This document shows, piece by piece, positions 1 through 64,000 of a stretch of DNA of 64,000 nt. The notes under the pieces are model-generated. The model saw nothing but the letters and a program-made list of their open reading frames with translations, searched no databases and had not been told where the DNA came from. Every line of letters starts with the position of its first letter. Positions within the stretch are counted from its first letter, which is position 1. A program made the position numbers and the translations under genes. The DNA comes from an uncultured delta proteobacterium (GTDB taxonomy: Bacteria; Desulfobacterota; Binatia; DP-6), in assembly GCA_963815115.1 (NCBI GenBank), contig CAWFFN010000012.1, positions 543,260 to 607,259 on the forward strand. The letters run 5' to 3'.

Positions 1-176
1 AGGCGGCGCTCGTCGGTGTCGCGCTCCGCAAAGCGCTCCCGGTAGTCGTGCAGGGAGATCAGGACAGCCGCGGGCTGCCGGCCGCGCTGGACCAGGATCG
101 GCGCACCGCCACGTTCCAGTCGCCGTAGCACCCGACCGAGCGACTGGCGCAGCTCGAGGGCGTTCACGGACTTCAT
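1..176 (-). CDS. Phd/YefM-like type II antitoxin, N-terminal part; the gene continues beyond the window start
   Basis: ATG at 176 on the minus strand. Translation MKSVNALELRQSLGRVLRRLERGGAPILVQRGRQPAAVLISLHDYRERFAE fits the Phd/YefM N-terminal pattern (ARxxLxxxLxxVxxGExVxITRRGKPVAVLVS). TTGACA-N19-TATGTC lies directly upstream on the minus strand. Confidence 0.45.
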   Translation of the reverse strand, partial: MKSVNALELRQSLGRVLRRLERGGAPILVQRGRQPAAVLISLHDYRERFAERDTDERR

Positions 177-220
177 AAGCCTGACATAGGGCTTGCACAC
201 AGCCGGGTGTCAACGTGCTG

Positions 221-1078
221 TCAGCCAGGCGGCGGCCCCGGAAACTGCGGCAGGTCATCGTCGATGTCGAACCACGACGCCTTCGAGTCGACGAAGATGT
301 GTCGTTCGGGCCGGACGCCGGGATCGTCGTCGAGCGCGCCCATCGGGACGACCGCGATGTTCCGCTCGCGATCGAAGCGCGGCAGCTTCGAGCCGCAGCG
401 ACGGCAGAAGACGCTCGAGAAGAACCGAGCCTCCGGGACCTTGTACGACTCGAGCAGCTCCTCGCCGGCGGTGATGCGCACGCCGTCGAAGCTGGTGAAG
501 AGGTTCGACCCGTGGGCGGCGCCGCGCGCCTTGCGGCAGCGCTGGCAGTGACAGTTCTGGACGCGCAGCGGCTCGCCCTCGATGACGAAGGTGACCCCGC
601 CGCAGAGGCAGCTCCCGCGCGGCTTGCCGGTGGCGCCGGCGCGGGGAGGGATGTCGGGCAGCACTGCGGTGTCGACGCCCGGGGGGTAGGCCTCCCAGGT
701 CGGCAGCCCCGGCGGGATGTCGTACCAGGGCGCCTTCGAGCCGACGAAGATGTGTCCCATCGGCCGGATGCCGGGATCGTCGTCGAGCGCGCCCGCAGGC
801 AGGAAGAGCTTGCCCTCCCACGGCTTCGTGTCGTCCGGAACGGGAGAGCCGCACCGCCCGCAGAAGGCGCGCGAGAGGCTCGGCGACGACTCGTAGCGCG
901 CGATCCGGTCGCGACCCCGGGTGAAGCGGAAGTCGGCGGCGTCGCACATGACCTCGGTCGAGAACGCCGACCCGTGCGCCTTGCGGCAGCGGGAGCAATG
1001 GCAATGGGACATGAACTCGAGCGGCCCGGCGTTCTCCCACGCCACGTCGCCGCAGAGACAGCTGCCGTGAACCGTCAC
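221..1078 (-). CDS. GFA-family (glutathione-dependent formaldehyde-activating / CENP-V-like) protein with two tandem GFA domains
   Basis: GTG start at 1078 preceded by GGAGGGG. Both domains carry the Cys motifs (GSCLCG...HCHCSRC and GSCLCGG...NCHCQRCRK). The start overlaps the rpiA stop by 4 nt (GTGA). The long ORF upstream of the GTG is low-complexity Arg/Gly and overlaps rpiA. Confidence 0.7.
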   Translation of the reverse strand: MTVHGSCLCGDVAWENAGPLEFMSHCHCSRCRKAHGSAFSTEVMCDAADFRFTRGRDRIARYESSPSLSRAFCGRCGSPVPDDTKPWEGKLFLPAGALDDDPGIRPMGHIFVGSKAPWYDIPPGLPTWEAYPPGVDTAVLPDIPPRAGATGKPRGSCLCGGVTFVIEGEPLRVQNCHCQRCRKARGAAHGSNLFTSFDGVRITAGEELLESYKVPEARFFSSVFCRRCGSKLPRFDRERNIAVVPMGALDDDPGVRPERHIFVDSKASWFDIDDDLPQFPGPPPG

Positions 1079-1797
1079 GATGCCCCTCCTTCCCGTGTGC
1101 GAACCTCGACGCGGCCGTCCGGATGGCCGACCAGCACGCGTTCGGCCGTGCCGAGGAAGAGTCCCGTGTCGACCACGCCGGGGATGGCGAGGATCGCGGT
1201 CTCGAGCTTCCGCGCCGCCGCGCCGTCGGCGAGCGCCTCGCGTGGCGCGCAGTCGAGGGTGAAGTTGCCGTTGTCGGTGCAGAACGGGGCGCCGTCGGCT
1301 CCGGGGCGAACGGTCGGCGTGAGCCCGAGCGCCCGCAGCTCGCGGGACACCAGACCGCGCGCCAGCGGAATCACCTCGACGGGGATGCGGCCGCGCTGTC
1401 CGAGTCGCTCGACGAGCTTCTCGGGACCCACCAGGATGACCTGCCGTCGCGACGCCGCCGCGACGATGCGCTCGCGCACCAGCGCGCCGCCCCATCCCTT
1501 CACCAGGTCGAGGTTGGGCGCCACCTCGTCGGCGCCGTCGACGGTGAGGTCGAGAATCACGTTCTCGTCGAGATCGATCATCGCGATGCCGAGGGCCTCG
1601 GCCTGCCTCGCCGTGGCCTCCGAGGTCGCTGCACCGACGACGCGCAGGCCCTGACGCACGCGGGCGCCCAGCTCGTCCACGAACGCCGCGGCGGCCCGGC
1701 CCGTGCCGAGACCCACCTTGGCGCCGTCGGTCACCATCGCGGCGGCCTGGCGAGCGACGGCGAGCACGGCGGGGTCCGGCGTCGCGGCTGGCGGCAT
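1075..1797 (-). CDS. rpiA: ribose-5-phosphate isomerase A
   Basis: 240 aa. KVGLGTGRAAAAFVDELG aligns with the RpiA GxGTGST motif, with the typical VDGADE and GGALxRE motifs and a C-terminal PGVV-TGLF. Confidence 0.85.
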   Translation of the reverse strand: MPPAATPDPAVLAVARQAAAMVTDGAKVGLGTGRAAAAFVDELGARVRQGLRVVGAATSEATARQAEALGIAMIDLDENVILDLTVDGADEVAPNLDLVKGWGGALVRERIVAAASRRQVILVGPEKLVERLGQRGRIPVEVIPLARGLVSRELRALGLTPTVRPGADGAPFCTDNGNFTLDCAPREALADGAAARKLETAILAIPGVVDTGLFLGTAERVLVGHPDGRVEVRTREGGAS

Positions 1798-2052
1798 GCG
1801 GTTCTCTTTAGCCTGCCTGCAGAGCCAGTACAGCCTCTCGAAACACCCGGCCGCCCGGCTCGGCGGGCTGGGCTGCTCCTCCAGAGCGGCGCCGGTGGTG
1901 GGGTTGCACGCTTCGAACGCTGCGCCACGCCGGCCACCACCGCGAGTTCCGTTGCTCCCGCGTACGCGCGCTTCTGCGCTTGCCAGTGAGGGCCGTATCG
2001 ACGCAAGGAGGTCCGCGCGGGTCGAGTCTCTGCCGAAGAGGTGCCGCGGCCG

Positions 2053-4587
2053 CTACCGCGCCCACAGGATCTGCGCCGCCTCCAGCGGCACAATCGCCCC
2101 GGGGTGGTCCGGAATCACCCGCGGCGTCCAGTCGCTCGCCGGTCGCGTCGCGGCGATGCGAGCGGTGAACACGTAGCCGTTTGCGTTTCCCTCGATACGA
2201 CCCGCCCGCGTCATCGCGACCAGCTCGGGCGGCCCGCCGTTGCGGCCGTCGGCGTACAGCTCGACGCGTACGGCGTCCGGGGGCAGCGTCCCGAGCTGCA
2301 CGCCGACGCGATAGACGTGCGAGTCGCCGTCGCGCTCGACGTGCGTCTCGCCGTAGCGGACGCCGTGCCAGCCCTCGGCGAGCGCGTGTTGCCAGGCGAC
2401 CAGCGCGGAGCCGGCCGCGCCGCGGTCCGCCGCCCGGGCGCGGTAGCGCGCCGCTGCCGGCAGGTAGTAGCCCTCGGTGTACTCGCGCACCGCGCGGCTG
2501 GCGGAGAAGCGCGGCGTGAGCTCGGCCATGCTCCGGCGCATGCGGGCGATCCAGGCGGTCGGCACGCCATCGGCGCCACGCTGGTAGAAGTCGGGTACGA
2601 CCTGCCGCTCCAGGATCTCGTAGAGGGCCTGCGCCTCGCTCGCGTCCCACGCGGGATCGTCGCCGTGCTCGCGACCGTCGCCGAGCGCCCAGCCGACCTC
2701 CGCCGAGTACGCCTCCGCCCACCAGCCGTCCAGCTCGGAGAGGTTGAGGCCACCGTTCACCAGCACCTTCATGCCGCTCGTGCCGCACGCCTCCCAGGGG
2801 CGGCGCGGCGTGTTGATCCAGACGTCCACCCCCTGCACGAGCTGCTCGGCGAGCAGCATGTCGTAGTCGGCGAGGAACACGACCGAGCGCGCGACCTCGG
2901 GCCGGCGCGTGAACTCGATCCACTGCTTCACCATGAGCTGCCCCGCCGTGTCCGCCGGGTGCGCCTTGCCCGCCACCGCGAGCTGCACCGGGCGGTCGGG
3001 GTCGGTGAGGAGCCGCACGAGGCGGTCGGGATCGTGCAGCAGGAGATTGGGCCTCTTGTAGGTCGCGAAGCGTCGCGCGAAGCCGAGCGTCAGCGCGTCG
3101 GACCGGAAGACCTGCGCCACCTCCTGCACCTCGGCCGCCGTCGCCCCGGTGGCGGCGCGCTGGCGCGACAATCGGTAGCGCACGTCTGCGACCAGCGCAG
3201 CGCGATTCGCGTTCCGCAGCCCCCACAGATCGGCGTCGCGGACCGACTTGAGGGAGTCCGCCGGTGCGCCCTCGGGCGCGTCGACCCAGCGATTCTTGCC
3301 GCACGCGCGCGTCCAGAGGTCGTCGGCGGCCGCCGAATCCCAGCTCGGGGCGTGAACGCCGTTGGTGACGTAGCCGATCGGGATCTCGTCTCGGGGCCAG
3401 CGCGGGAACAGCGACTGGAAGATGCTGCGGCTCACCTGGCCGTGCAGACGGCTGACACCGTTGACCGCGGTGCTGCACCGCATCGCGAGGAGCGCCATGT
3501 TGAAGGCCTCGGAGGCATCGTCGGGACGCTCGCGGCCGAGCGCCAGGAGCTGCTCCACGGGGATGCCGAGTCCCTTGCGCGCGTAGCCGTCGAGCGCCCG
3601 CGCCACGAGGTCGGGCGCGAAGCGGTCGAACCCGGCGGCGACGGGCGTGTGCGTGGTGAACACGTTGCCGCCGCGGGTGACGGCGAGCGCCACGTCGAAT
3701 GGCTGGCCGGTCGTCTCCATGAAGTCGCGCGCCCGCTCCAGGACCGCGAACGCCGCGTGTCCTTCGTTCAGATGGCACACGTCGGGGTGCAGGCCGAGCC
3801 GGCGCAGCAGATGCCAGCCGCCGATGCCGAGCGCGATCTCCTGGATCAGCCGGAGCGCCGGGCCGCCGCCGTACAGCTCGCTGGTGATGCCGCGGTCGGC
3901 GGGGGTGTTGGCCGGGTCGTTCGAGTCGAGGAGATAGAGCGTCGTCCTGCCCACGCGCGCCTGCCAGGCACGCAGCCAGACTCGGCGCCCCCGCGTGGTC
4001 ACCTGGAGGCGGAGCCATTCGCCGTCGGGCTCCCGCACCGGCGTGATGGGAAGGAAGGTCGGCTGGTTCGGCGGGTAGAGCGCGCGCTGCGAGCCGTCGG
4101 GTTCGATGACCTGCCGGAAGTAGCCCTCCTGGTAGAGGAGCCCGACGCCGACCACCGGCACGCCGAGATCGTGCGCCGCCTTCAGCTGATCGCCGGCGAC
4201 GTTGCCGAGGCCGCCCGAGTAGATCGGGAGCGCCTCGCTCAGTCCGAACTCCATGCTGAAGTAGGCGACGCACCCGAGCGGCGCCTCCGGCTGCGTGCGC
4301 TGGAACCAGGCTGGAGCGGTGAGGTAGCTGCGGCGTCCCGCGACCAGCGCTTCGAGTCGGCTCCGGAAGGCCGGGTCGCGCAGGGCGTCTTCCAGCCGGG
4401 TCCGGGCGACGGTCTGCAGCACGAGCCACGGATTGTGGGTGAGCGCCCACAGCTCGGCGTCGAGCTGGCCCCACAGCTCGTCGGCGGAGTGCTCCCAGGT
4501 GGAGCGCAGGTCGAGCGCCAGCTCGACGAGCTGCTCGATGCCTGGCACGTCGGCGTGAGGCCAGTAGGGGGCGAGCGGGCGGTCCAT
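2053..4587 (-). CDS. glgP: alpha-glucan (glycogen/maltodextrin) phosphorylase, GT35 family
   Basis: 844 aa from the ATG at 4587 with GGAGGG as RBS. Motifs YFSMEFGL, GGLGNVAGDQLKAA, TTHTPVAAG and the EACGTSGMK pyridoxal-phosphate lysine motif are present. The 1218-aa ORF in the track has a spurious N-terminal extension. Confidence 0.9.
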   Translation of the reverse strand: MDRPLAPYWPHADVPGIEQLVELALDLRSTWEHSADELWGQLDAELWALTHNPWLVLQTVARTRLEDALRDPAFRSRLEALVAGRRSYLTAPAWFQRTQPEAPLGCVAYFSMEFGLSEALPIYSGGLGNVAGDQLKAAHDLGVPVVGVGLLYQEGYFRQVIEPDGSQRALYPPNQPTFLPITPVREPDGEWLRLQVTTRGRRVWLRAWQARVGRTTLYLLDSNDPANTPADRGITSELYGGGPALRLIQEIALGIGGWHLLRRLGLHPDVCHLNEGHAAFAVLERARDFMETTGQPFDVALAVTRGGNVFTTHTPVAAGFDRFAPDLVARALDGYARKGLGIPVEQLLALGRERPDDASEAFNMALLAMRCSTAVNGVSRLHGQVSRSIFQSLFPRWPRDEIPIGYVTNGVHAPSWDSAAADDLWTRACGKNRWVDAPEGAPADSLKSVRDADLWGLRNANRAALVADVRYRLSRQRAATGATAAEVQEVAQVFRSDALTLGFARRFATYKRPNLLLHDPDRLVRLLTDPDRPVQLAVAGKAHPADTAGQLMVKQWIEFTRRPEVARSVVFLADYDMLLAEQLVQGVDVWINTPRRPWEACGTSGMKVLVNGGLNLSELDGWWAEAYSAEVGWALGDGREHGDDPAWDASEAQALYEILERQVVPDFYQRGADGVPTAWIARMRRSMAELTPRFSASRAVREYTEGYYLPAAARYRARAADRGAAGSALVAWQHALAEGWHGVRYGETHVERDGDSHVYRVGVQLGTLPPDAVRVELYADGRNGGPPELVAMTRAGRIEGNANGYVFTARIAATRPASDWTPRVIPDHPGAIVPLEAAQILWAR

Positions 4588-4595
4588 ACGCGAAG

Positions 4596-6250
4596 TCAGC
4601 CCTCCACCACGGCGAAGGCCTCCCGGAGGATCGCGTCCGCGTCCTCCTGGATGCGGCGGAGGTGATCGGGACCGCGGAAGCTCTCGGCGTAGACCTTGTT
4701 CACGTCCTCGGTCCCCGACGGGCGGGCGGCGAACCAGCCGTGCTCGGCGATCACCTTGACGCCGCCGATCGGCGCGCCGTTGCCCGGTGCGGTGGAGAGG
4801 ACCCGCTGGATGGGCTCGCCGCCGAGCTGCCGCGCGCGCACGTGCTCCGGCGCCAGCGTGCCGAGCGCGGCCTTCTGCTCGGGCGTCGCGGGCGAGTCGG
4901 TGCGCTCGTACGCAGGCTCGCCGAACTCCCGCGTGAGCTCGCGCCAGTGCTCGCCGGGATCGCGACCCGTCCTGGCGGTGATCTCGGCGGCGAGCAGGCA
5001 CGGGATGATGCCATCCTTGTCCGTCGTCCAGACCGTGCCGTCGCGCCGCAGGAACGACGCGCCCGCGCTCTCCTCGCCGGCGAAGCCGAACCCGCCGTCG
5101 AGCAGGCCCTCGACGAACCACTTGAACCCCACCGGCACCTCGACCAGCCGGCGGCCGAGCTTCGCGGCGACGCGGTCGATCATGCCGCTCGACACCACGG
5201 TCTTGCCGACGGCGGCCTTCGCCGGCCAGCCGGGCCGGTTCGCGAACAGGTACGCGATGGCAACGCTCAGGTAGTGGTTCGGATTCAGCAGCCCCTCGCT
5301 CCGGCTGACGATGCCGTGGCGATCGGCATCGGTGTCGCACGCGAAAGCGACGTCGAAGCGGTCCTTCAGCTCGACCAGGCGCGCCATGGCCCAGGGTGAC
5401 GACGGATCCATGCGGATCTTGCCGTCCCAGTCGACGGTCATGAAGCGGAAGGTCGGATCGACCGCGCGGTTCACCACCTCGAGCCGCAGCCCGTAGCGCT
5501 CGGCGATCGCGTCCCAGTAAGCCACGCTGGCGCCGCCGAGCGGATCCACGCCCAGGCGGACGCTCGCGCCGCGGACGGCGTCGAGGTCCACCACGGTGCC
5601 GAGGGAGCCGACGTAGGTCTCGAGATAGTCGTGCGGGTGCGTGGTCGCCGCCTTGCGCGCGCGCTGCGTACGGGATGCGCCGCACGCCGCGCAGGCCCTC
5701 CGCCAGCAAGCGCGTTCGCCTGCTCCTGGATCCACCCGGTCACGCTCGTGTCGGCCGGGCCGGCCTCCGGCGGGTTGTACTTGAAGCCGCCGTCGGTGGG
5801 CGGGTTGTGCGACGGCGTGATCACGATGCCGTCGGCGCGACCGGTGGTGCGACCGCGGTTGTAGGTGAGGATGGCGTGCGAGATCACCGGGGTCGGCGTG
5901 TAGCCGGCGGTCCGGTCGACCATGACCTCGACCTCGTGTGCGGCCAGGACCTCGAGGGCGCTCGCGAACGCGGGCTCGGAGAGGGCGTGCGTGTCGATGC
6001 CGATGAAGAGCGGGCCGTCGGTGCCCTCCTTGGCGCGATGGCGGCAGATGGCCTCGGTGGTGGCGAGGATGTGGGCCTCGTTGAAGGCGACGTCGAAGGA
6101 CGAGCCGCGGTGGCCCGAGGTGCCGAACGAGACGCGCTGCGCGGGCACCGCGGGATCGGGCTGGCCCGTGTAGTACGCGGTCACCAGCCGCGGCACGTTG
6201 ACCAGCAGCGCGGGGTCGGCCGGCTTGCCGGCCAGCGGGCTCGTCGCCAT
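4596..6250 (-). pseudogene. pgm: phosphoglucomutase (alpha-D-glucose phosphate-specific) reading through three frames; two apparent +1 frameshifts near 5640-5710
   Basis: N-terminal frame (ATG 6250): [13 protein letters not shown]...FGTSGHRG...[29 protein letters not shown]. Middle frame: [20 protein letters not shown], matching E. coli LADGLKGVKRISLDEA. C-terminal frame: [14 protein letters not shown]...GVDPLGG...[15 protein letters not shown]...GEESAG... to the stop at 4596. The 1655 nt span is not a multiple of 3. Confidence 0.8.
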
Positions 6251-6254
6251 GACC

Positions 6255-6383
6255 TCAGTCCGCCCACACCGGGTCGCGCAGCGGGTTGTCCTGCAGGTGG
6301 ATCTGCCCGACCACCAGGTAGTTGGCGGCGTCCCAGTACGCCTGCATGCGGGCGAGCTGCACCTCGGAAAGCGGACCTGCCAT
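6255..6383 (-). CDS. 42-codon ORF with a strong RBS, encoding an N-terminal relic of phosphoketolase (Xfp)
   Basis: [42 protein letters not shown] matches the Xfp N-terminus (...[27 protein letters not shown]). GAGGAGAACG-ATG RBS. It lies in the 161 bp gap between the tkt stop and the pgm start, so there is no room for a full 800-aa Xfp. Confidence 0.5.
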
Positions 6384-6411
6384 CGTTCTCCTCGGGGGTT
6401 CTCCGGGCGGG

Positions 6412-8490
6412 CTACTTCGTGGCGCGCGCGCGGGCGAGCTGCTCTCGTGCCGCCTCGAGCACGCGGTCGGGAGTGAAGCCGAACTTCTTGAGGAGCTGCT
6501 TGAGCGGCGCCGAGGCACCGAAGGTGTGCATGCCGATGCTCTCCCCGTGGGTTCCCACGTAGCGGCTCCAGCCGAGCGTCGACGCCTGCTCGACCGAGAC
6601 GCGCGCGGTGACCTCCGGCGGCAGGACCGAGTCGCGGTACTCCTGCGGCTGGCGGTCGAACAGCTCGAGGCACGGCATGCTGACCACGCGCGCCCGCACG
6701 CCCTCCTTGACGAGCTGCTCGTAGGCGCCGACGCACAGGCTCACCTCGCTCCCGGTGGCGAGCAGCAGGACCTCCGGCTGGCCGCCCGGGGCGTCCGCGA
6801 GCACGTAGGCTCCCCGCGCGACCCCCGACGCGGCCGCGTAGCGCGTGCGATCGAGCGTGGGCAGCGCCTGGCGGCTGAGGATCATCGCGACCGGCTCGTG
6901 CCGCAGCTGCATGACGGTGCGCCAGGCCTCGACCACCTCGTTGGCATCCGCGGGCCGGATGGTGAGCAGCCCCGGGATGGCGCGCAGGGACGCCAGGTGC
7001 TCGACCGGCTGGTGCGTAGGACCGTCCTCGCCCACACCGATCGAATCGTGGGTGAAGATGAAGATGACCGGGATCTCCATGAGCGCCGCCAGCCGGATGG
7101 TGGGCCGGCAGTAGTCGCTGAAGATCAGGAATCCCGACCCGAACGGACGGACCTTGGTGAGCGCCATGCCGTTCACGATCGCACCCATGGCGTTCTCGCG
7201 GATGCCGAAGTGGAAATTCCGGCCGCCGGGGTCCGCGGCGGAGAGATCGCCGGCCCCTTCGAAGGTGAGGCGGGTCTTCGTCGACGGCGACAGGTCGGCG
7301 GCGCCGCCGAGCAGCCACGGCACGTGCTGCGCGAGCGTGTTGAGCACCTTGCCCGAGGACTCGCGGCTGCCGAGCCCCTTGGCATCGGTCGGGAACGGCG
7401 CCAGGCCCGCGTCCCAGCCCGCGGGCAGCTCGCGGCGCTGCATGCGTTGCATCTGATCGGCCAGGTCCGGGAACTGCGCCCGGTACGCCTCGACCTTGTC
7501 GGCCCAGGCTTCGCGGAGCCCGCGCCCGCGCCTGCCCACGCCGGCGGCGAAGTGCTCGCGCACGCCGTCGGGGACGAGGAACTGCGCGTCCTCGGGCCAG
7601 CCGTAGGATCGCTTGGCCAGCCGCACTTCCTCCTCACCCAGCGGCTCGCCGTGAGCGGCGCTGGTGTCCTGCTTGTGGGGCGCGCCGTAGCCGATGTGGC
7701 TGTCCACGATGAGCAGCGTCGGCCGGTCGGTCGTGCGCTTGAAAGTGGCAAAGGCGCGCTCGAGCATGTCGAGGTCGTTGGCGTCGCCCACGCGTACCAC
7801 GTTCCACCCGTATGCCAGGAAGCGGCAGGCGACGTCGTCGCTGAATGTGAGATCCGTGTGACCTTCTATGGTCACGTGGTTGTTGTCGTAGATCCAGCAC
7901 AGGTTCGGGATGCGCAGGTGGCCGGCGAACGACGCGGCCTCGTTCGAGATGCCCTCCATCATGCAGCCGTCGCCGCACAGCGCGTAGACGTCGAAGTCGA
8001 AGAGGTCGAAGCCGGGCCGGTTGAAGTGCCGCGCCATCCAGCGCCCGGCGACGGCCATGCCGACGCTGTTGGAGACGCCCTGGCCGAGCGGCCCGGTGGT
8101 GCACTCGACCCCGGAGACGATGTGGTACTCCGGGTGACCCGGGCAGCGGCTGCCGAGCTGGCGGAAGCTCTTGATGTCGTCGAGCGACACGGAGGGTTGG
8201 CCGAGCACCTCGTAGTCGGGATCGACGGCCTGCACCCCGGTCAGGTGAAGCAGGGAGTAGAGGAGCATGGACGCGTGACCCGCGGAGAGCACGAACCGGT
8301 CTCGGTTGGGCCAGATCGGATCGCTCGGGTCGAAGCGCAGGAAGCGCTGCCAGAGACAGTACGCCACGGGCGCCATGCCCATGGGCGTGCCGGGGTGACC
8401 GGACTCGGCCTTCTGGACGGCGTCGATGCAGAGGGTGCGAATCGTGTTGACGCACAGCCGGTCGAGGTCGTGCGGATCGCTCTGGGGCAC
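6412..8490 (-). CDS. tkt: transketolase
   Basis: 692 aa from a GTG start at 8490 with GGGAGGG as [22 protein letters not shown] (the TPP-binding GHPG motif), [13 protein letters not shown] and the C-terminal domain are all present. Confidence 0.9.
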
Positions 8491-8758
8491 GTCGAGCCCT
8501 CCCGGGCCGGTTACTTGGGAGTCGACCGGCGGTCGCGCGCGACGCTCGAGCCGGCGACGAACTCGGGAGCGAACCGGACGCTCCCCAGTCGGCGTGCCCC
8601 GGGGACTCGGGGCAAACCATGGCGTCTCAGCACTGGAACGACCATGGCGAGATGCTCGCTGCTCGCGCGAGGCACCTTCTCCGCAACCGGCACCCGTCCA
8701 CGTCCATCCATGGTGGTGAACGCACCTGCTATACCAGATTCCCGAGGCGCGCCACCGG

Positions 8759-9454
8759 TCAGGACTTGGCGGGTGCGGGGCGGGTCGCCGCGCGTAGCGC
8801 CTCCAGCTCCCAGCCTACGAGCTCGCCGATGCGCTCGAGGGTGACGTCGGGCGACGGCTGGCCGGCGAGCGCCGCCGCGTCGTGTGCGTAGTGTCCCTGA
8901 CGCGGGAACACCGTGGTGACCCGCTCGCTCCAGTGGGCCTTGATGGCGGTGCAGAGCCGCGGCTTGTCGTCCACGAAGACGTAGTGCTCCGCCGGAAAGC
9001 GCGCCTCGACGTCGGCCAGCTCGAGCTCCTTGTGGACGTAGATCAGGACGTTGCCCTCGACCGCCTCGAACAGCCCCGAGTGCTGCACCTTGAGAGGCTG
9101 GAACACGACGTCGCCGTCGGAGAGGATGGCCACCGGTCCCCAGGAGCGCGCGTGCTCGATCGCGTCGAGCGACCCCGGAAACAGCCGATTGGCGAACGCG
9201 TAGCCCAGCAGGAAGGTCGAGACCGCGAGCAGGTGGGGGCGGTGCGGATCCTCGATCCGGAAGCGCTGCAGGGCGCCGAGGTAGTCGGCGTAGCCGAGCT
9301 CCTGGCGGAGCTGCTCGAAGAGCTCCCAGTAGCGCTTCTGCTGGTCCTCGCCGACGGTTCGCCCGAGGTGGCGGCGCATGTCGGCGACGATGTGGTCGTT
9401 GTCGAGCAGCGTGTTGTCGACGTCGAAGAGCGTCACCACCGCGGAACGCGACAT
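8759..9454 (-). CDS. HAD-superfamily hydrolase
   Basis: N-terminal FDVDNTLLD is the DxDxT motif I. Motifs II-IV (ILSDGD, VFVDDKP) are present. Confidence 0.75.
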   Translation of the reverse strand: MSRSAVVTLFDVDNTLLDNDHIVADMRRHLGRTVGEDQQKRYWELFEQLRQELGYADYLGALQRFRIEDPHRPHLLAVSTFLLGYAFANRLFPGSLDAIEHARSWGPVAILSDGDVVFQPLKVQHSGLFEAVEGNVLIYVHKELELADVEARFPAEHYVFVDDKPRLCTAIKAHWSERVTTVFPRQGHYAHDAAALAGQPSPDVTLERIGELVGWELEALRAATRPAPAKS

Positions 9455-9513
9455 CGAGCGCTCTACAGCACAGCCCGCGCCCTCGCGCTACCCCCCGACC
9501 CGCGCGCCGGCGG

Positions 9514-10632
9514 TCAGGTCGTCAGGCCCCAGAAGCGCGCGGCATTGCTGCACACGATCTTGCGGCGCTCGTCCTCCGGCAGATCGCCGAACAGCGAGTC
9601 GATCACGCGCCGCGAGTACGGCCAGTCGTTGCCGTGGTGCGGGAAGTCGGTCGACCACGCCATGTTGTCGACGCCCACCTGGTGGCGAACGCTGACCCCG
9701 CTGCGATCGACGATGAAGGTGGCGAGCCAGTGATCGCGGAAGTAGTCGCTCGGCACCTTCTTGATCTTCGTCCCCGCCCACAGGCGGTTCCGCCACCAGC
9801 GGTCGTCGGTCATCTCGAGGAAGTGCGGGATCCAGCCCACGCCCGTCTCGACCGCCGCCATGCGCAGTCGCGGGAAGCGATCGAAGATTCCCTGGAAGAT
9901 CGTCTCGGTGATCAGCGGCATGGTGAGCGCGAACGCGGTGGCGCCGATCGCGACGGCCGCCTGCTTCGATGCCGCCGTCTTCGTCTGCTGCGCGGCGAGC
10001 AGCAGGTGGATGCTGACGGGCATGTCGAGCTGGGCGGCGGCATCCCAGAACGGATCGTCCTCGGCGCGCAGGTTGTCGCCTCCCGACGGCCAGGCCGAGA
10101 TGGCGACGCCGCGGAAGCCCTCCTTCTTCGCCCGCTCGAGCTCCGCGACCGACGTCTCGATGCCGACGTTCGGAATCTGGAAGATGCCGATCAGGCGCTC
10201 GGGATCCGCCGCGCAGAAGCCGTCCTTCAGCCAGCGGTCGTAGGCGCGGATGCCGGCGAGGTGGGCGTCGACGTCCTTGTTCTTCATGAACGTGAGCATC
10301 GCGCGCTGCGGCGGGTAGAGCATCTCGGCGTCGACGCCGTCCTGGTCCATGATCTTCAAGCGCTCGGCGCCGTCGTAGCACGACGGGTGGATGTTCACGC
10401 CGTAGCGCTTGCCGGTCCACTTGAGCTCCTCGGGATGCGTGCCGACGCAGGTGACCAGGCCGAGCGGCTCGGGCGTGGTCGAGCCCATGTAGAGCCAGGC
10501 GTGGCCACCGTCGCCGTCGTCGACCAGCTTCGGGGCCGTGTCGAGATACTTCCGCTCGAGCCACCGCTCCCACAGGTCGGGCGGCTCGACGGTGTGGGAG
10601 TCTGCCGAGATGACGCGATAGCTACGGGCCAT
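9514..10632 (-). CDS. amidohydrolase-2 family (ACMSD-like TIM-barrel metal-dependent hydrolase)
   Basis: N-terminal RVISADSHTVEPPDLW and the later VDNMAWSTDFPH are typical of amidohydrolase_2 proteins. Confidence 0.8.
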   Translation of the reverse strand: MARSYRVISADSHTVEPPDLWERWLERKYLDTAPKLVDDGDGGHAWLYMGSTTPEPLGLVTCVGTHPEELKWTGKRYGVNIHPSCYDGAERLKIMDQDGVDAEMLYPPQRAMLTFMKNKDVDAHLAGIRAYDRWLKDGFCAADPERLIGIFQIPNVGIETSVAELERAKKEGFRGVAISAWPSGGDNLRAEDDPFWDAAAQLDMPVSIHLLLAAQQTKTAASKQAAVAIGATAFALTMPLITETIFQGIFDRFPRLRMAAVETGVGWIPHFLEMTDDRWWRNRLWAGTKIKKVPSDYFRDHWLATFIVDRSGVSVRHQVGVDNMAWSTDFPHHGNDWPYSRRVIDSLFGDLPEDERRKIVCSNAARFWGLTT

Positions 10633-10641
10633 CCGAGAGCA

Positions 10642-11580
10642 CTAGCAGGCCCGGCGGCTCGCAGGGAAGAGCGGACGAAAAAGTCGGGCCGGGACAGGCA
10701 ATCGCCCGTCCCGGCCCGGTTGATGGACCGCGCGGCGCGCGGCGAGGGTTGCGGTTAGTTGTCGAGGAACGCGCCGCTGGGCGACGCCGCAGAAGCTGTC
10801 CGGCGAGGTGTTGGCGAGGATGCCAGTGATGAGGCCGGTGAGCTGGGTTCCGGTAGTCAGTGCGTAGCACGGAGGCGTGGCTCCCGGGACGTCGGCGCAG
10901 ACCTTGTCGATCGAGTCGGCGGTCTTCCCCGCCGCCTTGTCGATGGCCGCCTGCGTGGCGGGGTCGGGCACCGTCGGCGGCATGCCGGCGAACACGCACT
11001 GATTCGCGCCGATCTTCCCGTTGAACGCGTTGGTCACGCACTTGGAGACGGCCTTGCCGAAGCTGCCGACGTACTTCACGAGGGCCTTGGCGACGCCGTC
11101 CTCACACTTGGCCTGATCCTTGGTGGGCGTCATGTTGGTGTTCTCGAGGCAGAACACCGCAGGGCCGACGGTATCGACGTTGGTCTCGGCCGAGGCCACG
11201 AAGCCAGTGCCACCCGGACAGTCACTCGGAGTGTTGTCCGCGTAGCAGTCGGGACAGTCCTTCGTGCAGCCCTTCGTGATCCCCGCCACGGCCTTCTGCT
11301 CGGCGCCCTTGCCGGTGATGGCGTCGCTGATGCAGGTGGCCGTCGTGCCGCCATAGGGGGGCGTGCAATCGGTGTAGGGGCCATTGGTCTTGCGCGCCGT
11401 CGAGAGGCACTTCATGGCGCACTTGGCCTTCGAGCTGACGAACTTCGCGCTCGTCTTCGACTGGCCGGTCTCGCACTTGAGCTCGTCCTTGTTTCCGGGT
11501 GCCACCTGGGCAAAGACCGGGGACGTGACGAAGCAGAGCGCTCCTGCCGCCAGGGCGATTCCCCGGAGACGTCCTTTCAT
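10642..11580 (-). CDS. secreted Cys-rich protein (helical K/A-rich domain with paired cysteines)
   Basis: ATG at 11580 with GGAGGG as RBS. Signal peptide MKGRLRGIALAAGALCFVTSPVFAQ. Repeated KCxxxxKxxAKxxxxKxKC patterns resemble the N-domains of the 26237 and 60382 proteins. Confidence 0.6.
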   Translation of the reverse strand: MKGRLRGIALAAGALCFVTSPVFAQVAPGNKDELKCETGQSKTSAKFVSSKAKCAMKCLSTARKTNGPYTDCTPPYGGTTATCISDAITGKGAEQKAVAGITKGCTKDCPDCYADNTPSDCPGGTGFVASAETNVDTVGPAVFCLENTNMTPTKDQAKCEDGVAKALVKYVGSFGKAVSKCVTNAFNGKIGANQCVFAGMPPTVPDPATQAAIDKAAGKTADSIDKVCADVPGATPPCYALTTGTQLTGLITGILANTSPDSFCGVAQRRVPRQLTATLAARRAVHQPGRDGRLPVPARLFRPLFPASRRAC

Positions 11581-11651
11581 AGTGTGTCCCTCCCTCTCTC
11601 GACGTTGTGTGTGGTGTCGCGGCGCGCGCACCACGCGCACGCCAAACATCA

Positions 11652-11661
11652 GTCACGTGAC
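11652..11661. promoter_or_regulatory. perfect 10-bp palindrome GTCACGTGAC upstream of the Cys-rich secreted protein gene
   Basis: Self-complementary 10-mer about 70 nt upstream of the ATG at 11580. A TTGACA hexamer lies further upstream on the sense (minus) strand. Confidence 0.3.
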
Positions 11662-11920
11662 GAAATACGCTTAGGGTGGGACCGGAACCCTGTCAACGGA
11701 AAAAGTGCACGGTCTAGGAGAAATCTGGCGCCATGCGACGGATGATGCGCACGCGTATCGCGTCACGCAGAGCACATGCGCACACGCGGCATTTCATTCG
11801 ATTCTTGGCTGATCATCATCGCGCAATGCGAAGATGCGTCACGCTCCTGCACCCCTGCAGTCCTGACGTCGCAGTACCGTCCGGGATGAAGACGCCGATG
11901 CCATCGCGTAGACTGCTGCG

Positions 11921-12514
11921 ATGGACGCGGATCTTCTAGGCGAACTCGGTGTGGCCTCCGGGGCGGCTGCGGCGTCCGGTCTTCGTCTCTACGGGACGGT
12001 CGCCGCGCTCGGCTTGCTGGACCACCTCGGCGTCTTGCACCTGCCAGGCAGTCTCGCGGTGCTCGGGCACCCCGCCATCATCGGACTGGCCGCGACGCTC
12101 TATCTGGCCGAGTTCGTCGCCGACAAGATTCCGGTGTTCGACTCGGTCTGGGACGCGATCCACACCTTCGTTCGCATCCCCGCGGGCGCTGTCCTCGCGT
12201 TCGCGCTCCTGCACGACGTGCAGGAGCCCTGGCGCACGGCGGCGGCGCTCCTCGGCGGCGCAGTGGCGCTGTCGGCTCACGGCCTGAAGGCGAGCGCACG
12301 ACTCGCGGCGAACGCAAGCCCCGAGCCCTTCTCCAACTGGGGTCTGTCGTTCTCGGAGGAGCTGGCCGTCGTCGGCGTGCTGTGGCTCGCGGTGGCCCAT
12401 CCGCTGGCCGCCGTCGCGATCGGTCTCGCCCTGCTGGTGTGTGCCGGCCTCGCCGCCGGGTGGATACTGCGGGCCCTCCGGCGTCTCTTCCGCCGCCGGC
12501 CAGCGCCGGCATGA
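11921..12514 (+). CDS. DUF4126-family integral membrane protein
   Basis: 197 aa, 4-5 predicted TM helices, a Gly/Ala-rich N-terminus and the pattern LLDHLGVLHLPGSLAVLGHP typical of DUF4126. Confidence 0.6.
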   Translation: MDADLLGELGVASGAAAASGLRLYGTVAALGLLDHLGVLHLPGSLAVLGHPAIIGLAATLYLAEFVADKIPVFDSVWDAIHTFVRIPAGAVLAFALLHDVQEPWRTAAALLGGAVALSAHGLKASARLAANASPEPFSNWGLSFSEELAVVGVLWLAVAHPLAAVAIGLALLVCAGLAAGWILRALRRLFRRRPAPA

Positions 12515-12595
12515 GAACGTTGCGGTCTGCCGTGGCGTGGTCGAGGTGCGCGAAGCTACGCGCCAGGCGTGTGACGGCGTGCGGGGCGGTGTCGC

Positions 12596-12625
12596 TTGAC
12601 GCCCGCATTGCCGGCGGCGTACTTG
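12596..12625 (+). promoter_or_regulatory. candidate sigma70-type promoter for comA (TTGACG-N18-TACTTG)
   Basis: Hexamers lie about 10 nt upstream of the comA GTG start (12636); short-leader or leaderless arrangement. Confidence 0.3.
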
Positions 12626-12635
12626 AAGGCCGCCC

Positions 12636-13490
12636 GTGGCAACGCAGACGAGAGTCATCGCCGGCGCTCAGGGCGCGGAGCTTTTCCGCGACCCGCGACG
12701 CACGCTGAAGCCGCGCAAGACCGGCCTCACGCAGGTGCTCGACAAGGGTCTCTCGATCGCCGAGGCCGAAGGCATGCTCGAGGTGGCCGAAGGGTACGTC
12801 GACTTCGTGAAGTTCGGCTGGGCCACCTCGGTGGTGGTGGAGAACTTCGAGGCCAAGCTCGAGACATTTCGCCGCCACGGCATCGACGTGTGCTGCGGCG
12901 GCAGTCTCTTCGAGCTCGCCGTGCACCGCAAGCAGCTGAAGGAGTACATCGCCTTCCTGCTCGATCACGGGTTCAAGTTCGTCGAGGTCTCCGACGGCAC
13001 CATCGTGATCCCGCTTGCCGAGAAGCTCCGCTACATCGAGCGTATGGCGAAACACTTCACGGTGTTCTCCGAGGTCGGGCGCAAGGATCGTACCCACGTC
13101 GTCGCGCCGCGGCGCTGGGTCGATCAGATCAAGAGCGAGCTGGGGGCAGGGGCGTGGAAGGTGATCGTCGAGGGGCGCGAATCGGGGACCGTCGGAATCT
13201 ACTACTCGTCGGGAGAGATCAAGGCAGGCCTGATCGACGAGATCCAGATGCAGATCGAGACGAGCCGCATCATATTCGAGGCGCCTCGAAAGCCCCAGCA
13301 GGTATGGTTCATCAAGCACTTCGGTCCAAACGTGAATCTCGGCAACATCCCGCCCGAGGACGTGATCTCGGTCGAGACCATCCGTCAGGGGCTGCGCGCC
13401 GACACCTTGCTGTTCGATCATGATGGTCATCCGTCGCCACCGACTGCTCAGCGGCGCACGGGAAGCCCGCGGCGTCGCGGTCGTCATTGA
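12636..13490 (+). CDS. comA: (2R)-phospho-3-sulfolactate synthase
   Basis: GTG start. GLTQVLDKGL, YVDFVKFGWATS, KVIVEGRESG, IIFEAPRKPQQVWFIKHFGPNVNLGNI and VISVETIRQGLRADT align closely with archaeal ComA (VLDKGL / DFVKFGW / IIEGRESG / IFEAPQKSQQV / VNLANI / ETLRRGLRGDT). Confidence 0.85.
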   Translation: MATQTRVIAGAQGAELFRDPRRTLKPRKTGLTQVLDKGLSIAEAEGMLEVAEGYVDFVKFGWATSVVVENFEAKLETFRRHGIDVCCGGSLFELAVHRKQLKEYIAFLLDHGFKFVEVSDGTIVIPLAEKLRYIERMAKHFTVFSEVGRKDRTHVVAPRRWVDQIKSELGAGAWKVIVEGRESGTVGIYYSSGEIKAGLIDEIQMQIETSRIIFEAPRKPQQVWFIKHFGPNVNLGNIPPEDVISVETIRQGLRADTLLFDHDGHPSPPTAQRRTGSPRRRGRH

Positions 13491-14112
13491 CGTCTTCCGG
13501 GCTTTCAGCACCGCCGCCTATGCCTTCGAGCGGGGCGCGACCGAGGTGGTGCTGGTCGGGCCCGTCGAGGATGCCTTCGCGCTCCGCCGGCGATGGCCGG
13601 ATGCGCTCATCATGGGCGAGGTGGACGGCCGGCGCGTCGAGGGATTCGACTTCGGCAACTCGACGAGCGTCATCGCGCACGCCGAGCTGCGCGGCCGGCG
13701 GCTGATCCAGCGCACCAGCGCCGGCACCCAGGGCGTGCTCGCGGCACGGGGGGCCGACGAGATCGTGCTCGGGAGCTTCGTGTGCGCCGGCGCGATCGTG
13801 CGCCACGTCCGGCGGCGCGACCCGGCGGAGCTCTCCCTGGTCGCCATGGGGGTCCGGGGCGAGCGCCCGGCCGCCGAGGACGAGGCCTGCGCCGATCTGC
13901 TCGAGGCGCGCCTCGACGGGACGCCGCTCGACGAGGCCGCGCTGCTCCACCGCCTCGAATGCGGCGGCGCGGGCGAGCGCTTCGAGGAGGACTCGGACGA
14001 CTTCCCACGCGCCGACGTGCCGCACTGTCTCAGGCTGGATGCGTTCGACTTCGTGCTCACGGTGGCGCGTCGGGACGGGCTTCTGGTCGCCACGCCGCAG
14101 GCGGTTCCGTGA
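13420..14112 (+). CDS. comB: 2-phosphosulfolactate phosphatase
   Basis: VAVVIDVFRAFSTAAYAFERGA, VEGFDFGNS and CAGAIV match ComB motifs (VVIDVLRAxTT, EGFDxGNSP). It overlaps the comA 3' end by 71 nt, so the start is uncertain. Confidence 0.75.
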   Translation: MMVIRRHRLLSGAREARGVAVVIDVFRAFSTAAYAFERGATEVVLVGPVEDAFALRRRWPDALIMGEVDGRRVEGFDFGNSTSVIAHAELRGRRLIQRTSAGTQGVLAARGADEIVLGSFVCAGAIVRHVRRRDPAELSLVAMGVRGERPAAEDEACADLLEARLDGTPLDEAALLHRLECGGAGERFEEDSDDFPRADVPHCLRLDAFDFVLTVARRDGLLVATPQAVP

Positions 14113-14124
14113 TCGATTGCCCGA

Positions 14125-15402
14125 TTGGTTGACCACCGACGGCAGGCAGACGTACATTCCGCCGCCGCGATGCAGCGAGGACCGGAGGGAAGTGGCGCAC
14201 AGCTCGTTGCGCCGGCGGGCGATGCCGCTTCCCGGCGCGTCCTCTTCCTGGAGAGCAGCGTCGGCGGGGGCGTGATCGGCGGCTCCCTGACCGGCATCCT
14301 CGAGCTGCTGCCGCACCTCGATCGCGCCCGCTGGAATCCGGCGCTCGTGCTGGCGGAGCCGAAGCCCGCCCTCGACCCCGCAGGCGTTCCGGTGCACGTC
14401 CTGACCCCGCGGCGCGGCTCGGGAGGGGTGGACCGTGGCGCGCTGCCGGTGCGCGTGCTGCGCCGGGCATCGGAGGTGCTGGGGATCGTGGCGCCGCGCG
14501 CCCGCGAGCTGCTGCCGCTCTTCCGTCGCGAGCGGCCCGCGCTGGTCTATCTGGCGAGCGGTCTCACCTCGAATCTGGCCGGGGTACTGGCCGCCGCTCG
14601 TTGCGGTGTCCCGGTGGTGTGCCATTTCAAGGGCTTCCGGCGCGTGGGACCCGTCGATCGATTCTGCTCGCGCTGGATCGACACCGCCGTCTGCATGACC
14701 GACGAGATCTCCGAGCACTATCGCAGCCGGCGCATTCATGCGCGCCGCTTCGTCACCATCTACGACGGCATCGACGTCGCCCGCTTCGCGAGTGGGGGTG
14801 GCGCGACCGTCCGGCGCGAGCTCGACATCCCGGCGGCGGCGCCGCTGGTCGCCATCGTGGGCCACGTGCAGGAGTGGAAGGGCCAGCTCCTGGTGGCTGA
14901 GGCGGTCGCGCGGGCGCGCCGGCGCATCCCCGAGCTGCGCTGTCTGATCGTCGGCGGCATTCATCGGCTCGGCGCGGAGTACGGCGAGCGCCTGAAAGAA
15001 CGCGTGGCGGCTCCCGACCTGGCCGGTCACGTGCTGCTCACCGGCGCCCGGCGCGACGTCGCCGCCTGCATGGACGCAGCCGACCTCGTGATCCACGCCT
15101 CCAATCGTGAGCCCTTCGGGCGCGTCCTCCTCGAGGCCATGGCGGCGAGCCGTCCGGTGATCGCGCCCCGCGAAGGCGGACCGCGCGAGATCGTCGTCGA
15201 CGGCAAGACGGGCGTGCTGGTGCCGCCGCGCGACCCCGAGGCGCTCGCCTCGGCGATGGTCGCGCTGCTCGAGGACCCGGCGCGGCGTGCCGCCATCGCA
15301 CGCGCCGCCCGCACGCGCGTGGCGGAGGTCTTCGACATCAGCCGGCATGCGCGCGCAATCGAGGCCCTGTTCGACGACGTCGCGTCCCGGGTGCCGGCAT
15401 GA
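14125..15402 (+). CDS. GT4-family glycosyltransferase (glycosyl transferase group 1)
   Basis: N-terminal RRVLFLESSVGGGV, then the C-terminal GT4 core: the EX7E-like motif and GHVLLTGARRDVAACMDAADLVIHASNREPFGRVLLEAMAASRPVIAPREGGPREIV. The true start may be the internal ATG at 14170. Confidence 0.8.
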   Translation: MVDHRRQADVHSAAAMQRGPEGSGAQLVAPAGDAASRRVLFLESSVGGGVIGGSLTGILELLPHLDRARWNPALVLAEPKPALDPAGVPVHVLTPRRGSGGVDRGALPVRVLRRASEVLGIVAPRARELLPLFRRERPALVYLASGLTSNLAGVLAAARCGVPVVCHFKGFRRVGPVDRFCSRWIDTAVCMTDEISEHYRSRRIHARRFVTIYDGIDVARFASGGGATVRRELDIPAAAPLVAIVGHVQEWKGQLLVAEAVARARRRIPELRCLIVGGIHRLGAEYGERLKERVAAPDLAGHVLLTGARRDVAACMDAADLVIHASNREPFGRVLLEAMAASRPVIAPREGGPREIVVDGKTGVLVPPRDPEALASAMVALLEDPARRAAIARAARTRVAEVFDISRHARAIEALFDDVASRVPA

Positions 15403-16619
15403 GCAGCCGGCGCAAGGTCCTCGTGCTCGGCAAGAGCGACTCGAGCTTCCTGACCGTCATCCGGTCGCTCGGCCGCCAGGGCATCGAGGTCCACATCGCC
15501 TGGTGCCCGTCCATCGAGGTCGCCCGTCGGTCGCGCTACGTGCACACGGTTCACGAGCTGCCGCCGTTTCGCCCCGGCGACGACGCATGGAAGTGGGCGT
15601 TCCTCGATCTCTGCGAGCGTGAGCGCTTCGATCTCGTGATCCCGACCAACGATCCGACCATCATCCCGTTGCAGGAGCACCGCTCCGATCTCGAGCCGCA
15701 CGCGCGCATCTACCTGCTGAACGAGCGCGCCTACCGCGTGGGCTACGACAAGCAGCGCAGCTACGAGGTCTGTCGCGAGATCGGCGTCCGGGTCCCGAAT
15801 CACCTCATCCTGCCCGTGCCGGCCGAGCCGGCGGATGTGCTGCGCGAGTTCTCGCTACCCGTGGTGGTGAAGGCGCGCTCGTCGTTCCGCTCGGAGGATC
15901 TCGGCGATCGGCGCCGCACGCGCGTGGCGCGCGATCCGGACGCGCTTCGCCAGTGGCTGCACGTCCTGATCGGTCGCGCCGACGAGGTGCTCATCGAGGA
16001 GTACTTCGAGGGAGAGGGCGGCGGCATCGACCTGCTGTGCGCCGACGGCCAGGTGCTGCACGCCTTCCAGCACCTCCGGCTGCACGAGGGTCGCGGCTAC
16101 TCGTCGGCGCCGTACCGGCTGAGCGAGCCGGTGCACCAGGGGATGCTGGCCGACGCGCGCAAGTTCGTGCGCGCGCTCGACTACACGGGCGTCCTGATGA
16201 TGGAGTTCCGCATCAATCGCGCGACCGACCAGTGGCTGTTCCACGACTTCAACGCGCGCTTCTGGGCGGCGCTGCCGCTCACCGTCGCGTCGGGCGCGGA
16301 CTATCCGTACTGGCTCTACCAGGTGCTGGTCGAGGGAAAGCGCGACTTCCCCGCGGAGTATCGGTCCGGAATCTCCTGCCGCAACTGGCGCCTCGACCTG
16401 CTCTGGGTGAAGGAGAACTTGTCGCTGCCGCGCCACGAACGCACGCCCGTGCGCGAGCTGGCGAAGGAGGCCTGGCGCTTCGTCACCCTGCGCGAGTGGA
16501 GCGACACGCTGGTGCGCGACGATCCCGTGCCGGGCCTCGTCGACCTGTCGCGCATCGCCGGCCGGCTCGGCCGCACCATCGGCCGCGGCGGGCGGCTGTT
16601 CCCCTCGTCGGCGAGATAG
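15399..16619 (+). CDS. ATP-grasp domain ligase
   Basis: KVLVLGKSDSSFLTVIRSLGRQGIEVHIA is the pre-ATP-grasp N-domain. LPVVVKARSSF, EEYFEGEGG and MMEFRIN are the ATP-grasp core. The ATGA junction overlaps the GT4 stop. Confidence 0.75.
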   Translation: MSSRRKVLVLGKSDSSFLTVIRSLGRQGIEVHIAWCPSIEVARRSRYVHTVHELPPFRPGDDAWKWAFLDLCERERFDLVIPTNDPTIIPLQEHRSDLEPHARIYLLNERAYRVGYDKQRSYEVCREIGVRVPNHLILPVPAEPADVLREFSLPVVVKARSSFRSEDLGDRRRTRVARDPDALRQWLHVLIGRADEVLIEEYFEGEGGGIDLLCADGQVLHAFQHLRLHEGRGYSSAPYRLSEPVHQGMLADARKFVRALDYTGVLMMEFRINRATDQWLFHDFNARFWAALPLTVASGADYPYWLYQVLVEGKRDFPAEYRSGISCRNWRLDLLWVKENLSLPRHERTPVRELAKEAWRFVTLREWSDTLVRDDPVPGLVDLSRIAGRLGRTIGRGGRLFPSSAR

Positions 16620-16695
16620 CCCGGCAGCGAGCTCCCGTTCCCGCACCCGCTCTGCCTCCTTGACGCCGGGGCGGAGTGCCTCGTACGCCGGCGGC

Positions 16696-17490
16696 ATGAG
16701 CACGCTCGATGAGAGCCCGGTTCCGGACTATCCCGCGCTCGTTCGCCTCGACGGCCGCGGCTTCATCGTCGCCGGCGCGGGCCAGGGCATCGGCAGGCAG
16801 ACGGCCCACGCCCTTGCGGCGGCCGGGGCACGGATCGTGTGCGCCGACGCCGACCGCGAGCGTGCAGAGGCCGTCGCGGCCGAGGTGCGAGGCGCGGCGT
16901 GGGTGGGCGACGTGCGAGACCGGGCCGCGGTCGAGGGGCTCGTCGCCGGTGCCGGGCGCACGCTCGGGCCCCTCGACGGCCTGATCGACATCGTCGGCGA
17001 AGCCCGCTTCGGTCCGTTCCTCGATTGCACCGACGAGGACTGGGACTGGAGCTTCGGGATGGTACTGCGTCACGCGTACCTGGCGGCGCAGATCGCGGGT
17101 CGCGCCATGGCCGATCGTGGCGGGGTGATGGTCTTCGTGGCGTCGGTGAGCGGGCTCACCAGTGCGCCGCGCCATGCCGCGTACGGAGCCGCCAAGGCGG
17201 CCCTCATGTCCCTCGTGCGCACGGTTGCGGTGGAGCTCGGACCGCGCGGGGTTCGCGTCAACGCCGTGGCGCCGGGTGCGGTGTGGACGCCGCGTGTCGC
17301 CGCGCTTCTCGGCGAGGAGGGCAGGGCGCGCAACCTCGCCAACGCCCCGTTGCGCCGGATCGGAACTCCCGCTGACGTGGCGAGCACCATCCTGTTTCTC
17401 GCCTCGGACCTGTCGTCCTATCTGACCGGCCAGACGCTCGTGCTCGACGGCGGCGTCGGTGCCAAGTTTCCCTATCCCTCCGGGGCGTGA
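16696..17490 (+). CDS. SDR-family oxidoreductase
   Basis: GFIVAGAGQGIGRQTA is the TGxxxGxG motif. NAG-like IDIVG, the YGAAKAAL catalytic YxxxK and VNAVAPGAVWTP are present. Confidence 0.75.
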   Translation: MSTLDESPVPDYPALVRLDGRGFIVAGAGQGIGRQTAHALAAAGARIVCADADRERAEAVAAEVRGAAWVGDVRDRAAVEGLVAGAGRTLGPLDGLIDIVGEARFGPFLDCTDEDWDWSFGMVLRHAYLAAQIAGRAMADRGGVMVFVASVSGLTSAPRHAAYGAAKAALMSLVRTVAVELGPRGVRVNAVAPGAVWTPRVAALLGEEGRARNLANAPLRRIGTPADVASTILFLASDLSSYLTGQTLVLDGGVGAKFPYPSGA

Positions 17491-17600
17491 GGCGAAGGCG
17501 CCGGTCGACGACGCGGGCACGTGCTGGGCGGCGACGTTCTCCACCGCCAGATCGAACGACGGGACGGCGTTCGAGGCGAAGACGAGCTGAGACTCGGCCG

Positions 17601-18941
17601 CTACGCGGCCTTCCCACCCTGCAGGCGCGCGGCCATGCGGCGCGCCGCGCGCGCCATCTCGCCGATCTCCGCCGGCCGGACGAGCAGCGTCTCCAGGACG
17701 GAGTGCCCCGAGTCGCGCACGAAGGCGACGAGCAGCACGAGCGCGGCGGTGCCGTAGGACAGGCCGTTGGCGAGCGCGGCGCCGGAGATGCCGTAGCGCG
17801 GGATGAGGAAGATGTTCAACGTCACGTTGAGCGTGAGGGCGAGGCAAGCGGCCAGGATGTTGATCTCCTGCTTGCCCCGGCTGGTGAAGTTCCGGGTGAG
17901 CAGCTGGTAGAGCGCCATCATGAGCAGGCCGGGCAGGAGGATGAGCAGCGGCTTGATGGCGCCGTCGTAGCGGTGACCGTAGAGGATGGGGATCAGGAGG
18001 GGGCCGCCGACGGCGAATCCCAGGACGCCGAGGGCGAGGATGAAGAGCGTGGAGCGGGTGACGCGCGTGGTGGCGGCGTGGGCGTCGCGATCGGCGGAGC
18101 CGGCCAGGCGCGGGAACATCACGGTGCCGGTCGCCTCCGGAATCTTGAGGAGCAGGCTGCCGAAGTTGACCGCGATCGCGTAGAGGCCGACCTGGGCGGG
18201 GGGCAGGAAGAAGGCGCAGATGTACTGGTCGATGCGCAGGTGGAGCGTCGCCGCCAGCGTCTGCACGTAGGACTTGCTGCCGAACGACAGCATCCCGCGG
18301 GCGAGCGGCCGGTTCCAGTGCAGGTGCAGCGGCGCTTCACGGTGCACCCGCCAGGTCATCCACAGCGTCATGAAGACCTGGATCACGACCTGCACGATGA
18401 CCGCGCCGACGAGCCCCATGTGGAGCAGCACCAGCGTGATCAGGAGGCCGACCAGGCTGAGCACGTTCGGCACGATCTGGCGGACGTTGTATTCGCGGAA
18501 ACGCTCCTGCGCCTGCGCGACGCCCAGCAGATAGAACTGGAGCGTGACGAACGGGATCAGCGCCAGCGAGGGCGGGATGAGCGACGGGGGCGTGTCCTTC
18601 AGGAACTTCGCGATCAGCCAGTCGCGGCCGAGGTAGCACACCAGCGCGGCAACGGTGCCGCTGACGAAGGCGAACCAGATCGAGTTCGATGCGACGTCCG
18701 ACGCGGACGCCCCGCGCCGCCGCATGTAGTACACGCTTGCCTGCGGGATGCCGAGCTTGACGAAGTTCGACAGCATGATCGGCAGCAGCACGAGGAGCTG
18801 GAAGCGGCCGCGATCGGCCGGCCCGAGCCAGCGCGCCGTGATGATGCCGTTCACGATGCCGATGGCCATCATGGCCACCTGACCGCCGAGGACCTGGAGT
18901 GAGTCTGCGGCGAAGTGCCGGCGGGCCTTGTGCTCAGCCAT
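17601..18941 (-). CDS. polysaccharide biosynthesis flippase (Wzx/MOP-superfamily)
   Basis: 446 aa from the ATG at 18941, about 12 TM helices. N-terminal FAADSLQVLGGQVAMMAIGIVNGIITARWLGPADRGRF is typical of the oligosaccharide flippase family. Confidence 0.7.
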   Translation of the reverse strand: MAEHKARRHFAADSLQVLGGQVAMMAIGIVNGIITARWLGPADRGRFQLLVLLPIMLSNFVKLGIPQASVYYMRRRGASASDVASNSIWFAFVSGTVAALVCYLGRDWLIAKFLKDTPPSLIPPSLALIPFVTLQFYLLGVAQAQERFREYNVRQIVPNVLSLVGLLITLVLLHMGLVGAVIVQVVIQVFMTLWMTWRVHREAPLHLHWNRPLARGMLSFGSKSYVQTLAATLHLRIDQYICAFFLPPAQVGLYAIAVNFGSLLLKIPEATGTVMFPRLAGSADRDAHAATTRVTRSTLFILALGVLGFAVGGPLLIPILYGHRYDGAIKPLLILLPGLLMMALYQLLTRNFTSRGKQEINILAACLALTLNVTLNIFLIPRYGISGAALANGLSYGTAALVLLVAFVRDSGHSVLETLLVRPAEIGEMARAARRMAARLQGGKAA

Positions 18942-20814
18942 GCGAGCTCTCCGCGGCGCCAGGCGGGAGTGCGTAGAGGGCGGACCCGCCGGCACGCACC
19001 ACGGGAGCGCCTGCCCGGTCGAGGAACGCCCGCCACAGCCCGGTGACCTGGGCCTCGTAGGGATCGCCGGCCGCCTTCAGGTCGTTCTCATCCACGGCGA
19101 CGTGCGTCGCGCCGAGCCGGCGGGCTGCGTCGCCGAGAGCATCGACCGTGTTCACGTGCCGGTAGTCGACGAGACCCTGCTCGAGGTAGCTCATCAGCAC
19201 GAAGGGCCGCTCGATGAAGTAGGGGTGGGGGATCTTCTCGAACACGAGCACGCGTCCGGTCGCGGGGATGGCCTGGTTGGCCTGGTGCCAGAAGACATAG
19301 CGGTCCGAGTAGCGGGAAAGGAAGACCTCGGGGGCGAGGCGCCCGAAGGCGACGCGCACCTGGTCCGGCCACATGGGGCGGAGCATGCGGCTCACGAGGA
19401 GCAGGTTGCCGCCGACGGTGACCGCCACCACCAGACAGAACAGGCGCCGCCCGCACAGCGCCCGCGCCGCCGGCGTCGCGGCCGCGATCAGGAGCGCGAG
19501 CCCGGGAAGCACGTAGCGCGGGTGCGCCCACGCCCCGACTGCGATGATCGCGACGTAGCCGGCTCCGATCGCGGCCACCGCCAGCGCGGCGCCCCGTCGC
19601 TCCCGGAGCAGGACCAGCGCCGGGAGGAAGGCCAGGCTCCACGGGCTCGTGTCCTGTCCCTGTCGCTTGCCCTTCTCGAACGACTCCGGATGCATGGTGA
19701 GATCCCACGGGAAGCGCGCCACCTCGGTGCCCCGGTAGGGCTTGCCGCCGCGCTGCGAGGCCTCCGTGGTGCGGTACTGGTCGTAGTACAGGTCGAGATA
19801 CGCGGCCGCCTCGGTACTCCAGTTGCGCCCCGCGAACACCCTCTGGCCGAAGGGGTAGAGAGGATTTCCGGTCTCGACCAGGTTGCGTACGTACCAGGGC
19901 GAGAGCAGCACGAGCGCGAGCACGCCGAAGCTCAGCGCGGCGCCGCCGGCGCGTCCGAGCGCGAGGCGGCGGCGGGCGAGGACGGCGAGGACGCCGATGC
20001 CCACCAGCGTCGGCACGAGCAGCGCCATGATCTTGGAGCCGCCCGCGAGACCGGCCATGATGCCCGCGCGTCGCAGGTCGCCCGCCCGCTCGCTGCTTGC
20101 CCAGTCGAGCAACGCCGAGACGGCGAGCGCGGCGTAGAGCACCACGCTCGTGTCGGTTCCTGCGCGGGTCATCTGCGACCAGCACATCCCGGTGGTGAAG
20201 AACACGGCGCCGGCGACGGCTCCCAGCCGATCACCGAGATGGCGGCGAGTGAGCGTCGCCAGGGCGAGCGCAGCCATCACGCCGGCGACGGCGTTCAGCA
20301 GCCGCGCCAGGACGTCGCCGCGCAGCGCGAAGGCGATCGTGAAGAGAAAGTTCTCGAGCCACTGCTGCTGTCCCCAGAAGGTCCAGGGTGTGGGCACGAG
20401 GCCGCCGGCGAGCGCGTAGAGCCGCGGGTAGACGAGATGGTACTTCTCCTGGTCGCCGCCCACCGGCGGCGCGAACCACGTCGGCGCCTCGATGAGCAGC
20501 AGCAGGGCACAAGCGGCCACGAGAACCCACGTCATGAGCCCGCGCGGCGCGCGCACCGCGCGCAGGGCAGCGATGAGAGGCGAGCCGCCCGCGACGAGCG
20601 CGATCGCGCCCGCGATCGCGAGGGGCAGGGGGCGGAGCACTCCGGCGGCGGCGAGCCCGAGCCCGACCAAGCTGGCCAGCCCGAGGCCGGTGGCGAGGCC
20701 CGCCAGCAGATGCTCGTGGGGCTGGTTCGGCAGCGCGCTCGCGGCGCGCAGCGCGAGCAACCCGGCCGCGGCGCTGGCTGCGAGCACCGCGAGCAGCAGG
20801 AGCAGATCGATCAC
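18934..20814 (-). CDS. GT39/PMT-ArnT-like membrane glycosyltransferase with a C-terminal soluble domain
   Basis: Multi-TM N-terminal half with PMT/ArnT-like loop motifs (ALAGGLVPTPWTFWGQQQW; TGNPLYPFG). Overlaps the flippase start by 8 nt. The start is uncertain; a GTG at 20814 was chosen. The long upstream extension is low-complexity. Confidence 0.55.
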   Translation of the reverse strand: MIDLLLLLAVLAASAAAGLLALRAASALPNQPHEHLLAGLATGLGLASLVGLGLAAAGVLRPLPLAIAGAIALVAGGSPLIAALRAVRAPRGLMTWVLVAACALLLLIEAPTWFAPPVGGDQEKYHLVYPRLYALAGGLVPTPWTFWGQQQWLENFLFTIAFALRGDVLARLLNAVAGVMAALALATLTRRHLGDRLGAVAGAVFFTTGMCWSQMTRAGTDTSVVLYAALAVSALLDWASSERAGDLRRAGIMAGLAGGSKIMALLVPTLVGIGVLAVLARRRLALGRAGGAALSFGVLALVLLSPWYVRNLVETGNPLYPFGQRVFAGRNWSTEAAAYLDLYYDQYRTTEASQRGGKPYRGTEVARFPWDLTMHPESFEKGKRQGQDTSPWSLAFLPALVLLRERRGAALAVAAIGAGYVAIIAVGAWAHPRYVLPGLALLIAAATPAARALCGRRLFCLVVAVTVGGNLLLVSRMLRPMWPDQVRVAFGRLAPEVFLSRYSDRYVFWHQANQAIPATGRVLVFEKIPHPYFIERPFVLMSYLEQGLVDYRHVNTVDALGDAARRLGATHVAVDENDLKAAGDPYEAQVTGLWRAFLDRAGAPVVRAGGSALYALPPGAAESSHG

Positions 20815-21019
20815 GACGACCCCCGGAGGTAGCCGAGCCAGTAGATCGCGTAGATCGCCGCGGCCCAGACGGCGAGCACCAGCCGGAGGATCACGGCGGC
20901 GCTCCGGCGAGGGGCTCCTGGGGGCACATGGGCGCGGGAGAATAGCGGGAAGCCTCCCGGATGACGAGAGCAACGAAGCCCGCTTACGTTGTGGCACCTG
21001 CGGGGGTCCAGCGACGCTG

Positions 21020-21049
21020 TTCCCAATCCCGACGGTGCCCGCGTATACT
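21020..21049 (+). promoter_or_regulatory. candidate promoter TTCCCA-N18-TATACT for the mntA-hepT operon (leaderless start)
   Basis: An AT-rich TATACT box sits 6 nt before the GTG at 21056 in a 70% GC background. Confidence 0.3.
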
Positions 21050-21055
21050 GCGCCG

Positions 21056-21463
21056 GTGACCGCCATTGACGACATCCGCGGCGTACTGGATCAGCGCGAC
21101 GATGTCCGCCTCGCGTACGTCTTCGGTTCCGTCGCCCGCGGGCACGCCCGGCCCCGCAGTGACGTCGACGTGGCGGTGCTCTTCGAGGGGGAGGCCACGC
21201 CGGGGGTGCTGGACCATTTCACCGAGGACCTCGAAGACGCTGCGGGCCGACGGGTCGATCTCATCGATCTCGCGACGGCTCCTCCCCTTCTGGCGCATCA
21301 GGTCGTGTCCACGGGCACCTGCATCGTGTGTCGCAACCCGAGGGAGCGTGCGTCCTTCGAGACCAGGACCGTCATCCGCTATCTCGACACTGCGCATCTC
21401 CGAAAGCTCCAGCACAGGTATCTCGCCAAACGCGTACAGGCGCGTCATGACGATCGAGCCTGA
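21056..21463 (+). CDS. mntA: MntA-type nucleotidyltransferase antitoxin (type VII TA)
   Basis: GTG start. AYVFGSVARGHARPRSDVDVAVLF is the GSxxRGxxxxxSDxD minimal nucleotidyltransferase motif. 135 aa. Confidence 0.75.
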   Translation: MTAIDDIRGVLDQRDDVRLAYVFGSVARGHARPRSDVDVAVLFEGEATPGVLDHFTEDLEDAAGRRVDLIDLATAPPLLAHQVVSTGTCIVCRNPRERASFETRTVIRYLDTAHLRKLQHRYLAKRVQARHDDRA

Positions 21464-21875
21464 CGTCGTCAGGCGCAAGCTTCTCGAGATCAACGAGGCC
21501 ACGGGGCACCTGCGTTCGTGGATCCCGGTTACAATCGAGCGGCTCGAGACGGACCAGCAACTCCGCTGGGCCGTCGAGCGGGGCCTGCAGGTCGCCGCCG
21601 AGGCGCTTTTCGACGTCGGGGCGCACATTCTTACAGCCGAATTCCAGGAGGCTGTGGACGAATACCGGCACATTCCGAAGCGACTCCTAGCCCGAGGCGT
21701 CCTGTCGTCGGAGACCGCTGCAAAGCTGAAAGGCCTCGCCGGCTTTCGCAATGTCCTTGTGCACGAGTACGCCGAGATCGACCTGAAGCGCGTTCACGCT
21801 GGGCTCGAGCGACTCGGCGACTTCGACGCGTTCGTCTCGGACGTGGAGCGCTGGCTGCAAGAGAGGACGGGGTGA
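21447..21875 (+). CDS. hepT: HepT-type (DUF86) RNase toxin
   Basis: The RX4HXY motif is RNVLVHEY. 142 aa. Overlaps the mntA 3' end by 17 nt. Confidence 0.8.
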   Translation: MTIEPDVVRRKLLEINEATGHLRSWIPVTIERLETDQQLRWAVERGLQVAAEALFDVGAHILTAEFQEAVDEYRHIPKRLLARGVLSSETAAKLKGLAGFRNVLVHEYAEIDLKRVHAGLERLGDFDAFVSDVERWLQERTG

Positions 21876-22151
21876 GGAGGTGATGACGGGGCTGCTCGAG
21901 CGACACGGCCCCGGGTGGCTCGGGGCAGGACACCCTATTTCTTGATCATGACGTGCTCTCCTTGAGGTATGAATTGAGGTACGAACGTCGGCGACGGCCT
22001 GCGCAGGCGCCGGAGGTTCGATCGGCCATCGATCACGCGGACCGCGCGCAACGGTGTCATGCTCGTGAGCCGTACAGTTTCGTGCGAGACACCTGCCGAT
22101 CTGCGCGCGCTGCGCAGCCCGCTCCCGCTGTGTGTGGGCCCGCGATATTCA

Positions 22152-23018
22152 CTATAGGGAGATATGGAAGCAAGAACACGGGAAATTGTCAGCACCCACA
22201 CAGGATGATCCAATAGGACAATGGCCGCCGCATTGGGGAAACGTACCCCCGCAGACGGGGGGTGGGGCACAGCCGCACGTTCCACCGAAGTTGACGCCCA
22301 CACATCTCATCCCGTTAGGGCAAGTGCCGTTGCAGGCCGGCCTAGATCCCCTACACGTGAAGATCATCGTGGTCGTTGTGGTCGTGGTCGTTGTGGTCGT
22401 GGTCGGGGTCATCGGCGGTGAGCAGGTGCCCTCGGTCACCGGCTTTGCAACCTTGAACTGCTTCGTGCCGTCGTTGGTGACCTGCCCGTCCGCGAAGCGA
22501 ACGTCGTAGGTGTCGCCGCCCTCCCCGACCTCGAGCCGCATGCAGCCGTCCGTGCCGGGGTTGGGTGGCAACACGGCAATCGCCCCGAGCTGGCCGATGG
22601 CGACGGCCTTGATCCGGAAGACCCCGCCACCCGATCTCTTCAGCTGCGCGACTTTGACCGGGCCATTCTCGCCCTTCGAGTCCTTGTACTTGAAGCCCCT
22701 GACGGCATCGCCGCTCCAGAACGGCTGCCCGGTCAGTGCGCTCGTGCCTCCGGGCAAGGTGAACGTCTGCTCGCTCGACGTACCGCCGTTGGCCGTGAGC
22801 GTGAGGGTCGCACCCGAGCCGGCGGGGTCACCCACGATGGTATCGGGGCTCCCCACCTCCCTCGCTTTGACCACGACCTGCCGCCTGGCGGGCGTGCTCG
22901 GATTCTTCACTACGAGCTGGTCGCCGAGGATGGTCTGGTCGGCGGCGCCGGCGGGCCGTGCCGCCGTCACCGTCAGGGCAAGCAGCAGGGCGATGTGGGT
23001 CGTCGGACGATGAAACAT
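22152..23018 (-). CDS. secreted protein with a poly-Thr (T13) linker and a C-terminal Cys-rich CPxGxxC module
   Basis: ATG at 23018 with GAGGAGG as RBS. Signal peptide MFHRPTTHIALLLALTVTAARPAGAA. An (ACC/ACG)13 tract at 22371-22412 precedes CNGTCPNGMRCVG...CGGHCPIGSSCVG. The last ~25 codons have atypically low GC3. Confidence 0.6.
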   Translation of the reverse strand: MFHRPTTHIALLLALTVTAARPAGAADQTILGDQLVVKNPSTPARRQVVVKAREVGSPDTIVGDPAGSGATLTLTANGGTSSEQTFTLPGGTSALTGQPFWSGDAVRGFKYKDSKGENGPVKVAQLKRSGGGVFRIKAVAIGQLGAIAVLPPNPGTDGCMRLEVGEGGDTYDVRFADGQVTNDGTKQFKVAKPVTEGTCSPPMTPTTTTTTTTTTTTMIFTCRGSRPACNGTCPNGMRCVGVNFGGTCGCAPPPVCGGTFPQCGGHCPIGSSCVGADNFPCSCFHISL

Positions 23019-23166
23019 GGCCGGAGTCCTCCTCGCGGTTGGTCGTCGGTGGTGTTCGGATGCCCGAAGCAGACTGCGGCGTCTCACCCTGGGGGCGTCG
23101 AAGGCCGCCGTTTCTGGGCCTCGTCAAGGACCGGTCGGATCAATGAACCTCCTCCGAAAGGGGAAC

Positions 23167-23208
23167 GTGACAACGGTGGGAACATGGGTGTGACGCGGCT
23201 GGGAACAT
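23167..23208 (-). promoter_or_regulatory. ATGTTCCC-N5-TGTCAC motif (two to three copies) upstream of the 22152..23018 gene
   Basis: On the sense (minus) strand: ATGTTCCCaccgtTGTCAC at 23185-23167, ATGTTCCCagccgcgTCACA at 23208-23189, and a further GATGTTCC at 23220-23214. Confidence 0.45.
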
Positions 23209-23668
23209 CACCGGAACATCACCGGGGGCTGAGGATGGCGCTTGTCCGGTCCCGGCCCTGCCGGTCCCCGCCCGGCGCAACCGTGCCCCACGGACTGCGC
23301 TGTCCTACAGCGCGGCCCCGAAGCGGCCGGAGGCGGTCGAGGCGGTGCAGGTCTTGCCGAGGCGCCCCGTCACGTGCTGCCGCAGGTCGCTTGCGCGGGG
23401 AAGATAGAGCTTTCAAGGGCCGATTCGGCCCTCGCGCCTTCTACCAGCCCCCGTCGCTCTGTAACGACGTGTGGGGTGTCCCGTGTTCCTCGGAGCGCTC
23501 CGCCGAGACGACACCCAAGGGACGCCCTAGTGTCGCGTCGAGGACAAGTCCGCTACGAAATGGGCTACGGAACGGTTCATCGCCGCGCGATAGCTTGCGG
23601 GTGCCTCCGCCGCACACCCGGGAGGGGTCTCGCGATCGCCGGGCCGAGTGTCCGTGGCCTGGGCGGTG

Positions 23669-23710
23669 ATGTTCCCTTCCGTGTCACATGCATGTTCCCT
23701 GCGCTGTCAC
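23669..23710 (+). promoter_or_regulatory. tandem ATGTTCCC-N5-TGTCAC motif (x2, 23-nt register) upstream of the haloperoxidase-like gene
   Basis: gATGTTCCCttccgTGTCACatgcATGTTCCCtgcgcTGTCAC, 25 nt before the ATG at 23735. Confidence 0.45.
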
Positions 23711-23734
23711 GGTTCCATGGCGAAGGGAGAAACC

Positions 23735-25075
23735 ATGAACTCAGTGCACGCACGTTTTTCCGCAGTGCTCGTAGGCGTCGTCGGGCTCGCGGCCGTCGTC
23801 GTGACGACGAGCCGCGATGCCGGGGCGGTGCTGCCGCCCGGCAACACGGTGCAGCAGTGGAACAAGATCGCAGAGGACACGGTCGTTGGCTCGGGCGCGT
23901 TCCAGGTCGAAGGCCTGATCTACATGGCCTACGTGTCCGCTGCCGTGTATGACGCGGTGACCTCGATCGAGGGTGGCTACGAACCGTACGCGACCGATAT
24001 CCCGGCGCCGCCAGGGGCATCGACGGAGGCGGCGGTGGTCGAGGCCGCCTACCGAACGCTTCTCAACTACTTCCCGACGCAGGGAGCGACACTCATGCCG
24101 CTCTATGACGGAAGCCCTGGCGCTCATCGCCGACGGGAAGGCGAAGGATGATGGCAAGGCGATCGGGCTCACGGCTGAGGACGGCATCATCGCTCTCCGT
24201 ACGGGCGACGGGCGCCTGACGCCGATCGGCACGACATCGCCGTTCCCGACGCTGCCGCAGGGCCCGGGCGTCTGGCGGTTGACGCCCCCTGGGTTCCTCG
24301 TGCCGCAGGTACCCTGGGCGGGATCGGTCACGCCCTTCGTGCTCGAGCGAGGAGACCAGTTCCTGCCCGGTCCTCCGCCCTCGCTCGGGAGCAAGCGGTG
24401 GGTGAGGGACTTCAACGAGATCAAGACCTACGGTGCGGCGAGCGGTAGCGCTCGGACCGACGAGCAAACTGCGGCCGCGCGGTTCTGGACGGCGAACGTC
24501 ATCAGGCAGTACAGCCGCCTGCTCCGTGACGTCGCCGATGCCCACGCACTTGATCTGCTCCAGACGGCGCGGCTCGCGGCGATGGTCGAGCTCGTCGGCG
24601 CCGATGCGGGAATCTCGGTGATCAACGCCAAGTACCACTACCTCTTCTGGCGGCCGGTGACGGCGATCAACCAGACCGCGGTCACGGCCTGACGGCTTCG
24701 GGCCGGTGCCCGGGTTCGACGACGGGAATCCGGCGACGATCGAAGACACCACGTGGCAGCCGCTCCTCACGACGCCGAACCATCCCGAGTACCCCAGCGC
24801 CCACGGCGTGTTGACCTCGGCGATGGCGGAGGTGTTCCGCAAGTTCCTGGGGACGAGCAAGGTCGATCTCGACATCCACGGCTTCGACGCGGCGGGGCTC
24901 GCCAGGGAACCTGGACGCCGTGCGCCACTTCCACAAGATAGGCGCGCTCCCCAGGGAGATCATCGAGGTGAGGATCTGGGGAGGCCTCCACTACCGCAAC
25001 TCGGATGAAGTGGGCGTCGCGGTCGGCCAGAAGGTTGCCCGCTACGACTTGGGGCACGCTTTCAAGGCGCGTTGA
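23735..25075 (+). pseudogene. vanadium-dependent haloperoxidase / PAP2 acid-phosphatase-like secreted protein, disrupted by at least 3 frameshifts
   Basis: Frame 1: signal peptide MNSVHARFSAVLVGVVGLAAVVV...LNYFPTQGATL. Frame 2: TEALALIADGKAKDDG...AKYHYLFWRPVTAIN. Frame 3: GNPATIEDTTWQPLLTTPNHPEYPSAHG. Frame 4: NLDAVRHFHKIGALPREIIEVRIWGGLHYRNSDEVG...AFKAR*. WRPVTAI, HPEYPSxH and GxHYRxD are the conserved VHPO/PAP2 motifs. Frame switches fall near 24100, 24700 and 24905. Confidence 0.6.
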
Positions 25076-25213
25076 ACAGACGCAGTCGAGATGAAGGGAG
25101 CCGGGCCCGCGGTGGGGCCCGGCTCGCCCTCCGTTGACAGGCCACGTCAGCGATGCAGTGACGGGAGGCTCCGGTGAGCACGTCAGCCCGTGTAGAGAGG
25201 CGTGATCGCGGGT

Positions 25214-25780
25214 TCAACCTGCTCGTCGCGGCAGGAGCGAGCGGGACCACACGCGACTCGATCTCCGGCTGCCGGCGCTCGTCGAGCACCCGGCGCAGTG
25301 GCGTGCGCCGCGCGACGACCTGAGCTTGCTGCTCCGCGCCGTGACGAAGATCTTCGCAGTCCTCCTGATCAGGTCGGCCACACTCCTCAGATCGTTGTTC
25401 TCCATGAACGAGCGGCCGAGCATCAGCACGCGCCTGGTGCGCGCGCGGACGACGAAGAAGCCGCTCTCGGGCACCAGGCCGTTCTAGCCGCGAGACAGCA
25501 GCAGGTACTTGCCGCCCAGGCCGCGATCGGGGCCGGGCAGCCGAAATCGATGACCCAGCGCCATCAGAAATCGTCGATCGTGCCGAGCGTATCGGGCGGC
25601 GTTTCGAGCATCATCGGCCCCTTGCTCAGGTCGATGACGCCGACGAAATAGCGTGTCCGCGTTCGCCGTCAGGAACAGCGACTTGGCATGGATCAGCTCG
25701 GAGAAGATGAGGATATCGCTATCCTTCACGCCGGCGTCGCCGAAACCTTTGTGAACGGCTGCCGCGTTGACGCCCTGCAT
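25214..25780 (-). pseudogene. phospholipase-D-like (HKD) gene fragments in two frames
   Basis: ...IHAKSLFLTANAD... is HxK-like and ...MLGRSFMENNDLRS... resembles GSANxDxRS. The pieces are short, interrupted and in different frames. Confidence 0.3.
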
Positions 25781-25990
25781 AGCTGCTCGGCGCTGGGCGC
25801 GACTGCCCTCGGTGACGTGCTACAGCGCGGCGACGGCGGCAACGACTATCGCGGAGGTGGGGTGCGGTGCTGCCGAGCTGTACACCGAGCGCCTGGTCAC
25901 CACTCAGGGTGACCGACCGATAGCGGCCGTGCTGTTCGGTTCGGCGACCCGACGACCGGTACTCCTCCTTCCTTCTGGGCCCGCGCGACG

Positions 25991-26032
25991 ATGTTCCCTG
26001 TCGCGTTCCATGCATGTTCCCTTGGTTGTCAC
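25991..26032 (+). promoter_or_regulatory. ATGTTCCC ... ATGCATGTTCCC-N5-TGTCAC motif upstream of the 26237 gene
   Basis: gATGTTCCCtgtcgcGTTCCatgcATGTTCCCttggtTGTCAC, same orientation and register as the 23669 copy. Confidence 0.45.
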
Positions 26033-26236
26033 ACCTCCATCTCGGGGCCGGCGGGCCCGTCCAGGATGCACCGACGGCACCCTCGTCCAGAAGTTCGCAT
26101 GCCCAATAGAGGCCGTCGGCCGGCTGTTACGGGAGATCCCCCCAAAAGGAAGGTGCCACATGAATCGGACGCTTTGCAGCCGCCATCCTGCTTCGCTCAG
26201 AATATCCGCATATCCGCCCGCCGGATTTCGGCGGCC

Positions 26237-27069
26237 ATGGTGCCCGGCTCTCTCCGCCGCCTCGCCTGGCTCGTTCCCCTCTGCGCCCTGATCGGCTCCG
26301 CTGGAGCGGCGGGCGCAGGCACCCCCGCGCAGACGTGTGCCGCCGCGAAGCTGAAGGCGGCGGGCACGGAAATCGGGGGCGAGATGGGCTGCTACGGGAA
26401 GGCGAAGCAGGCGGGCGTTGCCGTCGATGGGGGCTGTCTCTCGAGGCAACGGATGAAGGCGGACAGGCGGATCAACTCGCTTGACGGCGCCTGCTCCGGC
26501 ACGGCGGCGGCCATCGACGCGGCCGTCGATAATTGCGTGGCCGCGTTCCTCAGCGACGACCCCGGCAACGGGGTGTGCCCGGCGGCGAGCGCGCAGAAGA
26601 TCGGCAAGGGCGGGAAGGCGGAACTCGCGTGTCAGGCGAAGGAAGTCTTGAGGCCGGGCATGTTCGCGGCGTGTGATGAGAAAGCCGACGGCAAGACGGG
26701 CGCGGGCCTAGAGAACGCGGGCGGCTGCGTGAATCCGACGGCCGTCCTCACGGACATCGACAACTGCAACACCGCCATTGACGCCATCATCGAGCAGACG
26801 ACGACCACCACCACCGAGCGACGACCACCAGCGAGCAGACGACCACCACCGAGCAGACGACCACCACCACCATCCCGTCCCCCTGCACTAGTAGTTCCGG
26901 TGGTAGTCCCTGCGATGCTTCTTGCCCTGGCTCTGTTTGCGCCCCGGAGTCGCCGCCTCCCACGGGGCATGGGCATCGCTGTCCATCGCCCCCCCAGCAC
27001 CTTAGCCCCGGGGATGCCTGCGTAGATGCAGACATCTGCGATTATGTTGAGTGCCAGCTCGGACGGTGA
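26237..27069 (+). CDS. secreted Cys-rich protein with an (EQTTTT)4 linker; frameshifted inside the linker repeat (likely pseudogene or assembly indel)
   Basis: Signal peptide MVPGSLRRLAWLVPLCALIGSAGAAGA, then a K/A-rich paired-Cys helical domain. At about 26819, gagcGacgacc replaces the expected gagcAGacgacc. After the shift the frame reads QTTTSEQTTTTEQTTTTTIPSPCTSSSGGSPCDASCPGSVCAP...CVDADICDYVECQLGR* with a stop at 27067-27069. Confidence 0.55.
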
Positions 27070-28282
27070 CTGTGGCTCGGGCAAGGTCTGCTTGAGGCCC
27101 TTTCCCGTCCCCTTCGGCAGCTGCAATGGTCCAGTTACAACGTGCTGCTCCTCATGCGCATCCTATTCTTGCTTGATTTCCCAGGCGCCCGCGTGCGGCG
27201 GCACGTGCCCGAGCGGACAGGTCTGCGCGGTGACTCCGGTGACTCATGCGTCCTGGCGTCCGACCAACACGTGGACTTCCTCACCACGTGGGGCAGCCCG
27301 GGCAGCGTGTGACGGACAGTTCAGCGGGCAGTTCTGCGGCAGCCCATGGCGTCGCCGCGGATGCGAGCGGGCAGGTCTTCGTGGCAGACTCCGGGAACAT
27401 CCGCATCCAGAAGTGCACTGCATCGTGCCCGTTCGTCACCAAGTGGGGCAGCTGCGGGCAGCGGGGACGGGCAGTTCAACCACCCGGTGGGGGTCGCCGT
27501 GGATGGGAGCGGGAACGTCTTCGTCGCCGACAATTCGGCAACCACCGCATCCAGAAGTTCGACAACACCGGGACGTTCGTGACCACGTGGGGGAGCGCGG
27601 GCAGCGGGGACGGGCAGTTCATTAACCCGGTGGGGGTCGCCGTGGATGGGAGCGGGAACGTCTTCGTCGCCGACTCGCGCAACAACCGCATCCAGAAGTT
27701 CACGAACACCGGCACCTTCCTCACCACGTGGGGCAGCCTGGGCAGCGGGGACGGGCAGTTCCATACCCCGCAGCGGGGTTGCCGTGGATGGGAGCGGGAA
27801 CGTCTTCGTCGCCGACGTCGCCAACAACCGCATCCAGAAGTTCACGAACACCGGCACGTTCTTGACCAAGTGGGGCAGAATGGGCAGCGGGGACGGGCAG
27901 TTCAATGAGCCCCATTGGCCTCGCCGTGGATGGGAACGGGAACGTCTTCGTCGCCGACACGCAACAACCGCATCCAGAAGTTCACGAACACCGGCACGTT
28001 CTTGACCAAGTGGGGCAGCGCGGGCAGCGGGGACGGGCAGTTCGACCAGTCCCGTCGACGTCGCCGTGGATGGGAGCGGGAACGTCTTCGTCGCCGACTC
28101 CGCCAACAACCGCATCCAGGAGTTCGACGAACACCGGTACCTTCCTCGCCACGCGAGGCTGCCCGGGCAGCGGGGAGGGGCAGTTCAATTTCCCGCACGG
28201 CGTCGCCGTCGGATGCTCCAGCGGAAATGTGTTCGTCGCCGACGAGTTCAACAACCGCATCCAGAAGTTCGCGTGTCCATAG
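27026..28282 (+). pseudogene. NHL-repeat (six-bladed beta-propeller) gene with seven tandem 141-144 nt repeats, about one indel per repeat. Probably the continuation of the 26237 gene.
   Basis: The Cys-rich lead-in (DCGSGKVCLRPFPVPFGSCNGPVTTCC...CGGTCPSGQVCAV) follows the previous stop in another frame. The repeats encode TKWGSxGSGDGQFNxPxGVAVDGSGNVFVADSxNNRIQKFTNTGTFLT but are scattered over six overlapping ORFs in three frames. The last repeat ends ...NNRIQKFACP*. Confidence 0.55.
27281..28282 (+). repeat. 7 tandem DNA repeats (about 141-144 nt) encoding NHL blades
   Basis: Blocks such as ggcagcggggacgggcagttc and gtcgccgtggatgggagcgggaacgtcttcgtcgccgac recur at approximately 27433, 27577, 27721, 27862, 28001 and 28144. 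Confidence 0.75.
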
Positions 28283-28459
28283 TGATAGGCATTGGGCTAC
28301 GTCGCCCAGCGCGAGCAGCTCCTCGCCCCTTCCCGGACCGCTCCGGGTTCGCGGCGTGGGGCTGCAACAGTGCGAGGTGCCTGCGACGTCCCGGGGTGAG
28401 AGGCGACATTCCCGCCCGCCTCGCCGCCGCCGCGGGTGGCTCGCCGCGCGCGGTCGGCC

Positions 28460-29962
28460 TCAGTCCCCGCCGCGCTGCGAGTACGCGAACGGGCCGGCGA
28501 CCTCGACGTGGAGGGTGCCATCGGGGTCGGTCGTCATGCCGCGCGCGCTGGTGAGCTGACGGAGTCCCGTGGCGTCCGGCCGCATCGCGAAGAGCTGATC
28601 CCCGAACGGGTTGGCGCCGACGGGATCGCAGCTCGACTCGAACAGCACCGTCCCGGTGACCTGATCGACCGCGGGGCTGAGTTCAAAGATTCCGCACCCC
28701 GGGGCGTTAAACACGCAGCCCTGCTCGGTCCGCCGGCCGTCCCACGGGAGGTGGGTGAGCTGGCGCAGGTGGTCACCGCGGGTGCTGATGGTGAAGAGCT
28801 GGCAGATCTCGCCTGGGTTCTCGCCGAAGGGGTTCGCCGACGCTGCGATGAGCACCTGGCCGCGAACCATCGGGGAGACGCCTTGCGCGCCGCCGGTGAA
28901 GGTGTCGGAGCGGTTGAATGCGGTCAGCTGCACGATGCTCTTGCCGTCGATCAGGAAGATCTCGCGCGCGAAAGCATCAGGATCGTCAGGGCGATTCACC
29001 GCAGGCCTGTCGGGAAAGAGAACCAGGACGGTATGCGGGTGCGCACCTGTGACGCCGAACTGCGACACGAGCTGCGCGCCGGGGGCCACGGTGATTGGCG
29101 GGACCTCCGTCTCCCTTCCACCATGGATCCCGACCTGGAAAGCCCTCCAGGAGTCATCACTGGTGGAACCGGAGTAGAAGCCGATGGTCCGGCGGTTGAG
29201 GAAGCTTGGAACCGAGATACCGGGATCATCGAACTCCAAATTCGCGACCCGCGGTTGATGCGTGAGCTGGCGTCGCCGGCCGGAGCGCGAGTCGAGGAGA
29301 AAGACTTGCGGCGCTTCGTACCCGGCCGTGGCTGGGCCGAGGTCGACGAATACGATCGTCCGGCCGTTGGGACTGACTCCCCACCGGACTCCCCCAAATA
29401 TTGTGTAAATGCGGCTGGCTGGCCCGAGCCGCCGGAGCCCCGTTCCGTTTGCCTTGACGAAGAAGATGCCCTCCTCGGGCGGCTCGGGCGTGGCGGCCGG
29501 CAGCTCTGAGAACTCCTTCGTCACGTCGAAGACCACCCCGGAGCCATCCGGTAGCACCGCCATGTTCTGGAAGACGCCCATACGGATGAACCAAGCGCCC
29601 AAGCGGCTTCCGCCCAATTCGAGGCACAGCCCGGTCGGATCGGGCGCCGGCATCGAGGGTCCGACCGCCATGACCGGGACCGGGTCGCAGTTCCCGCGCC
29701 GGATGAGGAGCATCTGTTGCAGCGAGGTCCGACCCTGCGGGTCGGTGGTGCACTCGTTCACCACGTAGGCCAGCGTCCGGATGCGCGCGCCCGGCGCGGT
29801 GCAGGTGCTCCGCTCGCCGCAGGTCGCTCGGCAGTCTCGCCGCTCCTGACCGCCCCCGGGACACGTCTGCTTGCACGCGGCCAGCTGCTCCGTGCAGGTG
29901 CTGGGGCACGCCGCCGCCGCCGCAGGTCTTCGCGTGGCTCCGAGCGATAGCTCGACGATCAC
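28460..29962 (-). CDS. secreted hypothetical protein (N-terminal Cys-rich stretch plus beta-propeller-like body)
   Basis: 500 aa from a GTG at 29962. No canonical start gives a signal peptide, but in-frame upstream codons CTG...SRRLAVVLAVIVELSLGA would. An in-frame stop sits at 30026-30028. Confidence 0.5.
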   Translation of the reverse strand: MIVELSLGATRRPAAAAACPSTCTEQLAACKQTCPGGGQERRDCRATCGERSTCTAPGARIRTLAYVVNECTTDPQGRTSLQQMLLIRRGNCDPVPVMAVGPSMPAPDPTGLCLELGGSRLGAWFIRMGVFQNMAVLPDGSGVVFDVTKEFSELPAATPEPPEEGIFFVKANGTGLRRLGPASRIYTIFGGVRWGVSPNGRTIVFVDLGPATAGYEAPQVFLLDSRSGRRRQLTHQPRVANLEFDDPGISVPSFLNRRTIGFYSGSTSDDSWRAFQVGIHGGRETEVPPITVAPGAQLVSQFGVTGAHPHTVLVLFPDRPAVNRPDDPDAFAREIFLIDGKSIVQLTAFNRSDTFTGGAQGVSPMVRGQVLIAASANPFGENPGEICQLFTISTRGDHLRQLTHLPWDGRRTEQGCVFNAPGCGIFELSPAVDQVTGTVLFESSCDPVGANPFGDQLFAMRPDATGLRQLTSARGMTTDPDGTLHVEVAGPFAYSQRGGD

Positions 29963-30241
29963 CGCGAGGACAACTGCGAGACGACGGGACAGGCTTGACA
30001 GGTTACTGCCATACTCCGCGGCGCGTCAACTAGGCGGCTCCCGATCAATCCTCGCCCGGTCGATCGCGATACCGAACCCCGCACCAGCCTCGCCAACCGC
30101 CGGCGCTCACCGCGAGGACGCGAAAAGCCAGCGACTAGCGACGCGACGCAGGGATGAGAAGCTCTTCGACGGCACCTGAGAAGCCTTGACGCCCAGAGCC
30201 GATCGCTGTATCGAGTTTAAACCTGATAATTCCCTGCTGAG

Positions 30242-30541
30242 GTGCACATGGTACAGCTCTCCGACATCTTCTCCGTCACTGACTTTCAACGAAACACCAA
30301 GGATCACCTCAAGCGCTTGGAGCGGTCAAAGCGTCCCCTCGTCCTCACGCTCAACGGCCGGGCAAAGGCCGTCGTCATGGACGCTGACAGCTATGAGCGG
30401 ATCATGGCCATAGTTGATCAGGCCGAGACCCTCTCCGCCGTCGCCGAGGGTCTTGAGGATGCGAAGCATGGCCGCACGAAGCCTGCTCGGGCTTTTCTGG
30501 AGCAGATGCGCCGAAAGCACAAGCTGCCCAGGAGCGCATGA
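30242..30541 (+). CDS. Phd/YefM-family type II antitoxin
   Basis: VQLSDIFSVTDFQRNTKDHLKRLERSKRPLVLTLNGRAKAVVMDADSYERI is the classic Phd fold sequence. It lies in a low-GC patch. Confidence 0.8.
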   Translation: MHMVQLSDIFSVTDFQRNTKDHLKRLERSKRPLVLTLNGRAKAVVMDADSYERIMAIVDQAETLSAVAEGLEDAKHGRTKPARAFLEQMRRKHKLPRSA

Positions 30542-30843
30542 GGTTCGGCGTCGAGGTCACACGACGGGCCGAGCGAGACATTGACCGAGCGTATGCGTGG
30601 TACAAGAAGCGCTCGCCGCAGGGGGCAGATGCCTGGCACACAGACATCCTTGCGGCGATCGAGAGATTGGAGACTCTCCCCCGTCGCTGTCCGGTAGCCG
30701 AGGCCGAATCTGAAGCGTTCGGGGTCGAGGTCCGACAGCTCCTCTGCCGTGAGGACCGCGTTCTGTTCAGCGTGGAGAAAGAGACCGTCTTCCTCCTGAC
30801 GGTGCGCCACACGAAGCGGAAACCGCTGGGACCTGCTTCCTGA
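30538..30843 (+). CDS. RelE/ParE-family type II toxin
   Basis: 101 aa. N-terminal VEVTRRAERDIDRAYAWY and the C-terminal VLFSVEKETVFLLTVRHTKRK match ParE. The ATGA junction overlaps the Phd stop. Confidence 0.8.
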   Translation: MRFGVEVTRRAERDIDRAYAWYKKRSPQGADAWHTDILAAIERLETLPRRCPVAEAESEAFGVEVRQLLCREDRVLFSVEKETVFLLTVRHTKRKPLGPAS

Positions 30844-30915
30844 TGACCGAAGCCCGACTCTACGGATGCCGCCGTGCCTCCGATCAGCCTGGTCCCGGTC
30901 CGCGAACAATGACCC

Positions 30916-32427
30916 TCACCGTGCCGACGCGAACAGCCACCGCCCGTTCACCTGCCGCAGCGTCTTCGTCAGCCGCACCGACACGTGCCCGGGGCGCCCG
31001 GTCTGCACGTCGACGAAGTCGTCCGTGCGGGTGTAGCTCACCACGGCCTCCTCGCCGACGACGGCGGCCTCCACGTGATCGATAGCGATCCGGAGGTCGC
31101 GCACGCCGGCGAAGTAGCGTTCGAGGGCGGCGTGCTGCGCGGGGGAGAACGAGGTGTACATGGTGGCGAGCGCGTCGACGTCGTGCGCCTCGGTGGCGCG
31201 TCGGTACTGATCCAGGAACACGGTGATCTCGCGCACCGTGTCATCGGCGCGGGCCTCGCCAGGCTCGAGAAGGTCGCGGAGCCAGGAGTGCCCATCGTCG
31301 GTTCCCCCGGTCGGCGCCACGGGTGGTGACGGCGGCTCCGATTCCCCCTCGACGTCGAGGAGGCGCTTGAGCGCTTCGAGGTCACTTGCCCGGCGGGCGG
31401 CGAGCCGGCGCTCCTCGTCCGCCGAGAGGCTGATGGGCAGGGAGGCGATCACGCCGAGGACGAGGTCGTTCTCGAGCCTCAGGAAGTCTTGCGTCCGGCC
31501 GCTCTCGACGTGGGCCCCGTCGAGGATCCCCGTGACCACGTCCACGACCCGGGCTTCGACCCGCACCGTGTCGCCCACCATCACCACCGAACCACTCACC
31601 ATCTTCCCGATACCGAGGCGCTGCGCGACCTCGATCGCGCTCAGGTTCTCCCGGGTCATCACGAAATCCATGAACTCGTCCGAGAACACGCGCACGCCCG
31701 AGAGCTCCGTCAGCTGCGTGTTGAGCCCGTCTCGCAGGGCAGGTCCGATCCAGGCGCTCCCCTGATCTGCCCCCGACGACCGGAACGGACCTACGCCGAT
31801 CGTCAGGTTGCGCCCCTCGGGACCCCGCGGCGCGCGATGCGTTACGATCCAAGCGATGGCGCCTGTCCCGCCGACGGCCGCGGCGCCCGCCAGGAGCGCC
31901 ACCATCCGGCGCCGGGCAAGCACCGGTGGCGACCACTGCGGGACGACCAGGTGCACGCCTTGTTGAATTCCCGCCAGCTCGATGGTGTCGAGATGCTCGA
32001 AGATCGCGTCGCGAAGGTGACCGATGACGGGAAGCGCGTCCCCGGTGACGGCGGTGGTCCCCGGGCGGGCGACCCGCGCCAGTGCCGTGGCTCGATCGAT
32101 CGCCGCCAGGGTGGCCGTACCTTCCGCGGTCATCTCGAGGTCGGCGACGTCCACCCCGGCCCGCCACCGAACCGCCGCCTTCACGCTCATGACGTGCAGG
32201 TGGAGCCCGGTCGCAGCGGTCACCGCCTGCGTCGGCTCATCGAATACCGCCACCACCGCGTTCGCTGCGAGGGCCTCGGCATCTCCGCCGGCGATGCGAA
32301 GGAACTGCACCGCATCGGCCACGACGTTCGGCGCCTCCGCAGCGGCCGGTGGCGCCGCCGCCTCGTGCTCGGCGACCAGGACGGCGCCCACGCGCCGCAC
32401 GAACCGCCGGTCGTCGGCCTCGGCCAT
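30916..32427 (-). CDS. multidomain protein: N-terminal cyclase-homology-like region (possibly inactive), one TM segment, periplasmic middle region, C-terminal NTF2/SnoaL-like (DUF4440) domain
   Basis: 503 aa. TM helix RRRMVALLAGAAAVGGTGAIAWIV. C-terminus ITVFLDQYRRATEAHDVDALATMYTSF...RLTKTLRQVNGRWLFAS is NTF2-like. The N-terminal assignment is weak. Confidence 0.5.
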   Translation of the reverse strand: MAEADDRRFVRRVGAVLVAEHEAAAPPAAAEAPNVVADAVQFLRIAGGDAEALAANAVVAVFDEPTQAVTAATGLHLHVMSVKAAVRWRAGVDVADLEMTAEGTATLAAIDRATALARVARPGTTAVTGDALPVIGHLRDAIFEHLDTIELAGIQQGVHLVVPQWSPPVLARRRMVALLAGAAAVGGTGAIAWIVTHRAPRGPEGRNLTIGVGPFRSSGADQGSAWIGPALRDGLNTQLTELSGVRVFSDEFMDFVMTRENLSAIEVAQRLGIGKMVSGSVVMVGDTVRVEARVVDVVTGILDGAHVESGRTQDFLRLENDLVLGVIASLPISLSADEERRLAARRASDLEALKRLLDVEGESEPPSPPVAPTGGTDDGHSWLRDLLEPGEARADDTVREITVFLDQYRRATEAHDVDALATMYTSFSPAQHAALERYFAGVRDLRIAIDHVEAAVVGEEAVVSYTRTDDFVDVQTGRPGHVSVRLTKTLRQVNGRWLFASAR

Positions 32428-32428
32428 T

Positions 32429-33724
32429 CTACCGGGCCGGGTGGCTGGGCTCCGGTGCGGGATTCGCGGCGCCGTCAGGACGGTAGGTGCAGTAGTAGCC
32501 CGTGGTCACGGTGGCCGCGAGGTGCTCGCCGAGCGACGGGTGGTGCTTGGCAATCTGTGTCATTGCCGACCGGATGCGGCGCGTGATCGCGACTCGCTCG
32601 CGCTCGACGTCGGCCGAGACCCGCCGCACGCGACCAGCGGGTCCCACGGCCGCCTGCAGCTCGTCGACGAGCAGGTCGAGCTCGGAGCGGAGGGTCTCGG
32701 CGCGGCCGAGGTCGTTGCGCTGCTCCGCGTCCTCCAGCTCCTCGCGCAGCTCGACAACCCGGCGGCGATACTCGGCTCTCGCTTGCGCGTCGAGTACCTC
32801 GCCGCCGTCACCGGGCAAGGGAAGTATCCCTGCATCCGGCGCAGGAGCGTCTCTCGCCACCGCGGATCCGCCGGAGGGCGTGATGGAGTCGAGCTCGCGC
32901 ACGTGAATGTCCCGGCCCGGACAATGCACGAGGTGCGCCAGGAGCGCGAGACCGCGAGAATGGCGCAGCAGCACGGTCGTCCCCCCATATCCGATCCGCC
33001 AGAAGTCTCCGTCCTGCTCGAGGACGGGCGACGCGGCCTCCGGACTGGCCGATATGGCTTCCTCGGTTTCACCGGTCGCTTCGCGGCGTGCCGCGAGCGC
33101 TCGCTCGAGAAGCCAGCGAAATCCGGCGCCGGCCTCCTCTTCGGCGGCGAGGTTGCCGCGTGCAACGCGCCTCCGCTCCAGCACGTGGGCAACCGCCACG
33201 GCGATCGGCAACAGCACCCAGCCAGCGACCGGCATGTTGCCCGCGTGTGACACTGCGAGCAGGGCGGTGGCCGCGACGAGCCCGGCGATCACGGCGGGGG
33301 CCGGACGGGCGGCCTCAGTCCAGGACACGGTGTACTCGCAGGCTGGCTGGTCCTCTGCCAGGCATCCTTCTTCTCGCAGCGTGGCCCGCTTGCCTCCGTG
33401 GCGCTCCACGACGCCGAGTGCCCAGGCCTGCCGCCCGAGGCACGCCGCCCGATCGCCCTTGTCGGATGAGCTGTAGCGCAGGTGTGCCCGGCCCGGACCG
33501 TGATCGACGACGACGAGGTGCCCGCTCGCCGCCCCACGCGATCGCCGCCGCGCCGCCATCCGGTACGTGACGCCGGGCGCCACCAGACGGAAGAGGAGAC
33601 GCCGCCACCCATGCGCGCGCTGCCGCGCAACGTCGGCTGCAATCGCGTGACCCATGGAACCGGACACGACCCGAAACTTAGCAGGCTTACCGTTCTCGGA
33701 CCCGCCTTGTCTACCCATTGGCAC
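32429..33724 (-). CDS. hypothetical protein with two TM helices, probably co-transcribed with the 30916 gene
   Basis: 1-nt gap to the downstream start. TM segments VIAGLVAATALLAVSHAGNMPVAGWVLLPIAVAVAHVL. The N-terminal region is low-complexity and the start is uncertain. Confidence 0.35.
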   Translation of the reverse strand: MPMGRQGGSENGKPAKFRVVSGSMGHAIAADVARQRAHGWRRLLFRLVAPGVTYRMAARRRSRGAASGHLVVVDHGPGRAHLRYSSSDKGDRAACLGRQAWALGVVERHGGKRATLREEGCLAEDQPACEYTVSWTEAARPAPAVIAGLVAATALLAVSHAGNMPVAGWVLLPIAVAVAHVLERRRVARGNLAAEEEAGAGFRWLLERALAARREATGETEEAISASPEAASPVLEQDGDFWRIGYGGTTVLLRHSRGLALLAHLVHCPGRDIHVRELDSITPSGGSAVARDAPAPDAGILPLPGDGGEVLDAQARAEYRRRVVELREELEDAEQRNDLGRAETLRSELDLLVDELQAAVGPAGRVRRVSADVERERVAITRRIRSAMTQIAKHHPSLGEHLAATVTTGYYCTYRPDGAANPAPEPSHPAR

Positions 33725-33805
33725 GTGGAGCTGATCCGTCTAGAAGTCATCTTGTGTGTGGCGCCGGGCCGTGCGATGTTCCGCACGGTCGGCGGGAGGG
33801 TGATC

Positions 33806-35053
33806 ATGTCTGCCCCGGGGGGTGGCCGAGCGCGTCCTTGCGGCGGTCGCCGCCGGCCTCGCCGCGTGATGGGCTGCCTCACCCTGGCCTGCACTCTCCT
33901 CGGCGTGATCGCGGGATCGGCCGCCGCCAGCCAGTCGCTGTCCGACATCTTCCGCAGCCCGCGCTTCGCCCACCTGGGACTCGCACCGCTCGGCCCCGTG
34001 CTCGCGAGCACCGTCGCGTCGACGTATCCGGTGGCGTCGGCGAGCTCCAGCGTCACCTTCGTCTACAATCGCGACCTCGACACGGTCGAACGCCGCTCCG
34101 GTCCGCTCGGTCCCATCCTGGGCGAACGTGCGGAGACCATCGGCAAAGGCCAGTTCGACCTGGCGCTCACCTACTCGTTCGTCGACCTCACCACCATCGA
34201 TGGAGAGCCGCTGAACCACCTCGTCAACAAACCGCTGGTCAACGGGCGTTTCCTGTTCTTCCGGATCCCGGGCGGCACCACGCTGAAGGACGGTCGCTTC
34301 GCCACCGTGCTCCCCGTTCACGTCGCTCTCGATCTCGGCGTCGAGGCGCACATCGTCTCACCGAGCGTCACCTATGGTGTCACCCCGAACCTGGACGTGA
34401 ACATCACCGTTCCCATCGTCCGCACGTCCCTCGACCTGAGTACGCGCAGCCGCATTCCCGACCCGCGATTGCCCGCGTTCATGCTGGCGCGCGGCAATCC
34501 GCTGGCGGGCACCGACGTGCAATCGGCCTCGGGGAGCAGCGTCGGCGTGGGCGACCTCCTCCTGCGCGCCAAGTACGTCGTGCATCGCGGAGACCCCGTC
34601 GACGTGGCGGGTGGTTTTGCCCTCAGCCTGCCCAGCGGCCGCGCCGACGACTTCCAGGGCGCGGGGACGACGCGCGTCGAGCCCGGAATCATCGCGTCGC
34701 GTGTCTTCGGCGGCTGGCTCGAGCTTCTCGCCAACGCCGGCATCGCGCTCGACGCGGAGGATGTCGGCCGGAGCGTGGTGCAGTGGGCGATCGGGGGAAC
34801 GGTGATGCCGGTCGAGCAGGTGGCGGTGCCGATCGTTTTCTTCGGGCGCGATCAGCTCGGCGCTCCGGCGGAGCCGATCGCCAATCCGTTCTTCTTCCAG
34901 ATCGAGCGCAGCGACATCTTCGAGGCGTCCGTCGGTATCCGATGGCAGTTCGCGCGCGCGGCCGTGGTGTCGGCGAACGCGCTCATGCCACTGAATCGCC
35001 AGGGCCTCCAGGCATCCTTCATCCCGACGCTCGAGGTTGAGTGGACGTTCTGA
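33806..35053 (+). CDS. outer-membrane beta-barrel protein
   Basis: ATG at 33806 with GGGAGGG as RBS. R-rich n-region plus signal peptide, alternating amphipathic beta strands, C-terminal ...LEVEWTF with a terminal Phe. Confidence 0.55.
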   Translation: MSAPGGGRARPCGGRRRPRRVMGCLTLACTLLGVIAGSAAASQSLSDIFRSPRFAHLGLAPLGPVLASTVASTYPVASASSSVTFVYNRDLDTVERRSGPLGPILGERAETIGKGQFDLALTYSFVDLTTIDGEPLNHLVNKPLVNGRFLFFRIPGGTTLKDGRFATVLPVHVALDLGVEAHIVSPSVTYGVTPNLDVNITVPIVRTSLDLSTRSRIPDPRLPAFMLARGNPLAGTDVQSASGSSVGVGDLLLRAKYVVHRGDPVDVAGGFALSLPSGRADDFQGAGTTRVEPGIIASRVFGGWLELLANAGIALDAEDVGRSVVQWAIGGTVMPVEQVAVPIVFFGRDQLGAPAEPIANPFFFQIERSDIFEASVGIRWQFARAAVVSANALMPLNRQGLQASFIPTLEVEWTF

Positions 35054-35122
35054 GCTGCGGGATCCCACCCGATTGACAGCGCGGTCGCGGGTGCGGTCTA
35101 AGCCCGCCGTCCACGAAGCGCC

Positions 35123-36727
35123 ATGCGCGGCATCCGTCTCGCCGTCCTCGTCCTGTCCCTTGCCCTCGCGGCGACCGCCCTGGCCGAGCCGCGCATCGTG
35201 AACGGCGTGTTCACCTCGCTCTATCCCTCCACGGGCGCGCTGCTGTTCGGCAACGACCCGGCCACCGCCTTCACCTACTGCTCGGGCACGCTGATCGGGT
35301 GCGACACCTTCCTGACGGCCGCCCACTGCGTATGCGATACCACGGGCCCGGACTGTCAGTCTCTCGATCCGGCCAGCCGCATGGTCTTTCTCCAGCACGC
35401 CGGCTTCTTCCAGCTGTCGAGCATCGCCGTGCGGACGGATTTCAACTTCCCGGTGGGTGATGTCGCCGTCCTGAAGCTCGCGACTCCCGTCACGGCCATC
35501 CGGCCGTCGCCGATCGCCCAGTCGGCTCCGTCGATCGGGACGGCGGGGACGATCGTCGGCTTCGGTCGGAGCGGCGGCGGAAACCTGGACTACGGCCTCA
35601 AGCGTGCCGCCTCGGTGACGACCGCGGGGTGCTCGTTCGGCATCTCCAACACCACCTCGGTGTGCTGGAGCTTCACCGGCGCCGGTGGCAACACCTGCAA
35701 CGCCGACTCGGGCGGCCCTCTCTTCATCGGCTCCGGCGGTGGCCTCACCGTCGCTGGCGTGACGTCGGGGGGCTCGTCGAACAGCTGCCTGCCGACGGAC
35801 AACAGCTTCGACGCGAACGTCGCGCACTACGCGTCGTACATCGCCCAGCAGGGCGGCTCGGACCTGAATCACACCACCTGCGGCGCCGGCCCGCAGGCGG
35901 GCGATCCGGGAGCGACCATCGACGCCATCGTCGGGGCGCTCTCGGTCGACGTGCCGGCGCAGCTGCAGGCCTTCAAGGTGACGGCCGGCACGCAGGAGCT
36001 GCGCATCGCGATGAATGCGGTCGACGACGGCGTCTCCGATTTCGACATGTACGTGAAGCACGGTGCTGCGCCGACGATGACCGACTTCGATTGCCGCCAG
36101 GACGGCCAGGGCCAGTTCGGGTTCTGTGACTTTCCGGCACCCGCCACGGGCATCTGGTACGTCATCGTGCAGCGATTCTCGGGGCAGGGCACCTACCAGC
36201 TGACGGCGACCATGATCGGCGGGCAACCCACTGTGTGCGGCGACGGCGTGCGCGAGGGCAGCGAGCAGTGTGACGGTGGCGACGATCTCGCCTGCCCCGG
36301 CTTCTGCGGCACCGGCTGCACCTGCAGCCCGGCGTGCAACCTGACCGACCTCACGGTGACTCGCCTGCGCGCGAGCCGCAGCCTCAGCGCGCGCCTGACG
36401 CTCGCCAACACGCACGGCACCTACGACGGCCTCGATCCGCGCAGCTCGCCGCTGACGCTGGTGCTCGACGACGGCGGGACGCCCGTTCGCATCACCATCC
36501 CCGCGAACGATCCCGGCTGGGAGAGGTCGAACCCCGCGCGCGGCTCGTACCAGTGGCGTGGGGACGGAACGCTCGCGGGCCTGCGACGCGTGACGGTCCG
36601 CGACAAGACCGCGTCCCGGGGACGCCTCGAGATGCGCTTCACCGGGCGCGACACGCCGACGATCGACGAGACGAGCGCGCGGGTGACGCTCGTCCTCGGC
36701 GGGTTCTGCGTCGCCAGCGCGCCGTGA
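35123..36727 (+). CDS. secreted trypsin-like S1 serine protease with a PPC domain and a Myxococcus-type Cys-rich repeat
   Basis: Signal peptide, IVNG, TAAHC and DSGGPL catalytic-triad motifs, then CGDGVREGSEQCDGGDDLACPGFCGTGCTC. Confidence 0.8.
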   Translation: MRGIRLAVLVLSLALAATALAEPRIVNGVFTSLYPSTGALLFGNDPATAFTYCSGTLIGCDTFLTAAHCVCDTTGPDCQSLDPASRMVFLQHAGFFQLSSIAVRTDFNFPVGDVAVLKLATPVTAIRPSPIAQSAPSIGTAGTIVGFGRSGGGNLDYGLKRAASVTTAGCSFGISNTTSVCWSFTGAGGNTCNADSGGPLFIGSGGGLTVAGVTSGGSSNSCLPTDNSFDANVAHYASYIAQQGGSDLNHTTCGAGPQAGDPGATIDAIVGALSVDVPAQLQAFKVTAGTQELRIAMNAVDDGVSDFDMYVKHGAAPTMTDFDCRQDGQGQFGFCDFPAPATGIWYVIVQRFSGQGTYQLTATMIGGQPTVCGDGVREGSEQCDGGDDLACPGFCGTGCTCSPACNLTDLTVTRLRASRSLSARLTLANTHGTYDGLDPRSSPLTLVLDDGGTPVRITIPANDPGWERSNPARGSYQWRGDGTLAGLRRVTVRDKTASRGRLEMRFTGRDTPTIDETSARVTLVLGGFCVASAP

Positions 36728-36740
36728 GCCGCCGCGGGGC

Positions 36741-37706
36741 TCAGACCAGCAGCTGCAGGAACCCCTGCTTCCGCAACGCCTCGACGAACGACTGATCGTA
36801 GGCCGTCTCCGGCGATTCACGGACCTGGTGGTCGATCGCGCGAGCGTCGTCGCCGACGAGGATGCGCCAGGCGTCGTTGCGGACGCCGTCGAGGATGATG
36901 GTCGCCGCCTGATCCGCGCTCAGCGGCGCGTTGTCGCGGAAGCCGAGCGCGAGCTGGTGCACCAGCGATCGGATCTGATCGTCGTCCAGGTCGGCGGCGG
37001 GGAAGCCGCGCTTGAGCATCTGCTCCCGCACCCGGGCGACGTCCTGCGCCGACATCTCCAGCGCCGGTTTCCCGAGCTGCTTCATGGTGTTGATCACGAT
37101 CGACGTGCCGACGTGTCCCGGCATCACGACCGCGGCCTTGACGTGCGGCGCCTCGAGACGCAGCTCGACGAGCAGCGCTTCCGTGAATCCCTTCACCGCG
37201 AACTTGGCGGTGCTGTAGGCGGAATGCGCGGTGCCGGGTCCGAGGCAGGCCCAGAAGCCGTTCACGCTGCTCGTGTTGACGATGTAGCCGTCGTCACTCG
37301 CCACCAGTAGGGGCAGAAAGGCGCGCGAGCAGTAGTAGACGCCGAACCAGCAGACCCCGAACGTCCGCTCCCACTCGGCGCGGTCGTCCAGCAGGAAGCT
37401 TGCGCCGCCCCCGATGCCGGCGTTGTTGAACAGCAGGTTGATGTGATCGGTCTCGTGGGTCGCCTTCACGGCATCACGAAAGGCCGTCACCTGGCGTTCG
37501 TCGGAGACGTCGCAGGCATGGGTGCTGACGCGCACGCCCGAGGGTGCCCGCGCCTCGCATAGCCGTCGGGTCTCCTCCATGTTCTCGGTCGAGACGTCGC
37601 ACATCGCGACGTGACAGCCCTCGGCCGCCAGCTGCTCGGCCAGGGAACGCCCCATGCCCGTTCCGCCGCCGGTGATGACGGCGATCCTGCCTCGAAAGTC
37701 CTTCAT
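36741..37706 (-). CDS. SDR-family oxidoreductase
   Basis: IAVITGGGTGMGRSLA, NNAG and the YSTAKFAV YxxxK motif. Confidence 0.8.
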   Translation of the reverse strand: MKDFRGRIAVITGGGTGMGRSLAEQLAAEGCHVAMCDVSTENMEETRRLCEARAPSGVRVSTHACDVSDERQVTAFRDAVKATHETDHINLLFNNAGIGGGASFLLDDRAEWERTFGVCWFGVYYCSRAFLPLLVASDDGYIVNTSSVNGFWACLGPGTAHSAYSTAKFAVKGFTEALLVELRLEAPHVKAAVVMPGHVGTSIVINTMKQLGKPALEMSAQDVARVREQMLKRGFPAADLDDDQIRSLVHQLALGFRDNAPLSADQAATIILDGVRNDAWRILVGDDARAIDHQVRESPETAYDQSFVEALRKQGFLQLLV

Positions 37707-37804
37707 CCGTACACGTCCCTTCGCCGCCCGGGATCCCGGCGAGGGTGACCTGGCGCGCGCGCCGGCCTCGCCGCGCCGGTCGTTCTCGAGAGTCGCTGCA
37801 GCGC

Positions 37805-38275
37805 CTACGATTTCGGCGGGATGCGGAGGACCTGACCCGGGTAGATCTTGTTCGGGTCCTTCAGCATCGGCTTGTTGGCCTCGAAGATCGCCTGGTACTT
37901 GTTGCCGTCGCCGTACTGCGCCTTGGCGATCGCCGACAGCGTATCGCCCTTCTGGACCGTGTAGAGGTTCGCCGCGGTCGCCGCCGCCGCGCCCTCGACG
38001 ACGAGCTTGTCGTCGACCTTCCCGACGCCGGGCGTGTTGCCGACGGCAAGGACGATCTTCTCCTTGTCGCTGCTCGATCCCACGGTCCCGCCCACCGTCG
38101 CCACCGGATCGGCGAAGTCGACCTTCAGGTCCTTCACCGGGATGCCGAGGATGTCGACCTGCTGCTTCAGGATGTCCGTGGTGACCGGCTTCGCGTGCGT
38201 CGCCGCGATGGCGTTGCCCGCGCCAGCGCCGAACAGATAGGCGCCGGCTTCCTTGATGAAGCTGATGAGGCCCAT
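37805..38275 (-). CDS. BON- and LysM-domain protein (Kbp/YgaU-like)
   Basis: C-terminal YTVQKGDTLSAIAKAQYGDGNKYQAIFEANKPMLKDPNKIYPGQVLRIP is a LysM domain. A BON domain precedes it. Confidence 0.8.
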   Translation of the reverse strand: MGLISFIKEAGAYLFGAGAGNAIAATHAKPVTTDILKQQVDILGIPVKDLKVDFADPVATVGGTVGSSSDKEKIVLAVGNTPGVGKVDDKLVVEGAAAATAANLYTVQKGDTLSAIAKAQYGDGNKYQAIFEANKPMLKDPNKIYPGQVLRIPPKS

Positions 38276-38382
38276 GTGTAGTCCTCCCTTCGGCGACGAG
38301 GCTACGTCAGCGCGTGCTCTCTGCCTAGCCGGGTCTGCGGGACGCTCGAACCGCGGCGCGACGCCCCCCGTTGACGGGATGC

Positions 38383-39357
38383 ATGGAACATGCGAACGGC
38401 GACGGCGTGCACGGCGCGAGCATCTTCGCCCCCGCCGGCGCTCCGGCTGACGCGATCCGGACGCTATCGCTCCTCGTGTTGGCGATCACCGGCGTCATCT
38501 TCGTGATCGTCGGGGGGTTGCTCGTCTACTGCCTCGTTCGCTACCGACGCCGCCCGGGCGACGACGGACGCGAGCCGCCGCAGGTCTACGGCAGCAATCC
38601 GGTGGAGCTGGCGTGGACCGTCGTCCCGATCCTCATCGTCTTCGTCCTGATCACCACGGCGACGCGCACCACCTTCGAGATCCAGGCCGCCCCGCCGCCC
38701 GCGGATGCCATCCAGGTGCGCGTCGTCGGCCACCAGTGGTGGTGGGAGTTCCAGTATCCTGCGCTCGGGGTGATGACGGCGAACGAGCTGCACATCCCGG
38801 TGAGCGACCCGGCGCGGCCGACCCCGACGTACCTCACCCTCGAGTCGGCCGACGTCGCCCACAGCTTCTGGATCCCCCAGCTTTCCGGCAAGACCGACCT
38901 CATCCCGAATCGCCGTAACGTCATGTGGATGGCGCCCGCGAAGCCCGGTACCTACCTCGGGCAGTGCGCCGAGTTCTGCGGCACCCAGCACGCCAAGATG
39001 CTGCTGCGCGTGGTGGTGCATCCGGCCGACGAGTTCGCTCGCTGGGTACAGGCGCAGAGCCGGCCCGCGGCGAAGCTGCCCCAGGCCGAGGCGGGACGGC
39101 GGCTCTTCGAGACCACGGCCTGCGTCAGCTGCCACACGGTGCGCGGCACCAGTGCCGACGGCCGCTTCGGACCCGACCTGACGCATCTCATGAGCCGCGA
39201 CACGCTCGGTGCGGGCGCGGCGCAGAACGACTCGACCACCCTGCGCGCGTGGGTGGAGGATCCGAGCCGGTTCAAGCCGGGGGTGCTCATGCCGGCGATG
39301 CAGCTCACGCAGCCCGAGCTCGACCAGGTGGTCTCCTACCTGGCCTCGTTGCGCTGA
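38383..39357 (+). CDS. coxB: cytochrome c oxidase subunit II with a fused C-terminal cytochrome c domain (caa3-type)
   Basis: Two N-terminal TM helices, the CuA site (HSFWIP...CAEFCGTQHAKM) and a C-terminal CVSCH haem c motif. ATG at 38383; the ORF track uses TTG at 38371. Confidence 0.85.
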   Translation: MEHANGDGVHGASIFAPAGAPADAIRTLSLLVLAITGVIFVIVGGLLVYCLVRYRRRPGDDGREPPQVYGSNPVELAWTVVPILIVFVLITTATRTTFEIQAAPPPADAIQVRVVGHQWWWEFQYPALGVMTANELHIPVSDPARPTPTYLTLESADVAHSFWIPQLSGKTDLIPNRRNVMWMAPAKPGTYLGQCAEFCGTQHAKMLLRVVVHPADEFARWVQAQSRPAAKLPQAEAGRRLFETTACVSCHTVRGTSADGRFGPDLTHLMSRDTLGAGAAQNDSTTLRAWVEDPSRFKPGVLMPAMQLTQPELDQVVSYLASLR

Positions 39358-39359
39358 CG

Positions 39360-41039
39360 ATGGGCGTCCTCGATCGAGCCGTTCCCGCTGCCGAGCCGGT
39401 CGTCGAGGGGCCGTCGCTCGCCACCCGTCTGCACGGCTGGGTGGTCACGGTCGACCACAAGCGGCTCGGGATCATGTACATCCTCAGCGGCGTCCTCTTC
39501 CTGCTCGTCGCCGGCACGATGGCGACGGTCATCCGGCTGCAGCTCGTGATCCCCAACGCCCAGCTCGTGCCTCCCCAGGTGTTCAACCGCCTGATGACCA
39601 TGCACGGCACGACGATGATCTTCTTCGTCGCCGTCCCGATCCTGTTCGGCTTCGGGAACTACCTGTTCCCGCTCATGCTCGGCGCGCGCGACGTGGCCTT
39701 CCCGCGGCTCAACGCCTTCGGCTTCTGGCTCTTCCTGTTCGGCGGGCTCCTGCTCTACTTCAGCTACGTCGCCGGCGACGGCCTCTATGGCGCGGGCTCG
39801 GCGCCCGACGTCGGCTGGTTCGCCTACGCGCCCCTCACCGAGCGGCCCTTCTCCCGCGGCAGCAGCACCGACTACTGGATCCTGGGCATCGCGCTCGCCG
39901 GGATCGGGACGACCGCGACCGCCGTCAACCTCCTCGCGACGACGGCGTCGATGCGCTGCCGGGGCATGACGCTCGGGCGCATGCCGCTCTTCGTCTGGCT
40001 GGTGCTCGTGGCCGCGGCGATGCTGCTCATCGCCCTGCCTCCGCTCACGGCGGCGCAGGTCATGCTGCTCCTCGACCGCTTCCTGGGCGCGCACTTCTTC
40101 GACACCCAGGCCGGAGGCTCGGCGGTACTCTGGCAGCACTTCTTCTGGCTCTTCGGGCATCCCGAGGTCTACATCCTCGTCCTGCCAGCGTTCGGCATCG
40201 CGTCGGAGATCATTCCGGTGTTCTCACGAAAACCGATCTTCGGTTACCCGATCATGGTTGCCGCGTCGGTTGCGATCGGCACCATCAGCATCTCGGTGTG
40301 GGCCCACCACATGTTCGCCGTCGGCATGGGTCCCGCGGCCAACAGCTTCTTCATCACCTCGACGCTGCTGGTGGCCGTGCCGACGGGCATCAAGCTCTTC
40401 AACTGGCTCGCCACCATGTGGGGCGGGAAGATCCGCTTCGCCACCCCGATGCTCTTCTGCGTCGCCTTCCTCTTCCAGTTCCTCTGTGCCGGTCTCACCG
40501 GCGTCATGCTCGGCGTGGCGCCGTTCGACTGGCAGCTGACGGACTCGTACTTCGTGGTCGCGCACTTCCACTACGTCGTCGTCGGGGCGATCCTCTTCAA
40601 CATCTTCGCCGCCGTCTACTACTGGTTCCCCAAGATCACCGGGCGCCTGATGAGCGAGCGCCTCGGCCGCTGGCATTTCTGGCTGATGGTGGTGGGCTTC
40701 AACCTCACGTTCGGTCCGCTGCACATCGCGGGCATCCTCGGCATGCCCCGGCGCATCTATACCTATGACGCCGGACGGGGCTGGGAGATCTGGAACCAGC
40801 TGGCGTCGCTCGGGGCCCTCATCCAGGCGGCCGCGGTGCTCGTGTTCGCCTGGAACGCGATCGTCTCGCTGCGGCGAGGAGCGATCGCCGGCAACGATCC
40901 GTGGGACGCCTGGACGCTCGAATGGAGCACGACGTCGCCGCCACCGGAGTACAACTTCGCTTCCCTCCCGGAGGTGCGTAGCCGCCGTCCGCTCTGGGAT
41001 CTGAAGCACCCCGACGATCCGGACTGGCCATATGAGTGA
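39360..41039 (+). CDS. coxA: cytochrome c oxidase subunit I
   Basis: 559 aa. WFFGHPEVY-type motifs (LWQHFFWLFGHPEVYILVLPAFG, VWAHHMF, FHYV). Starts 3 nt after the coxB stop. Confidence 0.9.
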   Translation: MGVLDRAVPAAEPVVEGPSLATRLHGWVVTVDHKRLGIMYILSGVLFLLVAGTMATVIRLQLVIPNAQLVPPQVFNRLMTMHGTTMIFFVAVPILFGFGNYLFPLMLGARDVAFPRLNAFGFWLFLFGGLLLYFSYVAGDGLYGAGSAPDVGWFAYAPLTERPFSRGSSTDYWILGIALAGIGTTATAVNLLATTASMRCRGMTLGRMPLFVWLVLVAAAMLLIALPPLTAAQVMLLLDRFLGAHFFDTQAGGSAVLWQHFFWLFGHPEVYILVLPAFGIASEIIPVFSRKPIFGYPIMVAASVAIGTISISVWAHHMFAVGMGPAANSFFITSTLLVAVPTGIKLFNWLATMWGGKIRFATPMLFCVAFLFQFLCAGLTGVMLGVAPFDWQLTDSYFVVAHFHYVVVGAILFNIFAAVYYWFPKITGRLMSERLGRWHFWLMVVGFNLTFGPLHIAGILGMPRRIYTYDAGRGWEIWNQLASLGALIQAAAVLVFAWNAIVSLRRGAIAGNDPWDAWTLEWSTTSPPPEYNFASLPEVRSRRPLWDLKHPDDPDWPYE

Positions 41040-41607
41040 GGAATCGGACGGCTGGACGCTGCCGTCCCGCGGGCGTGCCGGGATGGTCGGGCTCATCATC
41101 ACGGAGGCGGCGTTCTTCGCGATCTTCGTCGTCGCGTACCTGTTCTACGTCGGGAAGAGCGTGAGCGGTCCCACGCCCGCCGCCGTGCTCCACACGCCCG
41201 TCCTGGCGTCGATCCTGCTGCTCTCGAGCAGCTGGACCATCGTGCTCGCCATGCGCGCCCTGCGCGCCGGCGCCACCGGCCGCTTCGCACGCTGGTGGTC
41301 TGCCACCCTCCTGCTCGGCGTGGGCTTTCTCGCGCTGACGGCGCGCGAATGGGCGCGCCTCATCGGCCACGACGGCCTCACCATCGCGACCAACCTCTTC
41401 GGCACCACCTTCTACACCCTGGTGGGCCTTCACGCGCTGCACGTCACCCTGGGCCTGACGCTCATCGCGCTCGTGCTGGCGCTCACGCTGCGCGGGCACG
41501 TCGACGCGCGGCACGCGGAGCGGACCGAGATGCTGTCCTGGTACTGGCACTTCGTCGACGGGGTGTGGGTGATCGTGTTCCTCACGGTCTACGTGGTGGG
41601 GCGGTAG
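41032..41607 (+). CDS. coxC: cytochrome c oxidase subunit III (short form)
   Basis: 191 aa, 5 TM helices, C-terminal HFVDGVWVIVFLTVY motif. Overlaps coxA by 8 nt. Confidence 0.8.
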   Translation: MSEESDGWTLPSRGRAGMVGLIITEAAFFAIFVVAYLFYVGKSVSGPTPAAVLHTPVLASILLLSSSWTIVLAMRALRAGATGRFARWWSATLLLGVGFLALTAREWARLIGHDGLTIATNLFGTTFYTLVGLHALHVTLGLTLIALVLALTLRGHVDARHAERTEMLSWYWHFVDGVWVIVFLTVYVVGR

Positions 41608-41613
41608 GCGGCC

Positions 41614-42426
41614 ATGGCACCGGCCAGCCGCATCGAGGTCCCGGCGCCCACCGCGTGGCCGATGATCGCCGCATTCGGCATCACGCTCGTCTGCGCGGGT
41701 CTGGTGACCGATGCGCTCGTGTCCGTCGTCGGGGTCGTCGCCATGCTGGCCGGCGCGGTCGGCTGGTTCCGCGCCGTCCTGCCGGTGGAGGACTGCGAGT
41801 CGGTGGCGGTCGAGCCCGAGGTCCCGGTCGCGATCGCGCGCAGCGAGGTGACCCATCTCGAGATCGGCGAGGCGGGGCACCGCGCGCGCCTCCCGATCGA
41901 GATCTACCCCTACTCGGCGGGCGTGAAGGGCGGGATCGTCGGCGGCATCGCCATGGCGTTCCTCGCCATGCTCTACGGTGTGCTCTTCCATGGCAGCGTC
42001 TGGTACCCGATCAACCTGCTGGCGGCGGGCACGATGGCCTCGCTCGCGAGCGCCGACACGGCGGAGCTCATGCGATTCAATGCCGGCGCGCTCGTGGTCG
42101 CGGCGGTGATCCACGGCCTGGGGTCGCTGCTGGTCGGGCTGCTCTACGGCGTGCTGCTGCCGATGTTGCCGAGACGTCCGATTCTCTTCGGCGGAATCGT
42201 CGTGCCGGCGCTCTGGACGGGGCTGATCTGGGCGTCCCTCCGCATCGTGAACCCGACCCTCAACGCGCGCATCGACTGGCCGTGGTTCGTGGCCTCGCAG
42301 ATCGCCTTCGGCATCGCCGCCGGGATGGTGGTCGCGCGCTCGGAGAAGATGGCCACCCTCCAGTCTGCCCCGTTCGCGGTGCGCGCGGGGATGGAGTTCC
42401 CGCGCGAGCGGGGCGGGGCATCGTGA
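41614..42426 (+). CDS. unknown polytopic membrane protein embedded in the cox/bc cluster
   Basis: 270 aa, about 6 TM helices, no recognisable motif. GTGA overlap with the next gene. Confidence 0.5.
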   Translation: MAPASRIEVPAPTAWPMIAAFGITLVCAGLVTDALVSVVGVVAMLAGAVGWFRAVLPVEDCESVAVEPEVPVAIARSEVTHLEIGEAGHRARLPIEIYPYSAGVKGGIVGGIAMAFLAMLYGVLFHGSVWYPINLLAAGTMASLASADTAELMRFNAGALVVAAVIHGLGSLLVGLLYGVLLPMLPRRPILFGGIVVPALWTGLIWASLRIVNPTLNARIDWPWFVASQIAFGIAAGMVVARSEKMATLQSAPFAVRAGMEFPRERGGAS

Positions 42427-43097
42427 GACCTGCCGCCGCCGTGCTGCTCGCGGCCGCACTCCTGGCGGCGTGCGACCGGTTGCCCGGCCGGCCGCGCGAG
42501 GCGGACCGGCCTCTGCGCCCGCACGACGTGACCAGCTTCGCGGAGCTCTACGGAGCGAACTGCGCCGGCTGCCACGGATCGAACGGCACGCTCGGCGCGG
42601 CCGCTGCCCTCGCCAACCCCACGTACCTCGCCTGGGTGGACGACGCGACGGTGCGGCGCGTGATCACCGAGGGCATCCCGGGCACGTCCCAGCCCGCCTT
42701 CGCCATCAGCGCGGGGGGATCGCTCACCGACGCCCAGGTCGACGTCCTGGTGCGCGGCATGCGGACGCAGTGGCCGGCGCCGCCGCCGGCCGGCACGTTG
42801 CCGCCGTACGCGGCCGACGGCGGAGGTGACGTCGCGCGCGGCGGAGCGCTGTACGCGCAGCGCTGTGCACTCTGCCACGACCCGGGTGGCAAGGGGTCGC
42901 CGAAGGGTGGCTCCGTGGTCGATCCGGACTACCTCGCGCTGGTGAGCGACCAGGCGCTCCGCACCGCCGTGGTGGCGGGCCGACCCGACCTCGGCATGCC
43001 GGACTGGCGTGGCGCGCCCCCGTGGCCGGCGCTCGCGCCGCAGCAGGTCTCGGACCTGGTCGCATGGATGGCGTCGCATCGGAAGGGAGGAGCATGA
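42423..43097 (+). CDS. dihaem cytochrome c lipoprotein
   Basis: GTG start. Lipobox LLAAC, then two CxxCH motifs (CAGCHG, CALCHD). Confidence 0.75.
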   Translation: MRPAAAVLLAAALLAACDRLPGRPREADRPLRPHDVTSFAELYGANCAGCHGSNGTLGAAAALANPTYLAWVDDATVRRVITEGIPGTSQPAFAISAGGSLTDAQVDVLVRGMRTQWPAPPPAGTLPPYAADGGGDVARGGALYAQRCALCHDPGGKGSPKGGSVVDPDYLALVSDQALRTAVVAGRPDLGMPDWRGAPPWPALAPQQVSDLVAWMASHRKGGA

Positions 43098-43594
43098 GCG
43101 AGGAGGGAGTCAGCCGGCGCGGCGTCCTGCTCACCCTGGGGATCGCCCTCAACGCCGTCGCGGCGGCGCTGCTCGCCGTGCCGCTGCTGGGGTTCATCCT
43201 GTCACCGGCACGACGCTGGTCATGGCAGCGGTGGGTGCCGCTCGGGCCCGTGTCCGACTTTCCGGAGAACCAGACACGGCTCGCCACCTATCGAAACCCG
43301 TTCTCGCGTCCCTGGGACGGCGAGACGGCGAACATCCCGTGCTGGGTGCGGCACGTGTCGGGTGACGAGTTCCTGGTCTTCGCCATCAACTGTACCCATC
43401 TCGGCTGCCCGGTGCGCTGGTTCGAGGGCGCCGGTCTGTTCATGTGCCCGTGTCACGGCGGGGTCTACTACTCCGACGGCGAACGGGCGTCGGGGCCGCC
43501 GCCGCGCGCGCTCTACCGCTACGAGCACAAGCTCGAGAGCGGACAGCTCTGGGTGCTCGGCGGGCAGCTGCCCACGCTGTCGGAGCACGTCTGA
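43094..43594 (+). CDS. Rieske [2Fe-2S] iron-sulfur protein
   Basis: Tat motif SRRGVLL. CTHLGC...CPCHG Rieske boxes. ATGA overlap with the preceding stop. Confidence 0.85.
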   Translation: MSEEGVSRRGVLLTLGIALNAVAAALLAVPLLGFILSPARRWSWQRWVPLGPVSDFPENQTRLATYRNPFSRPWDGETANIPCWVRHVSGDEFLVFAINCTHLGCPVRWFEGAGLFMCPCHGGVYYSDGERASGPPPRALYRYEHKLESGQLWVLGGQLPTLSEHV

Positions 43595-43595
43595 C

Positions 43596-45053
43596 ATGGA
43601 GCCGCTGCGCGCGTTCGCCGACTGGATCGACCAGCGCCTGGGCCTCGGCGAGCCGCTCGCCGAGGTCGCCGGGCACCGTGTCCCGCGCGACACGGCGAGC
43701 TGGTGGTACGTCTTCGGCAGCGGGACGCTCGTCCTCTTCATCATCCAGGTCGTGACCGGCATCTGTCTCGCCACGGTCTACGTTCCCTCGGCCGCCGGCG
43801 CCTGGCAGAGCCTCGAGGTGCTCAACTACGAGCAGCCGCTCGGCTGGTATCTCCGCGCCGTGCACGGCTGGGGCTCGAACTTCATGGTCGCGATGATGAG
43901 CGTCCACGTCGCCCAGGTCTTTCTCTTCGGCGCCTACAAGTATCCGCGCGAGCTCACCTGGATCGCCGGGGTGTTCCTGCTGCTGTGCACGCTCGGCATG
44001 GCGTTCACGGGGCAGGTCCTGCGCTTCGATCAGGACGCCTACTGGGGCCTCGGCATCGGGGCGGCGATCGCGGGGCGGATGCCGCTGCTCGGGCGCGAGG
44101 TCGTCCACCTGCTGCTCGGCGGCCCGATCATCGCGGGCGAGACCCTGTCGCGCTTCTTCACCATGCACGTCTTCGTGGTGCCCGGGCTCCTGATCGCCTT
44201 CGTCCTGGTGCACCTCCTGCTCGTGCTCCGTCTCGGCGTCAACGAGTGGCCCATGCCGGGCCGGGTGGTGAGCCGCGCGACCTACCGCCGCGACTACGAG
44301 GAGCTGGTCAAGCGCGACGGGGTGGCGTTCTTCCCGCACGCAGCGAAGCGCGACATCGTCTTCGCGGGAATCCTGATCTGCGCTGTGCTCGCATGCGCCG
44401 CGATCTTCGGGCCCTTCGGGCCGAACGGCCAGCCCGATCCCACCATCATCCAGACCACGCCGCGCCCGGACTTCTACTTCCTCTCGCTGTTCTCGGTCTT
44501 CGCGCTCCTGCCGCCGTGGACCGAGACCGTCCTCATCCTCACCGCGCCGGTGCTCGGGATCATCGCGCTCTTCGCGCTGCCGTTCATCTCCGGCACCGGC
44601 GAGAAGAGCTGGCTCCGCCGCCCCGTGTCGGTCCTGGGCATCGTGCTCGTCTTCCTGACCCTGGCGACGCTCACCTGGCTCGGGCTCTCCTCGCCGTGGT
44701 CGCCGCACATGGAGGCGTGGAGCGAGGCGCCGACGCCGGTCGAGTACGTGCGCGGCCGCTCGCCGCTCGAGCTGCAGGGTGCGCTCCTGGTGCAGAGCAA
44801 GCAGTGCCGGAACTGCCACGCGCTCGGCGGCGAAGGCGGCCTGCGCGGGCCCGCGCTGGACGACGTCGCCACGCGGCTCACGCGCGACCAGCTGGTGCGT
44901 CAGATCATCCAGGGCGGTGGCAACATGCCGGCGTACGGCAAGAACCTGAGTCCGGCCGAGGTCACGGCGATCGTCGCCTTCCTGCGCACCATGCACCCGC
45001 CGGAGCAGGCGCCGGCGCAAGACGCCTCGCAGCTGCTGCGCTCCGCCCGCTGA
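43596..45053 (+). CDS. cytochrome b with a fused C-terminal monohaem cytochrome c domain
   Basis: 485 aa, about 8 TM helices with the His ligands of the b-type fold ([20 protein letters not shown]), and a C-terminal CRNCH. Confidence 0.85.
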
Positions 45054-45061
45054 CGTTGGTC

Positions 45062-47239
45062 GTGGGTTCCGTGGCGCAGGCGGTTCTCGCGTCGTGGTCG
45101 CTCGCTCCCGGGCTCGCCGCCGTCCTGCTCGTGCTCGCCACGCTCTATGTCCGCGGCTGGGGCGTGTTGCGCCGCCAGATGCCCGAGCGCTTCCCGGCCT
45201 GGCGGCTCGGCTGCTTCCTCGTCGGGCTCGCGACCCTCTACGTGGCCGTGGCCTCGCCGATCGACGCCTTCGCCGGCCTGCTGCTCCAGGTGCACATGCT
45301 CCAGCACCTGCTGCTCATGATGGTCGCGCCCCCGCTGGTCCTCCTCGGGGCGCCGGGAGTGCCGCTGCTGCGCGGGCTGCCGCCCCGCCTGGCGAAGGAC
45401 GCGCTCGGGCCGTTTCTCGCCTGGCCAGCGCTGCGCCGCGTGGCGGCGGCGCTCACCCATCCCGTGGTGTGCTGGTGCGGGCTCGTCGCGGCCACCTGGC
45501 TGTGGCACCTGCCCGCCCTCTACCAGCTCGCGCTCCGCAGCCCCGCCTGGCACGCCGTCGAGCACGCGACCTTCCTGTCGACGGGCCTGCTCTTCTGGTG
45601 GCCGGTGGTGCAGCCGTGGCCGAGCCGCGCTCGCTGGCCGCGCTGGACCATCCCCCTCTACCTCCTCCTCGCCGACGTGCAGAACACGATCTTCTCCGCC
45701 CTGCTCGCGTTCTCCGAGCGCCTCTTCTACCCCGTGTACGCGGGCGTCCCCCGGCTCGGCGGTCTCTCCGCGCTCGACGATCAGGTGGCGGCTGGCGCGC
45801 TCATGTGGGTGCCGGGGTCGATCGTCTTCCTGGTGCCGACCGCGCTGATCACGGCGCGCCTGCTGTCGCCGCAGCCGCCCCCGCTGCCCGCGGCGGCTCG
45901 CCGGAGCGTTCACGTGCAGCGATCGCCCCGCGACGTGCTCCGCATCCCCGTGATCGGACCTGCGCTGCGCCAGCCGCTCGCGCGGCGCGCGGCGCAGGCG
46001 GTGATGCTGCTCCTCGCCGCCGCGGTGGTCGCCGACGGACTGCTCGGACCCGCGATGAGCCCGATGAACCTCGCCGGCGTGCTGCCGTGGACGGGCTGGC
46101 GTGCGCTCACCGTGCTGGCGCTCCTCGTCGCCGGCAACGTCTTCTGCTTCGCCTGTCCCTTCATGCTGCCGCGGGAGCTGGCCCGCCGCATCGCCGCGCC
46201 CGCTCGCCGGCTTCCCCGCCTGCTGCGGACCAAGTGGCTGGCGATCGGACTGCTGATCGCCGGCTTCTGGGTGACGGAGACCTGCGCGCTGTGGGATGGA
46301 CCGCGCGCCACCGCCTGGCTGATCGTCGGGTACTTCGCCGCTGCGACGATCGTCGATTCCACCTGGCGGGGCGCGAGCTTCTGCAAGTACGTCTGCCCGA
46401 TCGGACAGTTCCACTTCGTCAGCTCCCTCGTCTCGCCGCTCCAGGTCCGCGCCCGGGCGCCGGCGGCGTGCGCGTCCTGTACGACCCACGACTGCCTGCG
46501 CGGCAATCCTGCTCGGCGGGGCTGCGAGCTCGACCTCTTCATGCCGCGCAAGGTCGGCAACCTCGACTGCACGTTCTGCCTCGACTGCGTGCATGCCTGC
46601 CCGCACGACAACGTCGGCCTCTTCGTCGCCGCTCCGGGAAGCGATCTCGTGCACGATGCCCGGCGCTCGTCGATCGGGCGGCTCTCGCAACGGCTGGACG
46701 TGGTGGCACTCGCCGTCCTGCTCGTGGTGGCCGCCTTCGTCATGGCGGGCGTGATGGTCGTGCCGGTCTCCGCGCCGTGGCTGCTCGCCTTGCTGGCGGC
46801 TGCGCCGATCGCGGTGGGGGCGCTCGTCCTGGTCGCGCCGCCTCGCCGCGCGCGGGTGAGCCGCTTCGCACTCGCGCTCGTGCCGCTCGGGGTGTCGATG
46901 TGGGCGGCGCACTTCCTCTTCCACCTGCTCACCGGCTGGCACGCCTTCGCCCCCGTCCTGCGGCGCCCGCTGGCCGACCTGGGACTTCTCGATCCGCCGA
47001 GCTGGACGGCCGCGGCGGGCGCGGTCGCGCCCGGCGGCGTGCTCGGGCTCGAGCTGTTGCTGCTCGACCTCGGGCTTCTCCTGACGCTGTGGGTGGTCTG
47101 GCGCGTGGCCCGCGATCGCGGCCCGGGCCCGCTCGCACCGCTCATCCCCTGGGCGAGCGCCGCGACGGCGCTGTGGGCGGCCGGCGTGTGGATCGTCTGC
47201 CAGCCGATGGCGATGCGGGGGATGATGTCGCATCCGTGA
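45062..47239 (+). CDS. single ORF fusing a CtaG/CopD-like caa3 assembly-type membrane domain to a NapH/CcoG-like polyferredoxin membrane domain
   Basis: N-terminal half: [19 protein letters not shown] ... HAVEHATF (CtaG_Cox15/CopD-like). C-terminal half: [30 protein letters not shown] (CxxCxxCxxxCP ferredoxin motifs). No stop between the halves. The start is uncertain (TTG 45056, GTG 45062 or GTG 45071). Confidence 0.55.
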
Positions 47240-47275
47240 GCCCGCGCGCGCTTGCCGGACCGCATCCGACGTGCC

Positions 47276-48247
47276 ATGAGCCGACTCGTCGTGGCGCAGG
47301 CGCGCATCGTCGAGACGACGGTCGACGGCTTCATGGCGCGCAAGCTCGTGTCGCCGAGCGGCACGCTGGACGCGACGTTCGTGGTGGGCGCCGGCATGGT
47401 CGGCAGCTCGCTGCGACACGAGGGGGCGGAGCTGCTCGACCCGCGAGGCGGCGTGACACGTTACGCCGCGCAGGGGGCGACCATGGGCCTTCCGCTGCTG
47501 CACCCCTGGGCGAACCGGCTGGACGGCCTTCGCTACGCCGTCGCCGGGCGGCAGGTCGTCCTCGGCCCCGACTCGGGCGTTCTGCACCTCGACGGCAACG
47601 GCCTGCCCATTCACGGCCTGCTGCCGGGACGCTCGCGCTGGGAGCTGGTCCACGCGGAGGCGACGCCCGCCGCCGCGCGGCTCGAGGCACGTCTGGTGTT
47701 CTCGCCCGACCCCGCGCTGCTTGCGGCCTTCCCGTTTCCGCATCGGCTGCAGCTCGGGCTCTTGCTGCGCGACGACGCGCTCGTGGTCGAGACCACGCTG
47801 GCGGCGGCCGGCGACGTCGCCGTGCCGGTGGCGTTCGGGTTCCATCCCTACCTGCGGTTGCCCGGCGTCCCGCGCGAGCAGTGGACGGTCGAGCTGCCGG
47901 TGCACGAGCAGCTCGTGCTCGACGCGCGCCAGCTTCCCACCGGCGCGCGCGAGGCGGTGCGCATCGATCCGGCACCGCTCGGCGAACGCACCTTCGACGA
48001 CGCCTTCGTCGCGCCGCGCGACGCGGCGCCCTTCGTCGTCGCCGGGGGCGGACGGCGCATCGCGGTGGAGTTCGTGCGCGGCTACACGGTCGCGCAGGTG
48101 TTCACCCCGCCGCGCGCGTCCTTCATCTGCTTCGAGCCCATGACGGCGCCCGCGAACGCGCTCGTGCGCGGCGGACCCGATCTGCGGCTCGTCGAGCCCG
48201 GAGAGCGCTTCACGGCCGCGTTCGCGATCCGTGTCGGGCGCGCCTGA
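47276..48247 (+). CDS. aldose 1-epimerase (galactose mutarotase-like) family protein
   Basis: Motifs of the mutarotase-like fold ([33 protein letters not shown]). ATG at 47276; a TTG at 47252 is possible. Confidence 0.7.
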
Positions 48248-48306
48248 CGAGGGCGTGCCACCGCGACCGGGGTCATGCTAGGAGAAGAGCCTCGGAGGTC
48301 GTCGTC

Positions 48307-48978
48307 ATGGCGGTGTTCGCGCGCAAGCTGAGGGTTCCGTCTGCCGCCGAGGCGCTGCCCGGCCGCACCGAGCGCATGCGCGTGCCGGCCCGGCACTTCG
48401 TTCTGGGCACCCCGCTCGAGCCGCCGTTCCCCGAAGGGCTCGAGCGAGCGGTGTTCGGCATGGGCTGCTTCTGGGGCGCCGAGAAGACGTTCTGGCAGGC
48501 AGACGGTGTGTACACCACCGCGGTGGGATACGCCGCCGGCCACACCCCGAACCCGACCTACGAAGAGGTGTGCTCCGGCCTCACCGGGCACTCCGAGGTC
48601 GTACTCGTGGTCTTCGATCCACGACGCACGAGCTACGGCGAGATGCTTCGCATCTTCTGGGAGCACCACGATCCGACCCAGGGCATGCGACAGGGCAACG
48701 ACGTCGGGACCCAGTACCGCTCCGGCATCTACTGGCACTCCGAAGCGCAGCGCGCAGCGGCCGAGTCGTCGCGCGCCGCGTATCAGCACGCCCTCGCAGC
48801 GAGCCGGTTCGGCACCATCACCACGGAGATCCTGCCTGCCTCCGAGTTCTACTACGCCGAGGACTACCATCAGCAGTACCTGGCGAAGAACCCCGCCGGC
48901 TACTGCGGGCTCGGCGGGACGGGTGTCAGCTGCCCGGTCGGACTCGTGTCTGCGCCCGGCTCGGGCTCGGCGTCCTGA
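48307..48978 (+). CDS. msrA: peptide methionine sulfoxide reductase A
   Basis: The GCFWG active site has Cys, not Sec. GYAGG, QYRSGIY and AEDYHQQYL are present. GGAGG as RBS. Confidence 0.9.
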
Positions 48979-49050
48979 GCCGGACCGCGCTCGCTTGCTT
49001 CGGCACTCCGCGTCCGGCTCATCTCAGAAAACCGCCGGACAGGAGGGGAC

Positions 49051-49683
49051 ATGATCGATCTCTACACATGGACCACGCCGAACGGACGGAAGATCTCCAT
49101 CATGCTCGAGGAGACGGGCCTTCCGTACAAGGTGATCCCGGTCGATCTGGGGAAAGAGGAGCAGATGACCCCGAGCTTCACCGCGCTCAACCCGAACCGC
49201 AAGATACCGACCATCGTCGACCACGACGTCCCGGGCGGTCCGCTCGCGCTGTTCGAGTCGGGCGCGATCCTGATCCACCTGGCCGAGAAGACGGGCCGCT
49301 TCCTGCCCAGGGACGTGCGAGCCCGCGCGCTCACGATGCAGTGGCTGATGTTCCAGATGAGCCAGGTCGGGCCGATGATCGGCCAGGCAGGGCACTTCGT
49401 GAACCAGGCGCCGGAGCGCATCCCCTACGCCATCCAGCGTTTCATCGGCGAGTCCGTGCGGATCCTCGGAGTCCTCGAGACCGCGCTGCGCGACCGAGAG
49501 CATCTCGCCGGGGACTACTCGATCGCGGACATCGCGACCTATCCGTGGGTCACCGCGGCGTGGGGCCCGCTTCAGGCGACCTTGCCCGACGAGATCGGCA
49601 AGCTCGGCGGCGTGAAACGCTGGCTGGACCTGATGGCCGCGCGGCCGGCGGTGCAGCGCGGGATGGCGGTACCGGCCGCCTAG
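49051..49683 (+). CDS. glutathione S-transferase (Nu-class/YfcG-like)
   Basis: KIPTIVDH, ESGAILIHLAEK (G-site), C-terminal H-site helix. CAGGAGGGGAC-ATG RBS. Confidence 0.85.
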   Translation: MIDLYTWTTPNGRKISIMLEETGLPYKVIPVDLGKEEQMTPSFTALNPNRKIPTIVDHDVPGGPLALFESGAILIHLAEKTGRFLPRDVRARALTMQWLMFQMSQVGPMIGQAGHFVNQAPERIPYAIQRFIGESVRILGVLETALRDREHLAGDYSIADIATYPWVTAAWGPLQATLPDEIGKLGGVKRWLDLMAARPAVQRGMAVPAA

Positions 49684-49713
49684 GCGTTGTCGCGTCTCGC
49701 GTGACGGGTGAAG

Positions 49714-49809
49714 TGGCGGAGAAGGGAAGGAGTCGAACCTTCCATCCCGCACCAGGCGGGACATCGCGGTTTTGAAGACCGGTGAGGCCACCGGGCCTCT
49801 TCCTTCTCC
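49714..49809 (-). tRNA. selC: tRNA-Sec (selenocysteine tRNA, anticodon UCA)
   Basis: 96 nt: GGAGAAGG-AA-GAGGCC-CGGT-GGCCTC-ACCGGT-CTTCAAA-ACCGCG-ATG-TCCCGC-CTGGT-GCGGGA-TG-GAAGG-TTCGACT-CCTTC-CCTTCTCC-G-CCA. It has an 8-bp acceptor stem, a 6-bp D-stem with a 4-nt loop, anticodon loop CU-UCA-AA, a long variable arm with a 6-bp stem, a 5-bp T-stem with TTCGA loop (8/5 bacterial Sec architecture), discriminator G and an encoded CCA. The anticodon stem has one C-C mismatch. Confidence 0.7.
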
Positions 49810-49924
49810 ATCCGGGGAACGTCGCGGAGTAGCGTGCCTCCCGGGCGACGGCAAGGCACCCGGTCGCGGTCCGCGACTCTTGCCAGTACCTCGCGGCGAT
49901 GCGGGGAACGATCACGACGTCGAC

Positions 49925-49953
49925 TTTCCTACCCGCTCGACTAGGGCTAGAAT
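49925..49953 (+). promoter_or_regulatory. candidate sigma70 promoter TTTCCT-N17-TAGAAT
   Basis: About 25 nt upstream of the ATG at 49978. Confidence 0.3.
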
Positions 49954-49977
49954 CCTTCCGACAAAGCTCTGCCCGTC

Positions 49978-50310
49978 ATGATTCCCGAGACCCTCGCACA
50001 GATTGAAGCCCGCGTCCGGCAGGCCGGATCGTTGTCCGAGGACAACAAGGCCGAGTTGCTGAAGTTGCTCGCGGCGCTGAGAACCGAGATTGGTGATCTC
50101 GCCCAGACGAAGAGCGACGAGGCGCACCGGATTGCCGCCATCGCCCGCATCTCGACCGAGGCGGCGATTCACGATCAGACCAATCCCGAATTGGTCAAGC
50201 AGTCGCTGGACCGGCTCGCGTCGACGGTGTCTGAATTCGAGGAGTCACATCCGCGGCTGGTGGAAGTCGTCAACCGTATCGCCACCATGCTCGCGGGCGC
50301 TGGTATCTAG
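49978..50310 (+). CDS. small helical protein, DUF4404-like
   Basis: 110 aa, predicted all-alpha, [10 protein letters not shown]...[14 protein letters not shown] pattern. GC3 typical of this genome. Confidence 0.5.
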
Positions 50311-50519
50311 GCCCGCGACGGATGGTCAGGCGACCGTGGGGCGCGTCGGATGGCGCGCTTGCGCGCGGCGATGGCCTTCTTCTTCCGTCGCACGCTCGGC
50401 TTCTCGTAGTGCTCCCGCTTGCGGAGCTCCTTCAGGATACCAGCCTTCTCGCACTGCTTCTTGAAGCGACGGATGGCGCTGTCGATAGGCTCGTTCTCTT
50501 TGACCCGAATCCATGCCAT
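50307..50519 (-). CDS. rpsU: 30S ribosomal protein S21
   Basis: [56 protein letters not shown] is a near-consensus S21. Confidence 0.9.
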
Positions 50520-50537
50520 GCCCGGTACTCACCCCCC

Positions 50538-51074
50538 TCAAGGAAGAGGAACGCCAGATGAGAGGCTCACCTGGAGACACTTTTGGCGCCCGACACGCAA
50601 CCGCCCGGCCAGGCCGTCACGGGCCATTGATCTGGTAGTGGAAAAATCGGACCCGCTCCCCTGGCGGCTGGCGTGACGTCGGGCTCGAGCAGGGTCGCCC
50701 TCGTCGAAGTACAGCGTGCCGGGCTCGTCGTCGGATTCCTCGTCCGGCTCGTCGTCCGAGTCCTCGTCGGGCTCGTCGTCGGGTTCCTCGTCTGGCTCGT
50801 CGTCGGACTCGTCGTCGGGCTCGTCGTCCGGCTCGGACACCATCGCCTCGATGGTGCCGACGAGCTCGTTTCCCGGAGCCGGCCGGGACCCGTCGCGGCG
50901 ACGGAGGGGGAGGTGGCCCATGGGATCACCGGCGCGGCTTCCCGATGGCGACGGTCTCGATGCGAGCCCCAGCGCGTCGCCGAGGCCGCCCTCGTAGGGC
51001 CGGCCCAGGGTCGGGCGATCTCGTTCCTCGACGATGGCCTGCACCCTCCCTTCGGCTCGCGCGCGCTCGGTCAT
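50538..51074 (-). CDS. hypothetical acidic-repeat protein, (E/D-P-D-D/E)n, immediately upstream of rpsU
   Basis: ATG at 51074 with GGGAAGGTG as RBS. The repeat frame EPDDEPDDESDDEPDEEPDDEPDEDSDDEPDEESDDEP has 100% GC3 and high GC1, which favours it over the alternative SPTT or Ser-rich frames. The rest of the protein is low-complexity, so confidence is modest. Confidence 0.35.
   Translation of the reverse strand: MTERARAEGRVQAIVEERDRPTLGRPYEGGLGDALGLASRPSPSGSRAGDPMGHLPLRRRDGSRPAPGNELVGTIEAMVSEPDDEPDDESDDEPDEEPDDEPDEDSDDEPDEESDDEPGTLYFDEGDPARARRHASRQGSGSDFSTTRSMARDGLAGRLRVGRQKCLQVSLSSGVPLP
50716..50860. repeat. tandem 12-nt repeats (ctcgtcgtcggg-like) encoding the acidic (EPDD)n tract
   Basis: About 12 imperfect tandem copies. 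Confidence 0.7.
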
Positions 51075-51378
51075 CACCTTCCCAACCGTGGACGCCCTGA
51101 AGGATACCGTCGTGCCTCCCGCGATGGCGGCCTGGATCACACCAACCGCGCGCAGGCCAGTGAGCGCGAGGCGGTCTTGGGGGCTCCGCCGAGGTCAGCG
51201 GAGACGACGGGATCACGCTAGTCTCAACCGCACCCCCCGTCAAATTTCCGGCGCGACGGTCAGTGTGACGGCCCTGAGGGCGCTTCGCGCCGTCAGCACG
51301 CGCCGGGACACTCCACTCCCAGCCGTTCACAGCCCCCGCTCTGGCACGCACCCTGGGTCCGGAGCGCGCCCGGGAGCA

Positions 51379-51573
51379 TCAGGCAGCCTGGGACGTGAAG
51401 CTCGCGCCCAGCGCGTCGAGAACGTCCTTCGGCGAGCCAGCGACGTTGTAGACCTTGCCATCGACAAGGCGCATCGCGGTCGTGTGGGTCGACTCCCGGG
51501 CGACGCCGATGACGGCGCTCGGACGCAGCCAGATGTCCCCGTGGTTGGTCTTGAACTGGATGAAGTCGGTCAT
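51379..51573 (-). CDS. small hypothetical protein (64 aa)
   Basis: ATG at 51573 with GAGGAG as RBS. MTDFIQFKTNHGDIWLRPSAVIGVARESTHTTAMRLVDGKVYNVAGSPKDVLDALGASF. Directly downstream of the basic protein gene. Confidence 0.45.
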   Translation of the reverse strand: MTDFIQFKTNHGDIWLRPSAVIGVARESTHTTAMRLVDGKVYNVAGSPKDVLDALGASFTSQAA

Positions 51574-51586
51574 GGTCGGTCTCCTC

Positions 51587-51994
51587 TCAGTGGCCCGGTT
51601 GCTCACCGCTCGTCTGTGGGCTGGCGGTTCCAGCGGGAGAGGGTTCAGGTGTGACTGCGGTCATCGCGCCGTGGAGGGCTCCACTCATGGCGCCCTTGGC
51701 GGCGCCCGTCGCGGCCCCGACGAGGGCTTTTCGGACCGTGGTGGCGGCGTGCGCAATGGCGGCGCCCGCCCTCCTCGTGACCGTTTGCTTACCTGCCCGC
51801 GACTTCGTGCTCGTGCCTTTCGCTTGCTTCGCGCCGGCCCGCTTGGTGGCGACCCTCGTCGTCGCTCTCCTCTTGCGAGCGGGTGGCTTCTTGGCGGAAG
51901 GCTTCTTCCGCTTGGAGCGAACGGCTCGTGCTCTGGACGTCCTGCCTCGCGAGGCTGCGGCGCCTCTCTTCTTTTTCGGTTTTCGCGTCGGCAT
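51587..51994 (-). CDS. basic Lys/Arg/Ala-rich histone-H1-like nucleoid-associated protein
   Basis: ATG at 51994 with AGGAGGAG as RBS. MPTRKPKKKRGAAASRGRTSRARAVRSKRKKPSAKKPPARKRRATTRVATKRAGAKQAKG... (135 aa). Confidence 0.5.
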   Translation of the reverse strand: MPTRKPKKKRGAAASRGRTSRARAVRSKRKKPSAKKPPARKRRATTRVATKRAGAKQAKGTSTKSRAGKQTVTRRAGAAIAHAATTVRKALVGAATGAAKGAMSGALHGAMTAVTPEPSPAGTASPQTSGEQPGH

Positions 51995-52255
51995 GGCCAT
52001 CTCCTCCTGCGCCGGGTGGAGCGCGATCGTCACGGCGCCTTGGCAACCCGCACGGGGACGAGCTGTCCCTCGCCGTCTTCCCCTCTTCTCATAGCTCTCC
52101 AGGGACGTCACCTGCCACACGCGGTTCCTGTCTTCTTCGGCCGTCGCCGCGCGCACTCGGTGATCGGGTGCGGGCTTGCCTTTTGGCGCCAGGTTCCCTC
52201 CAGACCTGGCGCGCGGTAGCGCCGCCTGGTAACTGATCTGGTGGAGGAGGCGCGG

Positions 52256-53071
52256 ATGCGGCGAGCAACGGCGATGGCGGTGCTGGTGGTCGGCGTCCTG
52301 TGGGTGGCGGTGGGGCATGCGCAGCGCAGGGAGCCTCCTGCTTCGCCCTTCGGGTACGCCGTGTTCTCCCTGGGTGACGTCCAGCTGCGCGACGGGGTGC
52401 GTGCCGTGGACGGGGACGTCGGCTCCAACAACGGCACCGCCAACGTCGGGAAGAACGTCCGCGTGGCGGGGTCGATCGTCGGCAGGACGGTCAAGCTGCG
52501 GCAGGGTGCCCGGCCCGATTCGCTCTTCTGCCTGCTGCTGCAGGGAAGCATCGCCGGCCTGTCCTGCCAGGCAGTCGACCTGCCAGTGGTCAACGCCAGC
52601 CAGCTTCCGCCGGTCCAGGTCGTACCCGGTGCCCAGGCGGTCAAGGTCCCCGCTGGCAGCAGCACGTCACCCATCCCGGCCGGCGCCTACGGCAATGCCA
52701 GGGTTGCCTCCCGGGCCACGCTGGTGCTGGAGGGCGGTGTCTACGTGTTCCGGTCGATCCGGGTGCGATCGCAGGCCCAGCTGCTGTGCGCCGCTCCCTG
52801 CCAGATCGGTGTCGCCGACACGGTCCAGGTACAGTCCAACGCCGTGCTGGGTGGCACCGGCGGCACGCGCGCCGAGGACATCCGCGTGAATGTCGCGAGG
52901 ACATCCAGGAACACGGTGTTCTCGGCCGGCCAGCGCTCGACTGTCTCCGCGGTCGTGTACGCGCCCGGTGGCCGTATCGAGCTGCGCCGGCGTGGCAACT
53001 TCGTCGGGTCGTTCGTGGGCGGCGTCGTCAAGGTCGACAAGGCCGCCATCGTGCAGGCCAGAAGCCCCTGA
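52256..53071 (+). CDS. secreted hypothetical protein (Gly/Val-rich, beta-helix-like)
   Basis: GGAGGAGG as RBS. Signal peptide MRRATAMAVLVVGVLWVAVGHAQ. Repetitive GxVxVxG patterns. Confidence 0.55.
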   Translation: MRRATAMAVLVVGVLWVAVGHAQRREPPASPFGYAVFSLGDVQLRDGVRAVDGDVGSNNGTANVGKNVRVAGSIVGRTVKLRQGARPDSLFCLLLQGSIAGLSCQAVDLPVVNASQLPPVQVVPGAQAVKVPAGSSTSPIPAGAYGNARVASRATLVLEGGVYVFRSIRVRSQAQLLCAAPCQIGVADTVQVQSNAVLGGTGGTRAEDIRVNVARTSRNTVFSAGQRSTVSAVVYAPGGRIELRRRGNFVGSFVGGVVKVDKAAIVQARSP

Positions 53072-53084
53072 CCTCGTCGAAACG

Positions 53085-53930
53085 TTGTCGCCACGGCTCT
53101 TCCGGTGCGTGCCGGCGCTCCTCGCCGTCCTGCTGCTCGTCGCGCGGGGGGCGCACGCCGTGGAGGGTGCGACCCGGCTCCCGGCCTCGGAGGACACCGC
53201 GAAGGAGCGACTCGAGCACTCCCCGCGCCACGGTGAGTTCGTCAACGTCGACGTGGCCGGCACGCCGGTGCGCGTGTGGGTGGTCTACCCCGAGCGCAAG
53301 GACAAGGCGCCGGTCGTCGTCGTGATCCACGAGATCTTCGGTCTGACCGACTGGATCCGCGCCGTGGCCGACCAGCTCGCGGCCGACGGCTTCATCGCGG
53401 TGGCGCCCGACCTGCTGTCGGGCAAGGGCGCGAGCGGCGGTGGCACCGAGGCGTTCCCGAGCCGTGACGACGCGGTCAAGGCGGTCTCGGCGCTGCCGCG
53501 CGACGAGGTCGTCACGCGGCTGAACGCCGTCCGCGATCATGCGCTCTCGCTTCCGGCGGCGAACGGCAAGAGCGCCTCGGCCGGGTTCTGCTGGGGCGGC
53601 TCGACCAGCTTCGCCTACGCCGTCGCGCAGCCCGCCCTCGACGCCGCGGTGGTGTACTACGGTGCTGCGCCCGAGGACCTCGGGACGCTCGCGGCGGTGA
53701 AGGCGCCGGTCCTCGGTCTCTACGGCGGAAGCGACGCGCGCGTCGGCGCGACGCTCGATGCGACGCAGGCCGCCATGCAGGCCAAGGGCAAGTCCTACGA
53801 GCGCCACGTCTTCGACGGCGCGGGCCACGGCTTCCTGCGCGCACAGAGCGGACAGGACGGCGCCAACCTGCGTGCCACCCAGCAGGCGTGGCCCCTGACG
53901 CTCGCCTTCCTGCGCAAGCACCTGCACTAG
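53085..53930 (+). CDS. dienelactone hydrolase-family protein (secreted)
   Basis: VVVIHEIFG, the GFCWGG nucleophile elbow, and the C-terminal His region HVFDGAGHGF. TTG start at 53085; a GTG at 53109 is the alternative. Confidence 0.75.
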   Translation: MSPRLFRCVPALLAVLLLVARGAHAVEGATRLPASEDTAKERLEHSPRHGEFVNVDVAGTPVRVWVVYPERKDKAPVVVVIHEIFGLTDWIRAVADQLAADGFIAVAPDLLSGKGASGGGTEAFPSRDDAVKAVSALPRDEVVTRLNAVRDHALSLPAANGKSASAGFCWGGSTSFAYAVAQPALDAAVVYYGAAPEDLGTLAAVKAPVLGLYGGSDARVGATLDATQAAMQAKGKSYERHVFDGAGHGFLRAQSGQDGANLRATQQAWPLTLAFLRKHLH

Positions 53931-53983
53931 CCGCTCCGGACCGGGGTTGACTTCGTCGCCCGGCCGACCGTACCTCCGCCCCG

Positions 53984-54979
53984 ATGCGACAGACGACGCG
54001 CGGTCTGACGGCTGCCGTCATCCTCGTCGGGGCAGCCGCGGCCCACGCCGAGGGGCTGGAGCGAAACGCGCTCGGTCCCCGCACCGTGCGCTACACCTAC
54101 GAGGTGACCGTCGCACCCCCCGCGCAGGCGAAGCTGGTCGAGATCGCCATGCCGATGCCTCGCGAGGACGATCAGACGGTGCTCGACATCGACCTCGCCG
54201 GTCCCGGCGCGGCGAGCGTGCGCCCGCTTCCGGGCGGCGATCGCATGGCCTACTGGCGAGTCGAGGAACCGAGCGACCCGCTGGTGATGCGGCAGACCGG
54301 GACGGTGGCTCGACGCGAGGTACACGGCGAGACGGCGCGTGCCGACGGCACGGCGATCGATCCGGACGTGTTCGCCGCCGCGCTGGCCGCGTCGCCGTCG
54401 GTGCAGATCAACGACGAGATCCGCGCCATCGCGCAGCGCCAGACCGCCGGCAAGGAGGGCGTCGTGGGTCGGGCGCACGCGCTCTACGACTGGGTCTACG
54501 AGCACATGGCCTACGACAAGACGGTTCCGGGCTGGGGGCTGGGTGACATTCCGTACTGTCTCAAGGTGGGAAAAGGGAACTGTACCGACTTCCACACCCT
54601 CTTCATCGCGCTGGCACGCGCGAACGGCATTCCCGCGCGTTGGAACATCGGGTTTCCGCTGGCCTATGCCGACGGCACGCCGCGCCCTGCAGATCCCGTC
54701 CTGGTGGCCGGCTATCACTGCTGGGCCGAGTTCTTCGCTCCGGGAGCGGGCTGGGTGCCGGTCGACATCTCGGAGGCGCGCAGGCATCCCGAGCTGCGCG
54801 ACTACTTCTTCGGTACCCTGTCCGGAAACCGGATCCTCTTCAGCCGCCTGCGCGACGGTGCGCTGGCGCTCGGCGACGCTGATCCCGCTCGCAACTACTT
54901 CATCTACCCCGTGGCCCGTGCCGACGGCGCCGAGCTGAAGGACGGCGTCACCTGGCGCTTCACGTACGAGGATCGCTGA
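53984..54979 (+). CDS. transglutaminase-like cysteine peptidase-family protein (secreted)
   Basis: Signal peptide. GKGNCTDFHTLFIALARANGIPAR is the Cys core; downstream His and Asp are present (HCWAEFF, VPVD). Confidence 0.8.
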   Translation: MRQTTRGLTAAVILVGAAAAHAEGLERNALGPRTVRYTYEVTVAPPAQAKLVEIAMPMPREDDQTVLDIDLAGPGAASVRPLPGGDRMAYWRVEEPSDPLVMRQTGTVARREVHGETARADGTAIDPDVFAAALAASPSVQINDEIRAIAQRQTAGKEGVVGRAHALYDWVYEHMAYDKTVPGWGLGDIPYCLKVGKGNCTDFHTLFIALARANGIPARWNIGFPLAYADGTPRPADPVLVAGYHCWAEFFAPGAGWVPVDISEARRHPELRDYFFGTLSGNRILFSRLRDGALALGDADPARNYFIYPVARADGAELKDGVTWRFTYEDR

Positions 54980-55058
54980 CTCGCTACCGGGCGACGATCT
55001 CGACCCGGCGGTTCTGCCAGCATCGCCGGCGAACACGAAGCTCGGACCGGTGAGAGTC

Positions 55059-55391
55059 TCAATCCCCCCGCCGATTCGTGACCGGAGCAGGCGGGGGCGG
55101 CGGAGGCGGCGGCGGTGGCGGGACCTCGGGGGGCAGCTCGCAGAAGTAGGAGTTGCCGAGTGCCCACCCGACCAGCCCGCCAACGATCGCTCCCCCGACG
55201 CCCGCGCCCGCGCCGGCGGCTCCGTTCTTCGCACCGATGCCGACGCCCGCGCCGACGCCGGCGCCACCGATGATCGCACCCAGCACCGTCGCGCTCACCA
55301 CGCATGAATCCTGGTTTTCGCGCGTCGGGGCGCAGCCGGTCATCGCCAATGCCACCAGGGCCGCGATCGCAGTCCGTCCGCCAGCATCCAT
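55059..55391 (-). CDS. glycine-zipper lipoprotein (17-kDa surface-antigen-like) with a C-terminal poly-Pro tail
   Basis: Lipobox LAMTGC. GAIIGGAGVGAGVGIGAKNGAAGAGAGVGGAIVGGLVG glycine zipper. The tail is PPPPPPPPPPPP. Confidence 0.65.
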   Translation of the reverse strand: MDAGGRTAIAALVALAMTGCAPTRENQDSCVVSATVLGAIIGGAGVGAGVGIGAKNGAAGAGAGVGGAIVGGLVGWALGNSYFCELPPEVPPPPPPPPPPPAPVTNRRGD

Positions 55392-55593
55392 CCTTGCCCT
55401 CCGTTCTTCCGTCCGGCGCCTTGCCAGCTGCGCGAGTCCGTGAAGCGCCTAGCGGGACGGACCGGTGCCGTTCAAGGGCCACCATGCCGCCCGTCGTTAA
55501 ATGTTGATGACGTTTTGCGGAGGCGGAATGAGCCTGCTTGCTCCGGGTCGGTCCCGCGTCAGCCCGGGAGCGAGACCTCTACCGGCACGCCGC

Positions 55594-55878
55594 TCAGAAG
55601 CATCGGTTCTCCGGTGCGCGCTCGACCGTCAGCGGCTCCGGACCGCGCGCCCGAACCCGATCGAGGATCGTCTCCACGGACCGGATGTCGCGGTCGTCTG
55701 CGGCGGCCGCAGGCATCTCGACCCCGCGCATCGGCGCGACGAAGGGATGCAGCAGAAGCCCCGACACCGCGCGGACGATCTCCGTCGGCTCGGGCCGGAT
55801 CTCCGCCACCAGCGACGCCAAGCGGCCCGGGTCCGACCAGCGGCTCTGGGTGCGATAGACGTCGACGTTCTCTGCCAT
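55594..55878 (-). CDS. small hypothetical protein (94 aa) downstream of the TPR membrane protein gene
   Basis: ATG at 55878, 17 nt after the upstream stop, with GAGGAGG as RBS. Balanced composition (MAENVDVYRTQSRWSDPGRLASLVAEIRPEPTEIVRAVSGLLLHPFVAPMRG...). Confidence 0.45.
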   Translation of the reverse strand: MAENVDVYRTQSRWSDPGRLASLVAEIRPEPTEIVRAVSGLLLHPFVAPMRGVEMPAAAADDRDIRSVETILDRVRARGPEPLTVERAPENRCF

Positions 55879-55895
55879 GGAAGGCCTCCTCGCGG

Positions 55896-57827
55896 TCACC
55901 CGCCGAGCAACTGCCGCATCTGCCGGACGCCCGCATCGGTCGGAAACAGCCGCTCGGCGGCGGCCTGCGCCGATCGTGCGTCCTGCTCGCGGCCCGCCGC
56001 GCGCAGGAAGGTCACCAGGCCCACCCGCACGGCCGGATTCCCGGGGAGCAGGGTGACGAGGACCTCGAACTGGTCCGCGGCCTCGGCATACCGTCCCGCT
56101 CCGCGGAGCAGCGTCGCGTAGTTCATCCGCGCCAGGGCGTTGCGCGGAGCGAGCCGGATGGTCTCGAGATACTCGACCTCCGCCTCGGCCTGATGCCCCT
56201 GGCGCAGGAGGGCGTTGGCAAGGTTCAGGTGCAGGTCCGGCATCCGGGGATCGATGGCGAGCCCGCGGCGGAACACGGCCTCGGCCGCGGCCTCGTCGCC
56301 GTGCTCGCTGAAGGCACCGCCCAGATTGACGTAGGCGCTCACCAGATCGGGCTGGCGGTCGAGGGAGCGTTGGTATGCGTCGATCGCCTCCGCATAGCGT
56401 TTCGCCCGGACGAGAACGTTGCCGAGATTGTACAGGGTCATCGGCTCGTCGGGGGCGAGCCGGAGCGAGGTCTCGATCTCCGCGACCGCCTCGTCGTTCC
56501 GGTTCTCCTCGCTGAGAAGGAGCGCCAGCTCGCGGTGGCTGCGCGCGCTGCGGGGCGCGTCCGCCACCATGGTCCGAAAGAAGATCGGCGCGTCGCGCCA
56601 CACCGTGTTGCGCTCGATGGTACGCGCGCCGTACAGCGCGACGACGAGCGCGGCGAGTGCGGCCGTCAGCCTCGTTCCGCGTCCGATGGTCGTGATCCCG
56701 AACGCCAGCAGCAGACAGAATCCGGCGGACGGGAGATAGAGCAGCCGCTCCGCCATGATCGTGCCGATCAGGACGACGGCGTTGGACACGATCGAGAACG
56801 TGAGCGCGGAGAAGGCGATCGCGAAGCACACGTGGCGCTCGCGATACCAGCCCCACGCGGCGAGGCCGCCAGCGACCAGGAGCACGGCGACGCCCGCGCC
56901 GACGCGCGGGTCGGCGAGCGAGGTCGCGAGCTCGAATTGGGGGAACGAGTAGTCTGCGGACAGACGGACCGGCCAGATCAGGAGCCGGGCGTACGCTGCG
57001 ACGATCGCGAGGGCGCTGTACAGCCGCGATCCCGGCGACGCCGTTCCGAGCGGGTTGTCGAGCTGCAGCGGGAGCGGGGCGACACCATGCATGACGGCGG
57101 TGCGGATCAGGAGCGCGGCGATCGCGCCCAGCGCGAGCGCTCCGTATCCCCGGACGTCGAGCCGGCGCCGGTAGATCAGATCGGCCGCGATCGCGACCGC
57201 GACGATCGTGATCGCATTCTCCTTCGCGAGCACGCCGGCGAACAGCGTCAGCGCGGCCGCGGCATGCGCCGGCACGCTGCGCCGGGTGAGAACGATCCAC
57301 CACGCCAGGAGGGCGAGGAGGGCCGCCAGCACCTCGGCGCGGCCGACGACGCTCGCCACCGCCTCGGTGTGCACGGGATGGGCGGCGAACAGGAACGCCG
57401 CCAGGAGCGCGAGCGTCGCATCGCGGGTGACTCGAGCCAGCAGCAGCGCCAGCACGACGCACACGGCCGCGTGCAGGACGACGTTGACCGCGTGGTAGCC
57501 GAGGGGCGCCGCGCCGTGGATCGCGTAGTTCGCCGCGAAGCTTGCCGTCGTCACCGGGCGGTAGACGTCCATGTAGCCGTTCGGCGTGAACCATGATCCG
57601 GTCGTCACGATGCGCGCCAGGTCGACCTCCGCCACTGCCGGGTTCCGGACGATCGCGTTCACGTCGTCGTAGATCAGCCCCCCGCGCAGCGTGTTCAGGT
57701 AGCAGCCCAGCGCCACCGCCACGAGCAAAGCCAGGAGCAGGCCCGGGGGATGCCCGGCCGCCCGCACGCTCCCGGAAGGCGGCGGCGCACCGGTCCGGAC
57801 GTGCCGCCCGCCGCGGACGGCCGTCAT
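55896..57827 (-). CDS. TMTC/DUF1736-like polytopic membrane protein with C-terminal TPR repeats (PMT-like glycosyltransferase fold)
   Basis: N-terminal ...YLNTLRGGLIYDDVNAIVRNP is characteristic. About 10 TM helices. C-terminal TPR repeats (YNLGNVLVRAKRYAEAIDAYQRSLDRQPDLVSAYVNLG...). Confidence 0.75.
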   Translation of the reverse strand: MTAVRGGRHVRTGAPPPSGSVRAAGHPPGLLLALLVAVALGCYLNTLRGGLIYDDVNAIVRNPAVAEVDLARIVTTGSWFTPNGYMDVYRPVTTASFAANYAIHGAAPLGYHAVNVVLHAAVCVVLALLLARVTRDATLALLAAFLFAAHPVHTEAVASVVGRAEVLAALLALLAWWIVLTRRSVPAHAAAALTLFAGVLAKENAITIVAVAIAADLIYRRRLDVRGYGALALGAIAALLIRTAVMHGVAPLPLQLDNPLGTASPGSRLYSALAIVAAYARLLIWPVRLSADYSFPQFELATSLADPRVGAGVAVLLVAGGLAAWGWYRERHVCFAIAFSALTFSIVSNAVVLIGTIMAERLLYLPSAGFCLLLAFGITTIGRGTRLTAALAALVVALYGARTIERNTVWRDAPIFFRTMVADAPRSARSHRELALLLSEENRNDEAVAEIETSLRLAPDEPMTLYNLGNVLVRAKRYAEAIDAYQRSLDRQPDLVSAYVNLGGAFSEHGDEAAAEAVFRRGLAIDPRMPDLHLNLANALLRQGHQAEAEVEYLETIRLAPRNALARMNYATLLRGAGRYAEAADQFEVLVTLLPGNPAVRVGLVTFLRAAGREQDARSAQAAAERLFPTDAGVRQMRQLLGG

Positions 57828-58305
57828 CGTGCCCGGGCGCCCCGGGCCGGGATGCCGGCGTCACCGTGAGGGACTCGTGGAACCCCAGGCGCGCGTCTCG
57901 TCATGGTTCTCCACCCGAGCCGCGGCCATCCCGGGCGCGACGCGACCGTGGCTCGGTTCGGATGCGAAACGCTGGCAGCGATCGCTTCGTCTTGTCAACG
58001 CCCTCAGCCGCGCAGTCGGTCCTCGATCGCCTCGCGCACGAAGTCGTCGAGGGTCTTGGCGCCGAGCGCGGCCTGCAGGCGGATCGATCGTAGGCGGGAG
58101 ATGGGGAGGCGGATGTCGAGGGAGGAGAAGTCAGGGAGGAAGCCGGTCGTGCCTGCGTGGTCGTTCGTCGCGCGCGGTCGTGGCTTCTTGGTTCTCACCG
58201 GGACCTTCTTGCTGGGCATATGGTATGGTGCTCGATACCCGTGGCGCACGAGCCGCGTCTTGTCCGTGGGGGCCATTCTGTTGTCTAAGTGGGCCAAGTG
58301 CCGGG

Positions 58306-58858
58306 ATGGCAGAGCGGACCGTAGGCGTCCTGCAGCTGCTCGACCTGCTGAAGGCCTTGCGTTCGGTGGGGGCCGATTCCGGCCGCTTGTGCCGCGCGGC
58401 CGGTCTCGCGCCGGGTACGTTGCGGGATCTCGGCGCGAGGGTGCGGGGCTCCGACCCCATCGGTGTTTGCCAACCCGCTGGCGGCCGAACGGATCGAGGA
58501 TCTCGCCATCACCCTCGAGAAGCGGGCCGCTCGGACAAGTGAACGGGCCAGGGTGACGGACGTGGTGCGCACGATGGCGATCTCGGGCGTTCGCGCGCAT
58601 CGCCTGCGGGTCGCGCGCCAGCTCGGCATGAGCGGGCGAACGCTCCAGCGCGCCCTCGCCCGGGAAGGCGTGACCTTCACGGACGTCCGGGCCGAGGTGC
58701 TCTGGGACGCAGTGCCTTCGCTGCTCGCGAACCCGTCGTGCAAGGTGCAGGCGGTCGCGATGCAAGCCGGCTTCGCCGATGCGGCGGGCTTCTCGAAGGC
58801 GTTCCGACGGCGGATGGGCTGCTCGCCCAGCGACTACCGGAAGCGGCTCGCCAGGTAG
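58306..58858 (+). pseudogene. AraC-family regulator. The Arabinose_bd-type N-domain is reduced to about 50 aa and frameshifted relative to an intact C-terminal HTH domain.
   Basis: N-terminal frame (ATG 58306): MAERTVGVLQLLDLLKALRSVGADSGRLCRAAGLAPGTLRDLGARVRGSDPIGV, the start of an AraC-binding-like domain. C-terminal frame (GTG 58463): ...HRLRVARQLGMSGRTLQRALAREGVTFTDVRAEVLWDAV...QAGFADAAGFSKAFRRRMGCSPSDYRK, the AraC HTH. The 131-aa HTH-only ORF could alternatively be a stand-alone protein. Confidence 0.5.
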
Positions 58859-58931
58859 CGAGGCGCGCTGCGGGGCGCATCTTGACCTCGATCGGGGGAG
58901 GGGTGAAGGTCCAGTCGAGGAGGTGATCGAC

Positions 58932-59555
58932 ATGGCGACCTGGGCGGCCAAGGGGCAGTACATGGAGGCGTGTAGCTGCGATTTTCTCTGTCCGTGCGTT
59001 CCAAAGAACGCGACCACGCCGGCGACCCACGATTTCTGCAAGGTCGCCCTGACGTTCGCGATCGATTCCGGACGGTACGGCGACGTCCCGCTCGACGGGG
59101 TGCGTTTCGTCTTCTTCGCGCAGTCGAAGGCCATCATGACCCACGGCGACTGGATCGGCGGGGTGGTCATCGATTCCGCCGCCAGCGACGCGCAGGCCGA
59201 GGCCGTCGGGGCCCTCGCCAGCGGCGCGGCCGGCGGTCCTCTCGGGCTGTTCGCACCCTTGCTCGGCGATTTTCGAGGCGTGCAGCGGCATCCCATCCAC
59301 GTCACGCAGGACGGCCACAACGTGAGCGTCAGGATCGACGGCCTGCTCGATCAAAGCGTCGTCGGGGTCGAGAGCGTGTCGGTGCCGGGCGCGTGCGTCG
59401 CCATCGACAACACCTTCCACCCGGTGAACAAGCGGCTGAACCTCGCCACCGCGCTGCGCAACGTGATCAGCGCCTTCGGGATCGAGTGGAAGGGAGAGCC
59501 GGGAAGGACCAACGGACACTTCGCGCCCTTCGACTGGAGGGGCGAGACTGCGTGA
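58932..59555 (+). CDS. DUF1326-family protein
   Basis: GAGGAGG as RBS. N-terminal MATWAAKGQYMEACSCDFLCPCV (the CxC...CPC motif of DUF1326). 207 aa. Confidence 0.75.
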   Translation: MATWAAKGQYMEACSCDFLCPCVPKNATTPATHDFCKVALTFAIDSGRYGDVPLDGVRFVFFAQSKAIMTHGDWIGGVVIDSAASDAQAEAVGALASGAAGGPLGLFAPLLGDFRGVQRHPIHVTQDGHNVSVRIDGLLDQSVVGVESVSVPGACVAIDNTFHPVNKRLNLATALRNVISAFGIEWKGEPGRTNGHFAPFDWRGETA

Positions 59556-60310
59556 ATGTCCGGTTCTCGCGGCTCCTGACCTTCGCCGTTCTCGTCGCGA
59601 TCGGCGGGATCGCATGGGCGTTCCTGGTACGCAGCGAGGAGGCCATGACGACCATGGCGGGCGACGGGCCGATCGTCCGGCTGATGTGGCTGATGATGCG
59701 GCCGGCGGAGTTCCTGCCATACTTCTTCGCCGCGGCGCTCATGTGGGTGATCATGATGATCGCCATGATGGTGCCTGCCGTGGTGCCGATGGTCATGGTG
59801 ATGCGCGGCGTCGACGGCGGCCCGCATCGCGAGCGCGACACGCTGCTGTTCGCCGCGGGGTATCTCATCGGATGGAGCGCGTTCGGCCTGGTGGCGGCAT
59901 TCCTCCAGCTCTGGCTGCACGCCCGCGGCGTGCTCGGCGGCGATCGGCTGGCGGTCGGCGCGCTCGGCGCCGGACTGCTCCTGCTCGCGGCGGGCATGTA
60001 CCAGCTCACTCCGTGGAAGGCGGCCTGCCTGCGTCACTGCCGCAGCCCGGCGAGCTTCTTCCTCGAGCACTGGTCGCCCGGTGGCCGCGGCGCTCTCGCC
60101 ATGGGGCTGCGCCACGGCCTCTACTGCGTCGGCTGCTGCTGGGTGCTGATGCTGCTGATGTTCGTCGGCGGCACGATGAGCGTGCTCACGATGGCGGCGC
60201 TGTGCGCCTTCATCCTCGCCGAGCGCCTGCTGCCGGACGGGCCGTGGGTCTCGCGCATCCCCGGCACGGCGATGATCGTGTCGGGCGCGCTCTTGATTGC
60301 GTCGCGCTGA
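59552..60310 (+). CDS. DUF2182-family predicted metal-binding integral membrane protein
   Basis: GTGA start/stop overlap with the DUF1326 gene. About 6 TM helices and the conserved Cys/His pattern (CLRHCRSP, HGLYCVGCCW). It is the usual genomic partner of DUF1326. Confidence 0.7.
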   Translation: MNVRFSRLLTFAVLVAIGGIAWAFLVRSEEAMTTMAGDGPIVRLMWLMMRPAEFLPYFFAAALMWVIMMIAMMVPAVVPMVMVMRGVDGGPHRERDTLLFAAGYLIGWSAFGLVAAFLQLWLHARGVLGGDRLAVGALGAGLLLLAAGMYQLTPWKAACLRHCRSPASFFLEHWSPGGRGALAMGLRHGLYCVGCCWVLMLLMFVGGTMSVLTMAALCAFILAERLLPDGPWVSRIPGTAMIVSGALLIASR

Positions 60311-61320
60311 GGCGACGGACCCCGGCGCCGGCCAGGAGAGCCGGCGCCGGGGGTTGGGGTCGCTAGAACCGCAGCGTGTGGCTACGGCACGGCGAAGAAC
60401 TGCGCGTTCCCGGGCAGGCTGAGCGAGCCCGGGCCCGGCAGATCGGCGAGCCCGTCGAGGGCCAGGCTGCCGGTCTGCGGGATGCAGAAGTTGCTCACGA
60501 GCACGCCGGCGTGCGGCGCGCCGTCGGAGAGATCACCCGCCGGCGATCCGTTCTGCGTGATCGCCTGCGTCGCCGCCTGCCCGAAGGCGCCCGCGTGCGG
60601 CTGCGCCGGGCAGAAGAGCCCGTCGGCCGCCGTGGTCGTCACCGGGGCCGAGGTCAGCGGGTTGAGGCTGATGGGCAGCGTGGCCACGAAGGTCCCAGGA
60701 TCCGGTAGACAATCGACCGACGTCTGCGTGCTGTTGCCGGTCGTGCAGGGCTGGCCGGCGCTGGGGCCGGAGTTGCAGAACCCGCCGTCGCAGATCGGGC
60801 AGATGGTGGGCTTGCCGAGCGTCAGGTAGACGAACGACGCCAGCTCGATGTCGACCGTCGACTCGCCCGTGGCGACGTTGAGCGTCCCGCTGGCATCCTG
60901 CGCGAAGGCGTTCACCACGCAGCTCGGCGGGAAGCCGTTCACCAGGACCGGCGGGCCGAAGTAGCAGGTCGGATCGGTCTGGCAGCCGCCCGGCGCGAAG
61001 CATGCCGAGTCGTCGGTGCACTCGACCGCCGGGTTGTTGACGCAGTGCTTGACGGAGCCCTGCGGCCCCACCGAGCAGTCCGTCCGGCTCGTCCCCAGGC
61101 TGCCGGACAACGTCGTGCCGTCGGGGCTGTCGAGGACCGTGGTGGCGTTCTCCGGAATGATCGACGGGTTCACCGTCGCCGCGCCGCCACCGATGTAGAG
61201 GCAGCCCGCTCCGAGGTCGACGAGCTTCGTGCCGACGAGGTCGGAGTCGAGCTCACCCGAGAAGGGCGGATCGGCCGGCGTGCCGAACCCGTTCGCGCCG
61301 CAGTTGGCCGTGCCTGCGCT
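60308..61320. repeat. copy 1 of a >1 kb direct repeat (3' half of the secreted-protein gene plus terminator hairpin)
   Basis: 100% identical to 63061..64000 across the CDS. Only the 70 nt flank shows a few mismatches (offset 2679 nt). Confidence 0.85.
60320..60352. terminator. bidirectional terminator-like hairpin between convergent genes (13-bp perfect stem, 7-nt loop, no U-tract)
   Basis: CCCCGGCGCCGGC-caggaga-GCCGGCGCCGGGG. Confidence 0.5.
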
Positions 61321-62532
61321 CGTCGTGAACGACAGGTGCTGGCCGAGCGGCGGCGGGGCGGTCGTCGTCGTCGTGCTCGTCGTGGTGGTCGTGGTGCTGG
61401 TGGTGGGCACGCTCTGCTGGCGATTCAAGTCGATCGAGAACTGGTCGATGAGCTGCTCGAGCGGCGCGAGCTGCGTCGGCGTGCCGCACGCCTTCAAGGA
61501 CGAGTTGAACGACGCGCCGGCCTTCGTCACACACGCCGGGTCCGTCGCGGTGCCGCTCTTGGCGCCCGACGAGAAGCACTTGGCGACGGCCTGGAGCTTC
61601 TTGCCGATCGACGTGAGCTTCTTGCCGAAGCAGACGTCCGGTCCCGGCGACCCGCCGGTCACGATCTGGATCGCCTGCCCGATGACGGCGTTGACCGACG
61701 CCCCGGTGGCGTCGGCGTCCGGGCTCACCAGGCAGTCGCCCTTCTTCTGCGCATTGGTGAAGCCCTTGGTCAGCGTGTCGGTCGCCTTCTGGAGACAGGC
61801 GTCGTCCACCGGCAGGCCCTTCTGGAGGGCCTTGGCGTAGCAGCTCGCGACCGCCTTCGCCTGCTTCCCGGCGGCGTCGTCGAGGCCCTGCGCGCACTTG
61901 CTCGCCGGCTGGGCCACCGACACGAAGGCGACGTTGTCCATGCTGAAGATCTCGACCCCGAAGAAGAGATCGCCCGGCACCCCGCAGCTGTGGCTGCTGG
62001 TGACGACCACCTGCTCCGCGCCCGGCGGTGGCAGTGTGAGGGAGAGGGTCTCGCCCGCCATGTCGGCGGTCTGGGTGTCGGAGTCCAGGAGGGTGCCGTC
62101 ATGCGCGAAGCCCTGGATCGTCACGATGCTGGCTCCCATGCAGTCGATCCCGAACGTCCCCGTGTCGAACTGGAAATACTGGATCGGCGGATAGAAGGTG
62201 AGGAACTCGGGCGATTGGGCGAGTCCGCCGGTGACCACCGGGAACGCGCTCAGGAAGTAGATGTTGTTCGGCAGGGAGATGTACGGCACTTCCTCGGGGT
62301 TGAACGCTGGGTTGAAGAGACCGCCGCTGTTCTGTCCGAACCCGGCGAACTGGACTCCCCGGTTCACGTACTGGTCGGTGACGACGAGGAAAGGGATCTG
62401 CTGGTTCGGTCCGAGATCGATGTCGTCGAAGTTGACCAGCGTCGCGGTCACCGGCGGAGGCATGAGCTGCGCCCCCGCGCTACCGGCGAGCGCCGTGAGC
62501 AGCAGGGCGCTCGCGATCCGTGAGATTCTCAT
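60382..62532 (-). CDS. large secreted Cys-rich protein: K/A-rich paired-Cys helical domain, poly-Thr linker, Cys-rich C-terminal domain
   Basis: 716 aa. Signal peptide MRISRIASALLLTALAGSAGAQ. ...KCAQGLDDAAGKQAKAVASCYAKALQKG..., linker TTSTTTTTTSTTTTT, and a C-terminal half with about 30 cysteines. Confidence 0.7.
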   Translation of the reverse strand: MRISRIASALLLTALAGSAGAQLMPPPVTATLVNFDDIDLGPNQQIPFLVVTDQYVNRGVQFAGFGQNSGGLFNPAFNPEEVPYISLPNNIYFLSAFPVVTGGLAQSPEFLTFYPPIQYFQFDTGTFGIDCMGASIVTIQGFAHDGTLLDSDTQTADMAGETLSLTLPPPGAEQVVVTSSHSCGVPGDLFFGVEIFSMDNVAFVSVAQPASKCAQGLDDAAGKQAKAVASCYAKALQKGLPVDDACLQKATDTLTKGFTNAQKKGDCLVSPDADATGASVNAVIGQAIQIVTGGSPGPDVCFGKKLTSIGKKLQAVAKCFSSGAKSGTATDPACVTKAGASFNSSLKACGTPTQLAPLEQLIDQFSIDLNRQQSVPTTSTTTTTTSTTTTTAPPPLGQHLSFTTSAGTANCGANGFGTPADPPFSGELDSDLVGTKLVDLGAGCLYIGGGAATVNPSIIPENATTVLDSPDGTTLSGSLGTSRTDCSVGPQGSVKHCVNNPAVECTDDSACFAPGGCQTDPTCYFGPPVLVNGFPPSCVVNAFAQDASGTLNVATGESTVDIELASFVYLTLGKPTICPICDGGFCNSGPSAGQPCTTGNSTQTSVDCLPDPGTFVATLPISLNPLTSAPVTTTAADGLFCPAQPHAGAFGQAATQAITQNGSPAGDLSDGAPHAGVLVSNFCIPQTGSLALDGLADLPGPGSLSLPGNAQFFAVP

Positions 62533-62986
62533 ACGAAGCCCCCCTGACGTTGTGCAGCGTTGGACGAATGCTTCGTCGCCGGCGCGTGAGGCGCCGGCGC
62601 GATCCCCGGGGCCTCGGGTCAGGCAGCTCCCATGGGTTCACCCTCCTGAAGGCGCCTGACCTGGATACATTCGCTGCGTGTCCCGGAGGGCTCAGCATGC
62701 GCCGCGGGCACCTTCGTCACACGAGACGGCGGGCTGGCTGCGCTCGAGCGAAGTGACAGCTTCGCCCGGTCTCCGGCTGCTTCGGGGTGAAGCCGAGCGC
62801 TCGAGATCGTCCGGGATGCACCGACGAACATGCCGTCGACATCCCGTCGAGCCCCGGCGGAGCAGGTGGATACTGACACGTCAGTTTCCGGGGTGGCGGG
62901 TACTCCCCCTCGGAGACGGATGTCAAGCATCCTACCGCCTGGACCGAGCCACCCGGCGCGTGAACGTCGCCCATTCTCCAACGAAG

Positions 62987-64000
62987 TGAGGCGACGGACC
63001 CCGGCGCCGGCCAGGAGAGCCGGCGCCGGGGGTTGGGTCGCCCAGAACCGCAGCGTGCTGCTACGGCACGGCGAAGAACTGCGCGTTCCCGGGCAGGCTG
63101 AGCGAGCCCGGGCCCGGCAGATCGGCGAGCCCGTCGAGGGCCAGGCTGCCGGTCTGCGGGATGCAGAAGTTGCTCACGAGCACGCCGGCGTGCGGCGCGC
63201 CGTCGGAGAGATCACCCGCCGGCGATCCGTTCTGCGTGATCGCCTGCGTCGCCGCCTGCCCGAAGGCGCCCGCGTGCGGCTGCGCCGGGCAGAAGAGCCC
63301 GTCGGCCGCCGTGGTCGTCACCGGGGCCGAGGTCAGCGGGTTGAGGCTGATGGGCAGCGTGGCCACGAAGGTCCCAGGATCCGGTAGACAATCGACCGAC
63401 GTCTGCGTGCTGTTGCCGGTCGTGCAGGGCTGGCCGGCGCTGGGGCCGGAGTTGCAGAACCCGCCGTCGCAGATCGGGCAGATGGTGGGCTTGCCGAGCG
63501 TCAGGTAGACGAACGACGCCAGCTCGATGTCGACCGTCGACTCGCCCGTGGCGACGTTGAGCGTCCCGCTGGCATCCTGCGCGAAGGCGTTCACCACGCA
63601 GCTCGGCGGGAAGCCGTTCACCAGGACCGGCGGGCCGAAGTAGCAGGTCGGATCGGTCTGGCAGCCGCCCGGCGCGAAGCATGCCGAGTCGTCGGTGCAC
63701 TCGACCGCCGGGTTGTTGACGCAGTGCTTGACGGAGCCCTGCGGCCCCACCGAGCAGTCCGTCCGGCTCGTCCCCAGGCTGCCGGACAACGTCGTGCCGT
63801 CGGGGCTGTCGAGGACCGTGGTGGCGTTCTCCGGAATGATCGACGGGTTCACCGTCGCCGCGCCGCCACCGATGTAGAGGCAGCCCGCTCCGAGGTCGAC
63901 GAGCTTCGTGCCGACGAGGTCGGAGTCGAGCTCACCCGAGAAGGGCGGATCGGCCGGCGTGCCGAACCCGTTCGCGCCGCAGTTGGCCGTGCCTGCGCTC
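62987..64000. repeat. copy 2 of the direct repeat, running off the window end
   Basis: Includes a second hairpin at 62999..63031 identical to 60320..60352. Confidence 0.85.
63061..64000 (-). CDS. paralogous secreted Cys-rich protein; only the C-terminal part is in the window and the gene continues past 64000
   Basis: Translation is identical to the C-terminal 313 aa of the 60382..62532 protein. The reading frame stays open to the window edge. Confidence 0.7.
   Translation of the reverse strand, partial: SAGTANCGANGFGTPADPPFSGELDSDLVGTKLVDLGAGCLYIGGGAATVNPSIIPENATTVLDSPDGTTLSGSLGTSRTDCSVGPQGSVKHCVNNPAVECTDDSACFAPGGCQTDPTCYFGPPVLVNGFPPSCVVNAFAQDASGTLNVATGESTVDIELASFVYLTLGKPTICPICDGGFCNSGPSAGQPCTTGNSTQTSVDCLPDPGTFVATLPISLNPLTSAPVTTTAADGLFCPAQPHAGAFGQAATQAITQNGSPAGDLSDGAPHAGVLVSNFCIPQTGSLALDGLADLPGPGSLSLPGNAQFFAVP

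Follow-up and report, generated by a model that had tools for sequence, protein, structure and literature searches.

What is a 42-codon open reading frame (ORF) doing in the slot between tkt and pgm, which it fills from one side to the other? The frame lies in a 64,000-nt stretch of DNA (the window), and all features of its locus are on the minus strand (Table 1). The original prediction described a translatable relic of the phosphoketolase gene xfp with a good Shine-Dalgarno sequence (SD), an ATG, and the tkt stop 28 nt upstream, and each of these elements is found where it should be. The SD stands 4 nt before the ATG, and its duplex with the anti-SD (CCGAGGAGA) is calculated at -8.9 kcal/mol. 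The distance to the pgm ATG, given as 5 nt, was off by one at most, the spacer being 4 nt (ggtc). The genes on either side belong to a cluster also found in the closest genome, L010, with 87% identity for tkt and, for glgP, a single-frame tblastn HSP of 844 aa at 76% identity. Elsewhere in the window, the GC3 frame signal at 21000-28000 is weaker and less stable than in the remainder, and this segment may be non-coding, foreign or degraded.

Table 1. Features of the tkt-(xfp)-pgm-glgP locus, in window coordinates and in the order of transcription
Feature	Position	Strand	Description and basis
tkt (transketolase, 692 aa)	6412..8490	minus	Full-length Pfam Transketolase_N, Transket_pyr and Transketolase_C_1; stop TAG at 6414-6412; most upstream gene of the operon
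tkt-xfp spacer, 28 nt	6384..6411	minus	Native xfp SD GAGGAG at 6388-6393; sequence
42-codon ORF (stub)	6255..6383	minus	ATG at 6383-6381; TGA at 6257-6255
Relic 5' part	6270..6383	minus	xfp codons 1-39 minus one Leu codon (CTGCTG to CTG); Pfam XFP_N, tblastn, blastn map, junction analysis
Relic 3' part	6255..6269	minus	Final 4 xfp codons (VWTD, with T replaced by A) and native TGA; blastn, relic nt 106-129 against L091 xfp nt 2341-2364
Stub stop-pgm ATG spacer, 4 nt	6251..6254	minus	Length invariant in the lineage, sequence in 7 variants
pgm (phosphoglucomutase)	4596..6250	minus	Disrupted by two 1-nt insertions; ATG at 6250-6248; Pfam domains I-IV split over two frames
glgP-like alpha-glucan phosphorylase	2053..4587	minus	Intact, last gene of the cluster; tblastn

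Judged by its sequence, the ORF is almost certainly a vestigial remnant of xfp produced by an internal in-frame deletion that kept both ends of the gene, and not a 5' stump. It matches Pfam XFP_N over profile positions 2-33 of 364 (E=3.5e-6, 26.5 bits, the curated cut-off being 23.7 bits), and residues 1-40 of the intact Xfp of a relative (locus L091), used as a tblastn query, align to 6383-6267 with 82.5% identity (E=4.6e-15), so the resemblance to phosphoketolase noted at the outset is not a product of chance. Mapped on the L091 xfp, the first 114 nt of the ORF correspond to codons 1-39, and the last 15 nt to the four final codons (VWTD, here VWAD) and the native stop. The view of the relic as the 5' end of xfp therefore holds for its N-terminal codons but not for its last four to seven codons and its stop, which are the native 3' end of the gene. 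The junction falls in a CGCGA microhomology, its position being ambiguous within relic nt 105-117, and the net loss of 2235 nt (745 codons) is made up of a 2232-nt internal deletion and a 3-nt slip. When the 42 residues were used in a protein search, only tiny proteins (42-73 aa) were returned, each joining an Xfp N-terminus to the extreme C-terminus (...PEIRDWVWTD*); on their contigs the context is the same throughout, the mini-ORF following tkt after a short spacer and preceding pgm by exactly 4 nt. The C-terminal end of the other relic alleles reads ...RDW[VTML]W[TS][DQ]*. The sole co-member of the protein cluster to which the 42-aa protein was assigned, P0246, is a RodA-type protein and was dismissed as a clustering glitch.

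Against a functional phosphoketolase Xfp/Xpk, which has complete XFP_N (364 positions), XFP and XFP_C domains over about 790 aa (787 aa in the orthologue), the stub has 42 aa. Its N-terminal 39 and last 4 residues are orthologous to the Xfp of the same locus, but about 95% of the gene is missing, including, with orthologue codons 40-783, the catalytic core and all thiamine-diphosphate-binding regions, and the predicted product is unable to act as an enzyme. No second copy of xfp was found within the 64-kb window.

Comparison of the locus in relatives bears out the proposal that xfp once stood beside tkt and was later deleted. In L091, a metagenomic locus, the intact xfp occupies the same slot, separated from the tkt TAG by 27 nt where the window has 28 nt, and its junction with pgm (TGA-4 nt-ATG) is that of the window; xfp is apparently intact in L092 and L095 as far as their contigs extend. 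In the L010 genome, a metagenome-assembled genome (MAG) labelled 'uncultured delta proteobacterium', two inserted regulator genes separate tkt from xfp; xfp lies directly upstream of pgm, and glgP comes next. The L106 locus, from a Candidatus Binatia MAG, has the upstream amidohydrolase-HAD-tkt synteny in common with the window. The ORF thus combines significant similarity to Xfp with a slot that it shares with an intact orthologue, as expected of a pseudogene remnant.

Several further features of these loci were observed. The xfp of L010, full-length in other respects, is frameshifted about 100 codons before its end, at about 16100-16300, with the true C-terminus in another frame, probably through an error in this Nanopore MAG. 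In the sister lineage, two genes are inserted between tkt and xfp (L010, 12226-14008) or between tkt and pgm (L106, 3438-5242); one encodes a MEDS/B12-binding-domain protein, the other an HTH regulator, and they may regulate the cluster in response to light or cobalamin. In one sub-lineage, a MazE/PemK (mazEF-like) toxin-antitoxin pair lies between tkt and a 73-aa relic (L006, 1289-1847; L007, 156-714). On a wider scale, xfp directly adjoins the same type of tkt, on either side, in at least 12 of 80 genome loci from several phyla (L010, L012, L014, L018, L038, L042, L043, L047, L048, L065, L066, L070), which suggests that tkt-xfp is a recurrent functional module.

The window is one of many loci in which xfp has been reduced in this manner. 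Eleven relic alleles were found in the focal clade, with lengths of 35 aa (L102), 40 aa (L112/L113), 42 aa (window), 48 aa (L009), 62 aa (L008), 66 aa (L001-L005), 69 aa (L100), 73 aa (L006/L007), 88 aa (L098), 112 aa (L090) and 120 aa (L094), and between them they contain 13 distinct large-deletion junctions. Their architecture differs by allele, from 22 to 63 N-terminal and from 4 to 57 C-terminal residues, with middle pieces in some. The deletions measure 2256, 2241, 2235, 2217, 2175, 2163, 2154, 2142, 2001, 1992+105 and 180+1845 nt; all 13 are divisible by 3, and microhomology at the junctions amounts to 0-5 nt. Moreover, every allele (11/11) begins at the native xfp ATG and ends at the native TGA, which lies 4 nt ahead of the pgm start. 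Were frame of no consequence, the chance that 13 of 13 deletions would be in frame is (1/3)^13, about 6e-7, for junctions which may comprise nested, successive events and so may not be wholly independent; when one event is counted per sub-clade (6), p is about 1.4e-3.

Detection of these alleles did not depend on reading frame, since it combined a metagenome scan with a DNA-level, frame-independent N-terminal motif, which yielded L091 and five further relic alleles, with an exhaustive search by HMMER through 1.8 billion representatives. In that search the short proteins with AANYLVVGQ or a truncated form of it were all in-frame fusions of N- and C-terminal pieces, and among the proteins of the focal clade none had an out-of-frame tail. 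Sampling through the N-terminal motif under-represents alleles without the motif and complete deletions, of which one exists (L106). Protein searches with Pgm for tkt...pgm junctions gave four unrelated loci (L107-L110) and L106 as the sole informative one, the close relatives not being returned. A hard minimum of 28 N-terminal codons, which had hinted at a functional 5' element, was discarded: the 40-aa allele breaks at codon 22, and the apparent minimum arose because the search patterns cover codons 13-27. As to the position of the breakpoints, four left ones lie inside an 8-9-nt direct repeat, ATCTACCT, found at nt 82-90 and 184-192 of the L091 xfp (codons 28-30 and 62-64). They come right after ATC[T/C]AC, at nt 87 in L009 and L006 and at nt 189 in L094 and L100 (L091 xfp numbering), and the repeat could be a deletion hotspot, or the coincidence could be due to chance.

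Could the missing interior be an artefact, a complete xfp collapsed by mis-assembly? The window does resemble a long-read MAG contig, it has two indels in pgm, and the xfp of L010 is frameshifted. Such a collapse is nevertheless next to inconceivable here: the microhomology at the junctions is too short to mislead an assembler, 5 independent assemblies (JGI, ENA) agree exactly on the 66-aa allele, the 40-aa and 73-aa alleles each occur in at least 2 samples, and different assemblers produced the eleven distinct alleles.

Relic and intact alleles are close to one another in sequence. The relic-bearing L094 and the intact L095 are 100% identical over 84+230 nt (314 nt), the relics L090, L102 and L008 have 93-98% identity to the intact L091 and L092, and the window falls together with L009 and L098 (89-95%), the three carrying three different deletions. 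Because relic and intact alleles are interleaved in this way, loss of xfp is recurrent, recent and polymorphic. Several of the deletions are very recent, and the pattern that they form would therefore reflect immediate viability and not long-term maintenance. At the level of sequence comparison, it can be regarded as demonstrated what the relic is, where it comes from, and that the deletions are in frame without exception.

Recent loss also invites another account, in which the ORF is an inert, young leftover that has stayed open since GC-rich DNA has few stops. The identity of L094 and L095, which marks a very recent deletion, fits this account, as do the drift of the peptide sequence and the state of pgm in the window, where a frameshifted gene may leave no downstream need for coupling. 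On the other hand, about two thirds of the junctions would be out of frame under neutrality, whereas all 13 are multiples of 3; inertness would not be expected to preserve the native ATG and stop in 11 of 11 alleles, or to fix the length of the 4-nt spacer while the tkt-xfp spacer varies. An inert leftover is therefore considered unlikely.

The condition of pgm in the window bears on the same question. Two bases, a T at about 5708 and a C at about 5666, are surplus in the gene; they lie 42 nt apart, are uncompensated and split it over three frames, a state that the original prediction had not foreseen. When both are removed, a clean 550-aa protein is reconstructed in alignment to the L091 pgm. 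The insertions are either sequencing errors or recent pseudogenisation. In the relic-bearing L002-L004 the pgm region is open throughout. Error is plausible since tkt and glgP are intact, the contig is 908 kb long and related long-read MAGs carry similar indels. The GC3 frame plot, consulted for other frameshifts in the window, is too noisy to judge the pgm indels. If the insertions are real, the operon is decaying here, and the stub is now a mere fossil whose coupling serves nothing in this genome.

If the stub is more than a fossil, its value could lie in the peptide, in the RNA or in the passage of ribosomes. The peptide does not look as though it were under selection, judging from the alleles. 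Replacements occur at sites that are invariant in Xfp (Y29H in the window; I28T, K46E and W54R in L001; Y16D in L098; N33K, P34G and L36R in L100; also D18N), and pN/pS, calculated for the older relics with the nearest intact allele as reference, reaches 0.31-0.69 where intact pairs have 0.04-0.29, all on small counts. Neither conserved architecture nor purifying selection on the peptide, both expected of a functional small protein, was found. In the relic of L100, pairs of compensating frameshifts had been suspected and turned out to be merely clustered substitutions. A mini-protein made of the N-terminal helix and C-terminal tail of Xfp, functional in itself as, for example, a regulatory or dominant-negative micropeptide, might be read from the one N-terminal block (16 residues) that is nearly invariant in most alleles and from the recurrence of N+C fusions in several Xfp clades. 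Conservation of the block is explained, however, by the fact that most divergence between the alleles predates the deletions. A functional mini-protein is also hard to reconcile with an architecture that is different in every allele, with a 40-aa allele devoid of LVVGQI, with the replacements listed above, and with the finding that XFP_N is the only family matched, in Pfam or elsewhere; it is very improbable.

The RNA gives no better indication of a function. In the stub region the fold z-score is +0.89 against shuffled sequence, and there is no Rfam match and no promoter-like or terminator-like site. Alternative hairpins or a terminator, which an attenuator or leader peptide would call for, are not present, and the stub is not an attenuator leader.

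The passage of ribosomes remains to be considered, and here the spacing of the genes is informative. The distance between the stop of xfp, or of its relic, and the pgm start is always 4 nt in the lineage, in seven sequence forms, and the tkt-xfp spacer ranges over 26-29 nt. The pgm SD in this 4-nt lineage is a weak GGACGGA (-5.5 kcal/mol) located within the last xfp codons. In the window, GAGGU stands 1 nt ahead of the pgm ATG, and together with the weak SD of the relatives this makes some independent initiation on pgm possible. In the sister lineage, the xfp-pgm spacer is 16-19 nt long and has its own GAGG. There, at 5243-5275 of L106, xfp has been deleted entirely: an HTH gene is followed by 29 nt and pgm, and the conserved upstream motif (aactcgtgtagtcgatg) is joined straight to the SD-containing spacer. 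This complete deletion indicates that xfp can be lost in full where pgm is provided with an SD of its own.

The stub itself has the layout of a translationally coupled ORF, with stop and start 4 nt apart, its own SD and ATG, and constraint on both frame (13/13) and stop (11/11). In reporter experiments on termination-reinitiation, the upstream gene's final 15 nt were enough, a spacer of about 20 nt abolished the effect, and an overlap or a very short spacer was needed (PMC10666635). The shortest relics keep 12-21 nt of the xfp 3' end, consistent with the sufficiency of 15 nt (PMC10666635). A change of frame would have one of two consequences: a +1 shift reads into the pgm frame and meets no stop for 784-1660 nt, giving a fusion, and after a +2 shift ribosomes would run 56-74 nt into pgm, over its start codon. 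Since an out-of-frame deletion would thus lead to a Pgm fusion or to overrun of the pgm start, only in-frame deletions of xfp would be permitted.

The harm done by such products might in itself be enough, without any need for reinitiation on pgm: aberrant polypeptides of great length, or a Pgm extended at its N-terminus, as the +1 and +2 frames predict, could be eliminated for their toxicity alone. There is a large overlap between this explanation and coupling, both resting on where ribosomes stop, but harmful products leave unexplained the invariant 4-nt stop-start spacing and the link between an own SD and complete deletion seen in L106, and they are quite improbable as the full account. It is probable, from the comparative pattern, that what keeps the stub in place is coupling by termination-reinitiation, with ribosomes terminating beside the pgm start. 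We infer that translation of the stub and termination-reinitiation on pgm would be the property selected. The original prediction had offered a small upstream or coupling ORF for pgm as the alternative to a deleted xfp. The 13 in-frame deletions and the native start and stop kept in 11 alleles lend comparative support to that option, and the two alternatives are supported together: the ORF is what remains of a deleted xfp and, probably, a coupling ORF.

The following sequence of events can be proposed. In a Binatia-like soil bacterium, an ancestral operon would have had the order tkt-xfp-pgm-glgP, with xfp second. A microhomology-mediated deletion of 2232 nt and a slip of 3 nt would then have removed codons 40-783 and fused codons 1-39 to the last 4 codons and the stop. 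Ribosomes would still load at the native xfp ribosome-binding site and ATG, translate 42 codons and terminate at the native TGA, and those terminating would reinitiate on pgm, 4 nt downstream. Under selection for expression of pgm (and glgP), xfp could be lost only by deletions that keep the frame and leave both ends of the gene in place.

Stubs of this kind are not confined to the focal clade. The exhaustive search also returned in-frame N+C stubs from unrelated Xfp clades (P0273, P0322, P0338, P0346, P0362, P0376); these were picked by their C-terminal motif, so they are uninformative on the statistics of frame. For example, P0362 is a 66-aa in-frame relic in lower-GC loci (L114, 1543-1745; L115; L116, 396-600), situated between a TreT-like glycosyltransferase gene and the acetate kinase gene ackA, and its end, TGA-T-ATG, lies 1 nt before the ackA start. 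The stub architecture thus appears, from these loci, to arise beside another tightly spaced downstream gene as well. The same search brought up a great number of short N-terminal pieces of Xfp whose tails are frameshifted (within P0248-P0396), for example ...PRLLGHWGT as AAAGPLGHVARPQL. They look like long-read indel errors for the most part, by which one family gives rise to hundreds of spurious small-protein clusters.

Altogether, gene loss in tight operons may well lead, repeatedly and under selection, to vestigial coupling ORFs, xfp having been lost at least 13 times in the Binatia-like clade and elsewhere upstream of ackA. No precedent for naturally recurring vestigial coupling ORFs was found in the literature searched, which is not proof of absence. 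So far, coupling has been shown mostly by reporter constructs in a few model organisms, and the loci described here amount to a replicated natural deletion experiment. If the interpretation is correct, in-frame N+C stubs would be a natural, readable signature of translational coupling in uncultured organisms, and a purely comparative test for it would consist in relating the frame of deletions to the distance at which the next gene starts. Coupling would then limit how the genes of an operon can be lost, and a class of tiny 'hypothetical' ORFs, arbitrarily called or discarded in annotation, would be explained. The same alleles document that the phosphoketolase branch has been lost repeatedly, and is still being lost, from the tkt-xfp-pgm-glgP glycogen-utilisation cluster.

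Among known systems, the stub can be compared with translationally coupled gene pairs (Huber et al. 2019, 2023; PMC6728339, PMC10666635), with which it shares its own SD and ATG, a stop a few nt from the next start, and about 12-21 nt of native 3' end, in keeping with the finding that 15 nt are enough (PMC10666635). It differs from them as a vestige whose sole plausible role would be the delivery of ribosomes, and the evidence for that role is comparative, not experimental. Regulatory leader peptides and the upstream ORFs of attenuation systems are likewise short ORFs immediately ahead of a gene, as the stub would be if it is translated, but the stub has no alternative hairpins, terminator, Rfam element or conserved regulatory codons, and its origin as the remnant of a gene is documented. 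In the design of the Keio collection, the start codon, the last few codons and the stop of each deleted gene were reportedly retained so that translation downstream would not be disturbed. Engineered non-polar scar deletions of this type resemble the stub closely, with a native start, a short filler, the last native codons and the native stop, an arrangement by which polar effects on the next gene would be avoided. Whereas such scars are made by design, the stubs are natural products of repeated microhomology deletions with variable breakpoints, which selection would have filtered.

Follow-up and report, generated by a model that had tools for sequence, protein, structure and literature searches.

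The consensus of sigma54 promoters is TGGCAC-N5-TTGC, with its two boxes at -24 and -12. Promoters recognized by ECF41 sigma factors carry the signature TGTCACA-N16(+/-1)-CGTC, for which TGTC and TGTT are listed as -10 variants, and are followed by a short leader of 22-23 nt (Wecke et al. 2012, PMC3426412). Reported control by ECF41 sigmas is confined to adjacent COE genes, which encode a carboxymuconolactone decarboxylase, oxidoreductase or epimerase and lie next to the sigma factor gene (PMC3426412). In S. meliloti the ECF41 motif ends approximately 9 nt before the mapped start site (PMC3616915). The Pm operator bound by XylS consists of two homologous 15-bp direct repeats, each arranged as TGCA (box A)-N6-GGTA (box B), and the proximal site is filled first (PMC5481539). 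PHO boxes are built from 11-nt direct repeat units, such as CTGTCAT in E. coli and GTTCACC in S. coelicolor (PMC4415409).

We identified a tandem module of approximately 45 nt (42-46 nt), consisting of ATGTTCCC-N5-TGTCAC twice, upstream of secreted-protein genes in a 64-kb stretch of Binatia DNA (the window). Binatia are abundant uncultivated soil bacteria, and we know of no regulatory element described in them. With up to two mismatches allowed, the 19-bp unit ATGTTCCCNNNNNTGTCAC has five matches in the window, compared with 0.18 expected from 100 shuffles, none of which reached five. The matches are at 23167-23185 and 23190-23208 on the minus strand and at 23669-23687, 23692-23710 and 26014-26032 on the plus strand, and a sixth unit with a variant hexamer (ATGTTCCCtgtcgCGTTCC) is found at 25991-26009. 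The units form three tandem pairs (R1, R2 and R3) with a register of exactly 23 nt in all three, and six of the eight copies of ATGTTCCC in the window fall within them. A repeat search independently recovers the module copies as 56-63-nt repeats (D1, I1 and I2) of 73-78% identity. The preliminary description had reported an element repeated in a 23-nt register on the sense strand of each downstream gene, and this is seen at all three sites; the element is also non-random and promoter-proximal, in support of that description. A position weight matrix scan, which it had proposed for finding further copies, gave no weaker sites in the window or in the other loci of the related MAG.

R1 (23167-23219, minus strand) is located upstream of gene 1 (22152-23018, minus strand), 148 nt from the ATG at 23018. 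Its proximal unit has the octamer at 23178-23185 and the hexamer TGTCAC at 23167-23172, its distal unit has the octamer at 23201-23208 and the hexamer CGTCAC at 23190-23195, and an additional partial octamer (ATGTTCC) lies at 23213-23219, all on the minus strand. R2 (23669-23710, plus strand) precedes gene 2 (23735-25075, plus strand), with the distal octamer and hexamer at 23669-23676 and 23682-23687, the proximal pair at 23692-23699 and 23705-23710, and TGTCAC as both hexamers. The gap between R2 and the ATG at 23735 is only 24 nt and contains the ribosome-binding site AAGGGAG. R3 (25991-26032, plus strand) lies upstream of gene 3 (26161-27025, plus strand). The distal unit of R3 combines an octamer at 25991-25998 with the variant hexamer CGTTCC at 26004-26009, and the proximal unit combines an octamer at 26014-26021 with TGTCAC at 26027-26032.

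In the window, the gene downstream of each tandem pair encodes a signal peptide. In gene 1 the signal peptide is accompanied by a conserved N-terminal domain of approximately 200 amino acids, a poly-Thr linker and a Cys-rich C-terminus. We found 339 homologues of gene 1, and the N-terminal domain is elsewhere fused to esterase, NHL and Lcl_C domains; a look-up of the window's own gene-1 protein gave no record. The product of gene 3 is also secreted, is Cys-rich and carries a Thr linker. The earlier assignment of all three genes to one Cys-rich or Thr-linker family holds for genes 1 and 3, but gene 2 encodes a secreted vanadium-haloperoxidase-like protein (VCPO_2nd; VCPO/PAP2-type) that is spread over three frames in the window.

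The 64 kb of the window genome were compared with 7-17-kb pieces of close relatives. The module is also present in four contigs outside the window's assembly (L002, L062, L064 and, as a single unit, L001). The module-bearing relatives are ERZ25039552 contig_25344, ERZ25039520 contig_18079 and contig_11190 (MFD03975.bin.1.282), and ERZ27241277 k141_490821. All module-bearing contigs belong to one narrow Candidatus Binatia clade. Because the module is found in these other assemblies, among them the Illumina assembly L064, it is not a sequencing artefact. The R1 orthologue in L062 (5599-5640) differs only by one base in a spacer and by 2 nt inserted behind the hexamer. R2 has orthologues in L002 (6298-6339) and L062 (5934-5975), and R3 has one in L062 (8251-8292). 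Near-identical R3 paralogues, designated R4, precede gene-1-type genes in L002 (9883-9924) and L062 (13723-13764).

The R3 and R4 copies are recent duplicates of one promoter-plus-leader segment of approximately 85 nt. The co-duplicated leader (acctCCATCTCGGGGCCGGCGGGCCCGTCC...) occupies 26033-26065 on the plus strand, where homology to L002 and L001 stops. The suggestion of a small repeat carried along with duplicated gene units is thus also partly right. The gene order of the island varies among the window, L002, L062 and L064; the breakpoints adjoin modules, and IS3 and IS630 elements are located nearby. All copies of the module look to be descended from one ancestral segment. Truly independent instances are few, approximately four, because a single rearranging island contains all known copies and R3 and R4 arose by recent duplication.

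Conservation was counted by column across four diverged site families. Invariant columns make up 15 of 16 in the octamers, 8 of 12 in the hexamers, 4 of 14 in the spacers and 5 of 16 downstream of the module. Among close orthologues there are nine substitutions in the module, none of them within the octamers (p ~0.013). Specific positions of the module are thus under selection. The proximal hexamer is nGTCAC, with GTC invariant in all sites. One octamer is always found 5 nt upstream of the proximal hexamer, and one is usually found 5 nt upstream of the distal hexamer. The internal spacings (5/4/5) are free of indels in all ten tandem sites, and indels do occur directly after the module. In the window and its relatives, 11 of 11 module sites are in sense orientation to the downstream gene. 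Extra octamers at irregular spacing in R1 (+11 nt) and L064 (+19 nt) are consistent with a DNA-binding regulator. Given that the module is shared by different genes, the natural reading is that a common sequence-specific reader would co-regulate the genes of the island.

The module is absent upstream of 50 gene-1 homologue loci from other Binatia. The homologues in these organisms have clear sigmaA promoters (TTGAC(A/C)-N17-TACGGT or TGGTAGTCT), and the pattern at homologous loci is TTGACA-N17-TAnnnT. A consensus scan for sigmaA promoters (TTGACA-like -35, TAnnnT -10, spacing of 16-18 nt) found none in 22900-26400, a relaxed scan likewise found none, and no TAnnnT -10 is present within or after the module. 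The module has taken the place of the sigmaA promoters used by other Binatia. A VCPO orthologue (L063, 75% amino acid identity) is without the module in the 77 nt of available upstream sequence, although its ribosome-binding-site region is homologous. Despite searches of public sequence, we identified no occurrence outside the island of one narrow clade. The exact tandem pattern (21 specified bases) had no match in public genome contigs or in metagenome contigs, five matches of a single unit with the CCAT box in metagenome contigs were all in unrelated contigs (43-57% G+C) and were judged to be chance, and a literature search for the octamer returned only primers.

The 24-nt gap of R2, seen in the window, L002 and L062, occurs independently in L064, where it also includes a ribosome-binding site. 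So short a distance to the ATG argues that the module is a core promoter rather than an upstream activator site, and would place the start site within approximately 12 nt of the proximal hexamer. The first interpretation, a dedicated factor that co-regulates these genes, is partly supported. We tentatively propose that the module is the core promoter (approximately -50 to -7) of a small, clade-specific group of secreted-protein genes, independent of the housekeeping sigma factor, a proposal whose chances fall a little short of even. The best reading is that it is recognized by an ECF-like sigma factor, by a direct-repeat regulator acting on the octamers, or by both, and its most likely role is that of a dedicated on/off switch.

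The preliminary description had found no match to sigma70, sigma54 or ECF spacing, which is incorrect for ECF spacing. The hexamers are exactly 17 nt apart, and R1 and R2 read (C/T)GTCACA-N16-TGTC (TGTCACA-N16-TGTC in R2), which is the ECF41 signature; L064 reads CGTTACA-N16-CGTC. The ECF41 -35 TGTCACA is matched at 7 of 7 positions in R2 (window, L002 and L062), 6 of 7 in R1, 5 of 7 in L064, and 4 of 7 in R3, R4 and L001. The spacer is 16 nt in all tandem sites, and the -10 is TGTC except in L064 (CGTC) and L001 (AGTC). The short leader implied by the 24-nt gap is a further likeness, and the gap is also compatible with the approximately 9 nt between motif and start site in S. meliloti. In the proposed core promoter, RNA polymerase with an ECF-type alternative sigma would take the proximal hexamer (nGTCAC) as the -10, and the candidate -35 for the same sigma, (C/T)GTYMCA, would consist of the distal hexamer and the A that follows it, 16 nt upstream. 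The start of transcription would fall close to the conserved CCAT, approximately 7-10 nt past the proximal hexamer. The invariant ATGTTCC octamers would be bound by a dedicated DNA-binding co-regulator or would act as an extended determinant of specificity; the irregular extra octamers and the lone proximal octamer of L001 suggest a separate octamer-binding factor. The start site, the assignment of proteins to boxes and the sign of the regulation, whether activation or repression, are inferred.

There are also observations against an ECF sigma factor. In ECF promoters conservation is normally highest in the -35, whereas here the candidate -35 is conserved less than any other part and is degenerate in R3, R4 and L001 (CGTTCCA, CGCTACA, CATCAGA). 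The 17-nt spacing of the hexamers may be coincidental, as the distal and proximal units are copies in a 23-nt tandem repeat. In addition, the dominant ATGTTCC, which is found in the spacer and upstream of the -35, is outside the ECF41 signature, the downstream genes encode secreted Thr-linker/Cys-rich and VCPO-like proteins rather than COE proteins, and no ECF41 sigma gene adjoins the module. No gene for a sigma factor, anti-sigma factor or DNA-binding regulator was identified by Pfam among the approximately 40 ORFs of the window, or in the gene tables of related loci.

A less likely explanation, though one to be taken seriously, is that the module is purely a transcription-factor array. The 19-bp unit (ATGTTCCC, 5 bp, TGTCAC) would be bound by a single AraC/XylS-like protomer through two DNA-reading heads, or by a head-to-tail pair of PhoB/PhoP-like winged-helix response regulators. 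A dimer assembled on two units would then either activate or block a very weak sigmaA promoter. In operators the recognition element is usually the best conserved, as the octamer is here, and the rigid spacing and additional upstream octamers also fit. The architecture mirrors the XylS operator in that two homologous, asymmetric, bipartite tandem repeats lie next to or overlap the promoter, with the proximal repeat primary, since L001 keeps only that unit. However, the period is 23 nt, compared with 21-22 nt for such an array and approximately 21 nt for XylS/AraC, and boxes of 8 and 6 bp are set 5 bp apart. AraC/XylS and PhoB activators act at or upstream of the -35, and an AraC/XylS operator needs a -10 and approximately 30 nt to the start. 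The module instead reaches the -10 region, whereas the XylS operator just overlaps the -35, and R2 and L064 leave 24 nt that include the ribosome-binding site. The array also lacks a TAnnnT -10 for sigmaA, and neither an AraC-type gene nor another regulator gene is near the module.

The half-sites of this putative array resemble PHO-box units. The module can be written as four direct repeats (TGTTCC / TGTCAC) phased at 12-11-12 nt, and each half-site type differs from a known PHO repeat core by no more than 1-2 bases. In addition, one of the targets is an enzyme of the PAP2/VCPO type, to which phosphatases also belong. However, two conserved unit types alternate strictly, with an average period of 11.5 nt, unlike homodimer repeats, which converge on one consensus. 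The module also overlaps the -10 instead of replacing the -35, and no pst or pho genes occur in the window.

It is improbable that the single 19-bp unit (ATGTTCC-N6-GTC), as found in L001, is a self-sufficient compact promoter of an undescribed, -24/-12-like class recognized by a novel or strongly diverged Binatia sigma; in this reading the tandem copy would provide an overlapping second promoter, and the conserved 155 nt preceding R2 would serve as an enhancer-type site. The unit is compact and bipartite with the same TG-to-TG distance (12 nt) as sigma54 promoters, and a lone unit with a start approximately 12 nt downstream would suffice, as in L001. However, the aligned positions are TGT...TGT instead of TGG...TGC, so that GT and GT replace the near-invariant GG of the -24 and GC of the -12, and a sigma54 reading does not explain the tandem duplication. 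The region upstream of R2 (23513-23668, plus strand) is indeed conserved, being approximately 97% identical to L002 compared with 88% in the 1.7-kb gene alignment, and may belong to the same control region as R2.

We also consider it very doubtful that the module functions in a transcribed 5' leader, with the pyrimidine run UGUUCCCU pairing to the ribosome-binding site AGGGAG(G) and controlling translation, or that a protein bound to its DNA acts as a roadblock to transcription from an unseen promoter further upstream. In favour of the leader, RNAalifold predicts pairing between the proximal UGUUCCCU and the Shine-Dalgarno sequence AGGGAGGA in four of four gene-1-type leaders. The module is also invariably in sense orientation, and the real promoter could be contained in the conserved 155 nt that precede R2. 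However, folding energies are no better than those of shuffled controls (z = -0.4 to +2.1), both pairing partners are invariant and show no covariation, and there is no relevant Rfam match at E<=5. The distance from the module to the ribosome-binding site ranges from 10 to approximately 130 nt, a sigmaA-type promoter was looked for upstream and not found, and the ATG, the hexamers and the rigid 23-nt register are left unexplained.

Least probable is that the copies are passive or recombination repeats (remnants of mobile-element ends, or cassette-shuffling hot spots in an island rich in IS elements) that play no part in transcription: R1 and R2 are 63-nt inverted arms 450 nt apart, the island is rearranged with breakpoints next to modules and IS3/IS630 nearby, R3 and R4 are recent duplicates and no copy was found outside the island, but solo copies exist (R3, R4, L001 and L064), target-site duplications are absent, all 11 sites are sense to the downstream gene, conservation is position-specific while the spacers drift, start codons that have ribosome-binding sites follow the module after 24 nt, and the module-bearing genes have no other recognisable promoter.

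Three further candidates were rejected. The R1/R2 arms are not a MITE or invertible segment, given the solo copies, the lack of target duplications and an interior that varies from 294 to 450 nt. An antisense ECF reading, with GGGAAC as the -35 of the other strand, has no consistent -10 and no gene in that direction in L001. A sigmaA reading with CACGGT as the -10 fails in R3, R4 and L064.

The module is ordinary in kind, a lineage-specific promoter or operator motif, and what is new is the lineage-specific version. A narrow Binatia clade appears to have exchanged the housekeeping promoters of secreted proteins for a portable candidate promoter cassette, copied before different genes (Thr-linker/Cys-rich and haloperoxidase/phosphatase-like) in an IS-rich island. 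The module provides a testable handle on one Binatia regulon, and the reader protein, if found, would connect a sensor to these secreted proteins.

The start of gene 3, previously placed at 26237, is most likely the ATG at 26161, a codon that is served by a ribosome-binding site and shares the reading frame of the signal peptide in L062. In the window the gene is frame-shifted through an 8-nt duplication (26207-26222), and the signal peptide is readable from 26237.

The unit ATGTTCCC-N5-TGTCAC, consisting of an octamer, a spacer and a hexamer, occurs five times in the 64-kb window with at most two mismatches, compared with 0.18 matches expected from dinucleotide-preserving shuffles. A variant unit at 25991–26009 brings the total to three tandem pairs in a register of exactly 23 nt, confirming the occurrence claimed in the preliminary description. 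These modules are found at 23167–23208 on the minus strand (R1, with an additional partial octamer at 23213–23219) and at 23669–23710 (R2) and 25991–26032 (R3, including the variant unit) on the plus strand. All three are on the sense strand relative to a downstream signal-peptide gene. Six of the eight copies of ATGTTCCC in the window fall within R1, R2 and R3, and a scan with a position weight matrix made from the units identified no weaker copies in the window. In a repeat search the module copies are 73–78% identical across 56–63 nt, and the three regions show no alignment beyond a block of ~60 nt.

The signal peptides of the three genes were judged by eye from translated N-termini rather than with a predictor. 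In the product of gene 1 (22152–23018, minus strand), a poly-Thr linker connects a conserved N-terminal domain of ~200 amino acids to a Cys-rich tail. The product of gene 3 (plus strand) is likewise Cys-rich and has a Thr linker; the gene is frame-broken in the window because of an 8-nt tandem duplication (ATATCCGC ATATCCGC, 26207–26222) that is missing in the related contig L062. With the duplication removed, the signal peptide at 26237 shares the reading frame of the ATG at 26161, to which the ribosome-binding site AAAAGGAAGG belongs, and comparison with this relative points to ATG 26161 as the true start. Gene 2 (23735–25075, plus strand) is vanadium-haloperoxidase-like (Pfam VCPO_2nd), and its homologues carry that name. 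It is spread over three frames, with single-base indels at 24690 and 24894 and a break near 24100–24150 that is also present in L062. A homologue in L063 (Logan assembly of SRR31638532) is frame-broken within the same short region, and in contig L064 homology begins only at window position 24012 and is preceded by a different N-terminus that lies in another frame. The breaks could reflect pseudogenisation, a recombination hot spot or systematic error.

On the evidence of its gene-1 homologues, the window belongs to Candidatus Binatia. Among relatives, there are two tandem sites in L002 (ERZ25039552) and four in L062 (ERZ25039520 contig_18079, ~97% identical), the latter corresponding to R1, R2, R3 and a further copy, R4. 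In L064 (ERZ27241277, ~85% identical), a MEGAHIT-style k141 contig taken to be an Illumina assembly, ATGTTCCC-N11-ATGTTCCCcgccgCGTTACaggcATGTTCCAtccatCGTCAC is followed by 24 nt to an ATG with a GGAGG ribosome-binding site. L001 (MAG MFD03975.bin.1.282), whose gene-1 protein is ~60% identical, has the proximal unit only, atgcATGTTCCCtgtatAGTCAG, and the leader behind this unit is homologous to the R4 leader of L002 and L062. Upstream regions of 50 gene-1 homologues in other Binatia genomes lack the module, as does that of the 75%-identical VCPO orthologue in L063, and the exact tandem pattern has no match in public genome and metagenome contig collections. Given its presence in relatives and absence elsewhere, the module is real, not an assembly artefact, and as far as can be seen is confined to a single narrow clade and a single IS-rich island undergoing rearrangement. 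A looser single-unit pattern matched only low-GC contigs, which we judged to be chance.

In a comparison of four diverged site families (R1, R2, R3 and L064), 15 of 16 octamer columns are invariant, as are 8 of 12 in the hexamers, 4 of 14 in the spacers and 5 of the 16 nt downstream. Nine substitutions separate the modules of close orthologues, and all of them spare the octamers (p about 0.013). Inside the module, spacings of 5, 4 and 5 nt are constant, and indels occur directly 3' of the proximal hexamer. This pattern is the signature of sequence-specific protein recognition. R1, R4 of L002 and L062, and the L001 site are orthologous gene-1 promoters, and R3 and R4 are clearly recent copies of one ~85-nt promoter-plus-leader segment. 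The alternative that the sites are simply a duplicated segment thus holds for R3 and R4, but position-specific conservation goes beyond what recent duplication alone would leave.

In R2 (in three genomes) and, independently, in L064, the ATG follows the proximal hexamer after a gap of only 24 nt. This gap also holds a good ribosome-binding site, and the start site should therefore lie within ~12 nt of the hexamer. With the start site so placed, the module must presumably be a core promoter, covering roughly −50 to −7. Neither a consensus nor a relaxed scan identified a TTGACA/TAnnnT promoter at the module. Homologous genes in other Binatia have textbook TTGAC(A/C)-N17-TACGGT or TGGTAGTCT promoters, and this clade has replaced such housekeeping promoters with the module. 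Clear promoters of these two forms, the latter an extended −10, are found in the ~130 nt shown upstream of gene-1 homologues in ten loci (L007, L010, L013, L015, L019, L023, L024, L027, L040 and L041), and can serve as an initial consensus for sigmaA promoters of Binatia.

The hexamers of the module are exactly 17 nt apart, giving TGTCACA-N16-TGTC in R2, CGTCACA-N16-TGTC in R1 and CGTTACA-N16-CGTC in L064. The signature of ECF41 alternative sigma factors is TGTCACA-N16±1-CGTC, in which TGTC or TGTT can stand for CGTC and the leader is 22–23 nt long (PMC3426412), and in S. meliloti a start site was mapped 9 nt past the end of the ECF41 motif (PMC3616915). The three readings conform to this signature, and the earlier statement that the motif fits no sigma spacing was therefore wrong. 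In addition, every proximal hexamer contains an unchanged GTC, as would be expected of an ECF-type −10. However, the octamer that dominates the module has no counterpart in the ECF41 signature, conservation is lowest in the putative −35, and the 17-nt spacing is an automatic outcome of the 23-nt repeat, all of which speak against a simple ECF reading. Additional octamers at irregular distances (+11 nt in R1, +19 nt in L064) and the single octamer of L001 suggest a separate octamer-binding factor. The best reading, in which we place slightly less than even confidence, is that the module would act as a sigmaA-independent, ECF-like promoter whose embedded octamers would be sites for a dedicated regulator. 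In kind the module is a lineage-specific promoter/operator motif. The dedicated co-regulating signal proposed in the preliminary description is retained, but an upstream activator site without sigma-like spacing does not agree with the core-promoter position and ECF41 geometry. No sigma-factor or DNA-binding-regulator genes were found in the window or related loci.

The main rival, a pure regulator array, is somewhat unlikely. Like the XylS operator (PMC5481539), the module has paired bipartite direct repeats with a primary proximal unit, and its TGTTCC/TGTCAC phasing of 12-11-12 nt recalls the PHO box, although the latter has 11-nt units (GTTCACC/CTGTCAT; PMC4415409). The architecture fits either version, but a position so near the ATG does not, and there is no −10. 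Action of the module at the RNA level is not supported and is very improbable, as its leaders fold no better than shuffles and show neither covariation nor an Rfam match. A passive or recombination repeat, slightly less probable still, leaves the constant sense orientation, position-specific conservation and 24-nt placement unexplained.

Island gene order is different in each relative. IS3-family elements and an IS630-type transposase adjoin modules in L062 (4316–5545, 12533–13600) and L002 (4351–5563); the IS3-family elements carry the ALIL frameshift pseudoknot (Rfam RF01497), and in L062 one abuts R1 at the place held by gene 1 in the window. A nucleotidyltransferase (MNT)/HepT toxin-antitoxin pair at the island border (20492–21875) is 86% identical to that of L064 (4508–5525). 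An NHL-repeat gene (27246–28282) is scattered across several reading frames, and its DNA is internally repeated with ~110–140 nt periodicity (many offset BLAST matches to L002). The 155 nt upstream of R2 (23513–23668) are ~97% identical to L002, compared with only 88% for the adjacent gene, and hold a direct repeat, GCTACGAAA-N3-GCTACGGAA (about 23552–23572); the 155-nt stretch could be a further control region. Directly after R1 (23113–23138, minus strand) is TTTCGGAGG, which in L064 is a ribosome-binding site 9 nt ahead of the ATG. The copy in the window precedes TTG and a short ORF of 22 codons, and might represent either an upstream ORF or what is left of a former gene start.

Among other Binatia, gene-1 homologues have a common leader of ~100 nt (L011 1195–1300, L013 166–271, L016 5841–5946, L017 5075–5180, L026 5847–5952 and L036 451–556) with the conserved blocks GGGGGGA and GGGAGCRCGGGCGG. 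This leader has no match in Rfam. Its hairpin, GTCGC...GGCGAC, shows a few compensatory changes, and the leader may be a cis-regulatory RNA.

Follow-up and report, generated by a model that had tools for sequence, protein, structure and literature searches.

An NHL beta-propeller gene split over three reading frames

The window, by which we mean the whole 64,000-nt stretch of DNA that was analyzed, contains a genuine gene that encodes a secreted modular protein and whose reading frame, as deposited, is broken twelve times (Table 1). The encoded parts follow one another as signal peptide, N-terminal Cys domain, Thr-rich linker, Cys-rich module(s), an aberrant NHL unit that we refer to as W1, and a six-bladed NHL beta-propeller (W2–W7). 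Comparing the translations in all three forward frames located the 12 breaks, each of 1–2 nt, and repairing them conceptually gives a product of 679 aa with no in-frame stops. The repaired protein matches the Pfam NHL model (PF01436) in seven stretches with a score of 195.6 bits (E 1.5e-59, cut-off 20), compared with 116.1 bits for its intact relative P0028, and its canonical blade reads G-x-G-x-GQF-x-x-P-x-GVAVD-x-x-GNVFVAD-x-x-NNRIQKF. Homologs of the repaired protein number in the thousands. The HMM score thus places the protein in PF01436, whereas in the deposited sequence the blades are split over three frames, and six blades in one continuous polypeptide are obtained only after the 12 conceptual repairs.

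Tandem Repeats Finder (TRF) reports an array at 27348–28270 with a period of 142 nt, 6.5 copies and 84% matches, in which seven NHL units are discernible, W1 being degenerate and W2–W7 near-consensus. Conserved anchors are spaced 140–145 nt apart, where 141 or 144 nt would keep the frame, and the conserved NHL motifs switch frame between units. Overlapping ORFs in all three forward frames divide the gene among them (27026..27625, 27246..27908, 27346..27582, 27646..28005, 27905..28282, 27915..28559 and 28066..28554), and a Viterbi frame tracker based on codon usage, trained on the long genes of the window, detected 8 frame switches within 27348–28273. The breaks come to about nine in the seven units, with none in W3 or W7, and 2–4 of the 12 lie upstream of the repeats, the one at ~27229 falling on the junction between the Cys-rich region and W1. 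These observations bear out what a first-pass annotation of this DNA had described, namely seven NHL repeats whose frame shifts in nearly every unit, roughly one indel per unit, a gene scattered over overlapping ORFs in three frames, and a Cys-rich region out of frame with the gene that starts at 26237 (we place breaks in both the Thr linker and the Cys-rich region); the comparison of unit lengths that it had proposed is the one given by the anchor spacings.

Over 1.5 kb the frame breaks average about 1 per 120 nt, a far higher density than in the remainder of the contig. Taking the NHL gene together with the VCPO-like gene next to it, 11 of the 15 indels are +1 insertions and the largest measures 2 nt. 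The inserted bases lie mostly outside homopolymers, and most of the sites are not simple-sequence tracts; these non-homopolymer insertions depart from the textbook long-read error profile, an observation that counts against an artefact. An antisense ORF of 264 aa at 27321..28115 was set aside as a by-product of high GC content, since the codon model places this region in the forward frames.

Table 1. Features of the NHL locus, its neighbours and the phosphoglucomutase gene (positions in the window)
Feature	Position	Strand	Remarks
Phosphoglucomutase (PGM), housekeeping	4596..6250	-	insertions at 5708 (T) and 5667 (G), 41 nt apart
VCPO/PAP2-like secreted gene, non-repetitive	23735..25075	+	three single-base insertions: ~24109 (+1), 24690 (+1 T), 24894 (GGG to GGGG)
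DUF1254-like relic, truncated	25100..25790	-	frame switches and in-frame stops; family by motif reading
Ancestral secreted modular NHL beta-propeller gene	26237..28282	+	ATG at 26237 to stop at 28282 via 12 repairs
Signal peptide and N-terminal Cys-containing domain	26237..26795	+	single ORF in frame +1, without indel
Thr-rich linker	26796..26870	+	18-nt repeat (TRF 26803-26868, period 18); break 1, A missing at 26819/26820
Cys-rich region including one 'CLISQAPACGGTCPSGQVC' module	26871..27224	+	break 2 at ~27055-27057 (+1)
W1, aberrant degenerate extra NHL unit	27225..27419	+	three breaks (~27229, ~27307, ~27335) and a 12-nt DGQF duplication
Blades W2–W7	27420..28282	+	seven frame-breaking indels; orthologous by position to the six blades found in relatives
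Frame breaks, upstream part	~26819 (-1), ~27055 (+1), ~27229 (-1), ~27307 (+1), ~27335 (+1)	+	frame tracing
Frame breaks, W2–W7	27453 (+1 T), ~27532-27538 (+2/-1), ~27771-27774 (+1), ~27909-27913 (+1, C run), ~27959-27963 (-2), ~28047-28050 (+1), ~28126-28129 (+1 G)	+	frame tracing
Intact neighbour gene	28460..29764	-	434 aa publicly, ORF to 29962; P0121 100% identical

Relatives of the NHL gene

An intact metagenomic relative of 619 aa (P0028) aligns over 100% of the repaired protein at 64% identity, across all repair junctions. Its contig (L001) has 75–84% DNA identity to the window, with 84% in the N-terminal part, and carries different neighbours. W2–W7 match the six P0028 blades one-to-one and in the same order, with blade-specific signatures kept.

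A closer relative is found in an independent assembly with a syntenic locus (L006; ENA ERZ25039520 contig_18079), whose NHL gene is 88–99% identical to that of the window depending on the segment and whose flanks are 0.7–2.5% divergent. Mismatches and indel events of a length not divisible by three are unevenly spread along this comparison, amounting to 1.7% and 2 events in the VCPO-like gene, 2.5% and 4 in the intergenic DNA with the relic, 0.7% and 0 in the N-terminal domain of the NHL gene, 6.5% and 6 in the Cys region, 11.9% and 11 in blades W2–W7, and 0.8% and 0 in the 434-aa neighbour gene. At all alignable frame breaks of the window's NHL gene, including each site in W2–W7, L006 shows the repaired state, and its copy, which has six blades, keeps a single frame from the ATG across three Cys modules. 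Thus the A absent at 26819/26820 is present in L006, in a linker longer than that of the window, the extra base at 27057 is missing from it, and both P0028 and L006 stay in frame through the Cys-rich region. The L006 copy has two frame breaks of its own, and because both sit at positions other than those of the window, no NHL frameshift is common to the two assemblies.

The strong divergence of the blades between the window and L006 arises because L006 blades 2–5 are homogenized. The window blades keep the signatures of the outgroup P0028, and their substitutions are therefore genuine and shaped by selection. On the same grounds (P0028 signatures kept in the window, L006 being the homogenized copy) we rejected, as far as the substitutions go, the idea that the window array is a chimeric consensus of paralogs. 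W1 occupies the position of further Cys module(s) in P0028 and L006 and is unalignable with L006 (35 gap events); it may have arisen by a real rearrangement or may be a chimeric join. As an observation that speaks against an artefact, this abnormal unit could itself have inactivated the NHL gene.

A further assembly (L009; ERZ25039552 contig_66938), representing a related haplotype, has lost the NHL gene by deletion, and relatives carry transposases at the NHL locus. Sibling assemblies with 'contig_N' names have frame breaks in their own NHL arrays and in other ordinary genes. A search of GTDB representative genomes returned no orthologs, and a metagenome scan returned only N-terminal domains at 37–50% identity. 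The N-terminal Cys domain, the Thr linker and the 'CxISQAPACGGTCPSGQxC' modules were found only in P0028, L006 and a few metagenomic loci.

Neighbouring genes and the rest of the window

Intact relatives of the VCPO-like gene encode 445–446 aa (P0243, P0369 and P0367), and the public record holds the broken fragments of the window's own copy (P0366 and P0368). The syntenic copies in the window, L006 and L009 are 97–98.7% identical, and in a five-copy DNA alignment all three have the insertion at ~24109, which is missing from the two other copies. Shared by three independent assemblies, as is expected of a real mutation, this lesion is inherited, which makes the VCPO-like gene a true pseudogene of the lineage. 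The insertions at 24690 and 24894 are private to the window. The T at 24690 adjoins a patch of three private substitutions that reproduces the intact P0367 allele, and over the stretch that holds both insertions the repaired protein equals P0367 at 264 of 265 residues. Altogether the window branch of this gene has 12 private substitutions and 2 private indels, a ratio that is natural on its face and as such counts against an artefact, although the substitutions lie in two tight patches that, read from the alignment, are a mosaic rather than scattered decay.

On the other side of the NHL gene, the intact neighbour gene provides a check on assembly quality in this part. Its public form (P0121) has NCBI and ENA records that place it on a contig of 908,230 nt, and an exact-product look-up has its 434-aa form on record and not the 500-aa form of the longer ORF. 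A Logan contig from raw run ERR11523651 (L005) matches window 28327–30212 with 1 mismatch and 0 gaps (1885/1886 nt) and ends 45 nt short of the NHL gene; in a four-way alignment of the neighbour gene, neither the window nor this raw-read contig has any private change. The match of the adjacent 1.9 kb to the raw-read contig, like the clean state of the rest of the window, counts against an artefact. The same look-up by exact products (window 35123–36727, P0367, P0366 and window 26237–27025) recorded no read-level Logan contigs across the indel sites, and a literature search on the run and assembly accessions gave no matches.

The frame breaks of the NHL gene are no chance pattern: elsewhere in the window, more than 40 coding segments terminate cleanly at stop codons, as do almost all of those outside about 24–28.2 kb, and together with the raw-read match of 1885/1886 nt this led us to reject a genome-wide error rate. 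Given this clean background and the read-confirmed 1.9 kb beside the NHL gene, the assembly is good in general, and errors would therefore need to be strongly localized. Three flagged places in the window were intact on inspection; at 22429–23003 the frame tracker had raised a false alarm over an intact gene whose Cys-rich tail is low in GC, and at 32429..33724 over one continuous ORF. A further +1 near 10790 is possible.

The phosphoglucomutase gene carries two insertions that put Pfam domain I in a different ORF from domains II–IV, and its repaired product aligns to PDB 9v68_A without gaps over residues 1–541 (E 1e-248). These breaks are of the lesion type seen in the NHL gene and lie far from the block formed by the NHL and VCPO-like genes. 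The DUF1254-like relic, truncated and with stops in frame, is unlike all of these lesions.

Indels set against natural divergence at the locus

All 7 frame-breaking indels of W2–W7 fall in variable zones, which make up 36.9% of positions, and 0 in conserved blocks (0.369^7 ~ 9e-4); the unique N-terminal 559 nt likewise hold 0 indels. Differences between units by codon position are 0.116/0.073/0.135 in the window and 0.162/0.112/0.209 in the intact relative, that is, the window units show the pattern of the intact relative at a lower level, with no excess of substitutions.

We calibrated the natural ratio of substitutions to indels on the locus itself. In the neutral flanks the window and L006 differ by 55 substitutions and 7 indel events of 1–8 nt (about 8:1), and in L009 the neighbour gene shows 95 private substitutions against 6 indels of 1–4 nt (about 16:1). 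We considered whether L009 was error-rich and rejected this, as 95:6 resembles natural divergence, so it was used for calibration and the natural ratio at the locus was taken as 8–16:1. At this ratio the 12 indels imply 96–192 substitutions in the 1.48-kb part made up of the Cys and NHL regions. In simulations under natural ratios the probability that no stop arises is 0.3–8%, and the predicted motif damage is 17–32 changes at those 113 residues of W2–W7 which do not vary in the intact relative. No more than 3 such changes were seen, a level that 0 of 5000 simulations reached, and only a substitution:indel ratio of 2:1 or lower fits the observed motif conservation. The density of frame-breaking indels in the Cys and NHL part is several-fold above that of the neutral flanks.

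Measured against what a natural pseudogene would be expected to show, the NHL gene thus has its frame disrupted relative to its homologs (12 breaks with respect to P0028 and L006), and lacks a signature of relaxed selection, having 0 stops, at most 3 of 113 motif changes, and indels all of 2 nt or less. None of its alignable indels is reproduced in the independent data of the lineage (L006); the insertion at ~24109 in the VCPO-like gene alone is shared.

Origin of the frame breaks

We consider the NHL-gene indels to be most probably localized consensus errors, introduced where repeats, paralogs or strains differ within a strain-variable, partly decaying region, and from the sequence comparisons we put the probability of this reading at roughly 0.6. 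Reads piled at one position would be inhomogeneous there, and consensus building or polishing would then leave errors of 1–2 nt. Prone to this would be the short hypervariable segments that separate the conserved blocks within near-identical NHL blades and Cys modules, as well as genes such as the VCPO-like gene that have 94–98% identical copies in co-occurring strains or paralogs, while conserved blocks, where the reads all agree, would emerge clean. Such errors would overlie a region that is truly strain-variable, with an inherited VCPO frameshift, a relic, an NHL gene that is polymorphic for presence or absence, and relatives bearing transposases, and this regional heterogeneity would therefore make the consensus unreliable at the NHL locus. 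The indels are short and private to this assembly with a close relative in frame, and they occur without substitutions in conserved genes, a housekeeping gene among them. Private, unaccompanied by substitutions, confined to heterogeneous sites and present also in phosphoglucomutase, they bear the footprint of consensus error and not of mutation. The sequence comparisons show where the indels lie, how they are placed, that a close relative lacks them and that substitutional damage is lacking, while we infer both the error mechanism and a long-read origin of the assembly; the long 908-kb contig and the 'contig_N' names of its siblings suggest long-read metagenome assemblies.

Frameshift errors in assemblies built from long reads only resemble what we see in being 1–2-nt indels private to an assembly, free of substitutions and splitting conserved genes, and long-read consensus errors also cluster where repeats, paralogs or strains differ. 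They differ from the window in that its insertions are mostly not changes of homopolymer length and in its local density of about 1 per 120 nt, and the platform is here an inferred one.

The reading that survives next best, which we judge about half as probable, is that the NHL gene is a true and very recent pseudogene, having become dispensable perhaps after the rearrangement that gave rise to W1, with real 1–2-nt indels in a decaying strain-variable island. It retains substantial probability because the locus lies in a truly variable, partly decaying region: the adjacent VCPO-like gene has its inherited frameshift in three assemblies, the stop-bearing DUF1254-like relic sits between the VCPO-like and NHL genes, and transposases stand at the locus in relatives. 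With the NHL gene lost in one haplotype (L009) and its neighbourhood decaying, relaxed selection on it is plausible; moreover, the flank matches raw-read contig L005 and the fragments are present in the public record. However, twelve frameshifts with no stops and at most 3 changes in 113 residues, where 17–32 are expected, do not fit decay, nor does an NHL HMM score exceeding that of the intact relative, and a neutral process cannot reach an indel density several-fold over the neutral flanks. The indels also spare the conserved DNA blocks and the unique N-terminal domain, and none in the NHL gene is common to L006. Natural indels in bacterial pseudogenes are deletion-biased and span a broad range of sizes, and those in the flanks and L009 measure 1–8 nt; the indels here are biased to insertion and never exceed 2 nt. 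Classical pseudogenes in variable islands are alike in the disrupted ORF beside an inherited pseudogene and a relic, and in presence/absence variation, but the NHL gene of the window differs from them in having no stops, motif erosion or large deletions, in its insertion bias, and in indels that its closest relative does not have.

It appears improbable that near-identical tandem repeats were collapsed or chimerically joined, with a true unit number or order different from the one deposited and indels marking the bad joins. The units do have long identical stretches in common, the raw-read contig stops 45 nt before the array, and the odd W1, with the densest breaks and a 12-nt duplication, stands in place of the Cys modules of P0028 and L006, making a chimeric join at 27225–27419 possible. 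Yet W2–W7 and the six blades of P0028 agree in number and order, and the blades of L006 likewise number six; joining in-frame units at shared sequence should preserve the frame and would produce no +/-1 indels. The anomalies moreover extend beyond the repeats to the Thr linker, Cys region, VCPO-like gene and phosphoglucomutase, with four NHL-gene, three VCPO and two phosphoglucomutase indels outside tandem repeats. The array is therefore probably not collapsed, because blade number and order match those of relatives and the lesions reach unique DNA.

The first-pass annotation had offered two readings, extensive decay into a pseudogene as part of a degrading island, or an artefact of repeat collapse in which the true number of repeats might differ. 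The island stands, given the VCPO frameshift, the relic and the loss in L009, while extensive decay of the NHL gene itself does not agree with its 0 stops and its HMM score. An artefact is what we favour, though not by collapse, against which speak the orthology of the blades and the lesions in the Cys region, VCPO-like gene and phosphoglucomutase. A different repeat number finds no support for W2–W7, given their one-to-one match to the six blades of relatives, and could apply only to W1.

It is very unlikely that the indels are real and stem from an indel-specific mutational or recombinational process favouring the hypervariable DNA that encodes the loops of NHL blades and Cys modules, in a secreted family undergoing rapid remodelling among co-existing strains by changes in module copy number, blade homogenization and gene loss. 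Slighter still is the chance of frameshift-specific biology (programmed frameshifting or recoding, phase variation, or hypermutation aimed at the variable blade loops). In its favour one could cite the restriction of the indels to hypervariable loop-coding stretches and the strong difference of the array between strains (11.9% against L006), but most sites are without the simple-sequence tracts used in phase variation, like lesions occur in phosphoglucomutase and the VCPO-like gene, no diversity-generating element was noticed nearby, and no known recoding mechanism could read through twelve shifts that go in both directions.

The analysis serves above all as a caution. In public annotation the NHL gene, the VCPO-like gene and phosphoglucomutase appear as fragments, and without read support such fragments ought not to be taken for pseudogenes or for signs of genome decay. 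Consensus error and decay can be told apart without reads by measuring the substitution:indel ratio locally, in neutral flanks and in close relatives, and further by asking whether indels avoid conserved blocks and whether any are common to independent assemblies.

With its seven matches to the NHL model and canonical blades, the repaired protein resembles bacterial six-bladed NHL proteins (PF01436; '6-bladed beta-propeller', 'YncE-like'), from which the window gene differs in its 12 interruptions as deposited and in adding a family-specific Cys domain, Thr linker and Cys modules. The novelty of this secreted NHL protein family is ordinary. The family itself, combining the Cys domain, Thr linker and variable Cys modules with a six-bladed NHL propeller, is strain-variable and may merit study.

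Modular variation and loss of the NHL gene

The Cys module of the NHL gene, 'C.ISQAPACGGTCPSGQ.CG....SCEC', differs in copy number among close relatives, and the length of its Thr linker, built from an 18-nt repeat (TTTTEQ), is also variable, with the ortholog on L006, a syntenic contig of another assembly, carrying 41 nucleotides more than the window. Blades 2–5 of the L006 ortholog are near-identical to one another, which we attribute to concerted evolution or gene conversion; the window blades, unlike these, retain ancestral blade-specific signatures. A second gene in the window, itself intact, encodes a protein in which a signal peptide and a domain precede a Thr linker and then two Cys modules, after which it stops. 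Because its homolog on L009, a contig of a related haplotype, goes on with eight Cys modules and NHL blades, this gene is probably a truncated paralog belonging to the same modular family as the NHL gene.

The NHL gene itself is entirely absent from L009, where the sequence corresponding to window position 25780 is joined directly to that of 28429 (L009 4539-6528 aligned with window 25529-25780 and 28429-30153). The L009 copy of the neighboring 434-aa gene is strongly diverged and broken; we counted 95 private substitutions in it, along with 6 indels. L009 keeps part of the DUF1254-like remnant, which in the window contains in-frame stops (DDF*W and SRG*NG) and looks like a relic of natural decay.

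Features of the window and of related contigs
Feature	Location	Strand	Description
Cys module, NHL gene	window 27140-27230		1 copy
Cys modules, NHL ortholog	L006 ~8650-8950	reverse	3 copies
Cys modules, intact metagenomic relative	P0028		2 copies
Cys modules, paralog	L009 6750-9437		8 copies
Thr linker, NHL gene	window 26803-26868		
Blades 2-5, NHL ortholog	L006 9122-9686	reverse	
Putative truncated paralog	window 22152-23018	-	
DUF1254-like remnant	window 25100-25790	-	several frame switches, both ends truncated
Phosphoglucomutase	window 4596-6250	-	single-base insertions at 5708 and 5667
42-aa ORF	window 6257-6384	-	between transketolase and phosphoglucomutase
Cys-rich secreted protein gene	window 11580..~10764	-	candidate extra G at ~10790
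MNT/HepT-like pair	window 20492-21875	+	
TonB-dependent receptor	L007 1-1206	-	split, with Plug and barrel encoded by overlapping ORFs
Deoxyhypusine synthase	L008 20127-21119	+	two pieces

Split genes elsewhere

The housekeeping phosphoglucomutase gene is divided into two ORFs by insertions spaced 41 nt apart, and after repair its protein aligns to solved phosphoglucomutase structures without gaps (E 1e-248). The adjoining 42-aa ORF is probably a gene relic, since it carries a motif that we take to be like the phosphoketolase N-terminus. Close to the 3′ end of the Cys-rich gene there appears to be an extra G (TGCGGC[G]TCGCCC), with which the ORF is ~120 nt longer and without which the terminus '...FCGSPSGAFLDN*' is regained. 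Further split genes were found in the sibling assemblies represented by contigs L007 and L008. An apparently intact toxin-antitoxin pair, comprising a nucleotidyltransferase (MNT) and a HepT-like protein, lies upstream of the broken block in the window, roughly 2 kb away.

Follow-up and report, generated by a model that had tools for sequence, protein, structure and literature searches.

CcoG/FixG, described in Rhodobacter capsulatus, has been shown experimentally to be a [4Fe-4S] cupric reductase required for the CuB site of cbb3 oxidase (PMC7558416, PMC13038864). Caa3_CtaG proteins are regarded as tentative CuB factors with conserved ligands at the outer membrane face (PMC9145763, PMC8239418), and the invariant Asp of the family is D249 in Bacillus subtilis numbering (PMC8239418). 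In B. subtilis, ctaG is the terminal gene of the cta locus and acts as an assembly factor (PMC9145763). YtkA/CtaK acts in CuA assembly (PMC13344008). A recent Bacillus study postulates that the oxidases may need a membrane cupric reductase of localised action, yet the organism has no CcoG homologue (PMC13344008). Fusions of a CtaG/CopD-type domain to a copper-handling module have precedents in Corynebacterium glutamicum CtiP (CopD-like plus Caa3_CtaG, 16 transmembrane (TM) helices), which is needed for the bc1-aa3 supercomplex, and in B. subtilis YcnJ (CopC-CopD-YtkA) (PMC9145763, PMC13344008). Published surveys of the Caa3_CtaG family took in proteins with 6–9 TM helices only (PMC8239418).

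The window analysed here, a stretch of 64,000 nucleotides, carries eight packed or overlapping oxidase–bc genes, the last of which encodes a 725-aa protein in which a Caa3_CtaG domain is joined to a polyferredoxin and a further membrane module (Table 1). This architecture lies outside the published CtaG surveys because these were limited to 6–9 TM helices. The ORF is confirmed as a real single gene, on evidence given below, and its placement at the end of a bc–caa3 cluster, made in the original prediction, proved correct: it closes a tightly packed caa3–bc operon that holds only oxidase and bc genes and is flanked by BON-LysM, SDR, aldose epimerase and GST genes. Subunit III of this oxidase lacks the first two helices of the COX3 family profile, and the dihaem cytochrome c gene lies in a different frame from mp270. 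A scan for operon promoters and terminators returned no more signals than shuffled sequences did.

Table 1. Features of the fusion gene and of the oxidase–bc operon, in window coordinates (aa, residues of the fusion protein).
Feature	Position	Strand	Basis
Whole fusion gene: CtaG + polyferredoxin + tail, ~16 TM helices	45062..47239	+	translation, homologues, alignment, AF2 model
Module 1, aa 1–270: Caa3_CtaG, 7 TM helices	45062..45871	+	Pfam PF09678, alignment, AF2 helices
Arg-rich linker, aa 271–300, predicted cytoplasmic	45872..45961	+	AF2, alignment, positive-inside analysis
Module 2a, aa 301–435: four NapH/YccM-type TM helices	45962..46366	+	hhalign vs YccM/NapH, TIGR02163, Fer4_5
CFACP, C362-x2-C365-P366, invariant, predicted cytoplasmic end of TM9	46145..46159	+	alignment, hhalign
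Module 2b, aa 436–535: predicted cytoplasmic ferredoxin-like domain	46367..46666	+	eight invariant Cys, positive-inside analysis, weak Fer4 matches
CKYVCP, C441-x3-C445-P446, invariant second membrane-face Cys motif	46382..46399	+	alignment, hhalign
Non-canonical cluster motif C470-x2-C473-x4-C478-x9-C488	46469..46525	+	alignment, hhalign vs YccM
Canonical [4Fe-4S] motif C503-x2-C506-x2-C509-x3-C513-P514	46568..46603	+	translation, alignment
Module 3, aa 536–725: family-specific 5-TM tail	46667..47236	+	alignment, AF2, positive-inside analysis
HFLFH, H617-x3-H621, invariant, intramembrane, long helix 607–639	46910..46924	+	alignment, AF2
QPMAMRGMM, Met-rich C-terminus, predicted periplasmic	47201..47227	+	alignment, positive-inside analysis
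Oxidase subunit II (caa3 type) with a cytochrome c domain at its C-terminus; opens the operon	38371..39357	+	Pfam COX2, COX2_TM, Cytochrom_C
Oxidase subunit I	39360..41039	+	Pfam COX1 E 5e-161
Short subunit III, 191 aa	41032..41607	+	Pfam COX3, profile positions 78–257 of 258
mp270, conserved 270-aa membrane protein	41614..42426	+	homologues, structure prediction
Dihaem cytochrome c, lipoprotein-type signal, two CxxCH (42561, 42864)	42423..43097	+	motifs
Rieske iron-sulfur protein	43094..43594	+	Pfam Rieske; start inferred
Cytochrome b fused to C-terminal cytochrome c domain, ATG start	43596..45053	+	Pfam Cytochrome_B, Cytochrom_B_N_2, Cytochrome_CBB3

The N-terminal half had been labelled CtaG/CopD-like, and the Caa3_CtaG part of this label stands: PF09678 matched residues 28–267 with E 6.7e-60 (202.8 bits, cut-off 27.7), covering profile positions 2–234 of 237. 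The failure to match CtaG/CopD families that was to have refuted the original prediction thus did not occur. CopD itself was not detected, and the Bacillus CtaG equivalog TIGR02737 (NCBIfam) was not reached (59 bits, cut-off 279.35). AF2 helices and hydropathy gave seven TM helices for this module, whose invariant residues are H78, M79, Q81, H82, W148, H149, W163, H164, E167, H168, M248 and W249; all of them lie near predicted periplasmic helix ends, among them the five His residues (H78, H82, H149, H164 and H168) that are invariant in 39 sequences, and the near-invariant D240 (38/39) lies at the predicted periplasmic start of TM7. B. subtilis CtaG is similar in its seven TM helices, its conserved outer-face His residues and its terminal gene position, and D240 is a candidate counterpart of its D249, but the fusion has 455 additional residues. 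The linker that follows the CtaG module was modelled with low confidence and varies in length among homologues, with insertions of up to ~100 aa.

The polyferredoxin spans residues ~300–535. Twelve Cys residues are invariant in the alignment of the fusion family, eight of them putative Fe–S ligands, and at the sequence level the module carries two [4Fe-4S]-type Cys motifs, one canonical and one non-canonical. The counterpart of CFACP in YccM/NapH is their first CxxxCP motif, which has one residue more than the CxxCP spacing found here, whereas the spacing of CKYVCP is identical to that of its YccM/NapH counterpart. AF2 confidence was low at residues 474–505 of the ferredoxin-like domain, as expected for a model built without cofactors.

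The original prediction had called this half a NapH/CcoG-like polyferredoxin, which holds for the superfamily and not for membership of either family. The C-half matched the NCBIfam NapH/MauN model TIGR02163 with E 2.8e-7 at 30.3 bits against a cut-off of 213.05, and PRK09477 at 23.4 bits against 234. In hhalign, it aligned with Escherichia coli YccM (96.7% probability, E 3.8e-10, 180 columns) and with NapH (94.4%, E 9.4e-8, 217 columns), both Cys motifs and both Fe–S motifs being included. Fer4_5 gave matches below threshold in 16/24 relatives, the best with E 1.9e-4, and none in the window protein, and sub-threshold Fer4_18 (Pfam) matches occurred in 6/24 relatives only. The CcoG-type NCBIfam model gave no match to the fusion protein at E ≤ 1; PDB searches with the C-half, as single sequence and as profile, returned only trivial ferredoxin motif matches (E > 5); and a Foldseek search of the PDB with the complete AF2 model returned nothing at E ≤ 0.001. 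Against a plasmid collection, tblastn of the C-half retrieved no proteins other than cNMP-domain and unnamed '4Fe-4S binding' ones, and the nearest plasmid-borne relatives of YccM were NosR and NapH. Two unannotated YccM matches, within ORFs of 812 and 872 aa, were read as NosR without a family scan, the match in the 812-aa ORF lying in the C-terminal part, as expected for NosR. The C-half is a polyferredoxin of the NapH/NosR/CcoG superfamily that falls far below every curated family threshold, and its sequence does not set it nearer to CcoG than to either NosR or NapH.

What had been described as a two-domain fusion does contain both domains, and its last 190 residues form a third, unrelated 5-TM module that had gone unnoticed. 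The invariant residues of this tail are M565, R601, H617, H621, W680, Q714, P715, M716, M718, R719 and G720, and the family consensus of its end is QPMxMRGMM. No relatives of the tail were detected in Pfam, NCBIfam or by Foldseek against the PDB. We rejected derivation of the tail from a diverged CopD/CtaG half or from a repeat of the NapH-like TM part, as hhalign probabilities were below 1%. Applied to 39 sequences, the positive-inside rule predicted a cytoplasmic location for the Fe–S domain and the two Cys motifs, and a periplasmic one for the His cluster of CtaG and the QPMxMRGMM terminus.

Comparison with the described systems shows likeness on several sides. CcoG/FixG and YccM are, like the C-half, membrane polyferredoxins with two ferredoxin-type Cys motifs; their Cys motifs at the cytoplasmic membrane face have putative counterparts in the C-half, the first with a different spacing. 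CcoG/FixG further resembles the fusion in that its gene adjoins a haem-copper oxidase operon and in that FixH/YtkA-like Ig-fold proteins are found nearby. Unlike CcoG, the fusion has no periplasmic Ig-like C-terminal domain (residues 536–725 gave no FixG_C or other Pfam match) and carries instead the 5-TM tail, in which HxxxH and the Met-rich C-terminus are found; YccM, a short CcoG homologue, also lacks the Ig-like domain (PMC7558416). The fusion differs further in its CxxCP first motif, in its one non-canonical Fe–S motif, and in being joined to CtaG beside an A-type (caa3) oxidase, whereas CcoG serves a cbb3 oxidase. NapH/MauN and the C-terminal half of NosR resemble the fusion in having four TM helices and, arranged in the same order, a pair of Cys-Pro motifs and a pair of Fe–S motifs, and NosR likewise serves a copper enzyme. 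In contrast to NapH/MauN, the fusion has no NapG or nap/mau/nos partners and bears the extra tail and CtaG; in contrast to NosR/NirI, it has no periplasmic flavin domain (no FMN_bind match in Pfam), its N-terminal part being Caa3_CtaG. In CtiP and YcnJ the partner modules are copper-binding or transport domains, whereas the partner here is a redox (Fe–S) module, and CtaG is C-terminal in CtiP but N-terminal in the fusion.

We favour, at a probability of roughly 55%, the reading that the fusion is an assembly factor devoted to copper processing for the caa3 oxidase encoded upstream, its Fe–S module acting as a CcoG-like reductase that would supply CtaG with Cu(I). CxxCP and CxxxCP at the predicted cytoplasmic membrane face would bind copper beside the domain with two putative [4Fe-4S] clusters, and these clusters may reduce Cu(II) to Cu(I), by analogy with CcoG. 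The Cu(I) would then pass through the fusion's own membrane part, by way of the intramembrane HxxxH and the periplasmic Met-rich tail end, to arrive at the periplasm-facing His/Met/Asp cluster of CtaG, from which the CtaG module would deliver it to CuB and/or CuA. In favour of this reading are the homology of modules 1 and 2, the invariance of the candidate ligands, the predicted topology and the operon linkage. A part for the tail, which has no detected homologue, in copper passage is suggested by its conserved His/Met residues and predicted topology. An independent link to copper comes from stand-alone copies of polyferredoxin plus tail, most of which, in the contexts inspected, adjoin genes for YtkA, a CtaK-like copper chaperone, and from the weakly YtkA/FixH-like protein encoded after most fused genes. 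Counting against a copper factor are a polyferredoxin that scores below all family thresholds, the CxxCP form of its first motif and its lack of a periplasmic Ig-like domain. The gene also lies away from the oxidase in 15/80 relatives and has no YtkA/FixH-like partner in the window, and the function of Caa3_CtaG is itself tentative in the literature.

The homology, which does not favour CcoG over NosR and NapH, would agree equally well with a function as quinol dehydrogenase or electron donor. The Fe–S module might accordingly be an electron-transfer unit and not a copper reductase, with CtaG handling copper alone; electrons taken either from quinols or from a donor in the cytoplasm, as in NapH or the NosR C-terminal half, would then go to the assembly process or to the enzyme, for example to keep CuA-site or CtaG thiols or ligands reduced or to reactivate the oxidase. 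NosR supports N2O reductase, a copper enzyme, through just such electron donation. NapH/MauN models were moreover the only curated ones touched by the C-half, the NapH alignment was longer than that with YccM (217 against 180 columns), YccM-type proteins are nearest to NosR/NapH by BLAST, and the CxxC spacing of the first motif would also suit a thiol-redox role. The operon, however, contains neither a NapG-like or periplasmic Fe–S partner nor any nap or nos gene, the stand-alone relatives adjoin copper-chaperone-like proteins and not redox enzymes, and the conserved Met/His tail with its periplasmic Met-rich end suggests metal handling, so that we consider this alternative doubtful, if still a serious one.

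An extension of the copper-factor reading is more speculative and, in our estimate, rather unlikely: polyferredoxin plus tail, fused or stand-alone, could be an unrecognised family of 'reduce-and-translocate' copper machines, in which two [4Fe-4S] clusters would reduce Cu(II) at the cytoplasmic face and Cu(I) would be moved across through the 5-TM tail, with its HxxxH and Met-rich periplasmic end, without a P1B-type ATPase, the fused form handing Cu(I) directly to CtaG. If true, one polypeptide would replace the relay of CcoG, CcoI and chaperone, and this would provide the first mechanistic handle on how Caa3_CtaG acts.

The distribution of the fusion bears on what remains. It is carried by at least 590 species genomes from Verrucomicrobiota, Acidobacteriota, Planctomycetota, Binatia and others. 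Inspection of 80 related loci showed the gene directly after cox2-cox1-cox3-mp270-dihaem c-Rieske-cyt b in 59, directly after mp270 in 3, these being oxidase clusters without bc genes between, and among housekeeping genes, away from any oxidase gene, in 15. A weakly YtkA/FixH-like anchored protein is encoded after the fused gene in 62/71 loci. The closest genome locus, at 77% identity, belongs to a 'Thermodesulfobacteriota'/Binatia-type MAG.

The original prediction had offered the fusion as a supercomplex subunit or an assembly factor. The latter is the better supported, while gene linkage is all that speaks for a subunit. A permanent subunit or redox sensor bridging the bc–caa3 supercomplex, as opposed to a transient assembly factor, would suit the apparent co-transcription in 1:1 order with the structural genes, the last place among eight packed genes, the order kept in 59/80 genomes and a TM mass large enough to form an interface; we nevertheless hold it improbable, given the 15 relatives that encode the fusion far from the oxidase, the 3 without intervening bc genes, the occurrence of polyferredoxin plus tail as a gene of its own in cassettes that hold no oxidase genes, and the precedent of B. 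subtilis ctaG, also terminal in its locus, as an assembly factor (PMC9145763).

These stand-alone genes directly follow a YtkA-domain gene in 8 of 9 contig places, which came from six look-ups and several of which share synteny; at the ninth (L091), only a 59-aa gene without a Pfam hit was called at the YtkA position. On the 3' side lies a gene for a secreted protein, the mature form of which begins with HEGPP. Besides YtkA, the four-gene cassette encodes a His-rich membrane protein and one that may carry a His at its N-terminus, and it has no adjoining oxidase genes. This isolation, together with the effect of CcoG on copper tolerance (PMC7558416), would fit polyferredoxin plus tail as a self-contained copper importer or exporter for homeostasis, with fusion to CtaG ensuring no more than co-expression. 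We assign this little probability, since a rough NJ tree groups all fused forms in one clade, with strict oxidase linkage in most genomes, and the fusion is kept without exception in 80 genomes of several phyla, which argues for functional coupling. Polyferredoxin genes that stand apart from CtaG form a sister subfamily and occur only in this different cassette, and the check in relatives that had been proposed found the halves always fused in oxidase-linked relatives (80/80).

The single frame was read from the GTG start to a sole stop at 47237–47239, after 725 codons and without interruption, as originally predicted, and the motifs named then are present: HMLQH at residues 78–82 (nt 45293–45307), HAVEH at 164–168 (nt 45551–45565) and CxxCxxCxxxCP at 503–514 (nt 46568–46603). 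Three in-frame codons, TTG 45056, GTG 45062 and GTG 45071, leave the start slightly ambiguous; the public gene call and the N-termini of homologues agree with 45062. An open frame is by itself little evidence here because, at 73.7% GC, one other forward and one reverse frame are likewise stop-free, and other-frame ORFs of 1001 and 1294 aa overlap the gene. GC at codon positions 1/2/3 of the 725-aa frame is 0.745/0.534/0.93. Homologues from more than 120 protein clusters aligned over 97–100% of the length at 51–83% identity, and an identical 725-aa product is already among the NCBI/ENA gene calls, unnamed. CtaG and polyferredoxin share one frame with no stop between them in all 80 related loci, including genomes of 47–54% GC in which other frames hold 9–49 stops. 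That the ORF is an artefact, whether of a lost stop codon, of a frameshift or of a frame left open by chance at high GC content, as the two other stop-free frames might suggest, is refuted by these fused frames and stop counts and opposed by the GC3 value, the public gene call and the full-length homology, which leaves it a negligible probability.

The fusion bears on copper delivery to CuB/CuA of A-type oxidases outside the proteobacterial/mitochondrial Cox11–Sco system. Its maintenance across phyla provides 'Rosetta-stone' evidence that would unite copper reduction, or at least redox chemistry, with CtaG in one step, and cultured Acidobacteria, Verrucomicrobia or Planctomycetes would allow a direct test of the idea; Acidobacteriaceae bacterium KBS 96 is one cultured carrier. 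Aerobes abundant in soil and freshwater make up the carrier lineages, and the fusion is therefore likely to be a major natural route of oxidase biogenesis. As to its novelty, the fusion is uncharacterised but not rare: it is widespread, annotated only as 'CtaG' and apparently never studied, and our literature search found no description of a CtaG–ferredoxin fusion.

By-products of the analysis are the unrecognised 5-TM His/Met module, the four-gene YtkA cassette and mp270, all of which are annotated as hypothetical or 'CtaG'. The last of these had been singled out as a membrane protein that could not be annotated, and it is indeed real and widely conserved while matching no family in Pfam or NCBIfam. 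Its fold, predicted from database homologues, consists of a 2-TM hairpin and a 4-TM bundle.

Translation of the fusion gene, the 725-codon reading frame that closes the bc-caa3 oxidase operon, encountered its sole stop at the end, and the motifs HMLQH (aa 78-82), HAVEH (aa 164-168) and the 12-residue cysteine motif at aa 503-514 were all confirmed in the product. Because this stretch is 73.7% GC and is also stop-free in one other forward and one reverse frame, the open frame is in itself little proof of a gene. ORF length alone is no evidence in the window: the spurious ORFs of 1001 aa (44900-47905, -) and 1294 aa (45094-48978, +), and an ORF of 1178 aa (43703-47239, +) that lengthens the gene's own frame upstream, are by-products of the ~74% GC. 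GC at codon positions 1/2/3 of the frame is 0.745/0.534/0.93, and a search with the protein returned 4716 relatives; the top 120 clusters are 709-865 aa long, share 51-83% identity with the query and align over 97-100% of it. A scan with one genome per species placed relatives in at least 590 genomes, from which 80 loci were retained for analysis of frame and context. Both halves share one frame, with no intervening stop, in all 80, among them genomes at 47-54% GC whose remaining frames hold 9-49 stops, which refutes an artefactual origin of the single ORF. The exact 725-aa product, with the start at 45062, is also present without a name in the NCBI/ENA gene calls. Thus, we conclude from codon-position GC, full-length homologues, frame continuity and the identical public call that the gene is genuine, and that both domains are encoded without a stop between them, as originally predicted. 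At 90% clustering, a 316-aa fragment (P0121) stands for the protein encoded in the window, which explains why the first homology search topped at 83% identity; such a fragment representative is a technical trap when deciding whether a sequence is already known.

The protein has three modules rather than the two of the original prediction. Invariance was called from an alignment of 39 full-length homologues (A1), and an AlphaFold2 model reached a mean pLDDT of 81.5 and a pTM of 0.66. Module 1 scores 202.8 bits with Pfam PF09678 (cut-off 27.7), which upholds the CtaG assignment of the N-terminal half, yet membership tests show that it is no equivalog of the Bacillus protein; H78, M79, Q81, H82, H149, H164, E167, H168 and M248 are invariant and D240 nearly so. 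In module 2 the Cys-Pro motifs C362xxC365P and C441xxxC445P sit at TM helix ends and are followed by the invariant C470xxC473x4C478x9C488 and the invariant, canonical C503xxC506xxC509xxxC513P. If wired as is usual in 2x[4Fe-4S] ferredoxins, these last eight cysteines would bind two clusters; the soluble cysteine region has low pLDDT, as expected of a model built without cofactors. The positive-inside rule, applied over the alignment, predicts that loops 96-133, 358-391 and 685-693, the linker and the Fe-S domain are cytoplasmic, and therefore that both Cys-Pro motifs face the cytoplasm, while the CtaG His/Met/Asp cluster and the Met-rich C-terminus are predicted to be periplasmic.

Features of the fusion protein, its operon in the window and related gene contexts (aa, residues of the fusion protein; L handles, homologous loci in other genomes)
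Feature	Position	Strand	Description
cox2-cyt c	38371-39357	+	
cox1	39360-41039	+	
short cox3	41032-41607	+	191 aa
mp270	41614-42426	+	conserved 270-aa membrane protein
dihaem c lipoprotein	42423-43097	+	lipoprotein-type signal LLAAC
Rieske	43094-43594	+	
cyt b-c	43596-45053	+	cytochrome b with C-terminal cytochrome c domain
fusion gene	45062-47239	+	last of eight
module 1	aa 1-270		seven-helix Caa3_CtaG
linker	aa 271-300		Arg-rich, low model confidence, variable length
module 2	aa ~300-535		four TM helices, then soluble domain; 12 invariant cysteines
module 3	aa 536-725		five-helix tail; invariant M565, R601, H617xxxH621, W680, C-terminal QPMxMRGMM
stand-alone cassettes	L083:7035-9811; L085:7001-10021; L087:7030-9844; also L088, L090		
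cassette gene 1			~190-aa His-rich membrane protein; HWAEHL, WHHIEH, C-terminal CxC
cassette gene 2			YtkA-domain protein (PF13115), also weak FixH match; MxHxGM motif
cassette gene 3			polyferredoxin (+tail)
cassette gene 4			secreted, C-terminally anchored; predicted mature end begins HEGPP
~184-aa downstream gene	among L002-L080, e.g. L046:12274-12705		

The kinship of the C-half (polyferredoxin plus tail) emerged at the level of profiles. Its best Pfam match in the window protein was only Fer4_9 (E 0.23), the NCBIfam NapH/MauN model TIGR02163 gave E 2.8e-7 yet only 30 bits where 213 are required, and no CcoG-type model appeared in the NCBIfam search at E<=1; among 24 relatives, sub-threshold matches to Fer4_5 (16/24) and Fer4_18 (6/24) were found. 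A profile from 24 C-halves (A2) matched E. coli YccM, a short homologue of the cupric reductase CcoG (PMC7558416), with 96.7% probability (E 3.8e-10) and E. coli NapH with 94.4% (E 9.4e-8), bearing out the predicted NapH/CcoG-like polyferredoxin. In both alignments the two pairs of motifs, Cys-Pro and Fe-S, line up with their counterparts, and the first Cys-Pro motif is one residue shorter in the fusion protein. In membership tests the C-terminal part did not qualify as a member of the CcoG, NapH or NosR family. Given these profile matches and the scores below cut-offs, we assign module 2 by sequence to the NapH/NosR/CcoG polyferredoxin superfamily, outside all its curated families. The tail had no match in Pfam or NCBIfam, kinship with the CtaG or NapH-like part was rejected (hhalign probability <1%), and the PDB held no informative relative of the whole model or of the C-half.

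The eight operon genes overlap (cox1/cox3 by 8 nt, mp270/dihaem c and dihaem c/Rieske by 4 nt each) or are separated by 2-8 nt, and the flanks are unrelated (BON-LysM and SDR genes on the opposite strand upstream, genes for aldose 1-epimerase and GST downstream). The predicted terminal position in a bc-caa3 cluster holds. When the window proteins were compared with the 80 loci by tblastn, 59 kept the window order, in which the fusion gene comes right after cyt b-c, three had it immediately behind mp270 without intervening bc genes, 15 had no oxidase gene within reach and three had too little DNA to judge. Verrucomicrobiota, Acidobacteriota, Planctomycetota and Binatia all contain loci with the eight-gene order. 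Unlinked genes, with the fusion still intact, occur in some Verrucomicrobiota (Terrimicrobiaceae, Chthoniobacterales), and the unlinked loci include L007, L014, L019, L021, L029, L030, L032, L041, L043, L047, L060 and L075; in two that were inspected the neighbours were RibD, NusA and IF-2 in one and sulfatases in the other.

Whether the halves are separate genes in relatives, a check proposed with the original prediction, has a two-sided answer: oxidase-linked genes are fused without exception among the 80 genomes inspected, and separate proteins also exist. An exhaustive HMMER search of 1.84 billion cluster representatives with the C-half recovered 1836 proteins at E<=0.001, 285 of them at E<=1e-30. 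Alongside fused forms and fragments, the matches include complete stand-alone proteins of 420-520 aa that span polyferredoxin and tail with AHYxFH and QPMxMRG. In a rough neighbour-joining tree, built without bootstraps, the fused forms make one clade nested within the stand-alone forms, and a long branch parts both from YccM and NapH. Polyferredoxin and tail are therefore a single evolutionary unit, whose joining to CtaG appears to have happened once.

Stand-alone genes were located at nine places on contigs. Several of these share synteny and probably stem from related organisms; Bacteriovorax-like, Pyrinomonadaceae and Acidiferrales are among the named sources. At eight of the nine the genes belong to a four-gene cassette that looks like an undescribed copper-handling system, whose fourth protein may have an N-terminal His copper site in its HEGPP start. 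In the remaining one (L091) the YtkA position has only a 59-aa gene without a Pfam match. Directly 3' of the fusion gene, 62 of the 71 loci with enough downstream DNA carry a conserved gene, usually overlapping the fusion stop codon, for a ~184-aa protein with a signal peptide, an ADGG mature end and a C-terminal anchor, which resembles the cassette proteins by BLAST and has sub-threshold matches to YtkA (E 2.6e-4 to 8e-3) and to FixH (E 2.4e-3 to 0.06). An HMM of these 62 sequences reached no better than E 0.032 across all six frames of the 64-kb window, where this partner is absent and an aldose 1-epimerase gene takes its place 13 nt after the fusion stop. The FixH/CcoH gene adjoins ccoG, an arrangement echoed by a polyferredoxin beside a YtkA/FixH-like neighbour. 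In B. subtilis, YtkA/CtaK serves as an assembly factor for CuA (PMC13344008). Both contexts tie the polyferredoxin-tail unit to copper.

We favor, at a probability of roughly 0.55, a role as a dedicated copper-processing assembly factor for the caa3 oxidase. Frame continuity, homology, invariant candidate ligands, predicted topology and gene linkage are shown here, and the chemistry is inferred; the original prediction is supported with qualifications. The Cys-Pro motifs would take up copper at the cytoplasmic face, and the two putative [4Fe-4S] clusters would turn Cu(II) into Cu(I), a reduction demonstrated for CcoG (PMC7558416). Cu(I) would then reach the periplasm-facing CtaG ligands, possibly via the tail HxxxH and Met-rich end, and CtaG would place it into CuB and/or CuA. 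Module 2 resembles NapH and YccM to the same degree, so sequence does not separate a copper reductase from a NapH/NosR-like electron-transfer unit, which we consider the less likely reading and the main alternative. Weaker still is a permanent supercomplex subunit, which would fit poorly with the unlinked and stand-alone copies, and a general copper homeostasis transporter fused to CtaG merely for co-expression is likewise a weaker account.

The closest known systems to this fusion protein are CcoG/YccM, NapH together with the C-terminal half of NosR, and B. subtilis CtaG, and the closest fused copper proteins are CtiP (CopD-like plus CtaG) and YcnJ (CopC-CopD-YtkA); beside known kinds of module the fusion brings an extra one of unknown kind, the five-TM tail. 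Databases already contain thousands of copies; JGI names some of them 'CtaG/polyferredoxin', and the NCBI label is 'cytochrome c oxidase assembly protein'. Our literature search found no paper describing a CtaG-polyferredoxin fusion, and the Caa3_CtaG surveys (PMC8239418, PMC9145763) do not mention it, one being confined to proteins with 6-9 TM helices (PMC8239418). Far from being a local oddity, the fusion is genuine, ancient and widely distributed, and its value lies in a testable link from Caa3_CtaG to Fe-S-dependent copper chemistry.

The second protein singled out originally, mp270, proved as unannotatable as claimed: its 7839 homologues at E<=1e-5 are all unnamed or 'hypothetical protein', nearly all without a Pfam domain, and tblastn places it directly after cox3 in nearly all oxidase-linked loci. 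Its alignment has no invariant His or Cys, and its model (pLDDT 81.5) shows a hairpin of two TM helices at the N-terminus and a bundle of four. The only lead is a weak profile match (E 0.034), which aligns this hairpin (aa 3-52, PAPTxWP...GWFR) with residues 10-64 of 7o37_c, helices 1 and 2 of mitochondrial subunit III. Since these are the helices absent from the operon's cox3, whose Pfam match spans profile positions 78-257, mp270 may, tentatively, supply the missing hairpin as a subunit-IV-like component, or it may be a split-off piece of subunit III.
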